NCBI RefSeq assembly: GCF_006345805.1
Contig: NW_021834429.1
Span: 1 to 48,318, forward strand
Length of the DNA stretch: 48,318 bases
Direction: 5' to 3'
Source of the DNA: Octopus sinensis
Lineage: Eukaryota
Shown: piece by piece, positions 1-48,318 of the stretch
Position numbering within the stretch: the stretch's first letter is position 1
Layout: every line of letters begins with the position of its first letter
Made by a program: the position numbers and the translations under genes
Notes under the pieces: generated by a model
Databases searched by the model: none
Seen by the model: the letters and a program-made list of their open reading frames with translations, nothing else
What the model was told of the DNA's origin: nothing

Positions 1-214
1 ACATACATACATGTATATGGATGTAGATATAATTAAACATTTCAATTCATATCTCTTTTCATACGTGCATATATGCATCTCAATCTATATATCTCTTCAT
101 ATGTGTTTGTGTGTGTAAATATGTACTTATCTATGAATTTTCGGATATTTATGTTATTAAAAAGGAATAAAAAATCGCAAAGAGCACCAAAAAACACCAT
201 ATCATATGTGTATT

Positions 215-732
215 TATACACACAAACACACGCACTCGTGCACGCATACACATTTATAAGTACATATACATTGACATAGTTATACACACAGTCACCACAC
301 ACGTACACACACACACACACATCACACACATATATATATATATGTGTGTGTATATGTATAAGTATATATACGTATATATATATCTATGTATTTATATATG
401 TATGTATGTTTGTATACATATATGAAACTGAATAAGAAAAATATCCCAGCGAAGTGGCCACTGTTTCTGACATTTGTCTCTTGTTCCTTAGACTTTCCAT
501 TTCCCCGTGTGCCATTTAGTTTGTCCTTTTCTTTCACATTCCACTTGTATTGCAGCGTGGTTTGCTGCCCTCCTTCGCCGTCCCACAGTTTTATTCTTCT
601 GTCGATTTGGATACGTCTGTGCGTCTGTCTGTCTGTGTCTGTTCGCGCGTGTCTACGTTAGTCGGTCTCTTCTTTGTGTGCATTTATTTATACATGCAAT
701 CAGACATATACATACTACGTGGAAATATATAC

Positions 733-763
<31 letters not shown>

Positions 764-1669
764 CTATATATATACATATATATATACATATATATGTATG
801 TATATATACATATACACACACACACATATATATATATATATAGAGAGAGATAGATAGATATATATGTCTTTATATATATATATATATATATATATATGCG
901 TGCATGTGTATGTGTTCATTTGTCTATATAGGTGGATGGGTACACATATGCCTACATACATATACATCTATTGCTGCAATTATGTACACATTCATGCATG
1001 TACATACGTGCGTATATACGTATAATTAGTCTTATTATATTATCTACCTGTACCTCCCCCTTCTCTCTATCTCTCATATTCTTTTACCCTCTCAGCCTCT
1101 TCCATGAAAAATGCAAAATAATATTAATACATGACTAGAGCACACATACACGTGAAGTGCAAGCGCGTGCCTTCACCCATATTACTTTAGAAGAGACAGA
1201 GATACGCATGTATTGTTATATTCTTATGTGCATGCGTGTGTGTGTGTGTTTTTTTGCATGTGTGTGTGTGTGTGTGTGTGAGTTCATGCGTGTATAATAG
1301 CTTGTATGTATATATATGTATATATATATATATATACAGATGGAACAATGTATGTATGGAAAGATGTATTGTTGTGTGTGGGTGTGGTGTGTGTGTGTGT
1401 GTGTATGTGTTTGTATTCGTACATATCAACATTTATACCTAACTTTTATATCAGCATTTATACCTTCATACATAAATACGTAAAAATCCAAATAGTTAAG
1501 TACTTTTAAAAGTGTAACAAAATGAAAATATTAGAAATATACATGCATACATATACATATATATGTATATGTATCTATGTATATGTATCTATATATATAT
1601 ATATGTATATTTATATATACATATGTATATATATATACACACACATATATCTACATATACGAACACGCA

Positions 1670-1715
<46 letters not shown>
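215..1715. repeat. Compound microsatellite region (TA/CA/TG)n
   Basis: Long dinucleotide tracts are directly visible. Confidence 0.9.
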
Positions 1716-1718
<3 letters not shown>

Positions 1719-1961
1719 CTGAAAAAGTCATATTTACACCAGTCATGTTCATAGAAGTTCTATCTCCACTTACAACTATACTCACAATAAGAAGTATACA
1801 CCGAGACACTCAGATATCTACACAGAGAAACGGACATTTTGCACGCCTACACACGCACAAAAGTAAGTAATTGAAAAACAATAAATAAGTAAATAATGCC
1901 AAAAAAAAAACGCTAAATCCGTTGGCAAAAAACAAAAAAAAATAAGAGAAGAATTTAACAA

Positions 1962-2167
1962 TTATAGCGTTACACTTTCACAGACGCCAGAGTTTAGTAA
2001 ACCAGTCACGTGCGCACACCTGTTTGAACAGCTTCTGGTAGCAGCGAGCGATTCTTGACCAAGATGGAATCTACAACCAAAACCCAAATCTTGAATCTTA
2101 CACCAATCTCCTGCAGCTTTCGTTTGCTTCTTTGGAGTTGTCAGACGCAGAAACTTCCTGCGCAAAT
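1962..2167 (-). CDS. Candidate terminal exon of an uncharacterised minus-strand transcript
   Basis: Acceptor tcttctttcctatag| (AG at 2169-2168) is followed by an open frame to TAA at 1962 (..LRRKFLRLTTPKKQ..). It is in phase with the donor at 5381. No homology recognised. Confidence 0.25.
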
Positions 2168-2489
2168 CTATAGGAAAGAAGATAATCATTGATCTTCTCC
2201 CACGCATTAACTATCACACATATTCACTCTCAGTATCACACACACACGTACATGCATACATATATACACTCACACATGCATACATAAATACACACACACA
2301 CACACATATGTATATATATATATATGTATGCGTATATGTATGTATGTGTATACACAGACTAACACTCATTCATGCACAGATTTTCAGACATTTATATATC
2401 TGCGTGCGCGTATGATTGTGTTGTCTTCGCTTGTGTATATATGTATACTCATACACACATATAAGTAGATGATGTACAAGTATTATATA

Positions 2490-2620
2490 TTAGAAGAAAT
2501 AAGGTACTCAGAAATCTGGATGGCTTTATATTTCCAGATATTTATTAATATGTCACATGTTTTATAAATCATATATTAGCGCTTGCGTCCACTCTAGTGG
2601 AGTCGTCAGATTGAACTTTT
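2490..2620 (-). mobile_element. PLE-like terminal fragment with decayed hammerhead motif
   Basis: Minus strand reads CTGACGA-cTCCAC-taga-GTGGAc-GCAA-GCGC-TA. The element ends at a TA run near 2490. GAAA is mutated and stem I is poor. Confidence 0.4.
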
Positions 2621-2717
2621 TCAGGAATGTATTTGTATGCAACTGTGCAAGTTAAAAAATATCGACACACGTTTAATCAGTATGTGTGTCAGTGCATACA
2701 CAGTGCATACACATATG

Positions 2718-2975
2718 GCTAAATTAACAAAAAGAGTACTGTGAATTTGCCATTACGAGTAGAAAATCAAACGTTTCGGACAGAGTTCTTCTTCAAGAAA
2801 AGTTTATCAGGAGAGAAATTAAAGAAAGAGTACTTGGCTTTATATATCCTTTGTTGCACCCTGTTGTTCTAACGCAGAATGAAAACTTTCAACTTTCTCC
2901 TGAAGAAGCACTCCCGGAAACGATGGATTTACAACCCCCATGGCTTGTTCTCCGTATTCTTTTTGCCGATTTTAC
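2718..2975. mobile_element. Inverted pair of diverged PLE-like termini, each with a decayed hammerhead motif
   Basis: Minus 2718-2805 (aacttttc TTGAAGA agaac tct gtcc GAAAC GTT..) aligns with plus 2891-2975 (aactttctc CTGAAGA agcactcccg GAAAC GAT..). Confidence 0.45.
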
Positions 2976-3084
2976 TAAATAATACAAGTTTCACCGATGC
3001 AGATCAATACCAGCTTCTTTAGAGTCTTTATTATATATATATATATCTGTGCGTGTATGTGTGAGACTTTGGGTGTCAGTGCGT

Positions 3085-3321
3085 ATATGTTTGTGTGTGT
3101 GTTATTTTGTGTCTGTGTTTGTCCCCTCATCATTGCTTGACATTTGATGTTGGTGTGTTTATATGCCTGTAAAATAGCGGTTCAACAAAATGACCGGTGG
3201 AATAAGTACTAGGCTTATAAAAAATAAGTCCTGGGGGCGATTTCTTCGACTACAAATCACTTTCAGTCGGTCCTCCACCATGGCCGCATTCAAATGACTG
3301 AAACAAGTCAAGAATAAAACG
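3085..3321 (+). mobile_element. SINE family A, 3' half
   Basis: Matches the 3' half of 6669-7060 (gaataagtact..catggccgca..aaatgactgaaacaagt). Confidence 0.85.
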
Positions 3322-3457
3322 ATATATATATAATTGAATCAGCAGTTTATATTTGCTGCTGATAAGTTGGCGCCATTACGGTCGTTTTGAAAATTTTAGG
3401 GCAGATATTGCCGGGGCATAGATACGGATGCCTCGTGTATATCTGTCCCTCCTGGCT

Positions 3458-3561
3458 TCTTTACCAATGAGACGTAGCCTTTGGTAGATTGACTTGATTA
3501 AGTTTAATTTAATTAGGCTGGTTTGCCATTAAAAACGTCGAAACAATGCATTGTCTTAAGA
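3458..3561 (+). ncRNA. Type I hammerhead-like motif with long stem II, in a TA-bounded insert (about 3332-3688)
   Basis: tcttta-CCAATGA-GACGT..ACGTC-GAAA-CAATGCATTG-TC^ttaaga. Stem III is palindromic and the cleavage triplet is GUC. The core has two substitutions. Confidence 0.55.
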
Positions 3562-3687
3562 CGAATAGGGTAAATGTTTTTTAATTTTCCTTTAATTTCT
3601 GAATTACTACTACTTGGCGGTTTGAGTCCTGGCTGCTCTTTCTAGTGGGTTGAATGGCCTATCGAAGCCGTTCCTCAATTGTTGTTG

Positions 3688-3735
<48 letters not shown>

Positions 3736-4054
3736 GCACACAACAGTACATAAAGCGCACACCACGCTCTAGGTTACTTATACACATACACACACAGGCC
3801 TTCATAATTTTAAGCCCACCCACATACATTTACACGCACTCGCATCCATTGACACATACACATTTACACACACCACTCTCACATGCACACACGCGCTTGC
3901 GCAAACTAGTTCAGCCGGGTCACCGTTATTATCTCCCCTTTCACTCAGCATTTTTCTTTCCATCATTTCATCATCTTGAACCATAAATCCCAACACGTTT
4001 TTTCTCTCTCCATTATTTTCGTTCTCTCCATTTTTATCTCTCAGTCGCTTTTTT

Positions 4055-4175
4055 TTTTTTGTCGAAGAGCCTAGGCACAAAACGTCAAAGACCTTTCCAT
4101 TCTCCTCGAGCGTTAATTAAACTAATACACCTACTTGTTGTTCCTTCACCTGTCTTCTTTTGTTTTCTGTAAATC
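4055..4175 (+). mobile_element. PLE-like family P1, decayed copy with minimal hammerhead motif
   Basis: TTGTCGA-A-GAGC-ctag-GCAC-AAAAC-GTC-aaaga, then a tail homologous to 9443-9575 and 46360-46490. Confidence 0.6.
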
Positions 4176-4301
4176 GCATTATTTAAAACATGGAAATCCA
4201 AAATTTTAGGATAACAGGTCCGGATTCGGCCTGGAATGTTATTAAATTTACTCGGCCTTTAGATTATAAAAATTGTTATCGTACAAAAAATACATCGCCA
4301 G

Positions 4302-4334
4302 ACACACACACACACACGCACACACACACACACA

Positions 4335-4382
<48 letters not shown>

Positions 4383-5150
4383 TATGCATGCATACATAAA
4401 TACATTCATACATATACACACACACGCATATGTTCGCACACACACATATACAGAATCACACACATACACACATACACACACGCACACAAACACAAACATA
4501 TGCATACATACATAAATACATTCATACATATACACACACACGCATTTGTACGCACACTCACACATACACATACAAAATCACACACATACGTATATGCGCA
4601 CACATACACACGCACACACATACACACATAGGCACACAGACATTCTATAATGAATGAAAAGCAGCGCTACTGTTGTAAACATTATTGACTACATATATAC
4701 ATACATACACACATACATACACACATACATACATACACACATACATACAACATACATACATTCATACATACATACATACATACATACATTCATACATACA
4801 TACATGCACACATACATACATACATGCACACATACATACATACACACATACATACATACATGCATGCATACATGCATACATACATACATACATACATACA
4901 TACATTCATACATACATTCATACATACATACATACATTCATACATACATACATACATACATACATGCATACATACATACATACATACATCATACATCATA
5001 CATCATACATACATTCATAAATACATACATACATAATACATACATACATATACATACATACATACATACATACATCATACATCATACATCATACATACAT
5101 TCATACATACATACATACATACATACATACATACATACATACATACATAC
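4302..5150. repeat. (CA)n and (TACA)n microsatellites
   Basis: Directly visible. Includes a ~116-bp local duplication (4375 / 4491). Confidence 0.95.
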
Positions 5151-5381
5151 ATGCACAAATACATGTTTACAAATTTATATCCTAATGAATGTATTACGGA
5201 TCTATCTAGTCCAACACATGGAAGGAAACGTACTCATTACATGTTGCAGAGTATAATTGTCCAATATATTTGTTTGATGCAATATGCTTTATTAGACGGC
5301 AAATGAAGAATGTGCAGAAACCAGGAAACACGCGTATATGTATGTGTGTGTGTGAATGTGTATGTGTGCGTGGTTGCTCAC

Positions 5382-5547
5382 CCTTCATCTTTTTAATATG
5401 GGCAAGTCTCAAACCCAATAATAGGGTTCGTAGACGCGCAGCCATCTTGAGAATTCTCACTACGCACACCGTCTATACTCCAGATTCTTTGCAGCGAAAT
5501 TACAGAGGTGGCGTCTGGCGTTGCTGTACGTTTCAGGAGTGACGTGG
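5382..5547 (-). CDS. Candidate exon (acceptor atttcag|, donor AGG|GTGAGC) containing AAGATGG at 5445
   Basis: Splice signals on both sides of a non-repetitive block. The ATG frame reads MAARLRTLLLGLRLAHIKKMK up to the donor. No homology recognised. Confidence 0.3.
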
Positions 5548-5581
5548 CTGAAATCCATATAATTACGTATATATAATGTAT

Positions 5582-5739
5582 GCGCAGGCATTGGTGTGTG
5601 CTAAGAAATTTACTTCCCAACAAGGTCCCAGGTTTAGTCCCACTAAATGGCACTTTCGACAAGTGTCTTCGAGTCGACCAAACCCTTGTGAGTGGATTTG
5701 GTACGCGGAAACTGAAAGTATTCCATTGTGTGTGTGGTG

Positions 5740-5770
<31 letters not shown>

Positions 5771-5790
5771 TGTGTGTGTGTGTGTGTGTT
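5582..5790 (+). mobile_element. SINE family A, diverged 5' half
   Basis: gcgcagg..ggtttagtcccact..ccttgtgagtggatttggta..gaaactgaaag, then (TG)n. Confidence 0.8.
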
Positions 5791-6243
5791 TTGTTTCAAC
5801 TAGCGAAAGCTATACGTATCTTACCAATTTAACTTTATGTAGCATTCGTGTTAGTATATGCGCAGGCTATGTAGGAAGACAGAATAAAGGGGCGTTTCTT
5901 AGCTTATCTCTTCGAAAAAATAGCTCCCCTTGCTGTTGAAAAGAATAAAGTTGCAGAGAGGATGTTTCAACATCTTCCTTCAAATTCCTTATACAATTTA
6001 TGTGGCCGTTTCTGACAAGAAATTTCGGTTTCATGTAAAACAATTATATTTTGTAGTCATTATCCGAAATCTACTCCCGCAAAACTTCAGGAACTCTACT
6101 TTGCATCGCTTGGAAACTCACATGTTCTATGATCATGAAAGTGCAATGACCTCAACAATAACCAGCATTTCAGTCTCATTTTCCTTTCCTAGCTTAATTG
6201 GAAACATATATTGCCGTGCTACTCATAAACCCTTTCGGTGACC

Positions 6244-6405
6244 GGTAATAAATTCACAGGAAAAAAAGTCACAATTAATTTATGGGATCCGGACAAAACT
6301 CCTAGGACAAAACCCGCTCGGACACTCCCCTCCCGGACATCACCCCTGTAACCTTATTGCCGTGACTTTTTTTCCTGTGACATTCTTACCTGTGACTTTC
6401 TTATT
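6244..6405. mobile_element. Foldback/MITE-like element with 15-bp subrepeats
   Basis: 29-bp inverted arms 6244-6272 and 6362-6390 (..tcacaggaaaaaaagtcac). Internal GGACA repeats start at 6291, 6305, 6320 and 6335. Confidence 0.7.
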
Positions 6406-6498
6406 AGGATTCAAACTTTCTAGGTAGTTCAAAAAGTACCATCAAAGGACGGGTGCGTTTGCTAGTATATTAAATTATATCACATTATGTAAGTATGC

Positions 6499-6562
<64 letters not shown>

Positions 6563-6568
6563 TATATA

Positions 6569-6655
6569 GGGTTCTGGGTTCGATTTGTTCGACTAAGGCG
6601 GTGCTCCAGTATGGCCGCAGTCAAATGACTGAAACAAGTAAATGAATAAAAGAAT
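6569..6655 (+). mobile_element. SINE family A, 3' terminal fragment
   Basis: cgactaaggcggtgctccagtatggccgcagtcaaatgactgaaacaagt between TA tracts. Confidence 0.85.
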
Positions 6656-6668
6656 ATATATATATATT

Positions 6669-7060
6669 CGCAGGAGTGGCTGTGTGGTAAGTAGCTTGCT
6701 AACCAACCACATGGTTCCGGGTTCAGTCCCATTGCGTGGCATCTTGGGCAAGTGTCTTCTGCTATAGCTCCGGGCCGACCAATGCCTTGTGAGTGGATTT
6801 GATAGACGGAAACTGAAAGAAGCCTGTCGTATATATGTATATATATATATATATATGTCTATGTGTGTGTGTTTGTCCCCCTAGCATTGCTTGCAAACCG
6901 ATGCTGGTGTGTTTACGTCCCCGTCACTTAGCGGTTCGGCAAAAGAGACTGATAGAATAAGTATTGGGCTTACAAAGAATAAGTCCCGGGGTCGATTTGC
7001 TCGACTAAAGGCGGTGCTCTAACATGGCCGCAGTCAAATGACTGAAACAAGTAAAAGAGT
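6669..7060 (+). mobile_element. SINE family A, full length (tRNA-like head, internal microsatellite)
   Basis: A-box-like tggctgtgtgg and B-box-like ggttcagtccc. About 10 homologous copies in the window. Confidence 0.9.
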
Positions 7061-7330
7061 TAATCCAAACATGAAAGCACAAAAAAACACATCAAGGCAA
7101 GGACGTGGAACAAGTATAGTGTTATTGGACGCTCAGGAAAGAAGGAAAGAAGGAGGGTTTAACGTTTCGAGCGGAGCTCTTCGTCGAAACATAGGAGAAG
7201 GGAAGATCCAGAGAAGGGAAGATCCAGAGAAGGGAAGATCCAGAGAAGGGAAGATCCAGAGAAGGGAAGATCCAGAGAAGGGAAGACAGAGGGAAAAAAT
7301 CGCCACACACACAGAGGTTATGTTTAAAAT
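7060..7330 (-). mobile_element. PLE-like family P2 with minimal hammerhead motif (7157-7190)
   Basis: Reverse complement of 43100-43290. Reads GTTT-CGACGA-A-GAGC-tcc-GCTC-GAAAC-GTT-AAAC. Confidence 0.7.
7195..7286 (+). repeat. 16-bp minisatellite GAGAAGGGAAGATCCA, about 5.7 copies
   Basis: Perfect tandem units. Confidence 0.95.
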
Positions 7331-7540
7331 TAAAATTTAGACAGAGACTTTAAAATGTAGCATCCAAACCTTGCTTTGGCTATAGTAGTATGCATTGAGA
7401 GCACGTTCATCACATACGGCTGCCAGGCGTCATCCATGGTAAAGCGTTTTAGTCGTAGGATCTAAATAAGGAAATCGTCGGTATACGTTTAGTATATGTG
7501 AAATTATTGATAGGGAAGGCAGTGTACTGTAAACATGGGT

Positions 7541-7645
7541 TAGCACTCCGATCGTTTCGGTTTACATCTGCACTGCTCCCTAGTAGGTGGGGAACGATAT
7601 AATGGAATCAAATGTACTCACAGTGCACCTCATCAGGTTGCATAA
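7541..7645 (-). ncRNA. Decayed hammerhead-like motif with branched stem II
   Basis: gcaac-CTGATGA-GGT..ACC-GAAA-CGATCG-GA-gtgc. U16.1 is replaced by G. Confidence 0.4.
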
Positions 7646-9203
7646 TATGTTACTGTGTTATAATATATACATTTCGCTAATGTGCGTGGCAGGATATTAT
7701 TGGTATGATGCGTGCTTTTATAGTAGTTCATAGACCCATTAATAGATGTAGAGATACATAATATAAATATTTCTAAGTATTCGACAAGAATATATTTTCC
7801 TACGGAAAATTCTCGCAAAATCTCAATAACCGAAATTCTCTGAGAAATATAAATTAATATAATGTTATTTGATTAAATACATTACAAGGTAAATGCATTA
7901 AAATAAATACACATTATATTATACCCCGGAAATATATGTATTTCTGGCAGCTGGGTGTACATTAAAAACACAAACAGAAGTTTCTTTCGCTGGAGGACAA
8001 CTTATAATATATTTGAACTTAACATAGTTGTATATACCCCAGAGATGGACTAGTTAAGACATGAGGTGTGAAAATTTCATTTGAAATGTCAGTGAATTCA
8101 ATTTTCTTTGCCCGTAGAAACATACAGAAAGAGAGCATTAACAGTTTTAAGATTAACCTAAGCTGGGAGCAATAAATTGGAAATATCTCTCAAAATACAT
8201 CATGAATTGATTTTTCTTTTCCGAAACATTTGAAACGTGCTCCCCTCAACCTGAATAGCTTAGAACAATATAAATTACTTGAATGCTATGTACTCTGAGT
8301 TAGATATACACCAAATAAATATATACTCGGGACTCTTACGGGTTCCTATCAGCTAAATGAATATTAAAAAAGAAAAACAAAGTAGAACCAGAAATTCAAA
8401 CACACATGGTTCATAAAGAAACAAACACACATGGTTCGGATCTACATAAGTGAATGCACGTGCAGTAATATATATGTATGTATGTGCACGTGTGCGTGTA
8501 TGTGTGTATTTGTGTGTGTGTGTGTTTGTATATATTTGTGCATGTGCGTCGACATACACATATCTTTATCATTTTCTTGCTTCATTCATTAAACTACTGC
8601 CTTCATTAGACCGCTTTGAAGAATCTTTAGTTGGATGAATCGAACCTACTACTTAAACCAAACCGCTAAGTTATGGGGACGTAAACAAACCACCAACGGT
8701 TGTCAAGTGATCACTGCAAACATTATGACGCTGACTGGATGTTTGATGTATGTATGGCGGGAGTGAGGGAGGGACTGATGGTGGGATGGATGGATCCAAG
8801 TTGAGGGAGTGGAACAAGTAAAATACAAACTACAGAAGCTTCCTAGCAAGCGACTTTTATTTGTATTCATAGCATCTCAAGTTGCTAACTGCACTATCCA
8901 GAAATTTTCAGCTAACTGAATTTTCCCATAAGTTTATTATGGGAAAAAGTATGTAACCTTCGACGCCAATAAATTGTTATTGTTCCTGAACGTGCATGGT
9001 CCACTTTTTGTTTCTATACCTGCCATAGACAGCTTTGAAGCTTACAAATCTCCTACACTTGGATCCTTGGATCTTACGTTACCCTTATTATATATATGTA
9101 CATATATGAATAGTATTAAATTTATATCTAATATTGGATAAAAAATCTTCGAAAAAATTTTTATCAATGGCCAACATATTAAAAAAATATCTTTAAAGGT
9201 TTA

Positions 9204-9277
9204 TCGTATTTATCGCCGATGACGAGAAAATTCTAAATGAATTAACTCAGAAATTGGGACCAATCCGATAATAACGA
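9204..9277 (+). ncRNA. Type I hammerhead ribozyme motif, U4C core, in an insert at about 9109-9414
   Basis: TTATCG-CCGATGA-cGAG aa AATTC taaat GAATT aa CTCa-GAAA-TTGG ga CCAA-TC^CGATAA. All three stems pair, and stem I extends 4 bp beyond a 2x2 loop. Confidence 0.7.
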
Positions 9278-9442
9278 ATTTTTTAGAAATTTCTATAGGC
9301 TTACTTTCGAGACGCGTGCTTATAGTGATAAATTATATGGTATTGACGATTAAGTCAATATTTCGGCATATTTGGCATTGGAATTTTTTCTTCTCTCCTT
9401 GTTTATAAGTTGTTTATGTACATATATGTATGTGTATATATA

Positions 9443-9635
9443 TAAAGGGAAATTTTTACGAAAATAAACAAAAACCGAAGGCAGGTGGAGTACAAACAAA
9501 CAAATGTATTAGTATAGCGCTCAGGAATAGAAAAAATCTTTTACGTTTCGAGCCTACGCTTTTCGACAGAAAGATACACAGAAAAAAACAAGGAGAGAAA
9601 CAAGGAGAGAGAAAAGGGAGAGAAAAAATGGAGAG
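9443..9635 (-). mobile_element. PLE-like family P1 with minimal hammerhead motif (9536-9575)
   Basis: ATCTTT-CTGTCGA-A-aAGC-gtag-GCTc-GAAAC-GTA^AAAGAT. The 3' end abuts (TA)n. Confidence 0.75.
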
Positions 9636-10114
9636 AATATATATATATCCTTTCAAAATTTCTCTCAGGCGTTACCCATTACATTTCGTCTTGGCCTAAC
9701 ACCTCTTAAAGTTTTCATTCGTCGATTGTTTAGTCTGTGCTTCTACTCTGGTGTTGTTTGTTCGTTCGAAGCCCTAACTTTCCACAAAGTTTTAGAATTT
9801 CTTGAAGCTGCTTTTATGTGGTTACTTGCGTGTGTGTATGAATGTATGTATATATATGTATGTGTGTGTATCATCGATTGAAGTCGGATGTATCACAGTA
9901 AATTATTTCACACACACACACGTATACACTCAGTTACATCTAGAATCATGCTAAATATTATCGACTGGTGTCAGCAGCGCCATCATCGAAATTTACTCCT
10001 CCGAGATTTTGCCAAACAACCAAAAAGATCTTCCAGATATACCGCATTCCATTACACCATGGAATTGCTTAATGTCCCACGTCCCAAGCTTTACCATTCC
10101 GGTAAATGTATAAA

Positions 10115-10476
10115 TCTCTCTATATATAAACGGCAGTTTGTCTGTGTGTGTTTCTGTGTGTCTGTTAGCTTGTACATTCACCCTGACCACGGCTTTCAAC
10201 TGATTCTGATGAAACTTGACACACACAGAGCCCAATGTCATAATTCAAAGCTAAATTTTGAAAAGTTCCCCCACTTCTGAAAAAAATCGATAAATTCGAC
10301 ATGGGGTCGAGAATCAGAAACACAAACCACAGACTGTCTAGGGGACGCAACTCAACCTTTTTAACTAAAAAAAAAATTTACCATAATATTTTTTCCATTT
10401 TTTGGCTATAACTCTCTAAAAATGCTTTATAGTTATTTCCCTTACAAACCCGAGCAACGCCGGGCGATACTGCTAG
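10115..10476 (+). mobile_element. Non-autonomous Helitron
   Basis: A|TC 5' end, subterminal hairpin cccgagcaacgccggg (10449-10464), CTAG|T 3' end, no TSD. Confidence 0.8.
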
Positions 10477-11399
10477 TAGTTTTATATAATGATTTAAGAA
10501 TGATATAAGAAACATATACACAACACCGAAAACCAGTGAGACATACAGTCGCAATGTGAATCGTTTATTCTCTAGAAGCAAAGTGATTAATTTCGTACTG
10601 CAAGTACACGATCATTTATCCAGAATTCTAAAATCTGGACAGCCCTCCCTCCCAAACCGAACCTTTTCTTGCAGGGTGAAGCGCATCATAACAGGGGTTG
10701 TTTCGTACATAACATCATATGTTCAAATAAACCATATATATTGCTTTTCATCTCAGGATAACAATGCTGGCGCTTCTAGGCAGTCACCAATATCAGTCAG
10801 ATCTGCTGTCTTAGATTAGGCCCTTCAATCTTTTTAAAAACAAATACAGTGAACCAATTGGTTAGAATCGAATACTGAAGGCATTTGAAATAACGAAGGA
10901 CTAGACATTGTTAGAGCGTCTTTGATCATAGGCCTCTCTCTCTCATTAACGAGTGATCTATACACAAACGCCAACAAGGCGACATATCGATGAAAAAGCG
11001 TTTCCAGTAATATACTGCGGTCGATATTGCCGTCTTTTATGCCGTCTTAGCTACGTAAGATAGGGCTTTATACCCTCTGCTATAGTTTGTCTTTGCAGAC
11101 ACTTTGCGAAAATGTAATAATATATATATAAAAAAAGAACGCTGACCACTATTCTACAGCAAACTTTCGAATGAAGAAATATATTCCGATACGGTTGTGT
11201 TCCGTGTATTGCGAAGATGAGAGAAAAATGAGAGTGAGAGTTGTTCTTGTTATTTGAGCTCTGACGCTCTCGGGATATCGATCCTTCGGCCATCGAAAAC
11301 TTGAAGGGAATTGCTTAAACTGAAATAAGAACATACTGCGTGGAATCTTATCACGATATACTAAGGCTCTATAGATGTGTATAAGTATGTAAATATGTT

Positions 11400-13440
<2,041 letters not shown>

Positions 13441-13876
13441 CATATGAAAAATGAAAAGGGTGAGAGGAAGGGAAAGAGAGAAAGAGAAACAGGGAGCAAG
13501 ACAAAGACAACAAACACCAAACAACAAATTTGTTATTTATTCGAGATGAAATTTTCACTATTTTTGTTTGTTTTTTTGTTACTGTTATTCTTGTATTTTC
13601 GTTTTCGATTTCTGCGATTCTTTCTTGTGTCTTCTTACTTTTTTCATTTTTTTTTTCTTCTTTGTCATAATTGAAATGTTGTCCCAGTTGTAAAAACAAC
13701 TCAATTATAGGCTTCTTTCAACTGGAGTTTAAATAATGCTATCAATGTAGGTGAATAAAACATGGTGATGTTTGTACCTTCTCTCAGTAGCTTTGATAGT
13801 TTTAGCTTCATAACTTTTTATTATTTATGTTTTTTTTCTTCTGGGTGAAAAACAGAAAATGAATTTTCTTAAAACG

Positions 13877-14235
13877 GGAACTTTTGTGGAATGCTTACAA
13901 AGGGGTGAACTGCACGAAAGTTATCCCTCTGACCCGTCCTAGTGTTAAATGGGATAACGGCTTAAAGCTACTATCCAAGTGGTCTATGGTGAGATTAGAG
14001 CTCAGCACTTTTGCTTTTTACCTGTTAATCGAGAAGGATTAAAAATACCCATGATCCTTTACAAGGTTTTCGAAGGTGGAACTTCGGTGGAATGCTTGCA
14101 GCCGAGTGAACCTCGCTAAAGGTACCCAAGCTGCCATGTAGTGAGAGACGGATTAAGCCTACTATCAAAATATGCTACAGTTAGATTTGGACACAGAACG
14201 CAGGGAGCTGCGTTCAAATGCTGCAAGCCACCCGC
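13877..14235. repeat. Old ~202-bp direct duplication, probably decayed minus-strand SINE bodies
   Basis: ggaactt..gtggaatgctt occurs at 13877 and 14079 with continued weak similarity. Confidence 0.55.
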
Positions 14236-14509
14236 TCGTTCACCGCCCAACATTGGTAATGTAAAGCAAATTTGATTGTTGCAGAATTTCAACTTAGAGT
14301 TTAAAGAGCCACAATAATTACTTCAATGCATTTTGTCCGACGCTTTTCAAACTACTTTTCTATAGAGCTTGACCACGACTGTCTGCCAAGACACTTACTG
14401 CTAAGTGGACAGCAGAAATTTTAGAACTCCTATTCAAAGTTGATCTAACGCACGAACCCCTTCGTGGTCGCTCTACCTGGTAGAATTAACAGCCTTTTCT
14501 TCTTTTCTT

Positions 14510-15000
14510 AAGGAAAAACATGTTGGGTATGTGAACCTGGGCTGCCTGCACCGAGGAAAAAACGTGATGGGCAAGGCTGGACTGCATTTGATTATATGTC
14601 GGATCAGTTAAGGTTGACCTCGGCCACTATTGGACACCATTTCATATCGGCCATCTTTTTCTCCATCCTTGTTTCCTCTCATCCTCTATATTCACTTACC
14701 GCATACCTCAGATGCGGACCCTGTTGCTGGATATCCACCTTTCCCTCCCTATTCACGCTGCTCTTCCCCACCCTTTTTAGTACTGACATTTATCTTTTCT
14801 TCCCCGACCCACTCCCATATCTCTTAGAAATAACGGACAAATTATCGTCTAATGGCACTAATCTATTTGATGAAAGAAAAAAAAGGAACATACTGGAAAA
14901 TTATTGTCCCGTATATTTATTTATATGGTGGTCATGTCTCGAAAGCCTTTGAACCTATTTCTGCTCAGTGTGAGCTAACTTAGGGCTAACTAACAAAAGT
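14510..15000 (+). mobile_element. Two highly diverged copies of an old interspersed repeat tail
   Basis: Shared ..gcctttga..tctgctcag..gacct.gggcta pattern. Similar remnants lie near 10830-10970, 18010-18070, 21640-21750 (-) and 39920-40030. Confidence 0.4.
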
Positions 15001-15058
15001 AACAAGTAAAACATAATATTGATTTCATAAGTATTTATAAATTTTGAGAGAACATGAA

Positions 15059-15119
<61 letters not shown>

Positions 15120-15156
15120 TATTATTATTATTATTATTATTATCATTATTATTATT

Positions 15157-15711
15157 GAGTGAGAGGTCAGTGCATGCCCTCAAAGTGACACTGGGGTAAA
15201 ATATACGAAGCCCAGTATACCCATCATGACTACACATCTGATAACGGTACACCAGGCACATGCATCACAACCATATATACGCGACATGGTGATCTCATAT
15301 CAAGATAAACAGCGCATGACCTTGCAGGTGGGGCCCAGTTAGAATTTTCTTCTGGTCGAGTAGCCCATCCCACTCAAAAGGTCCCTGAATAAGGATTGTT
15401 TAAGGATGTTGAACGAACCACCCATGTTTCCAAAGGTGAATTATCCAAACCTTCAAGAATCCCTCTCAACACATGGCTATGATGCTCCTCCACTACTTCT
15501 GCTCATGATCAGAGATGTACATATCGTCAGCCACTAAGGAACATGCTCAACTGGTTAAGGTCAAACAACTGACAAGCAAATCTGTGGTATTGAGCAGAAT
15601 ATTTGCTGTAGTCCATGTTTTATACCAAGACAAAATAATGTACATGACAACACTTCCAATCAATTAAGATCAGAAGCCATGAGAGCCACTGTCTGGTACT
15701 GCATCAGGGCA
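15157..15711 (-). mobile_element. 555-bp insert sitting inside an (ATT)n tract; probable microsatellite-targeting retroposon
   Basis: Flanked on both sides by (ATT)n (15059-15156, 15712-15835). Orientation is assumed from an (AAT)n tail. Family not established. Confidence 0.6.
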
Positions 15712-15730
15712 ATTATTATTGTTATTATTA

Positions 15731-15785
<55 letters not shown>

Positions 15786-16030
15786 CATTGTTATCATTAT
15801 TATTATTATTATTATTGTTGTTGTTGCTGTTGTTATTTTGGAACGATGAATCTCGAAGCAGATAAAGCTGCAAATGACAGCATGTAAAAATCTAAAAGAA
15901 AATCTTTGGCTAGAAAAGTTCGAAGGCTGCTCCTGAGACTCGAACCACATCTCCTCTATACACAAGTCCCACGGACAGCATTCGACATTTTCTATCCAAA
16001 GGGTTTTCTAACCCAATATTTGCACGGTAT

Positions 16031-16430
16031 TAAGGCGGCGAGCTGGCAGAAACGTTAGCATGCCGGGCGAGATGCTTAGCGGTATTTCGTCTGCCGCTAC
16101 GTTCTGAGTTCAAATTCCGCAGAGGTCGACTTTGCCTTTCATCGTTTCGGGGTCGATTAAATAATTACCAGTTACGCACTGGGGTCGATATTAACGACTT
16201 AATCCGTTTGTATGTCCTTGTTTGTCCTCTCTGTGTTTAGCCCATTATGGGTAGTAAAGAAATAGGTATTTCGTCTGTCTTTATGTTCTGAGTTCTAATT
16301 CCACCGAGGTCGACTTTGCCTTTCATCCTTTCGAAGTCGATAAATAAGGTACCAGTTGTGTATTGGGTTTGATCTAATCGACTGGCCTCCTCCCCCAGAA
16401 TTTCGGGCCTTGTGCCTAGTGTAGAAAAAA
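16031..16430 (+). mobile_element. SINE family C, dimer with two different tails
   Basis: Head aaggcggcgagctggcagaa, B-box gagttcaaattcc, body gtcgactttgcctttcatc twice. Imperfect TSD aatatttgcacggtatta / aatctttacacgttatta. Confidence 0.9.
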
Positions 16431-17589
16431 ATCTTTACACGTTATTATTTATACCAATTTTATCAGCTTTGCGATCACCATTCAAAAAAAAAAAAAAGGC
16501 AATATTTATTTCTTATATTGGTCTAAAGGCCCCAAAGAATAGATGAATTTGTAGACGTTCTTTAAATTATTATACTATATTTCTTTCACATAGATAAGTC
16601 TAAATTAATGGCGAGAGGGGAATAGAATACTATTCGATTTGATCGCATAAAATTTGTTCTTGATTGCAAGTTATCTTATCAACCGAGGAAGGATAATAAA
16701 AGTTACCGCCGAACTTGGCAGGATTTGAACTCAGTTCGTAAGGAGGAGTAAGTCATCATTGTAATTTATTTTTAATCGGCGTTCCGTCGTTTCTGGCATT
16801 GAATTGCTTTCTGTAATAATACTATTAATAATAATGGATCTTCTTTTCTGTTTCTTTCTTTCTTTCTTTTTTTTTTTTTGTCTTTTGCATAATATAGGAT
16901 TTAGGGCAAAAATGAAGAACGTACAGGAATCTAGACAAGAATCTTAAGATTTCAGAGCGAATATAAAAAAAGTTATTAGGAAATAAATGAAATTACGAAA
17001 TAATTGCCTCTTGTGAAATTTTACGGCAAATTCAGCATGTTTTCCATCAAACATTAAAAGAATAATCCGATATTTGCTATCGAATCTAGTTTGGTTCAAT
17101 TAGAATAATAAGGAAACCAAAAAAAAAAAAAAGGAAGAAAAACAATTTTCAATTTCTTAGCAAATTTTCAGAATTGAAAAAAATAGGAGCTTTATACTCT
17201 TCTTTTTTCCTTTTCTTTCTTTTCGTTAATTTGAAGAATATGGATCTAAAGTTGAAAACTTAAAATAATCTACGTAATCATTTAATTAAAGTTCTTCCTA
17301 TAAGCTTTGAATCAGAAAAAAATGTTTCTTTTCTTTCTTCACTTTCTTTTTTAAATTTTCATCAATGGAATACTTTTCTTTACTTTAGATATTATTTAGC
17401 ATGAAAATTGAATAAAAACGCTTTAAATATATTTAGATTTTATAAAGAGTTATTTTCAAACTTTAATTTTCTCCTTAATTTAATTAAATTTTCTTTTTAA
17501 GTTGAAGTAACTTTTTCCAACTAAAATTTATAAAGTTATTTCAGATCACAGCTATGGATCGTTCGTCAAAATTAACAATGTTTTCTAAA

Positions 17590-17775
17590 CGTAGCAGAAG
17601 ACCAGTATCTTTTGAGGGTAGGTGTCTAACAATTACAACGATCTCATTTCATGACTGGTACTTTATTTAATCAATCCCGAAAGGATGAACTGCAAAGATG
17701 ACTTCGATGGGATTCGAACGCAGAAGGCAGAGTTTTTATTTTCCGATGTGCTAACGATTCAGCAAATCTATCGCT
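17590..17775 (-). mobile_element. SINE family C, diverged
   Basis: actggtactttattt..cccgaaaggatgaa..gtgctaacgattc. Confidence 0.7.
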
Positions 17776-19974
17776 AATACTAATGATTTTTTTAAATATA
17801 GATCATTAGGCTTCGCCGCATACAATATACAGCCTATCCTACGTATTTACTCACAGCACGTGGCTCTGACAGCTGTCCAATATCCTATGGATTCGGCCAC
17901 TTATTAATTCCGAAGAATTGATCGCCAAATCTCCATCAAATCACACAACGCCGTCGTGATAAAGAACGCGACGAATAATGTTCTTGTGTGATAGTCACAG
18001 CTGAAATCCGTATGATCATTGGTCTGTTCAGTCTGGGATAACCTAGGGCTAAAACGAAAACAACAACAATGACAAAAGAGCAACAACAAAATATTCTTTC
18101 ACCGGTCCTGCAAATATGAAAAAGTAAAAATAATTATAGATGCGAACTTGAAGATTGATAAATGATAATAAAAATTGTTTTCCATTATTACAATATCAGA
18201 AATAGCTGAAGGAAAGAGACAACCTATTAAATCATCCACTTTATACAACCGCTATTTATTTGTTCCAACGAAACAGTCTCTGATTGAACGTTCCACTTGC
18301 GAAGACTATCGAAAATTCATTCCGTACCCTTTTAAAAAATGAGGGAACGAAACATGAGTTAAGGTAATCCGTGCGGTACAATCTCTGAAATGTTAAGATA
18401 GCTGCTGCTGCTGCTGCTGGATCACAGCTCTACCTCATCATTGGACGAGTTTATCAACTTGTGATATTTATTTTATCAACACTGGAACGATGAAAAGCAA
18501 ATCCAAGCTTGCCGCAGTTTAAAATTAACACATGAACCTTGAACAAACAATAAGCCTATTATAGTCTAAAACTTGTTACATTGTACATGAAGTAACAAAG
18601 AACCTGTCACAATTTGAAACCTGTTCTATGAAACAGGAAAAAAACAACTTGTCTCGGTCAAAATACAGCACGTCTCACATAAAGAAACAATGAATTAACA
18701 ACCAAATTTTCCTCATGTCACACTCTACTGCCCTATAATGAAAGAAAAGCGTAGTAAATATAGTTTTAAGTGTACAAGATACTCGATGATCACAGGGAGA
18801 ATACATTTGGCTGTAGTTCAGCTTTGCCCGAGCTAACCAAATGTCGTGATTTAAATAATCCTGTTTTAATGGATTTTGTTAAAGTGGTTCTCAATAAACT
18901 TATTGGTTTCTCTAAAAGATGCAATTTGCTGCTGATGTTATTAATATTCTTGGTTTTTAGATAATGTGGGTAGGGCAAAATCAAGCAACCTTATGATCAT
19001 AATGTTCTAGCAACGATCATCCCATCTGACTTTGAGACTATTATGCACCTGAGATTACATTACTTTGAGTGTACAAGTCCTTCCTTTTGTAAGAAAGCTG
19101 GAAGCGATTCAAGGTAGATTTGGCCCCTATTTCAAACAGGTTGAGCGACCACACAGACGCCCTCACTTTTGCTGGTAATTGATATTCTTGGGCGGGTTTT
19201 ATCAAGTGTATGTGTGTGTGTGTGTGTGTGTGGTGTGTGTGTGTGTGTGTAAAACACCAAGCGGACCGACATGAAAAACAAATTGAAAGCAAAGTTATGA
19301 TATTAGGTTTACATTCAAGGCAAGGAAAGGAAGTAGATACGTCTTCAATGTTTCGAGTTTAAGCTCCGCGTCATACACAAAGAACTACGAAAGAAAAAGC
19401 AACAGAAATGGAACAATTGATAAATATGATTTAGAATATAGCAAAGCATGTTAGAAAGGAGCAGAAACGACAGGACGTTAATCAGAAGAGAGCAACAAGG
19501 GAGATAACTGCACGCCGTTAAAGCATGAGAGCGCATATGCGTCTGTGTATGCAGTTTGATCAAATATATCTTCTCTTTCACTGTACCCGTGAGTTTGTAT
19601 TCGTATACAGTACACTGCGCTGACCGTTTGAGAGTTGAATATGTGTATATGTTGTGATTTTTCGTGTGTATCCATATATAACGCATGCAGATTCGTGAGA
19701 GCTTGTGTGTAAATGTGTGTGTGTGTGTGTGTGTGTGTGTACACGTGTCTGCATGTAACTGATGCGTAGTCAAGCAAGTTCCCTTCGATTGCTTTACAGT
19801 TCCTTTCGGCTAAAACCATATTATACCCATACTGTGTTGAAAACCTTTGACGGATATCCGTGCCAGATGTACACACGTTCAACCCATAGAAAACGGTTCG
19901 CTAAACGCTGCTTTTCGTTGAGTCAAAGAAAATCCGTAGCGGCCAGTGTTCGTGTAACAGCAGCGGCAACTTAC

Positions 19975-20174
19975 TTAATTGGCACTTCAAGTTCGAAAGT
20001 ACAATTTTATGAGAAGAGGAGGCACTTATCCAAAACACCGCGCCCAAGGATTGAACTTGGTATTTCGTATTTTCGAAACGAATCTCTAGAGCACGTAGTC
20101 CTGTTTGCACCATATCTGTGGCCCTGTTGATACTTATGGCGGTAAGTGCCTGGAGTAAGGGCGCAGTTTTGTTG
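19975..20174 (-). CDS. Candidate internal exon (200 nt)
   Basis: Long pyrimidine tract ending ccttag|, donor AA|GTAAGT, one open frame (NKTAPLLQAL..NLKCQL). No homology recognised. Confidence 0.25.
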
Positions 20175-20419
20175 CTAAGGATACACAAAGAAAAGAAAAA
20201 AAAAAGCTGAGTATAATACAATTATTCTGAAAATCAATTTAATTCTACACTTTCTTCCTTTCTTTTTATATCCACGTAAAAATGTATTATTTTTTATTTT
20301 ACCTAATCAGTTTCCAAATTAGTTTTTTTGTTTTGTTTTAAAGTATGTTTTGTATTTCTTTTTTACGTAATTTCATTTTGTTTAATTATTTTTTTCTTAC
20401 TTTCCACTTTCCTTTTTTC

Positions 20420-20472
<53 letters not shown>

Positions 20473-21008
20473 CGTAAGGGAAATTGAAATTCAATAAGGT
20501 ATATAGAGATGTTGTATAAACGTAGTATGTGTAGGTATATTTGTGCATATATGTGCGTGTGTATGTGTGTGTATTTATATGTATATATGTACGTTTATTC
20601 TCTCAACAACAACAACAACAACAACAATAACAACAATAATAATAATAATAATAATAATAAAGAAATAAAAACAATAATAACAAGAATTTGTTAAGAAATA
20701 CACAAAAAAAATCAGAAATTACTGGCGAGAATATATCACCTTCATTGCTGTTTTTTCCCTCTTTTTCTCTTATATATGAGGTTTCTTTTCCTTTTTCCTT
20801 AAATTTTATTTTATTTTATTATTCTATTTTTTTTTTTTTTGCCCCTTCAGTTCACCATTTATTTTTACTCAACCTTTCCCGGTGAAACATTTAGTTTCGT
20901 TTTTACATTTCTTTATATATATATATGATAATATCGTCCTTTCTTTACTGTTATGGTAGTAGCAGTGATGATGGTAAGCTGGTGATGTTGATAGGACTGA
21001 AGTCGTCA

Positions 21009-21055
21009 CTCGCTTAGCATGCGAGAGGTACCGGGATCGTTACACGGATTCTCCA
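21009..21055 (+). tRNA. tRNA-Ala-AGC: 5'-truncated tRNA-Ala(AGC) pseudogene (anticodon arm to discriminator)
   Basis: CTCGC-TTAGCAT-GCGAG-AGGTA-CCGGG-ATCGTTA-CACGG-ATTCTCC-A matches the 3' two-thirds of metazoan tRNA-Ala(AGC). The D arm and 5' acceptor strand are absent. Confidence 0.85.
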
Positions 21056-21062
21056 AATTTTG

Positions 21063-21602
21063 TAAGGCGGCGAGCTGGCAGAATCATTAGCCCACCGGGC
21101 AAAAATGCTTAGCGGCATTTCGTCTTGTCTGAGTTCAAATTCCGCTGAGGTCAACTCTGCCTTTAATAAAAAAATAAAAAAAAACAGCGGTGAGCAGGCA
21201 GAAGCGTTGGCACGCTGGGCGAAATGCTTAGTGGTATTTCGTCAGCCGTTGCGTTCTGAGTTCAAATTCCGCCGAGGTCGACTTTGCCTTTCATCCTTTC
21301 GGGGTCGATTAAATAGGTACCAGTTACGCACTGGAGTCGATATAATCGACTTAATCCGTTTGTGTGTCCTTGTTTGTCCCTTCTATGTTTAGCCCCTTGT
21401 GGGTAGTAAAGAAATAGGTATTTCGTCTGCCGCTACGTTCTGAATTCAAATTCCGCCGAGGACGACTTTACCTTTCATCCTTTCAGGATCGATAAATTAA
21501 GTACCAGTTACACACTGGGTCGATATAATCGACTTAATCCCTTTGTCTGTCCTTGTATGTCCCCTCTATGTTTAGCCCCCTGTGGGTAGTAAAGAAGTAA
21601 GA
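21063..21602 (+). mobile_element. SINE family C composite (truncated monomer with A-run, then a dimer)
   Basis: Heads at 21063 and 21186. The body unit restarts at about 21417. Confidence 0.9.
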
Positions 21603-21800
21603 ACTGAAGTCGCCATTAGTGTTGTTGCTACTACAGCTTTTGCTGCTGTTTAGGTCTCGAGGTCAATCCTTCTCTGCAATCAAAAACATTCCAACCACGA
21701 CCATTCCATCTTATTTCCAGATACAAGCTATCTAAAAACACATCCACCAGTATGTTCTCTCTTGGCTTGAAGTGGTGTCAACAGTGTAGGCAGCGCAAAA

Positions 21801-22052
21801 AAAGCGAGCTGGCAGGATTGTTGGCATGCCGAATAAAATACTTAGTGGCATTTCCTCCGGCTCTTTACGTTCTGAGTTCAAAAACCACTGAGGTCGACTT
21901 TGCGTTTCATCCTTTCGATGTCAGTGACATCAGTACCAGTTGTGCACTGGGATTAATGCAGTTGACTTCTTCTTCTTCTTCTTCCTCCTCCTCCTCCTCC
22001 TCCTCCACCTCTCAGAATTGCTGGCCTGGTGCCAAGAATTAAAAAGGAATTA
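21801..22052 (+). mobile_element. SINE family C, diverged monomer
   Basis: gcgagctggcagga..gttctgagttcaaa..gaggtcgactttgcgtttcatcc. Confidence 0.8.
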
Positions 22053-22489
22053 TTGTAGAAGGCGATGGTGGTGATGGTATAAGGTTTTACTTGGTATTTT
22101 CACTGGTGGCAGCTGGAGTTGGTAACAGCATGAGGTGTTTATTTAAGCTAGTGATCGTTAAGGTCGTGGTGGTGGTAGTGGTGATGGTTTTGCGCTGATA
22201 GTGACGTGATTGTGTGTTAGTAATGGCAGTGGTGATGGTGATAGTGTTACGGTGGTTTTATGGTAGTGTTGGTGATATTGTGGCCATGATAGTGATGGCA
22301 TTTCTATGGTAGCGGTGGTGACGGCGGCGGTGGTGGTGACGGTGGCGGCGCCGGTGGTTACGGCGACGGTGATAGTAGTGGTGGTGGTTTTAACATTATG
22401 TTAGATGTAATTTATCAGTGATTTTATCTCTAACGCAGAAGTAAAATTATAACAATATAATAACAATTATAATTGCAACAACAAGAATG

Positions 22490-22700
22490 ATTCTTTCTCA
22501 TTTCCACCCAATGCCCACAATTTTAAGGAAGAGGGGCAAGTTGATTACATCGACCCCAGAACGTGGCTTGCATTTCTTGTATCGATCCAGGAAAAAAAAG
22601 GCAACGCAGAGCTCGGCGGAATTTGAACGTAAAGAGCCGGTAGAAATACCGCTAAGCATTTTCTCCGAAGTGCTAAGAGTCTTGCAAGTTCGCTACCTTA
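22490..22700 (-). mobile_element. SINE family C, diverged
   Basis: gattacatcgacccc..ctcggcggaatttgaac..gaaataccgctaagcattt. Confidence 0.75.
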
Positions 22701-23029
22701 ATTAATTAATTAATGATGATAATAATAATAATGGTTCCAAATTTTGCCACAAGGCCAGCAACTTTAGGGTAGGGGGTAAAGCGACCCTTGTATTTGACTT
22801 TATTATACACGCGCGAAAGGAAAGATAGCAACGCAAACTGAGAAACGTTGCACAAAAGGATTAAAAGACATGAGTGGATCGGTTATACAAAGACGAGGGA
22901 AGAAAGGAAAGCTATTATATAATATAATATATATTTTCACCAAATTTAGCAGAAATGATGAAAATTTGGCTTGATCATCTTCAAACGTATGTATTTATAT
23001 ACATACATAGATATGCGACTGTATATGTG

Positions 23030-23595
23030 TTTGTTTGTGTTTGTGTGTGTACGTGCTTGCGCAGCGCACGTGTGTATACAATGATAGATTCGAGGGTTCC
23101 GCTTATTTACGAGTTGATTTCTTAATTTCACCGAAGTATAAATATTTATAAATACCTATAATGGTGAAACACTTCTGAAATTCTATGCAATATTTTCTGT
23201 AAGCATTTTGTTCACTAACTTTTTCATATGAATCGATCCTCGTCTCTTCGCGTATAGATAATAGTGTACCTATATACGTAGACACGTGTGGGTACATAGA
23301 TAAATATATATATAGATATGAGAATCTGTGTGTGTTTGTGTGTGTGTGTGTGTGCGTGTGTGCGTGTGTTCGTGTGTACAGTGATAGATTCGAGGGTTTC
23401 GTTTATTTACGAGAAATACCTTTAATGGTGATATTTAAAAAACAAAAGCATAAATTTCCCGATAAGCAAGTAGTCAGATTATTTATATCCTACAACGAAC
23501 TACGGTATGTTTGATTCACCCGCCATTACTGAAAGACGTTGAAAACACTTAAATTCTATGCAATATTTTCTATAAGTATTTCATTTTATTCACTT
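23030..23595. repeat. Local direct duplication, period 300 bp
   Basis: gatagattcgagggtt..ttatttacgag at 23083 and 23383. aaattctatgcaatattttc occurs in both copies. Confidence 0.8.
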
Positions 23596-23629
23596 TTTTT
23601 TTTCGTTTTCACATTACTTATGCTTCCTT

Positions 23630-24190
23630 GATGTTCGTACAAACCTCACTCTTGCCTCATGTTGATGAATTTTACTTACATTCTCATCTTCTACTTTCAC
23701 TGCTTAGCAAATATGATAACATAAACCAAGCATCCACCTCAGCACTGAAATCTCTGGCACTAGTTCTTCTATTTTTCTTGCCCATATACTTTTGTGCAAG
23801 ACTATTCACTATCTTGTGGAACAGGAGGCCTACTTGACTCCGCATCTCACCCTAAATTTAAAGAATAAATCTCAGGGCTCCACATCTTTACCGCACTCTA
23901 TTGTGTGCGGATCCTGCCAATGAGAAGTCACGCATTCCGTTACATCTTCCTTTGAAGGCATACGGCACTAACCCTCTGTTTGTAAATCAAAAATATGCCG
24001 CTGTAAATTTACTGTATCTTAGGTAAAAACTGAGCAGACTGACACTCTGTCTTGCAACAGACCTTACTCATCTTTCTTCCTGTTTCGAAATGCCTGCTCA
24101 TATCCAGTACCTCTCAGTCACCAACAATGCTAGTGAAAGAAAAGAGCTTTTTACTGGTACGCAAGCTGTTCCTGTGGTTTTAACATCCGT
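23630..24190 (+). pseudogene. Possible heavily decayed CR1/L2-type LINE fragment
   Basis: Weak resemblance of SCNRPYSSF..CSYPVPL..ASERKELF to the endonuclease-RT linker. By eye only. Confidence 0.25.
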
Positions 24191-24669
24191 ATCAATGTTC
24201 TTAACTGTTCTTTGCATGTTATAAATGTTTACTTTCCTTACATTTGTTGGACTATCTTATCGTCTATGTGCTTATATTGGTTGTGCTTTTGACTAGAAAT
24301 GAAGGAAGGAGTATATTTCGCTTTCTTTCTGTTTTTTTTCTTTCTTTCTTTCTTTTGCATAGAGATTTTTATAGCCATTCAGAAATGTACCTCTTCATGC
24401 AACCCAAAATATGTCGAAACTCGAACAACATTGTAAATGGCCGCTTGCCAGAAAGAAAAAGTATATGCTACTAAAGGAAATAATGTCAAAATGAACTTTT
24501 CTTCCATTTCAAAAGTAGCCTGAAAGTTAGATAACTCTAAAAGCCTTTCCTTATTATTCCAAATCAAAACGGAAACGAACGATCTTGTTTTTCCATTAGT
24601 TTATCCAGGTAGAATTCCTTTGCCTAGCGGGAGTTACGTGGAAGTTGCGCATTCACAGTAACATTAAAG

Positions 24670-24707
<38 letters not shown>

Positions 24708-24769
24708 TAATAATAATAAAAAAATAAAAATAATAATAATAATAACAACAACATTAGCAATAATAATAA

Positions 24770-24986
24770 TGATTTCAAATTGTGCCACAAGACAAGCTAT
24801 TTTCGGGAAAGAGATGAGTCGATTACATCGGCCCCAGTTTTTCACTGGTACTTAATTTATTGCTCCGAAAGGATGAAAGGCAAAGTAGACCACGGCGGAA
24901 TTTGAACTCACAACAACAACAACAACAGCAGCAACATCATCAATAATAATAATGATGATGATGATAATAATAATAACAACAACAAC

Positions 24987-25023
<37 letters not shown>

Positions 25024-25345
25024 TAATAATAACAACAACAACAACAACACTTTCTGATATAGGAATAAAACCTGACATTTTGGAGGAGAGTGCTAGTTGA
25101 TTATATCGATCCCAGTGCTGAACTGCTACGTTCTTTATCGACCATTAAAGAATGAAAGGCAATCGTGACCAAGGCGGAGTTTGAACTAGGAACGTAAACC
25201 TGGAAGAAATACCGCTAATCATTTTGGCCAGCGTGCTGACGATTCTGTCAACGGCGAGTTGGCACAAGGCCTGAAAATTTCAGTGGAAATGGTTAGTTAA
25301 TTACGTCGACCTGGTATTTATTTCATCGATTCTGAAACGATTCGG
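24770..25345 (-). mobile_element. Several diverged SINE family C copies among (AAT/AAC)n tracts
   Basis: gattacatcg..ctggtacttaattt..ggatgaaaggcaa..cggaatttgaact is repeated. Confidence 0.75.
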
Positions 25346-25412
25346 CCTGCTCACCGCCGCCTTGATCCCACTTTCTGTAGTCCGAAACAAAATCAACGTG
25401 CACTGTGAGCTG

Positions 25413-25703
25413 TTGTTTGTTCCTTCTCGAGCCATGCCTGGCTCATAAGGGCCGGTTTCCCGGTTTCTTGGCGTATAGGTTCCCCACCGGTCCGTCGCAG
25501 GTGAGCTGCAAGATGCAGGAGGAAAGAGTGAGAGAAAGTTGTAGCGAAAGAATCAGCAGAAGTTCGCCATTACCTTCTGCCGGAGCCGCGTGGAGCTTGG
25601 GTGTTTTCGCTCATAAACACACGCATTGCCCGGCCTGAGATTCGAACCCGCGATCTCCCGACCGCGAGTCCGCTGCTCTGACCACCAGGCCATGTGCCTC
25701 CAC
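25413..25703 (-). mobile_element. tRNA(Arg-like)-headed SINE family R, tail type 1, with perfect 14-bp TSD
   Basis: A box tggcctggtgg, B box ggttcgaatct. TSD tgcactgtgagctg at 25399-25412 and 25704-25717. Resembles the octopus OR-type SINEs (from memory). Confidence 0.9.
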
Positions 25704-26790
25704 TGCACTGTGAGCTGAGAAAGAATGGACCTCGTCTCAACCATTTTCTCTTCATAAATTATTTCAAACTGATCGCAAAAACAGAGCGTGAAATATAGAG
25801 GCTGGTTGAGATTGTGAAAATGTGCAGCAAGGATCTAAAGATGGTATTCGGTATCTCGTAGTGTGCGGCACTTCTGTTAATATATATATTTATATTTAGC
25901 GGTGAATTTTCTGCCGTCCGGCAATTCAGTATTATTTAATTTGCCAAACACGGAGGAATTTAAAGCAAAAATTGCTAAACGCGAAAACTATTCGCGAAAA
26001 TCATTGGACATTACTTAAAACCCACCAAATACCTGATTAAGGAAGCGGGTATTCGAGTCCGGAATAAATAATCCCACATTTAACAAGGCCCCTGACCCTC
26101 TCCGTTAATTAATTGTAATTACCGCCGTTAAACTAATATTTATTATTATTATTTTCGTTGTTACTGGGAAAAATAAAAAAGGCGGAAAAACAAATCGAAA
26201 ATTAAGTGATTATAATCAATAAATTCATTAAAAATCAAACGAAATTATCTCGAGTTTATTGAAAAAATGAGCAATTACCTCTCCTGTCCTGAATAATAAC
26301 CTCCCCTTATATTTTTCTACTCGCTGATTCATTCACAAACTTCCTTCCAAGAACATGGAGTAATATCTTAAGAAGATACAAAATTACAATATTTTCAATG
26401 TCATGATTAGCAAAAGCGAAACCGGTCGACAAACAATACTCTTTCACTTATAAAATATATTTAAGAATATATTAAAACTATGTAAACTGTGTGCATTTAC
26501 CTTCTGTTAAGATATATATATTGCATTACAAATAACAACGCGGGGATAATCGAAATTCTCCATTCCCTTTCCTTATATATATATATATAGAGAGAGAGAA
26601 GAGAGAGAGAGAGGGAGAGAGAGAGAGAGAAAGAAAGAAAGGGAGAGAAAAAATAGTCTTCGTAGTGGCTTCAGGTTCAGAGCCAATTCTTGATGGTTAA
26701 AGCAATTTTATTAGACACCAACAGCGAAACATATTCGTTGGCATCACTAATATTTTTCACTATATATATATAGTATATACGTATGTATAT

Positions 26791-27145
26791 TCTTTTATTC
26801 TTTTACTTCTTTCAGTCATTTGAGTGAGGCCATGCTGGAACACCGCCTTAAAATGTTTTTAGTCGAACAAATCAACCCCGAAACGCTAAGTTACGAGGAC
26901 GTAAGCTCACCAACAACGGTTGCCAGGTGATGGTGGCGGGGGCAAACATACACACATATCCGAAAATATATTCTTATATACATATATACGACAAGCTTCT
27001 TTCAGTTTCCGTCTACCAAATCTACTCGCATGGTTTTGGTCGGACCGAGGCTATAGTAAAAGACACCTGCCCAAGGTGCTACGCAATGGGTCTGAACCTG
27101 GAACCACGTGGTTGGGAAGCAAGCTTCTTAACACTCAGCCATACC
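26791..27145 (-). mobile_element. SINE family A with an internal deletion
   Basis: Reverse complement of the family A consensus. Confidence 0.85.
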
Positions 27146-27424
27146 TATATACAAACATATATATACATATTTAAAAATGGCTATACAGATACGCATATAT
27201 ATGGATGTATGTAAATATGTTTTTACATTCATATTTACGCATGAACACTAAGAGTATGATTGGAGGAAGAAAACCTCACGTGACCGTTATGTAGAATAAA
27301 TATCTTTACATATATGTCTCATTTCATATGTAATAGTATGGTTTAACAAACAATTATCTCCATAAAAAGAAAAGCTGTTTGATAGGAAATATCGTTGAAA
27401 ATAGTTACAAGATAGAGAGATACC

Positions 27425-27636
27425 CTTTTACTCTTTCACTTGTTTCAGTCATTTGACTGCGGCCATGCTGGAGCACCGCCTTTAGTCGAGCAAATCGACC
27501 CCGGGACTTATTCTTTGTAAGCTCAGTACTTATACTATCGGTCTCTTTTGCCGAACCGTTAAGTGACGGGGACGTAAACACGCCAGCATCGGTTGTCAAG
27601 CAATGCTAGGGGGACAAACACAGACACACAAACACA

Positions 27637-27727
<91 letters not shown>

Positions 27728-27878
27728 TACGACAGGCTTCTTTCAGTTTCCGTCTACCAAATCCACTCACAAGGCATTGGTCGGCCCGGGGCTATAGCAG
27801 AAGACATTTGCCCAAGATGCCACGCAATGGCACTGAACGCGGAACCATGTGTACTTACCACACAGCCACTCCTGCGCC
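27425..27878 (-). mobile_element. SINE family A, full length
   Basis: Reverse complement of 41003-41413. Confidence 0.9.
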
Positions 27879-28251
27879 TAGAAAGAATCCTAAAAGGAAT
27901 TGATATCAAACTTAACGATGGACCTAAATGATAGCAATAGCGATAGGAAATAAGGATTGGTTCCAATAATCGATAGAAAAAAGAACTAAAGGAAGAGAAG
28001 AGACCCGAACTACTAAATCCCAGATTTTCCTACCCGAAAGCATTAGCCAGTGGGCCATAGATTCCGCTATACTTTTACTATTAATAAATATTTCATCTTG
28101 TTTTCTGTAGGTTATTTCACTGTCTGCCTCAGAGAAGTTCCAGTCCATCTGGTGCCGATCTGCAATACATATTTTATTGATAATATTTCAGCTATGATCT
28201 AATAGGATGTATTTTCGGTTGAATATTTCATGATATGTCCAGTCTTACTTA

Positions 28252-28334
28252 AATACCACAAACAAGCACATATATAATACAATACCACAAACAAGCACAT
28301 ATATAATACAATACCACAAACAAGCATATATATA
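28252..28334 (+). repeat. 29-bp tandem repeat, about 2.8 copies
   Basis: aataccacaaacaagcacatatataatac units. Confidence 0.9.
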
Positions 28335-28617
28335 TATATTGTAACAATCTAGACAGCTCCGTCCACTCCAAAATGGAAAAAAAAAGAAGCCTGCTATCTG
28401 TAGCAAACAAAGAGTCAGACAAAGAAAAACAAAAATAAATAATAAACCATGCAAAAATAAACTATGTTAGTATTTACTCAAATTAGATATGTCCAAATGT
28501 AAGCATATCAATTTGGATGATTAAATGAATTCATTATACGCAGTCATGGATATCTGGTCTGTGTATAATGTATACATGTTTGGAAATGTGTCTGTGGATG
28601 CTTGTGTGTGTGTGTGT

Positions 28618-28658
<41 letters not shown>

Positions 28659-28737
28659 CAAGTGTGGTTGTGTGCGTGTATTTCTGTATGATATATATTT
28701 ATAAATGAATATATGTACTAATGTATAAGTGTGTGTA

Positions 28738-28776
<39 letters not shown>

Positions 28777-28836
28777 TATATATACATACATACATATGTA
28801 TACACACACATATATATATATATTATATATATATAT

Positions 28837-28874
<38 letters not shown>

Positions 28875-29019
28875 CTTTGGAAGTTTATCGAATGGCTAAA
28901 GCTCCTTTGGACGTACAGGAACACACTCGGAAACGGTGTTATATCCCGGTAATAGTAAGATATGCATACATATACTCAGACACATGTACACAGGCGTGGG
29001 TGAGCACAGATATATACTG

Positions 29020-29064
<45 letters not shown>

Positions 29065-29699
29065 TGAGAGAGATAGAGAGAGAGAGAGAGAGAGAAGAGA
29101 AAGAGAGAGAGAGAGCAATAAGAAAATGGAGGTGATCAATAGGTGGTTCATTAACTTTTAGACACTATATTATGTCAATTTATTTATTTATTTACTAAAA
29201 TGACAATTACAAGAATATACATGCCTATATATAACATATTATGCTTTACATATTAAATATATAAAGATACCAGTAATTATTAAAATATAACATACAGGAA
29301 TATAAATTGGATTTACTTATACGTCGCGGTTTAGTAGAGCTTCTGTTTACTAAATTCCATATGCAAAAGCATGGGTTAATCAGATATCTATGTTCTGTCA
29401 CAGTAATTTCGAAGTTGAAACGTGAAACCTTACTGTTTGCGAAGTAAATTTATTAAACATGCAGGTAGGAGTGCGCTTATAATGTGTATTTGCGCGTGTG
29501 TGTATAGGTATGTATATATTGGGCTGAGACAAAAAGTTCGTACCATTATTCTTTTGTTGGAGATTAAAGAAGTGATTTCGTTTTGTCCCGTCATAGAAGT
29601 ATGTGACATATGTACAGAAAGATTACATTTTAACATGTCTTTCAATTCGATTGTAGCGTACATAGTTTATTTTTACTGTTTTTACGAAAAAATAAAACG

Positions 29700-31115
29700 T
29701 GCAAGTAGAGGAAAATATGATACTTTTTGTTATTTGATCCCCTTTTATTTCTGGCAAGTTAAAAATGTAGATGTGTGGTAAGAAACTCGCTTCTCAACCA
29801 TGCAGTTCCGGGTTCAGTCCCACTGCGTATCACCACGGATAGGTGTCTTCTATTATATTCTCGGACAGACCAGAGCTTTGTGAGTGGATTTGGTAGACGG
29901 AAATTGAAAGAAACTAGTCGTACATATATATGTATATATTTATATGTGTGTGAGTCTTTGTGTATGCGTTTCTTCCACAACCATCCCCACTTTACAACTG
30001 ATGTTGATGTGCTTACGTTCCCGTAACTTAGCAATTCGGCAAGAGAAACCGATAGAATAACTACTAGGCTTTAAAAAATTAAGTACTGATGTCGAGTTTT
30101 TCGACTAAGGTATTTCAAGCCTATGTCCCAGCATGGCTGCAGTCCAATGACTGAAGCAAGTAACAGGTAAAAGATTAAAGAAACAGCCAAAAAGAAAGAA
30201 ATGTGCATCTCAGAGAGATGGTGCCATAACCGAGAGAACTGTTTGTAAGGGGTTTGCTAGGTCAGGTGTGAAATTTTTTCTCAGGGAGACCACGAATATT
30301 CCGACAGACCTAGAGTTGTTGACGTTGACCAAATCAAAATACTCATCAAAAATAAACCATGTTACACGACACGAGATATCACGGAGATATTCCACATATC
30401 TCATATAAAGCATTTAAAATCCCTTGATCACGTGAATTCCTGCGTTGATTCAGTACCTCATAATGTAACGGAAAATAATTCAGAGGACCGCGTTTTCTTC
30501 TGGAATTCTCTGCTCGAACGCTGCAAAACTCCCCATTTTTGAAAAGAAAAAAAAACGATCACTGGTGAGGGAAAATGGATTGTTTATTACAATGTGGAGC
30601 GAGAAAGCTCTTGAAGAAAACGAAAGAAATCATTTATAATCACTCCAAAAGCTGGTCAGTATCCGAAGATGGTAACACCCATCGTGTGAGACTGGAAGGG
30701 TACAGTGCATTACGACCTTCTTCAAAATTAGACATTAAGCTTAGACAATAATTGTTCCTTATTAGACATAAAGGAGGCAATCAATGAAAAACGTCAAAAA
30801 TTAGCCAACCGGAACGGTCTCGTCTTCTTTCAAGAAACGCTTGATGTCATGTTTCCTTACAGATTTGACAGAATTTGGTACAACTTGGTTGCGATATCCT
30901 ACAACACCCGTCGCGCTCACCTGACCCTGCACCTATGAATTATTTATCTGCAAAATTTTCTTAATAGGGAGAAAGTCAGTTCTTTGGAAGACTGTAAAAA
31001 CCATTTAAACAGTTCATGTCCCGCAAAGATGCAAATTTCTGGAGGATGGGATCATCAGGTTGGTTCAACATGGCGAAAGATAGTGGGACAAAATGGGTCA
31101 CATGTAGCTGGATAA
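29700..31115 (+). pseudogene. mariner transposase pseudogene (stops, frameshifts, SINE insertion)
   Basis: LIPFYF..KN N-terminus, SVPHNV at about 30450 (WVPHEL-like), ITGEGKWIVY at 30558 (TGDEKW-like), HPSRSPDPAP at 30905 (HPPYSPDLAP-like), WRKIVGQNG C-terminus. Confidence 0.9.
29771..30180 (+). mobile_element. SINE family A nested in the mariner
   Basis: tgtgtggtaag..gggttcagtcccactgcg..aatgactgaag. Confidence 0.88.
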
Positions 31116-31178
31116 AGATATGTAAAAGAATGTAAATATTGTTTTTTAAGTTTATTTTTTTAAATGGTACGACTTTTT

Positions 31179-31576
31179 GTGGCACGTAAAAAGCACCATT
31201 CGAGCGTGATCGTTACCAGCGTCGCCTTACTAGCACTTGCGCCGGTGGCACGTGAAAAACATTTGAGCGAGGTCGTTGCCAGTGCCACTGGACTGGCTCC
31301 TGTGCAGGTGGCACGTAAAAAAAACACCAGTTGAGCGTGATCGTTACCAGTACCGCCTGACTGGCTCTCGTGCCGGTGGCACGTAAAAGCACCCACAACT
31401 CTCTCGGAGTGGTTGGCGTTAGGAAGGCATTCCAGCTGTAGAAACTCTGCCAGATCAAGATTGGAGCCTGGTACAGCCATCTGCTTTGCCAGTCCTCAGT
31501 CAAATCGTCCAACCCATGCTAGCATGGAAAGCGGACGTTAAACGATGATGAATATGATGATGATGATGATGATGAT
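31179..31576 (+). mobile_element. 5'-truncated retroposon 3' end with ~65-bp tandem units and (GAT)n tail, RTE-type
   Basis: gtggcacgt(a/g)aaa recurs at 31179, 31245, 31308 and 31376. tggttggcgttaggaagg..ccagctgtagaaac is followed by (GAT)n. Confidence 0.7.
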
Positions 31577-31595
31577 ATATATATATATATATATA

Positions 31596-31651
<56 letters not shown>

Positions 31652-32265
31652 TATATATATTGTATATATATTTATGGTTTATTTATGTACATATATATAT
31701 GTGGTGTGTGTGTGTGCGTGTGTGTGAAAATATGGATTGTATGTATACAAGTATGTATGATTGTATGTATACATGTATGTACGTATGCGTATAAATATAG
31801 TGAAGCATTAGGTAGTAAAACACACAAGCATCCATTTAGACGGAAGAAAAAGGAAACCCATTGTATGTTAAACTGCTTTTATTGTGAGCTCTTAATGTCT
31901 GTTAACTCTTAATGTCTTATTACTAAGCCAATCTAAATCTGCCGTTTACATATTTTATAATCTGGTAGATAGTATTTATATGTTTATGTTCTTTAGTGAA
32001 GCAGCTAACAGAGTTTTTTTGAATATTGGTTTAACTGTGAGTGTGGGCGGGGGGAGGGGTGGTGCATTTAATTTTATTAAAACTGAAAATTTGTTGTCTT
32101 GCCACTCAAGTTTAATGACACCGCTGTGACGTTCCTGTCCAAGTACTGGCAACAGGTATTGATCACTCCAGTCTCATTCGTTCGACAGAAATTAACGTAC
32201 GTGTGTGTGTGTATAAGCATACATACATATGCATACACATATATGTATATATACATATATCTCAT

Positions 32266-32559
32266 CTCGACCAGGCTATCAGATGTTGCTACACATCTCT
32301 TGTCACAATGCGCTTCGCATTGTTTTAGTCTTCAAATGACGCCACCCCGCTGGTTAAGCGAGCAGGCCAACAGAAGAAAGAGTGGGAGAAAGCTGTGGCG
32401 AAAGAGTACAGCAGGGATCTCCACCACCCCCTGCCGGAGGCTCGTGGAGCTTTGGGTGTTTTCGCTCAATAAACACTCACAACGCCCGGTCTGGGAATCG
32501 AAACCGCGATCCTACGACCGCGAGTCCGTTGCCCTAACCACTGGGTCATTGCGCCTCCA
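32266..32559 (-). mobile_element. SINE family R, tail type 2
   Basis: Same head and body as 25413-25703 with an unrelated 3' tail. Confidence 0.88.
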
Positions 32560-32580
32560 CACACACACACACACACACAT

Positions 32581-32612
<32 letters not shown>

Positions 32613-32637
32613 CAACGCGCACACATAGAGACACATA

Positions 32638-32961
32638 TTAGCTGAATTACCCGGCGTTGCCCGAGTTACTGCTGTTCTTTTTTTGATTAGTAAGCAATAA
32701 ATATGAAAAAATATGTTTTAATCATAATCATTTCAAAATATCTATATTTTATTTTTAAAATCTCCAAACTGTAATGATAATAGGATTTAGAACTGAAAAT
32801 TTGTCAATCTTAAAGCACCCCAGGTTAAACAATATTCATTGTGTAATTTTATGTTTGTATCCAAATCAATAAATTGTTGCTGCTTCCAACTCAGGAGAAG
32901 CATGTGGTAGAGAGATGAAATCCAATAATCTTGAGGGAGTGACCCTGAAATTTGTTAATTA

Positions 32962-32992
<31 letters not shown>

Positions 32993-33641
32993 ATATACCA
33001 AAACTTAGTTTGACTGAGAATTGAAGTTTCTTAAATTCAAATGGAATACCTGTTGGTAATTTTGGAAATTTTGGAATAGGCACATACACACTCATATACA
33101 AAGTGTATCGTCTTCGTCGTATAAAATGTCCTTTGCTATGTCGTATGTACGAACTCGCAAACACGCACACGCTCACAGACGCATACACACTCATACACAA
33201 AACGCGTCGTCGTCGTAGTGTTATAAAATGTCCTTTACTATCTCGTACGTAAGGAAGGAGCAAACACACACACACACACACAAACACATATACATTCATA
33301 TACAAAATGTGTCGTCTTCGTGGAATAAAATGTCCTTTACTATGTCGTACGTAACGAACGCGCAAACACACACACACACATAATCAGAGGCACATAAACA
33401 AAATATGACGTCATCGTCGTCGCCGTTGACGTAAAAATGTCTTTTACTATAGATGACTATAGAAAGATTATTTTAGATAAAATGTTATGTTGTTTTAATC
33501 CAAATGAAAAAAAATTACATGTTGACACTCTAATACTATTATTTCGTAAAGTTTGATTTGATTTGGTGGAGCTGTTTGAGAATGCATAGGGAACAGACAG
33601 ACAGACAGACAGACAAACAGAATTTTACATATAAATATTGA
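32638..33641 (-). mobile_element. Non-autonomous Helitron-like element, possibly two nested
   Basis: 3' hairpin actcgggcaacgccgggt and CTAA|T at 32638. Candidate A|TC 5' ends at 33453 and 33641, the latter followed by (GTCT)n. Confidence 0.65.
33080..33453. repeat. ~103-bp tandem array, about 4 copies
   Basis: aaaatgtc(c/t)ttt(a/g)ctat at about 33123, 33225, 33327 and 33434. Confidence 0.85.
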
Positions 33642-33695
33642 TAGATACATAGATATACATTGAAAGCGTGACAGACAAGCAGACAAACAGACAAC

Positions 33696-33776
<81 letters not shown>

Positions 33777-33805
33777 TGATAGATAGATTGATAGATAGAT
33801 AGATT

Positions 33806-33845
<40 letters not shown>

Positions 33846-34052
33846 TGATTTTTTATTAGCCACACAGGGCTGCACACAGACGGGACAAATTACAAGGTAG
33901 AGCTTTTCTTTCGGGGGATAAAAAAAGGGGGCTTGGTTTTCGATCAAAAGGGATCGTAAAAGGAAAGTAAGAGGAAAGCAAAAAAAAAGGGAGGGTGGAA
34001 TAAAAGGAAAAAGAAAAAAAATCTATCAACAGGGATCGTTAGATAGATAGAT

Positions 34053-34139
<87 letters not shown>

Positions 34140-34140
34140 T
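33696..34140. repeat. (GATA)n microsatellite interrupted by an insert
   Basis: Directly visible. Confidence 0.95.
33846..34039 (-). mobile_element. Pyrimidine-rich retroposon 3' end (AATAAA-terminated) inserted in (GATA)n
   Basis: Minus strand ends gccctgtgtggctAATAAAaaatcat with (GATA)n on both sides. Confidence 0.55.
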
Positions 34141-35930
34141 ATAAATGTATTTTATTGAAGCTGAAAGATCTTCACCCATCATTATATAGAGGTTCACGTA
34201 GCCGATCATCAAACAGATGATGCGAAATGATAAGTTATGTGAAACTCTGGGTAACAGTTTGTGAATCTTTGCCGCTTAAGCAAAAAACTATATTTTACCG
34301 TTCTTTTGGCATTCAAATATTATTCCCTTTTGCACCTACGTTCCTACATGTATATAATTGTGTATGTATGCGTTTATGTACGTATCTATGTGTACATGTG
34401 TCTGAGTTGTATTAAGTTATATCTGATCGAGGAGAGCAGCCCCTATATTTTGAAGGATAGAGGACTGCATTATATTAATTTTAGTACTTGTAAGCTTGAC
34501 GGCTGGGTGAACGGAGAAAAGCTATTCTGTGAATTTTATGACAGTATACATGAATAAGATTATAATTTTGTCATATTTTATTTTATTTATTAGATTACGC
34601 CTTTTTATCATTTATTTAATAGATCTTAGAGTTCAGGGCGATGGATATCTGGAATTTGCAATACTGGTCTCGAAAAGCAAAAGGCTTTCGGTCAGATCTC
34701 GCTTACATTCTAATTTATTTAGTGCAGTCAATCAAAAGGATACTTAGAACGTTGGGGAAATCCTTGTGATGTTTACTTGTGTTTTCTTGCATTCTGAGTT
34801 CAAATCACACCGGAATCAATTTCATTCATCTTTCTGATGAATAAAATAAAATAAAGAAGCATTGGAACATTGGATATAATGCCTTGTGGTATTTGTTTCA
34901 ATTGTTTTTATTCAGAACTTATATCCCACCGTGGTTAGCTTTTCCTTTCATCGTTTTCAGGGATCACGAAAATAAAGTCCTAGTTAAATACTTGATTCGC
35001 TATAAGCGATTGCCCCTCTCCTCCAAGTTTCTAATCATTTGCCTCTCTTGGAAACAATAAGACGTAAGCAGTTTTGAGTATTGGTCTTGTGAAGCAGCAT
35101 TCGATAGTTCGAATCTCTTTTCTTCAATCAGTCATTCAAACACATTTACTGTAGAGAATTAGAAGAAAAGTTGGACGGTGGAGAAAATCCTTGGGGTCCT
35201 TCATTATGGTCCCTTACATTTTGATTTGAAATGGTGCCATGATCAACATTGTCGTTCTTCTTTCTAGGGTCGATAAAGTAAAGTACCAGTCACATACTCT
35301 CATGGATATCATCGATCAATCTCTACCTGAAATTTCTAACCCTGTGCTTAAGCTAGAAGTGATAAAGTTATCAGCTCAGCAGGTTTGGAAACTGGTCACG
35401 CAAGCCAGCAATCGTGATTTCGAACTTCTTTTACTGATGTTCTTATTTAGTTGGAATGAAGAATTTGGTGAATCCTGTAAGCATCGGGAAAAATGCAGCA
35501 GTGATTTAGCGGTAGATATAGTACACAACTGAGAATATGAACAGGATTATGTGCACAGATTTTCTCTCTGTATGTAGATGTGTGGGTCGTTGTATGAATA
35601 AGCGTATGCAAATTGTGTGTGTGTGGTGTGTGTGTGTGTGTACATTTATATCGAGAGAAAGTAAGAGATGTGTGTATAAATGTGTATGTCTACGTACACA
35701 CATATACACACATACACACACATAAACACATACACACATATGTATATATATATATAATGCAAACTTGTGCGCGTGTGAATGAATGTATGTATGTTCATGC
35801 ACATTGGTATAACATTAGATTAAGAGAGTACGTGAAAAGCATTAAACTGTTGAGTATAGACTAAGTGTACATAAACATTGATATACGGTGTATGTGCGTG
35901 CGTGTGTGTGTGTGTGTGCGTATGCGCGCG

Positions 35931-36050
35931 AGTGGGTACCTGTCTCGATTTATCTGTCTCAGACAGATAACGTCTATTTGACTCTATCAGTGGCAGGAGT
36001 AATTTACCTGGAGACGGCCCCCAGCGATAAAATTAAAGCACTCTGTGGAA
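35931..36050 (+). repeat. ~120-bp repeat with internal hairpin ttatctgtc-tca-gacagataa
   Basis: Homologous to the reverse complement of 39011-39130. Confidence 0.8.
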
Positions 36051-36498
36051 TAGTTTGTGCTTTTCAACGAAGAATTCGTATGTGTACACGCACGCACCCC
36101 CACCACATATATGCTCACACACACACACACATACACACACACACACATATACACGCGTGCACACAGACACACACACATACACACACACTCAAGAACAGAC
36201 ACAAGCATTCGTGTATATATCCGGGTGTCTTCTATTTTGTCATTGATATATTGGCATATATCTATCTGCCTATCTCTCTCTATATATATATATATAGTGT
36301 GTGTGTGTGTGTGTGTGTGTATACAGACACATATATCTTGTATATATATATATGTATATATATATAGTATATATATATATACGTATATATATGTATATAT
36401 ATATATTTATGCATATATATGTGTATATATGGATATGTATATGTATATATCTTTATATATGTATGTACATGTAAATATGTTATACATGTATATATACA

Positions 36499-36540
<42 letters not shown>

Positions 36541-36541
36541 G

Positions 36542-36617
<76 letters not shown>

Positions 36618-36914
36618 TATACGTAGATATGGATATGTGTATGTGTGTGTGTTTGTGTACGGGAAACAGGAAGATATCCCGTTCTATCCTTCATAGATAA
36701 GTAGATGTTGTCCAAAGATTTACTCGAAACTCATGTGAAAGAAAATTCAAAAGTAGTCTTCCACGGCTGTTTCAGAAATTCGATGAGAGAATGATCCAGC
36801 GATGTGCATAGAGCATAAACAAGTATATATTAAATTATGAAATACGCATTAGATTAAAAATAAATATGAAATAAGTCGCTATACTTGTAATGAAACATAC
36901 TGGGACGAATCGAT

Positions 36915-38295
36915 TCGTGTCAGTCTATGACTATATACAAGCTGTGAACCATTTACTGGGATGCTCTGGCGATGTATGCGTAAGATTGAATTCAGTTATG
37001 GATCAAAAGCAACGCTGGTGTTGTAAACATTCCCCGTTTCGATTTAGGGATCTAATGGTGATAATTCACAGAAATGGTAAAATATCGGTGTCCATCACTC
37101 CTGAAATTAATTGGAGGAGCGTTTGTCTGTCCTTGTCTATGACTTTCATGTGTTTTAACACCCAGCATCATGAGGTAGGGTGCCGTCGCCATCGCGCTAT
37201 GCGAATCACCCGGATAGCAAGCAAAATACGTACGTTAAGCATGTGCGGTCGATAAATGTGTGTATGTGTTCGCGCGTGCATGCAAGCAGGGCATAATGTG
37301 CTTGCTTCAAATAAAGACCTGCTCAAATTATTGTTGGTCAAGAACCAATATGGCAATCTTTTCTTCAGCACCATGCTACCTGTGCTCTTTATACTCTAAT
37401 TAACCGTGGTTTACTATGAGTCGGACGAAAAGAGACTGGTTACAATGCATAAAGGCATAGATTCATTTTAGGTATATCTGTGCGGACTGAAACGATGTGA
37501 TTCAAGAATGAAGTGGAGAGTCATGTGATCTTGCAAATACCTATTTCTTTACTGCCCACAAGGGGCTACACACAGAGGGGACAAACAAGGACAAGCAAAC
37601 GGATTAAGTCGATTATAACGACCCCAGTGCGTAACTGGTACTTAATTTTATCGACCCCGAAAGGATGAAAGGCAAAGTCGACATCAGCGGAATTTGAACT
37701 CAGAACGTAGCTGCAGACGAATTACCAATTTCTTTACTACCCACAAGGGGCTAAACACAGAGCGGACAAACAAGGACAGACAAACGGATTAAGTCGATTA
37801 TATCGACCCCAGTGCATAACTGGTACTTAATTTTATCGACCCCGAAAGGATGAAAGGCAACGTCCACCTCGGCGGAATTTGAATTCAGAACGTAACGGCA
37901 GACGAAATACCTATTTCTTTATTACCCACAAGGGGCTAACCACAGAGGGGACAAACAAGGACAGACATAGGTATTAAGTCGATTACATCGACCCCAGTGC
38001 GTAACTGGTACTTAATTTATCGACCGCGAAAGGATGAAAGGCAAAGTCCACCTCGGCGGAATTTGAATTCAGAACGTAGCAGCAGACGAAATACCGTTAA
38101 GCATTTCGCCCGGCGTGCTAACGATTCTGCCAACTCACCGCCTTGCAAATACCGTTGGTATAATTTCTGCAAAGTAAGACACGTTAAAGGGTTCACAGAC
38201 AGGTGAACCCGTACTGCCGTCGAATGGTATCCAAAAGATCGTAATAAGTGCTTTAGAAGACATGAAATAGGATGGGAATCGGACATTGTCAAAGA
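36915..38295 (+). pseudogene. Decayed RTE-clade LINE reverse transcriptase/C-terminal relic
   Basis: DYIQAVNHLL (RT N-part), NLFFSTMLPVL at 37355, LGISVR, EWYPKDR..WESDI at 38222. All resemble RTE ORF motifs in the correct order. Confidence 0.6.
37542..38143 (-). mobile_element. SINE family C with one head and three tandem ~185-bp bodies
   Basis: TSD cttgcaaatacc at 37530-37541 and 38142-38153. Confidence 0.92.
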
Positions 38296-38481
38296 TTTCC
38301 GTCTCCAATGAAGTTTAAGGTTATTTTATAGTTTGGTCGAATAAAGGCACCCACCCGTCTACCTGTCAGTCTTTATCCCCCACCCTCTCTTCCTCTCTCA
38401 CATACACTCTCTGAATCAAAATGCAAAGAAACTTACATCTGAAGAGGATTTCATCCGTGTCACATAGGTAACTGACATTCT

Positions 38482-38680
38482 GTCGGTTACGACGACGAGG
38501 TTTCTAGTTGATCCGATCCACGGAACAACCTGCTCGTGAAATTAAGAAGCAAGTGGCTGAGTGTTCCACAGACACGCATGCCATTAACGTAATTACCAGG
38601 GAGATTAAGCGTGACCCAGAATATGACAAGACCGACCCTTTGAATACCACGTACAACTCACTTTTACCAGCTGAGTGGAC
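38482..38680 (-). mobile_element. CORE-like SINE family D, 3' part
   Basis: Homologous to 39318-39503. Confidence 0.7.
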
Positions 38681-38682
38681 GG

Positions 38683-38855
38683 TGTTCGCGTGTTTAGGTT
38701 TCCGTAACTTAGCCTTTCGTCAAAAGCGACCGACAGAATTAATACCAGGCTTGAAAATAAGTATTGGAGTCGATTCGTTCGATTAAAATTCTTCATATCA
38801 GTACTCCAGCTTGGCCGCAGCTTAATGATTGAACCAAATAAAAGAATAAAAAGAA
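38683..38855 (+). mobile_element. SINE family A, 3' part
   Basis: cgtaacttag..ggccgcag..aatgattgaac..aaaagaataaaagaat. Confidence 0.75.
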
Positions 38856-38916
38856 TGCCTATGTGTATGTGTGTGTGTGCGTATATGTGTGTGCATGTGT
38901 GTGTGTGTGTGTGTGT

Positions 38917-38949
<33 letters not shown>

Positions 38950-39010
38950 ATATGTGTGTGTGTGTGCGTGCGTGCGTACATTCAAATTTCAAATTGAAAA
39001 TTTCAGACCA

Positions 39011-39130
39011 ATCCACAGAGTGGTATAATTGTATCGCTGGGGGCAATCTGCAGGTAAATTACCCCTGCTAGGTGTAGATTCAGACAGGCATTATCTGTCT
39101 GTGACAGATAAAGTTTGACAGGTAAACGCT
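39011..39130 (-). repeat. Second, inverted copy of the 35931-36050 repeat
   Basis: Shares tttacctg.agat/cgcccccagcgata and the hairpin. Confidence 0.8.
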
Positions 39131-39317
39131 TGCGCGCGTGCGCACGCATATACACACACACATACACACACATTCACACACACACACACACATCCACACA
39201 CACACACATGCACGCTAGTTTTAGTTGGTTGATATACATAAACATGGCCACATAATCTCCCCTACAATCATCTGGGTATTGCTCTAAGGTTTTATTCTAA
39301 TTCATTGACTGGTCCTC

Positions 39318-39503
39318 CGTCGCTTACGACGGTGAGGGTTCCATTGATCTGATAAAACGGAACAAGCTGTTCGTAAAATTAACCGCGTACCCTTAACATA
39401 GATATCAAGGAGATGCAGTGTGACACGGTGTAACAGATTCAACTCACTTTTGCCACCCGAGTGGACTGGAGCAACGTGAAAAGAAGTGTCTTGCTTAAGG
39501 ACA
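39318..39503 (-). mobile_element. CORE-like SINE family D
   Basis: Minus strand tgtccttaagcaagacacttcttttcacgttgctccagtccac resembles the CORE domain. Confidence 0.7.
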
Positions 39504-40036
39504 AATTAATGTCCATATCTGACACTAAATTTGTATGCTTAAAGTGATATACCCTTTATGATACACCTCTTGAAAACTTCGCAAAATATGGCCTAAAATT
39601 ACATCCGAAGATGTCACTTGATCGAGGTATGAAGCGCAAATTGATCAATATAATAATTACTGATCCGTTTTGCTAAGATAGGTGGATTAACTTATTATCC
39701 TTTAAAAAAATCCCTTGGAAAGCCAACTTCCAAACTCACTAACGGTCATGTTGTTTGTTGCTCAATAAACGTTTGTGAAATATCAACACCAACGTCCATG
39801 CTCTTTTTGTTTAATTCTTTCTTTATTGGTAACAGAGTTAATTTATTTCTATAAGCCACGTCTAATCAACTAGAAGTAATTAGTCATTGTCACTTGCAGT
39901 GCAACTTACTAAACTGAAACGTAAGAACACATGGGATAATGTAGTCCTTGATAACCCATGTCAGAAAAAAATGTCGGAATGTCATGGTTAAAACAACTTT
40001 GGGCTTCAACTAACCTGCAGTTAAACTACAATAACA

Positions 40037-40406
40037 CAGTTCTATATTTAAGAGATGAGGAATTATGTACATTATTTACATTTGGCGGATATTTGTCCTC
40101 ATCTTGTTTGTTATTGACACAATGTTTTGGCTGATATACCCTCCAGCCTTCATCAGGGGTCTTGAGGAAATTTCGAACCTGGATTCCCGTTCCTAAGGTA
40201 TTTTTCGATGTTGTTGTTGTTATCATTATTATTATTATTACCATTATTATTATTATCATAATTATTATTCAGGTCACTGCCTGATATCGAACTCGGAATC
40301 TTGGTGTTAGCAGTCCGCGCTCTTATCCACTACGCCATATGCCCGTTGTGTTAACAACAAACAAGATGAGGACAAATATCCGTCAATTGTAAATAATGTA
40401 AATAAT
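40037..40406 (-). mobile_element. tRNA-headed SINE with hammerhead-containing PLE-type tail and inverted tail copy
   Basis: Head 40344-40270 (A box TGGCGTAGTGG, B box AGTTCGATATC), (AAT)n, hammerhead 40161-40116, tail to 40037, inverted tail copy 40345-40406. Confidence 0.8.
40116..40161 (-). ncRNA. Minimal type I hammerhead motif (CpG-decayed copy)
   Basis: GACCC-CTGATGA-A-GGCTG-gagggtatat-CAGCC-aAAAC-aTT^GTGTC. The second copy keeps CGTT-GTGT. Confidence 0.7.
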
Positions 40407-40459
40407 GAACTAAAATAACTTCATTCAAAACACTTACTCGACTCCAAAACACTTACTCG

Positions 40460-40672
40460 ACGGCAAGCTGGCAGAATTGATAGCACGCCGGATAAAATGT
40501 TTGACGGCATTTCATCCGTTTTTACGTTCTGAATTCAAATTCAGCCGAGGTCGACTTTTCATTTCATCATTTCGGGGTCGATAGAATGAGTACCATTTGA
40601 ACATTGGGGACGATGTGATCAATTTAACCGCTTCTTCGAAATTGCTGGCCTTGTGCTAAAAATTTCAAAGCA
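40460..40672 (+). mobile_element. SINE family C monomer
   Basis: cggcaagctggcagaa..gccgaggtcgactttt..tttcggggtcgata. A duplicated 17-mer caaaacacttactcgac precedes it. Confidence 0.85.
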
Positions 40673-41002
40673 TCATTTGACTGACAGTTTATGTTATCGA
40701 GCCCGTAAAACACACCACAGCGGGGTTTAAAGACTGAGTGAGAGAATCAATTATTGTGAGACAATTTTGCTCAATACGTGGTCATTCATTGTGCTGAAAT
40801 CAACAACTAAATCTCTGACAAATGACAACCTTACAGTTTTAAGTAACGGAATTTTGAGAAACTACGAGTAGTTATTGATACAGAAACGACAGGATTTTCA
40901 TGACTGAACCATCGAGGTCAATACCGTGTTTCATCCAAATAGACTTCGATATCTTTCGTCTAAATCCGAAAACAAATATTTCTGTAAAAAATAATAAATA
41001 TA

Positions 41003-41413
41003 GGCGCAGGAGTGGTTGTGTGGTAAGTAGTTTGCTTACCAACCACATGGTTCCGGGTTCAGTCCCACTGCGTGGCACCTTGGGCTTGTGTCTTCTACTA
41101 TAGCCTCAGGCCAACCAAAGCCTTGTGAGTGGATTTGGTAGATGGAAACTGTAAGAAGCCCGTCGTATATATGTATATATATATATGTGTGTGTGTGTAT
41201 GTTTGTGTGTCTGTGTTTGTCCCCCTAGCATTGCTTGACAACCGATGCTGGTGTGTTTACGTCGCCGTCACTTAGCGGTTCGGCAAATGAGAGCGATGGA
41301 ATAAGTACTGGGATAACAAAGAATAAGTCCTGGGGTCAATTTGTTCGACTAAAGGCGGTGCTCCAGCATGGTCGCTGTCAAATGACTGAAACAAGTAAAA
41401 GAGTAAAAGAGAG
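41003..41413 (+). mobile_element. SINE family A, full length
   Basis: ggcgcaggagtgg through aaaagagtaaaaga. Confidence 0.92.
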
Positions 41414-41752
41414 TAACTGCGTTGCACAAGGCTGGAGCAAGAGGATCGAAATTATTTTTGCAACAATGTACAGGTTTTTTTAGAAAGAGGGATATACTGG
41501 TAATCCACGTCTTCAAAGATATGGAGTACTGTCTTATCTCATGGGTCCTTCACGTTATTAAAACGATAAAGCAGTAATTTCAGGTAGATTTGGTTGCTAT
41601 TTCTAGCTCGACATACTTTATCAGTCATTTGAGTTTTTCTTCATCCATGTCAGTCCTGAAATCCAGTAGATTTATCACTAAACCTATTCAAGCTATGTCC
41701 TCTCATGTTTCTTTACTTGTAAATAGGATTACGTTCTCTTATGTATATGTGT

Positions 41753-41787
<35 letters not shown>

Positions 41788-41854
41788 AGGATGCAATTTT
41801 ACGGGAATTTGGTTTCTATTTCTAGCAGGATGAGCCACAAACATGAGACCGCTA

Positions 41855-41874
41855 TCAGCAGCAGCAGCAACAGC

Positions 41875-41934
<60 letters not shown>

Positions 41935-42170
41935 TGTAGTAGTTGTGGTGGTGGTGGTGGTGGTGTAGGTGGTAGTAGTAGTAGTGTAGTGGTAGTGGTG
42001 GTGGTGGTGGTGGTGGTAGTAGTGGTGGTGGTGGTGGTGGTGGTGGTGGTGGTGGTAGTAGTGGCAGTGGTGGTGGTGGTGGTGGTGGTGGTGGTGGTGG
42101 TAGTAGTAGTGGCAGTGGTGGTGGTGGTGGTGGTGGTGGTTGTAGTAGTAGTAGTAGTAGCAGCAGCAGC
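41855..42170. repeat. Compound (AGC)(AGT)(GGT) trinucleotide tract
   Basis: Directly visible. Confidence 0.95.
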
Positions 42171-42536
42171 TTGCATGCTTTGGTGCTGAAAACTAACAGA
42201 CTGAAAACTAATGCAGGACAGTCTCCCTTCAGTTCCTGCAACACTCACGCAGGTTTTGTAAAACAGCGATCGATATCAACAGATAAGTGGGCCGCATCGT
42301 TCTTTTTTTTATATATATCCGTCCACCAGACTCAATGATTGCGACAAAACAATTATCAATTAGTGTGACAGGTGCGCAAAAGTACGCTGTCGGTCACCTG
42401 ATACGCCGTTAGAAGATTGAATAAAAATGGTTGATTGTCTGGCTGTCTGGTTGTCTGGCTGGTGTCCGACTGGCTATTATCAGGCTGTCTGATCTGACTG
42501 GCAGAGATGCATAGCTGGCAAATAAGCATGGCTTGG

Positions 42537-42606
<70 letters not shown>

Positions 42607-42615
42607 GTCTATCTG

Positions 42616-42672
<57 letters not shown>

Positions 42673-42790
42673 TTCTCTGTCTGTCTTCTGTCTGTCTGTC
42701 TATCGATCGATCTATCTATTTATCTCTCGATTTATATATCTGTCTATCTATCTATCTAGCTACCTAGTTATCTATCTGTCTGTCTGTCTG
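42537..42790. repeat. (TATC)n/(TGTC)n microsatellite
   Basis: Directly visible. Confidence 0.95.
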
Positions 42791-43099
42791 TCAATTAGTC
42801 ACCTGTCTATCTGGATGGATGAAGGGAGGGAAGGAGAGTTGGACAGAGAGAGGGAGGAAGGTCGGGATGAATGGATGGATAGATGGTGGATGGAGGGAGA
42901 GGGGCAACTGGATGGATAGATGGGTAGATGGATGGACAGACAGACGGACAGACGGGTGGTTTAGTTGATGGATGGATGTAAATATGTATTTCTGTATGTA
43001 TGTTTATACGGATGAAAATTTAATTCAGAACTGCAAAATTTGAGGTCGAACGGAACCGAACCAAACATGTGATCTCTTAAGCACCACCAGCTCAATTAT

Positions 43100-43287
43100 T
43101 TTCTCCTCTGTCTTCCCTCCTTGGGATCTTTCTTTCTCCGTTTCCGACGAAGAGCTCCGCTCGAAACGTTAAACCCTCCTTCCCTTCTTTCCTGAGCGTC
43201 AATAATACTTTAATTGTTCCACGTCCTGCGTTGCTGTGTTTTTTTCTCTTTTTTTCTCTTTTTTTCTGTGTTTTCTTGTTTGGATTA

Positions 43288-43292
<5 letters not shown>
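43100..43292 (+). mobile_element. PLE-like family P2 with minimal hammerhead motif (43140-43174)
   Basis: GTTT-CCGACGA-A-GAGC-tcc-GCTC-GAAAC-GTT^AAAC. The 3' end runs into (TA)n. Confidence 0.75.
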
Positions 43293-43323
<31 letters not shown>

Positions 43324-43346
43324 CATATAGATAGATAGATAGATAT

Positions 43347-43386
<40 letters not shown>

Positions 43387-44703
43387 GTAAACAGATAGAT
43401 AAGCCATGAATGTCAGTCTATTAGATTGGTGTATGTAGTATGAACAGATGGATGAATGGTAGGGAAATCGGTAGGTGGATGGAATGGACGAATGACTAAA
43501 CGACTGGTTAGATGAGCGAACGAAAGGTGTGTATAAAAGACATATCACGAGGGTGTATATATAATTAGGTGGATTCATAGATAACTGGATAGGGAGAAAT
43601 AAAAGGAGGGTAAGTGGAAGAAAAAAGGGCAGGAATATGTAAATGGATATCTCTATAAAAGTTTGGAGACCCTGTTGTTCTGAATCCTAAAAGTGGTTAG
43701 AGCATCGGATGGAATATGTTGTGATATTCATTTCGGTTCTTTACTACCTGAGTTCGAATTTCACTGAAGATAATTTTGTCTTCCATTTTTTTTCGGAGTC
43801 GATAGAGAAATAGCGGTCTGGAGTCGTGGTTTGCTCGAAGTGATAGAGAGTCGGAGGAGCTGCTTTGCAGTGCCTGTTGTAGCATTTCGTATCCTGAGTT
43901 CGAATTCTCGAATCAGAGAGCCTGTTCGTGCTCTTTTAATCTACTAAAAGTAACAGCCAAGTATTCTTCAAACCACTCCTTGACGTTTACATAAAAAAAT
44001 AATATTGCATGGCGTGAAGAAATAATGGTTAGGCGGTCTTCGAGTTAAATAACAAATCCGGTAAAATGTATGTGTTTATGAATATTGCATATATACGAGT
44101 ATGACTTGTCTTGCTTTGAGCCATCAAATACTAATGGACTCGTTGGTTCGATGTCCTTAAATAACGCGTGTCATGAACATTTTCAATACGCAAGCCACGC
44201 CGTTTGTGACAACGGAGCCCAATTCTTTCCATGTCTGAACACAGCCGAGTTCTTCCAGACAGAAAAAGAGAAAGTGAAGAAATTGTGCCATTAATGGATC
44301 ATTAATGTATTTATCGATTCCAGAGTTTTGATAGGCAATACCGATCTCAGTAATATGTGAAATAAGTAACGTCTCGGAAAGAACATCGCATGGTATTCTA
44401 CCTGACGAACAGACAACTCCAAGTTAACAACACTTTGTGGAGAAGTATGTGTATGAATAAATGAGAGGAGATATATATATATGTTTGTGTGTGTGTTTGT
44501 GACGAGAGGAGGGATATGATATCCAGGCAGATACCGAATTTCTCTGAGTAAAATGCGAAGGCTGGTTCCTTCAGATGGTGTGATTTTTGCTAAACTTCTT
44601 TTAGCTCTCATCCGATGTTACTGTTTATTTTTTGCACACGCATACACACACAGACAATCACACACAATTACACACTCACCTTCCTCTCTCTCTCTCTCTC
44701 ATT

Positions 44704-44752
<49 letters not shown>

Positions 44753-45096
44753 TGTGTGTATGAGAGGTTTTGCTATACAGAAGACGTATTCCTACCCATT
44801 CTACACAGTACTTTCCTCGGATAATGGAACAGCAACTGTAACATCCTATGTATATATATTTTACTTTCATTTTCATTCTCATATTTCCCTTTATATTTCC
44901 TATATCATCCGTTTCCAAAATAACTCCTGATATTGAATTCTACTATCCCCCCCCCCAGTTGATGCTCTCATGTCGTCTCGAAGGGATATCCCTAATATCT
45001 CAGAAACAGCTGTAAGACTACCTTTCTCTTTATAAATGTCCTATAAATATCACACAGCCTTCGTTTTGTTGTCTCATTTTATTTAACATATATATA

Positions 45097-45500
45097 GGCG
45101 CAGGAGTGACTGTGTGGTAAAAAGCATGCTTCTCAACCGCATGGTTCCAGGTTCAGTCCCACTACGTAGTACGTGTCTTCTACTATACCCTCGGGCCGAC
45201 CAAAGCCTTGTGAGTGGATTTGGTAGACGGAAACTGAAAGAAACCCGTCGTATTATATATATGTATATATGTATGTATGTATTTGCTATTTTTGTCTTTG
45301 TTTGTCCCCCTACCATCGCTTGACAACTGATGCTGGTGTGTTTGTGTCCCTCGTCACATAGCGGTTCGGCAAAAAGGGACCGTTAGAATAAGTACTAGGA
45401 TAACAAAGAATGATTCCTGGGGTCGATTTGTTCGACTAAAGTTAGTGCTCCAGCATGGCCAGAGTCAAATGACTGAAACAAGTGAAAGAATAAAAGAATA
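45097..45500 (+). mobile_element. SINE family A, full length
   Basis: Matches 41003-41413. Confidence 0.9.
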
Positions 45501-45593
45501 TATATATATCTTTCATTCTCCTGTTCTGGCAATGTTTCTTTTGTATATCGGTGGTGGGGAGATGAATCGCTGCTGTCTCTTGCGATCGAACGT

Positions 45594-45640
45594 TCATCAT
45601 TGACAAGACCAAGGAAGGTCGAAATCACGTGATCTGATGG
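45594..45640 (+). ncRNA. Type I hammerhead ribozyme, U3-A8 core
   Basis: TCATCA-TTGACAA-GACC-aaggaa-GGTC-GAAA-TCA cg TGA-TC^TGATGG. Predicted cleavage after 45634. Confidence 0.8.
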
Positions 45641-45940
45641 TTTCTGTACTGAAGATGGCACGGATTTATCTCCCTGCCAGCGATATAAGTCTATTATGAA
45701 CCACAAGCCAATATAAGAGTTTTTTCTCATAACTACCGCAGTATAGTCTGTTCTAAATGAACATCCACGTTTAAATGGGCATAAATATGACCTTTCGGTA
45801 TTAATATGGCTTCTGTCGCTAATATATATATTTCTAACAGGCTCACTGGTCAATAGCGACACCAGTACCCGTTCTGGCACCGTTTTCCAATATATCACTG
45901 GCGGGGAGATGGATCGGTGCTTCCACTAATGGCCGAGCAT

Positions 45941-45987
45941 CCATCATTGATGAGACCCAGGAAGGTCGAAATCACCTGATCTGATGG
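45941..45987 (+). ncRNA. Type I hammerhead ribozyme, C3U core
   Basis: CCATCA-TTGATGA-GACC-caggaa-GGTC-GAAA-TCA cc TGA-TC^TGATGG. Predicted cleavage after 45981. Stem I is extended by GCCGAG/CTCGGC. Confidence 0.85.
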
Positions 45988-46287
45988 TCTCGGCGCCGGA
46001 AATGGCGGGGATTTATCTCCCCACAAGCGATATAAACAAGAATGCATTATGAAGGAAAAGCTTATGGTATCTACCGTAGTAAAGTTTGTTGTAACAGAAC
46101 ATTCACGTTTAAGTGAGGATAAATGTTATCTTCCGGTATTAATTCTGCTTCTGCCACTTATAAATAAATGTGTGTGTGTGTGTGAATGTACTTGAACTTA
46201 AGTAGGTATATATTCATACACCTCTGTGTGAGAGACAGCATGGGAATATCTGTTTGTCTACACTCATACACACACATACACACGCAA

Positions 46288-46359
<72 letters not shown>

Positions 46360-46363
<4 letters not shown>

Positions 46364-46520
46364 GGAAAGTTTACGAAAATAAACAAAAGACGAAGACAGG
46401 TGTGTACAAAATAAACAGATGTATTAGTATAACGCTCAGGAATAGAAAAGTATTTTACATTTCGAGCCTACGCTCTTCTACAGAAAGGTATACAGAAAAA
46501 CAAGGAGAGAAAAAAAAGGA
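46360..46520 (-). mobile_element. PLE-like family P1 with minimal hammerhead motif (46451-46489)
   Basis: CTTT-CTGTAGA-A-GAGC-gtag-GCTC-GAAAT-GTA-AAA. The 3' end abuts a long (TA)n. Confidence 0.75.
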
Positions 46521-46713
46521 TATTTGTAAGTGTGTGTGTATATATTATATGTGTGTCTGCTTGTATATATGTAATCATCAAGGGATACAAATAATCGGAG
46601 CAGTTTAATGATAAAATTATGTCTCAGAGTACACTGCAACAGATGTCACTAAACTACTCATAGCTGTAAGCCACCTTGGATTTTAGCGATTATTTTGTAT
46701 TGTTTTATTATCT

Positions 46714-47203
46714 TTAGCTTCGTGCGTCTTGATTCCACGTTCGAATCACGCATCTTCCAACTAATAAATCAGTTTGACTTATGTTTATAAAACGGGCTAG
46801 ATTATAGTGAAGTAGCCAAGTCACTGAAGCATCGAATAACCTATATTTGTTTATTCGTTCTGGACCTATCCAAAATGAGTCCAAAATCCACCGGTCACCC
46901 ACCACTTGTTTTTCTTTATCTTTTTATGATCGGTTTATTAAAATAACAATCCAGAACCAGAGTTAATTCCTATTACATTTTCTATTCCCACTCTCTCGTT
47001 TTCTTTCTGTTAGAAGCTGACCGGGATTCGACATGAGGAAGAATGAACTTCGGCAGATTTAGATGTCCAGAGACGCGACTTGCATTTCTAAGATTCCATT
47101 TTAAGCTGAGGACCCAAGGCAAAGTAAGACTAAATCTCGAATGCGAGCACACTGGATATTGGTCAACTTTATCAATACAAAGCAATTGATCTATCGCACT
47201 CAT
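46714..47203 (-). pseudogene. Possible decayed CR1/L2 LINE C-terminal fragment
   Basis: NASRVSGHL..ILPHVE and VIRTWNQ resemble KANRxLG, RPHLEY and RVVxxWN in order. Weak. Confidence 0.3.
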
Positions 47204-47479
47204 TCAAGAATTCTCCGACAGAATTAGGGCGGTTGATAAAAACGATACTGCTGTGCACTGACTAACTCACCTAGCTTATATTTCTGCCCTTTAAACGGTA
47301 AGTTCAAATCTCTTTAGGGATTACTAAGCTTTCATCTAACCGAAGGTCATGCAATCTGTACCACTAATGTACCCAGGCAAATTCAATGCGTTACAACTCT
47401 CTCGTAAATGCGTCGTTTTTTTTTAAAATGAAATTCTGCCAAATTTTAATAAAAATCAATATTATGTTTCGTACTTTTC

Positions 47480-47635
47480 AAATTTAAGTTCAAATCTCCG
47501 AGGAGTCAATTTTTATTTTTCCTTTTCATCCACCCGAGATCGATAAAATAAAAATTAGACAAATATATGGGGTCGATTTTATCGACCAGACCTCTCCTCT
47601 ACGAAAACTTGGCCTTGTTCCTAATCAAAACTAAT
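47480..47635 (+). mobile_element. SINE family C, diverged
   Basis: agttcaaatctcc..ttttcatcc..gatcgataaaata..ggggtcgat..ggccttgt. Similar relics at 34780-35060, 35255-35350 and 43700-43810. Confidence 0.65.
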
Positions 47636-47899
47636 GAATGATTTTGTAGGTTTGTTATTTTTCTATTTCCTTTGCAACAAGGAGAAGAGATCAGTCACAT
47701 GAACCAAGGTCCTCGGGTTACACTTTTGACAAAACCACCGGCTATTTGTAATGCTATATACATATATATGCGCATGTATCTACATATATGAATGTATGTG
47801 TACTTAAGTTCGACATATATGTCTCTGACGTGAAGGGAGATGAAGAATGGTTGTGATTCAGTGCCTTACCGTATGTATACATATATATATTTCCCAATT

Positions 47900-48016
47900 A
47901 TTTGTGCGTGTGTGTTGTGTGTGAATGTGCGTATATGTATGCATGTATGTATGTATGTATGTATTTATGTACGTATATCTATCTATTTATCTACCTGTCT
48001 CTCTCTCTCTCTCTCT

Positions 48017-48051
<35 letters not shown>

Positions 48052-48216
48052 TATATGTGTATTTTTGCATGTATGTATGTATATTTATATATTATCTTTG
48101 TAAATGTATGTTTGATGAAGATGTATATATATATATATATGTATATGTGTGTATATATATATGAGGTTATATCTGTATCGGTTTTGGCAAATTTGTGTGT
48201 GTATAAAGATATATAT

Positions 48217-48248
<32 letters not shown>

Positions 48249-48290
48249 ATATAGATATCATATACATGCACACAAACACAAGTACACACG
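47900..48290. repeat. Compound (TA)n/(TATG)n microsatellites
   Basis: Directly visible. Confidence 0.9.
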
Positions 48291-48318
48291 TGTGCATGGA
48301 GATTTATATATGCAGATA

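Follow-up and report, generated by a model that had tools for sequence, protein, structure and literature searches.

A SINE-like insertion of Octopus sinensis, best explained as a solo pseudo-LTR of a Penelope/Poseidon retrotransposon with a tRNA-like head

Anatomy of the insertion and its family

The window, which is the whole stretch of 48,318 nt of Octopus sinensis DNA that was analysed (GCF_006345805.1, NW_021834429.1; 2.7-Gb host genome), contains at positions 40,037 to 40,406 a feature that a first-pass annotation had noted as a SINE with a tRNA promoter, a hammerhead ribozyme in its tail and an inverted end. Its parts are given below from the 5' to the 3' side of the minus strand, with names taken from the Penelope-like element (PLE) and its pseudo-LTR (pLTR), to which they are assigned in the following section.

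40408..40419, minus strand: upstream copy of the target-site duplication (TSD), 12 bp, 11 of 12 alike to the downstream copy
40345..40407, plus strand: inverted, 5'-truncated second arm, family positions about 224-286, which ends at the short PLE end and is without the 26-nt tail
40270..40344, minus strand: tRNA-like head of the pLTR, likely RNA 5' end
40327..40337, minus strand: Pol III A box, which fits TRGCNNARYGG
40284..40292, minus strand: Pol III B box, final base altered in the window copy, intact in the family majority
40213..40269, minus strand: (AAT)n/(AAC)n microsatellite, whose length varies
40036..40190, minus strand: first 52 codons of the PLE ORF, overlapping ribozyme and tail, frame open in the window copy
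40116..40162, minus strand: minimal type I hammerhead motif, predicted cut between 40121 and 40120
40156-40150, minus strand: CTGATGA of the hammerhead
40148-40144/40133-40129, minus strand: 5-bp stem II of the hammerhead
40128-40121, minus strand: AAAAC-ATT of the ribozyme
40036..40061, minus strand: PLE 'tail', 26 nt, between the two fixed 3' ends seen in 105 arms
40024..40035, minus strand: downstream copy of the TSD, which pairs with 40419-40408

The A/B-box head, the (AAT)n stretch, CTGATGA with its 5-bp stem II, a tail without poly(A) and an inverted copy, all of them named in the first-pass annotation, were located on the minus strand, where the 3' part of the element runs to 40036 and poly(A) is absent. 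The motif TRGCNNARYGG, which the head matches, is taken here to be that of the Pol III A box. The inverted 61-nt copy at 40346-40406 is 92% identical to 40062-40122, and the ORF of the window copy starts with ACG instead of ATG. An anticodon-like loop is present as described, but its sequence, GGACTGCTAA, is specific to the window copy, the family majority having GGGCTACTAA. Other abundant short repeats flank the element, among them a 138-nt inverted pair (81%) at window positions 38003-38140 and 40461-40598, and a separate tRNA-like, SINE-looking repeat is found at 41020-41100.

A whole-genome search with the element gave 4,353 candidates, of which 40 were scored and show 82-90% identity, the window itself being excluded. 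The 28-nt ribozyme core has 3,504 exact matches in the genome and its reversed control has 0; since the core is exact in 17 of 92 arms that were picked independently of the core pattern, these matches correspond to roughly 19,000 ribozyme-bearing arms. The non-CpG divergence among copies is 4-5%. The unit is 312 nt long in the majority sequence of 30 copies, and the minimal hammerhead in it, ACAC-CTGATGA-A-stem II-GAAAC-GTT^GTGT, is intact and has a layout that matches the minimal hammerhead ribozymes of PLEs (Cervera 2014, PMC4209133).

The hammerhead core is intact in 57 of 172 copies. The two core changes of the window copy had been ascribed to CpG decay, which holds for the family: the majority is GAAAC-GTT, A occurs at the two sites in 44 and 51 of the 172 copies, and the two changes are the most frequent of the CpG decays. 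Stem I holds a third defect, which had been overlooked, and with three defects the hammerhead of the window copy is predicted to be inactive. Rfam and ARAGORN, when applied to the element, scored neither the head as a tRNA nor the ribozyme as a hammerhead.

Coding partner and insertion ends

Several copies share, 5' of the head, a sequence that codes for an endonuclease-like C-terminus, and a search with this sequence gave 2,959 candidates. The head stands right after the endonuclease stop codon in 26 of 29 independent copies, with its first 5-12 nt kept in 2 more, and a reverse transcriptase (RT) is coded upstream of the endonuclease (RVT_1, 40.4 bits in L200). At the other side of the unit the 'tail' continues into an ORF, as the frames of L238 (391 aa), L241 and L229 start in the pLTR, cross the ribozyme and reach the RT region. 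The tail of the window copy is in this same frame and matches the N-terminus of P0001, the nearest database protein, which has the same ribozyme-encoded N-terminus. The ORF opens in the 'tail' and closes just before a head, which identifies the 312-nt unit as the pLTR of a Penelope/Poseidon element.

The coding unit is 2,692 nt long and is ordered as head, (AAT)n, start codon, hammerhead, two fixed ends, the rest of the ORF (RT and putative GIY-YIG-type endonuclease), a 27-nt spacer and the next head. Partial tandems of the form pLTR-ORF-pLTR are present in L214, L237, L245, L247 and L250. The head lies ~150 nt upstream of the start codon, which is retained as ATG in 149 of 162 matched pLTR copies, and among the copies examined no single one was seen with an intact full-length ORF. 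One full-length insertion, found with the same flanks on four contigs (C9724, C9459, C8464 and C1; L216-L218 and L220), is attributed to segmental duplication or assembly redundancy and was counted once.

The RT, for which 128 PLE-like homologues were found, is 62% identical to P0001, 44% to an anole protein and 24-28% to Neptune-type PLEs of the same genome, and in the tree it is sister to P0001 with 100/99 support and separate from the Neptune type. Over their full length, the C-terminal 289 aa can be aligned with P0001 (55%) and with the anole protein (32%). The Pfam GIY-YIG profile had no match in L165; the residues VYSIPC...LYKGET...R...EH are visible in the C-terminal region and presumably represent a GIY-YIG-type endonuclease motif. 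The Neptune-type PLEs, 38 loci from a first Pfam GIY-YIG search, were considered as the partner and rejected, their flanks being unlike the tail, and were kept as controls.

The feature in the window is real and is, with high confidence, a solo pLTR insertion of this Penelope/Poseidon retrotransposon. The first-pass annotation had proposed a Penelope-like RT as the mobiliser, which agrees with an RT-coding partner in the genome that carries the same pLTR. The linkage of head and tail that it had predicted is also seen, since 26 of 29 head matches have the tail downstream and 26 of 29 tail matches share the insertion with a head. As for an ordinary LINE 3' UTR with TSDs, which it had named as contrary evidence, TSDs are present, including the 12-bp one of the window that had been overlooked, and the tail is PLE coding sequence and not of LINE origin; the presence of TSDs does not refute a PLE origin. 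A 3' end of SINE type, either borrowed from a LINE, A-rich or made of simple repeats, was considered and rejected, the 3' part being PLE coding sequence with two fixed ends.

These ends were defined in the first 70 of 100 listed core-pattern matches along contig C1, which after removal of one duplicate are 69 loci with 105 arms. The 3' ends of the arms fall at 305-312 (47), at 274-293 (55) and elsewhere (3), so there are two fixed ends, 26 nt apart. Arms on both strands, in head-to-head inversion, are found in 35 of the 69 loci, with one long and one short end in 30 of these, two short ends in 5 and two long ends in 0. A flanking repeat of at least 8 bp (9-13 bp, corresponding to TSDs of ~12 bp) is present in 22 of 34 two-armed loci and in 2.8% of mismatched flank pairs. 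An inverted arm and a tail at one end only are signs of PLE insertion (Craig 2021, PMC8557442; Arkhipova 2013, PMC3846280), and the PLE tail lies between two internal RT start sites (Frangieh 2024, PMC11167929). The 26-nt tail of the octopus element is slightly below the 30-40 nt described for PLE tails. With its two fixed 3' ends, inversions and TSDs, and a size of at least ten thousand copies, the family is a large natural data set on PLE insertion.

Transcription start, short copies and the hammerhead

The furthest 5' extent in the 69 loci, determined by automatic chaining that missed some interrupted copies, is the head start in 21, the endonuclease in 13, the inside of the head in 11, the microsatellite in 19 and the tail in 5. 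Among the 34 head-reaching loci, 21 stop in a 20-nt window at the head start, where 6-8% would be expected from neighbouring truncation rates (p 6e-18 to 2e-15), and the ORF-bearing copies L214, L230, L240 and L241 also begin at the head, so that the tRNA head is likely the RNA 5' end. In the majority sequence both boxes of the A/B pair are exact; shuffling the head produced such a pair once in 200,000 trials, and 306 kb of control Poseidon-like loci contained none. The search for tRNA-headed relatives among 79 Poseidon-like metagenome loci returned none, low-threshold ARAGORN calls being scattered and taken as noise. The A/B boxes are intact while the cloverleaf no longer scores in Rfam and ARAGORN. 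The head, which may resemble tRNA-Arg, has weak matches to phage sequence on annotated tRNAs (best E 0.05).

Considered as a whole, the insertion is best explained, with moderate confidence, as the solo pLTR of a Penelope/Poseidon element whose A/B-box head likely starts the RNA by RNA polymerase III. The features of the head itself point, with somewhat better than even probability, to a putative Pol III start of the RNA from which the short copies are made.

The strongest alternative, to which we assign a clearly lower probability, is an ordinary Pol II-transcribed Poseidon PLE, in whose 3' UTR a tRNA or tRNA-SINE fragment was captured once as a passenger and whose short copies are 5'-truncations that pile up at a palindrome through cDNA fold-back. 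A 10-bp palindrome does cross the 5' boundary of the head, fold-back junctions at it account for 8 of 38 unbiased head starts, and the 5' ends are spread over about -11 to +9 and not fixed at one base. Rotifer PLEs that lack tRNA heads also have palindromic pLTR 5' ends, together with TATA/Inr motifs (Arkhipova 2013, PMC3846280), so the pile-up at the head could come from RT fold-back. The short and long copies are moreover indistinguishable in sequence and age, and the deficit of TTTT runs described below is marginal. Translation would also be difficult from a Pol III mRNA of 2.7 kb that lacks a cap. The only Penelope promoter studied is a LINE-like internal promoter (Schostak 2008), and autonomous elements have been argued to require Pol II (Kojima 2024, PMC10886601). 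Against this alternative, fold-back junctions are missing from about 19 of the 38 unbiased head starts, whose ends lie at -1 to -11; both boxes fit the consensus while the stems have decayed, which points to promoter selection in the source lineage; and the head is placed where a PLE would be expected to have its promoter, ~150 nt 5' of the start codon.

In at least four copies that bear the ORF (L237, L245, L247 and L250), endonuclease sequence is present upstream, which means that some RNAs start further up, as expected from multi-unit RNAs. The 5' truncations of L161, L166, L168, L171, L172 and L174 lie near the AATTATGAAGAAAAG stretch of the ORF, ~555 nt upstream of the head; 5 of 29 copies fall within -554 to -563, and this cluster is a possible truncation hot spot or second RNA start. 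The cDNA RNA-seq on L247, from a relative (three raw runs) and a second organism (one contig set), covers both strands about equally and has no start or end peak in the pLTR; loose ends at the head start and at the long 3' end in the runs of the relative show that the family has the same boundaries there, and the coverage is uninformative on the polymerase. A search across sequencing runs listed no RNA data set with the element. This coverage is probably due to passenger transcription.

The sense strand of the 2,692-nt unit contains no TTTT run, an absence with P of 0.006 in a base shuffle, 0.028 in a synonymous shuffle of 614 codons and 0.075 in a dinucleotide (Markov) model; runs of four G are likewise absent. 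Real copies have 0.38 TTTT per kb versus 3.6 and 2.9 in two Neptune-type families, and the Poseidon-like controls, which are the 58 of 79 loci with a long single match, have a median of 3.1 per kb, with none in 2 of 58 and in 1 of 34 at matched T content. As a sign of Pol III read-through the deficit is suggestive only.

A more far-reaching proposal, which we regard as doubtful, is that of an autonomous coding retrotransposon that would be wholly transcribed by Pol III, the tRNA box of the upstream pLTR driving a terminator-free read of 2.7 kb, and internal RT starts on one RNA giving both the PLE and its SINE-like family. If true, this would be a SINE born from its own driver. A Pol III transcript of the full unit would contradict the assumption that autonomous retrotransposons use Pol II (or co-transcription by Pol I), and would leave the translation of an uncapped RNA whose ORF contains a ribozyme to be explained.

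The relation of short to long copies was evaluated in 130 head-start and 61 endonuclease-attached copies, which are ~1% of the family. In these sets no co-segregating diagnostic variants of a SINE-only subfamily were found, and the divergence of short and endonuclease-attached copies is equal (4.1% against 4.8%, p 0.25). One source lineage would be the simplest reading of both kinds of copies. Short and long copies probably come from the same source elements, so the family is SINE-like in form, with no independent SINE lineage detected. The separate SINE with a borrowed tail proposed in the first-pass annotation is not sustained, as the head belongs to the pLTR of the autonomous element, no SINE-only subfamily was found in the sampled copies, and short and long copies share sequence and age. 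A candidate subfamily of this kind, defined by G31A and a longer AAT stretch, seemed significant and was gone in unbiased sets.

That an independent tRNA SINE gained a PLE 3' end and was amplified via the PLE RT, the endonuclease-attached copies being later chimeras, is improbable. Short copies outnumber long ones and keep their own promoter, and the head variant G31A is found in 26 of 130 head-start versus 2 of 61 endonuclease-attached copies, but this variant reflects query bias, since unbiased sets have it in 4 of 68 and 1 of 60 copies, respectively (p 0.37). The lack of co-segregating SINE-only variants and the equal divergence also speak against such a lineage, as do the presence of the head in nearly all endonuclease-coding copies and the retention of the ATG start in the pLTR copies.

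In the favoured explanation, that of a PLE with a Pol III-type head, RNA polymerase III would start the element RNA at the tRNA-like A/B box that heads the pLTR, and the PLE protein would begin reverse transcription inside this RNA at the two fixed ends, by analogy with the mechanism of the anole Poseidon. A start of the RT at the first pair of ends, ~290-310 nt from the RNA 5' end, may give the short SINE-like copy, and a start at the next pLTR would give the long, mostly 5'-truncated copies. The second, inverted arm and the ~12-bp TSD would finish the insertion. A single transposon could in this manner give rise both to full-length copies of itself and to short, SINE-like ones by the thousand.

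The hammerhead comes from the PLE and has no part in fixing where insertions end. The inverted copy had been described as starting at the cleavage triplet, with ribozyme-defined ends, and a start of further inverted or tandem tail copies at the GUU site had been named as a check. This start is a coincidence of the window copy: 1 of 105 arms has its 5' break within 5 nt of the cut and 0 have a 3' end there, a count that largely refutes ribozyme-defined ends, which were rejected. The inverted arm is not a cleavage product, since it includes the GTT on the 5' side of the cut, and the 3' ends fall about 60 and 85 nt beyond the cut, as expected for two internal PLE RT starts. A retrozyme-like element with hammerhead-cut RNA ends, spread as unit-length or circular RNA, is very improbable, because the intact minimal hammerhead of the majority sequence and the proposal that animal retrozymes are PLE derivatives (10.64898/2026.07.22.740005) are outweighed by this break count, by copies that are dispersed and inverted and do not form tandem arrays with ends at the cut, and by the anole Poseidon, in which ribozyme cleavage is dispensable for insertion in vitro (Frangieh 2024, PMC11167929).

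Relation to known elements and to other families of the genome

PAc of Anolis carolinensis shares with the octopus element a single ORF for RT and C-terminal endonuclease, with its start in the pLTR and an overlap with the hammerhead, partial tandems, an inverted truncated arm, a tail between two RT starts and cleavage that does not define the ends (PMC11167929). The cited passages on PAc mention no tRNA head or Pol III promoter, whereas the pLTR of the octopus element opens with an A/B box, and solo pLTRs that start there are its commonest defined product.

The schistosome repeats SM-alpha and Sj-alpha, which are short and non-coding, also have a Pol III promoter followed by a type I hammerhead (PMC6765202, PMC8490949). 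They differ in being tandem repeats whose active ribozyme release puts the promoter at the 3' end, and the parts of these papers cited here name no autonomous partner. In the octopus element the promoter stays 5', the ends are of PLE type and the partner shares the whole unit.

The TRIMp3 elements Cassandra, Helenus and Ajax have a Pol III promoter derived from a small RNA in their terminal repeat, with the boxes kept and the tRNA non-functional, and are non-coding LTR elements of 0.3-1.3 kb whose autonomous partners are argued to need Pol II; the sections of that paper cited here report Pol III promoters in terminal repeats solely from non-coding elements (PMC10886601). The octopus element, in contrast, has the promoter motif in the terminal repeat of the coding element itself and is of the PLE class. 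Animal non-LTR retrozymes (10.64898/2026.07.22.740005) and the Chlamys-dependent MRC1 (PMC8557442) are likewise short, related to pLTRs and proposed to be moved by PLEs; the retrozymes form tandem arrays, and a tRNA or promoter is not mentioned in the cited parts of their description.

The class had been thought undescribed in the first-pass annotation, which is too broad, since a Pol III promoter followed by a hammerhead is known from the schistosome SINE-like elements. The narrower claim stands: no description of a tRNA promoter that heads a coding PLE was found in the literature, repeat databases (Repbase, Dfam, SINEBase) being outside the scope of that search. Such an element is not described in the cited parts of Cervera 2014 (PMC4209133), the Octopus vulgaris annotation (PMC13282606, including one supplement) and PMC8967140. 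The short form may already have a name. In 1994 Ohshima and Okada reportedly described the tRNA-derived octopus SINEs OR1, OR2 and OK, and the short form may be among them, in which case only the PLE link and the ribozyme would be new.

The partners of SINEs are normally LINEs. In the octopus genome, a SINE-like family with a tRNA head shares its sequence with a Penelope-like driver that itself contains the head, and this provides a concrete case for PLE-mobilised Pol III elements, a role proposed for the schistosome SINEs and retrozymes without a partner being named in the accounts cited. It also cautions that animal repeat libraries list some PLE ends as 'tRNA SINEs'.

Other PLE-related sequences were observed beside the studied family. 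Among the control Poseidon-like loci, L295:3001-4906 and L296:137-2401 are ORFs without a TTTT run and without an A/B-box head. A young Neptune-type family (L063 at G000:C1:207472500-207480000, L064-L066 and L068) carries a hammerhead variant and a 1.6-kb pLTR; many of its 781-aa RT-GIY-YIG frames are intact, a further ORF of 479 aa lies upstream, and L063 itself is a near-perfect tandem (99.7%). L067 belongs to a second Neptune-type family, and L033 and L048 (~1500-1780) code for GIY-YIG with a zinc-finger-like linker and represent a further family, which is neither of the two Neptune families nor the studied element. A different hammerhead motif (CTGATGAG...GAAACTCGAGT), located in an unrelated short repeat upstream of a PLE at L067:5500-5580 and L034:2610-2690, is possibly another ribozyme-bearing family of the genome.

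Follow-up and report, generated by a model that had tools for sequence, protein, structure and literature searches.

Two Diverged Hammerhead Ribozymes in Tandem Units of a Large Octopus Repeat Family: Probable Remains of an Old Non-LTR Retrozyme

A non-coding insertion of 650 bp in the genome of Octopus sinensis carries two hammerhead ribozyme motifs in head-to-tail units, and we consider it probable that it represents one old insertion of a non-LTR retrozyme, in which a circular RNA of ~350 nt was copied 1.87 times and which has likely been decaying since. Such a hammerhead repeat is apparently undescribed so far for this host group. The window referred to below is the whole stretch of DNA that was analysed (48,318 nt).

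Results

Two hammerheads in tandem units

The features of the locus are as follows.
45097..45496, + strand: SINE copy outside the element, ending ~24 nt upstream of it in a TA run; T5 at 45289
45520..46169, + strand: whole insertion, 650 bp, 1.87 head-to-tail units, non-coding, period 347-348 bp
45520..45831, + strand: unit 1, with the 36-nt linker missing at its 5' end, a 6-nt gap relative to unit 2 and a TA run at its end
45544..45687, + strand: rod 1, which extends helix I; outer arms 45544-45568/45663-45687, 24/25 paired (3 G-U)
45594..45640, + strand: hammerhead 1, canonical type I, core 45600-45606 with U3 and A8, predicted cut after 45634; loop 2 AAGGAA, palindromic loop III ACGU
45635..45981, + strand: predicted monomer (prediction only), 347 nt between the cut sites, with a T6 run at 45720
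45832..45867, + strand: linker of 36 nt, occurring once, between the units; family sequence rather than host DNA
45868..46169, + strand: unit 2, with a 15-nt gap relative to unit 1 and to the family, ending before a GT microsatellite
45891..46034, + strand: rod 2; outer arms 45891-45915/46010-46034, 22/25 paired (2 G-U), inner part largely broken
45941..45987, + strand: hammerhead 2, core 45947-45953 with U3 and G8 (wobble), predicted cut after 45981; private changes in loop 2 (45958) and loop III (45976)

A descriptor scan of both strands found exactly two type I hammerheads in the window, with the cores TTGACAA (unit 1) and TTGATGA (unit 2). Under the strict criteria matches occurred in 0 of 200 composition-matched random windows, and under the loose criteria the mean was 0.01 per window. 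Each unit has the canonical type I geometry, with six pairs in helix I, four in helix II and three in helix III (A15.1-U16.1 counted), no extra base between positions 9 and 10.1, and an AUC triplet whose C17 lies at 45634 or 45981, 347 nt apart. An earlier sequence-only reading of this DNA had reported two hammerheads with all three stems and an AUC triplet, U3 in both copies and A8 in copy 1, and a 25-nt arm pair around each motif; the scan places both motifs where that reading did, the core letters are correct, and the arm pairings were reproduced together with their G-U counts. The observation of two hammerheads in tandem units is confirmed as real and well above chance.

No Rfam family matches the window at its gathering score. 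The unit 2 motif aligns over the whole Hammerhead_HH9 model (RF02275; 34.9 bits, E 1.2e-6, below the gathering score of 52), including its bulged helix I extension and six-base loop 2, where loop 1 to loop 2 tertiary contacts may form, and the unit 1 motif is absent among the 24 Rfam matches at E up to 10. Both motifs, being under the gathering score, are missed by routine annotation. HH9 itself belongs to amniotes, where it occurs singly in introns.

BLAST of the dimer against the window matched 45520-45831 to 45868-46169 and returned no third unit, and the dimer is absent among the 113 Tandem Repeats Finder rows for the window. The GC content of the units is 0.41 and 0.44. The Pfam scan covered the 131 open frames of at least 70 aa in the window, including those over the element and leaving out low-complexity frames; at the Pfam cut-off it gave no RT or GIY-YIG domain, and no host exon, promoter or PLE frame was found in the window. 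No target-site duplication was found around the insertion: the flank search gave TA-run matches only, among them an 11-nt TA match at 45497 and 45821.

Divergence of the units and the core letters

The two units, described earlier as clearly diverged, differ at 71 of 296 aligned sites (24%), 41 of these differences being transitions. The Jukes-Cantor distance is 0.289, or 0.145 for each unit; on the scale given for Octopus, where 0.09 corresponds to 25 and 0.2 to 56 million years (PMC13282606), the units would be about 40 million years old if they began identical. Divergence is uneven along the unit. The hammerhead block has 5 differences in 47 sites against 66 in 249 elsewhere (Fisher p 0.024; p 0.058 against the tail alone), and the inner rods are only 56-59% alike between units. 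A better-kept block is not what neutral decay alone, starting from identical units, would predict, though intact motifs were the reason for choosing this locus. At two inner-rod pairs, 45590-45642 and 45585-45647, unit 1 has A-U and unit 2 has G-C, and these swaps may record change under selection before insertion.

The consensus core C3 U4 G5 A6 N7 G8 A9 is departed from by U3 in both copies and by A8 in copy 1, and U3-G8, the combination in unit 2, slows cleavage. Positions 7-8 read CA in unit 1 and TG in unit 2: a CG ancestor would imply one transition in each unit, and a CA ancestor (with U3-A8) would imply two changes as well. As for the suggestion that A8 arose by CpG decay, CpG is hardly depleted here (observed/expected 0.91), which makes such decay a weaker account of A8 than it would be in vertebrates. 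U3, being shared by the units and no CpG product, predates their split. Core positions 3 and 8 do not figure among the best 40 of 180 rows of differences from the family majority, and the hints at the core letters of relatives point both ways, as the clip points at 45595 and 45598 and one contig (X23 record 26) hint at U3 and another (X23 record 28, starting at 45948 with two letters unaligned) hints at a core letter other than U3. A U3-A8 core is a natural active covariation (PMC3088659; PMC4209133), and a natural U3 core with G8 is named in PMC7151607. The non-consensus core lowers the claim that this is an active copy; the assignment to the retrozyme class rests on the class of the motif.

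Rods, folding and the predicted double hammerhead

Both 144-nt rods fold more stably than any of 200 dinucleotide shuffles each (z = -8.4 for rod 1 and -4.2 for rod 2), and the tails between the rods show nothing of this kind (z = -0.2 for both). Read by hand, the inner rods have several broken pairs in each unit. The outer arms of rods 1 and 2 also pair crosswise, at 23/25 and 24/25 positions, and 9 of 10 pairs are possible between the helix III strands of the two units. For the predicted 347-nt circle we calculated -95.3 kcal/mol (z = -3.9).

At 37 C the ensemble of the double hammerhead was predicted at -213.9 kcal/mol against -210.4 for two single hammerheads, that is, 3.5 kcal/mol better. 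In this model, which leaves out tertiary contacts, the unconstrained fold lies 5.4 kcal/mol below the double hammerhead, and the single hammerheads lie 3.7-7.9 kcal/mol above the predicted ensemble. Far better cleavage as dimers is described for axolotl retrozymes with a weak helix III (PMC7229834).

The A at 45637/45984 gives UGAU twice in a row (45596-45599 with 45630-45638). The 5' side of helix I can thereby shift its pairing to the helix III strand, which hides the cleavage triplet; this shift is seen in the predicted fold of rod 1. The linker together with the 5' end of the unit (45832-45890) holds small hairpins, with arms near 45844-45850/45860-45866 and 45866-45870/45877-45881, which are apparently kept in relatives and are possible signals for the copying enzyme.

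A large repeat family

Of the 24 public sequencing runs listed, eight, which carry four organism labels between them, contain at least half of the sampled words. Contigs of four runs were aligned at 80% likeness; three of these runs are presumed to be DNA (X1, X13 and X14) and one is only guessed to be RNA (X23). The insertion matched 1299 contigs in X1, 2177 in X13 and 3495 in X14, of which 1222, 1989 and 3032, respectively, are less than 95% alike to it. The summed family depth over the first core is 21,000-45,000, which is not a copy number, against 10-40 for single contigs. Because of these contig numbers, mostly from diverged copies, and of this excess of depth, the insertion is assigned to a large dispersed repeat family.

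One contig (X1 record 3) is identical to the locus over 45607-46155, so the dimer is no assembly error. Another (X13 record 12) runs over the junction without a gap (45759-46037), has 20 differences in 279 sites and is likely the orthologous site in organism E. The depth over the left flank, 45500-45525, is about single copy in X13 and X14; on the right, reads break off at 46156-46260. From such comparisons the site is likely common to organisms A, E and F. In all four runs the family has loose ends at 46048, within unit 2.

X23 contributed 54 contigs of relatives, none of them 99% alike to the locus, which has no bearing on its transcription; among the 24 listed runs none on record as RNA holds the locus. 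Pattern scans of viral contigs and of GTDB contigs gave 0 and 0 matches. In metagenomes, the 28-letter pattern gave 0 matches and the 19-letter pattern gave six, none extending past 27 nt. Three metagenome contigs (L001 at 700-745, L002 at 1490-1535, and L004) have a hammerhead-like motif in which helix II and loop 2 are as in unit 1, with an extra A after position 9 and the similarity stopping at 27 nt; the frames of L002 are repeat-like only, and the motif is likely an unrelated animal repeat.

One insertion or two

The same arrangement might have arisen from two separate insertions of one hammerhead repeat, as monomers or solo pLTRs, or from two different source RNAs joined through template switching, with the 347-nt spacing incidental. 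The sequence-only reading had raised two pLTR insertions as an alternative because of a TA run in unit 1 near 45821. That run exists (45821-45831) and, with its 11-nt match at 45497, is readable as a target duplication around unit 1; the match at 45497 is, however, the SINE's own flank, 12 nt from the end of the element. Most of the family depth, 85-95%, ends at 45813-45834 (from 5686 to 829 in X1 and from 17373 to 912 in X14), so that monomers that stop at the TA run may make up most of the family; the same drop could come from alignments that break at the run. The 24% difference between the units, the better-kept hammerhead block and the two A-U/G-C swaps are further points in favour of separate insertions.

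Against these stand the relatives that cross the TA run into the linker and pass from the linker into the next rod. The linker has a depth of 365-829 in X1 compared with ~40 for the single contig of the locus, and differences from the family majority are listed within it at 45834, 45840, 45851 and 45855. At 45834-45840 the depth is 766-829 in X1, 1095-1476 in X13 and 865-912 in X14, and at 45851 it is 365, 509 and 268, two to three times lower, so contigs cross the TA run from the left. One contig (X1 record 4) spans 45830-45948 with 23 differences and thereby connects the linker with the rod that follows it, 45833 is joined to 45977 in one X13 contig, and 48 X14 contigs clipped at 45544 run on into sequence that resembles the 5' part of unit 2. 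Because relatives both cross the run and link the linker to the rod, the family sequence closes on itself, as is expected of tandem or circular templates. Copies of the family are not always solitary, given that relatives' contigs run across the junction from unit 1 to unit 2.

The distribution of private changes bears on the same question. Among the best 40 of 180 rows of differences from the family majority, 36 fall on sites that are aligned between the units; for 30 of these 36 the family letter stands in the opposite unit, 15 changes being private to each unit, three show the same non-majority letter in both units and three are third states. The units are therefore equally far from the majority over the listed rows, and they share U3 and a non-majority letter in helix I, the A at 45637/45984, where relatives have G in 57-92% of the depth in the three DNA runs. 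Such a pattern fits best two equally old copies from one subfamily. With 71 of 296 sites differing and private changes balanced at 15 and 15 among the listed rows, the locus is likely an old, decaying dimer. We regard separate insertions as unlikely; the proposal made earlier is weakened by the crossing relatives, though the TA run on which it drew is there.

The neighbouring SINE and transcription

The sequence-only reading had also supposed that an intact SINE just upstream on the same strand could supply read-through into the units. The SINE, which we take to be an octopus repeat, is one of 11 BLAST matches in the window. It is full-length but, although that reading called it intact, not pristine, having a 9-bp gap relative to the other four aligned copies, a distance of 13-16% from the three closest of them, and a T5 run that is missing from these three. 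On the + strand there are T runs at 45289 (T5, in the SINE), 45539 (T4), 45720 (T6, in the 347-nt unit) and 45883 (T4). Such runs end RNA polymerase III transcription. Lying as they do between the SINE promoter and the cut site at 45981, they would halt polymerase III before the unit is made, and read-through from the SINE is unlikely. A composite SINE-retrozyme family was rejected on the single-copy depth at 45500-45525. The SINE looks younger than the dimer, with which it has in common only the TA-rich landing site. Should the units be transcribed at all, a polymerase II transcript running through them would be required; none through the locus was found.

Other repeats in the window

Microsatellites are frequent in the window, and one SINE occurs in it many times. 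A second, unrelated repeat is present in three copies (46364-46515 and 9444-9603 on the - strand, 4056-4165 on the + strand), the first of which begins 195 nt downstream of the dimer, on the opposite strand. It has a minimal hammerhead-like motif, in which a core-like CUGU-N-GA is followed by an additional A, by a helix II of 4 bp closed by a GUAG loop, and then by GAAA; position 6 is U rather than A, and a palindromic ACGU is found in two copies. It resembles a Penelope pLTR fragment. Three 185-bp tandem units with 91% matches occupy 37535-38095, where the descriptor scans found no hammerhead, and about three tandem units each, with periods of 102 and 68 bp, occur at 33081-33422 and 31179-31388. 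At 6574-7058 and 26788-27141, SINE copies adjoin further SINE 3' ends, which suggests nested or tandem insertion at TA runs.

Discussion

The canonical hammerheads, the head-to-tail layout, the large family and the relatives that cross the junction uphold the original description of the locus as a retrozyme-like tandem unit. In animals, tandem retrozyme transcripts self-cleave and the monomers are circularised, most likely by tRNA ligase, and a PLE or LINE enzyme would then make cDNA of more than unit length from the circles (PMC7229834). By analogy, a polymerase II or other host transcript running through an array of the octopus family would be cut after each AUC, the monomer would be ligated into a circle of ~350 nt (by RtcB in published work), and the circle would serve as template for more-than-unit cDNA made by a borrowed reverse transcriptase, probably of the Penelope type. 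Such copying would be expected to leave 1.87 units, of which the 5' one is cut short, with a 3' end that is fixed and AT-rich.

With a helix III this short, cleavage may proceed mostly through a double hammerhead, in which each long arm would pair with an arm of the neighbouring unit and the helix III strands would join into one duplex of 10 bp, with 9 of its 10 pairs possible today. Cleavage at 45981 would then fall to unit 1, with its U3-A8 core, and cleavage at 45634 to unit 2, whose U3-G8 core is the weaker. The earlier prediction that a transcript of the locus would release a 347-nt RNA in vitro is doubtful today because of the unrepaired breaks in the rods, the U3-G8 wobble in unit 2 and the precedent that one of nine Xenopus genomic dimers was cleaved (10.64898/2026.07.22.740005). 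That this particular locus makes circles in vivo is very unlikely. The locus is most likely a fossil.

The definition of retrozymes covers repeats of 150-450 bp with less than 50% GC, and those of Mytilus galloprovincialis measure 350-390 bp (PMC7229834); the octopus dimer falls within this range, with a period of 347-348 bp, two complete motifs, a GC content of 41-44% and no coding frame. It shares with the metazoan non-LTR retrozymes of Mytilus, Acropora millepora and axolotl (Rtz331/353; PMC7229834) a canonical type I hammerhead in each unit, head-to-tail units of ~350 bp with less than 45% GC and no ORF, many genomic relatives, a self-paired predicted circle and a short helix III that suits dimeric cleavage. 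Unlike them, it has U3 instead of C3 in both cores, its 1.87 units are 24% apart, its cleavage, expression and circles are putative, and arrays of more than two units were not seen. The plant LTR retrozyme, with a type III hammerhead and a 4-bp target duplication, is not matched, as the hammerheads here are type I and the duplication is missing.

Tandem units with one hammerhead each, capable of single or double folding as here, are also found in newt satellite 2, Schistosoma Sm-alpha and Dolichopoda pDo500. Newt satellite 2 and Sm-alpha form long, fairly homogeneous arrays. In pDo500 the hammerhead is better conserved than the rest of the unit, as in the octopus dimer; its arrays are long and fairly homogeneous as well, and the octopus locus is an isolated, diverged dimer of a dispersed family.

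A closer relation to PLEs has to be weighed, namely that the units are the pseudo-LTR ends of an autonomous PLE, forming a short partial tandem that has no ORF and produces no free circle; the hammerhead would then have processed the RNA of that element. Hammerheads of PLE pLTRs are type I, with a palindromic helix III, partial tandems and TA runs nearby, as at our locus, and the Cercyon PLE of Schistosoma has a natural U3-A8 core like that of unit 1 (PMC4209133). Partial tandems, TA-microsatellite targets and a one-sided extension of 30-40 bp are PLE traits (PMC8557442), and the 36-nt linker fits such an extension. Of 57 retrozyme families in Xenopus, 24 match known TEs, 22 in number, of which 21 are PLEs, matched at the pLTR ends; the same preprint derives non-LTR retrozymes from pLTRs and reports monomers and short arrays as common, with no mollusc in the sampling it describes (10.64898/2026.07.22.740005). 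On the other hand, the hammerheads of metazoan pLTRs flank an RT/endonuclease ORF and are of a minimal form, with an extra base after position 9, a larger helix II and a shorter helix I, whereas the canonical metazoan hammerhead has a helix I of 6 bp, a helix II of 4 bp, a short helix III and a palindromic loop (PMC4209133). The octopus motifs are of the canonical kind, both the extra base after A9 and the enlarged helix II being missing, no ORF remnant was found among the 131 frames, and the best-supported loose ends of the family lead into unit sequence and not into coding sequence. We therefore hold pLTR ends of an autonomous element to be quite unlikely.

Retention by the host is an extremely unlikely reading, in which both ribozymes would be under selection because a host transcript yields the 347-nt RNA, linear or circular. 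In its favour, both motifs have all three helices although each unit has diverged by ~14%, the block of the hammerhead has changed less than its surroundings (p 0.024), and the site is apparently common to organisms A, E and F. Against it, the contrast is inflated by the choice of a locus with intact motifs, among many copies some are intact by chance, the inner rods are broken, unit 2 has U3-G8 and lacks the loop III palindrome, the likely orthologue differs at 20 of 279 sites, and no promoter or host exon was found.

For the giant squid, the genome paper gives no more than a count of 235 matches to hammerhead 1 (PMC6962438). In its accessible text the O. vulgaris repeat paper leaves ribozymes unmentioned, and octopus or cephalopods have 0 mentions in the main text of PMC7229834 as accessible, the supplement of which may list one; no published description of an octopus hammerhead, retrozyme or Penelope-ribozyme family was found.

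Returning to the reading that we prefer, an old non-LTR retrozyme insertion, a wider picture can be drawn from it, which we put forward as fairly unlikely in its entirety: a cephalopod family, abundant in several species and with the non-consensus U3, in which a rod of ~50 bp would tie cleavage to the dimer and keep it off in the monomer circle, and of which younger copies would make circles of ~350 nt. If U3 proves to be the state of the family, thousands of natural copies would test how variable the 3-8 core pair may be. With this finding the animal non-LTR retrozymes, and the making of circular RNA by way of ribozymes, would reach into a large repeat family of the octopus.
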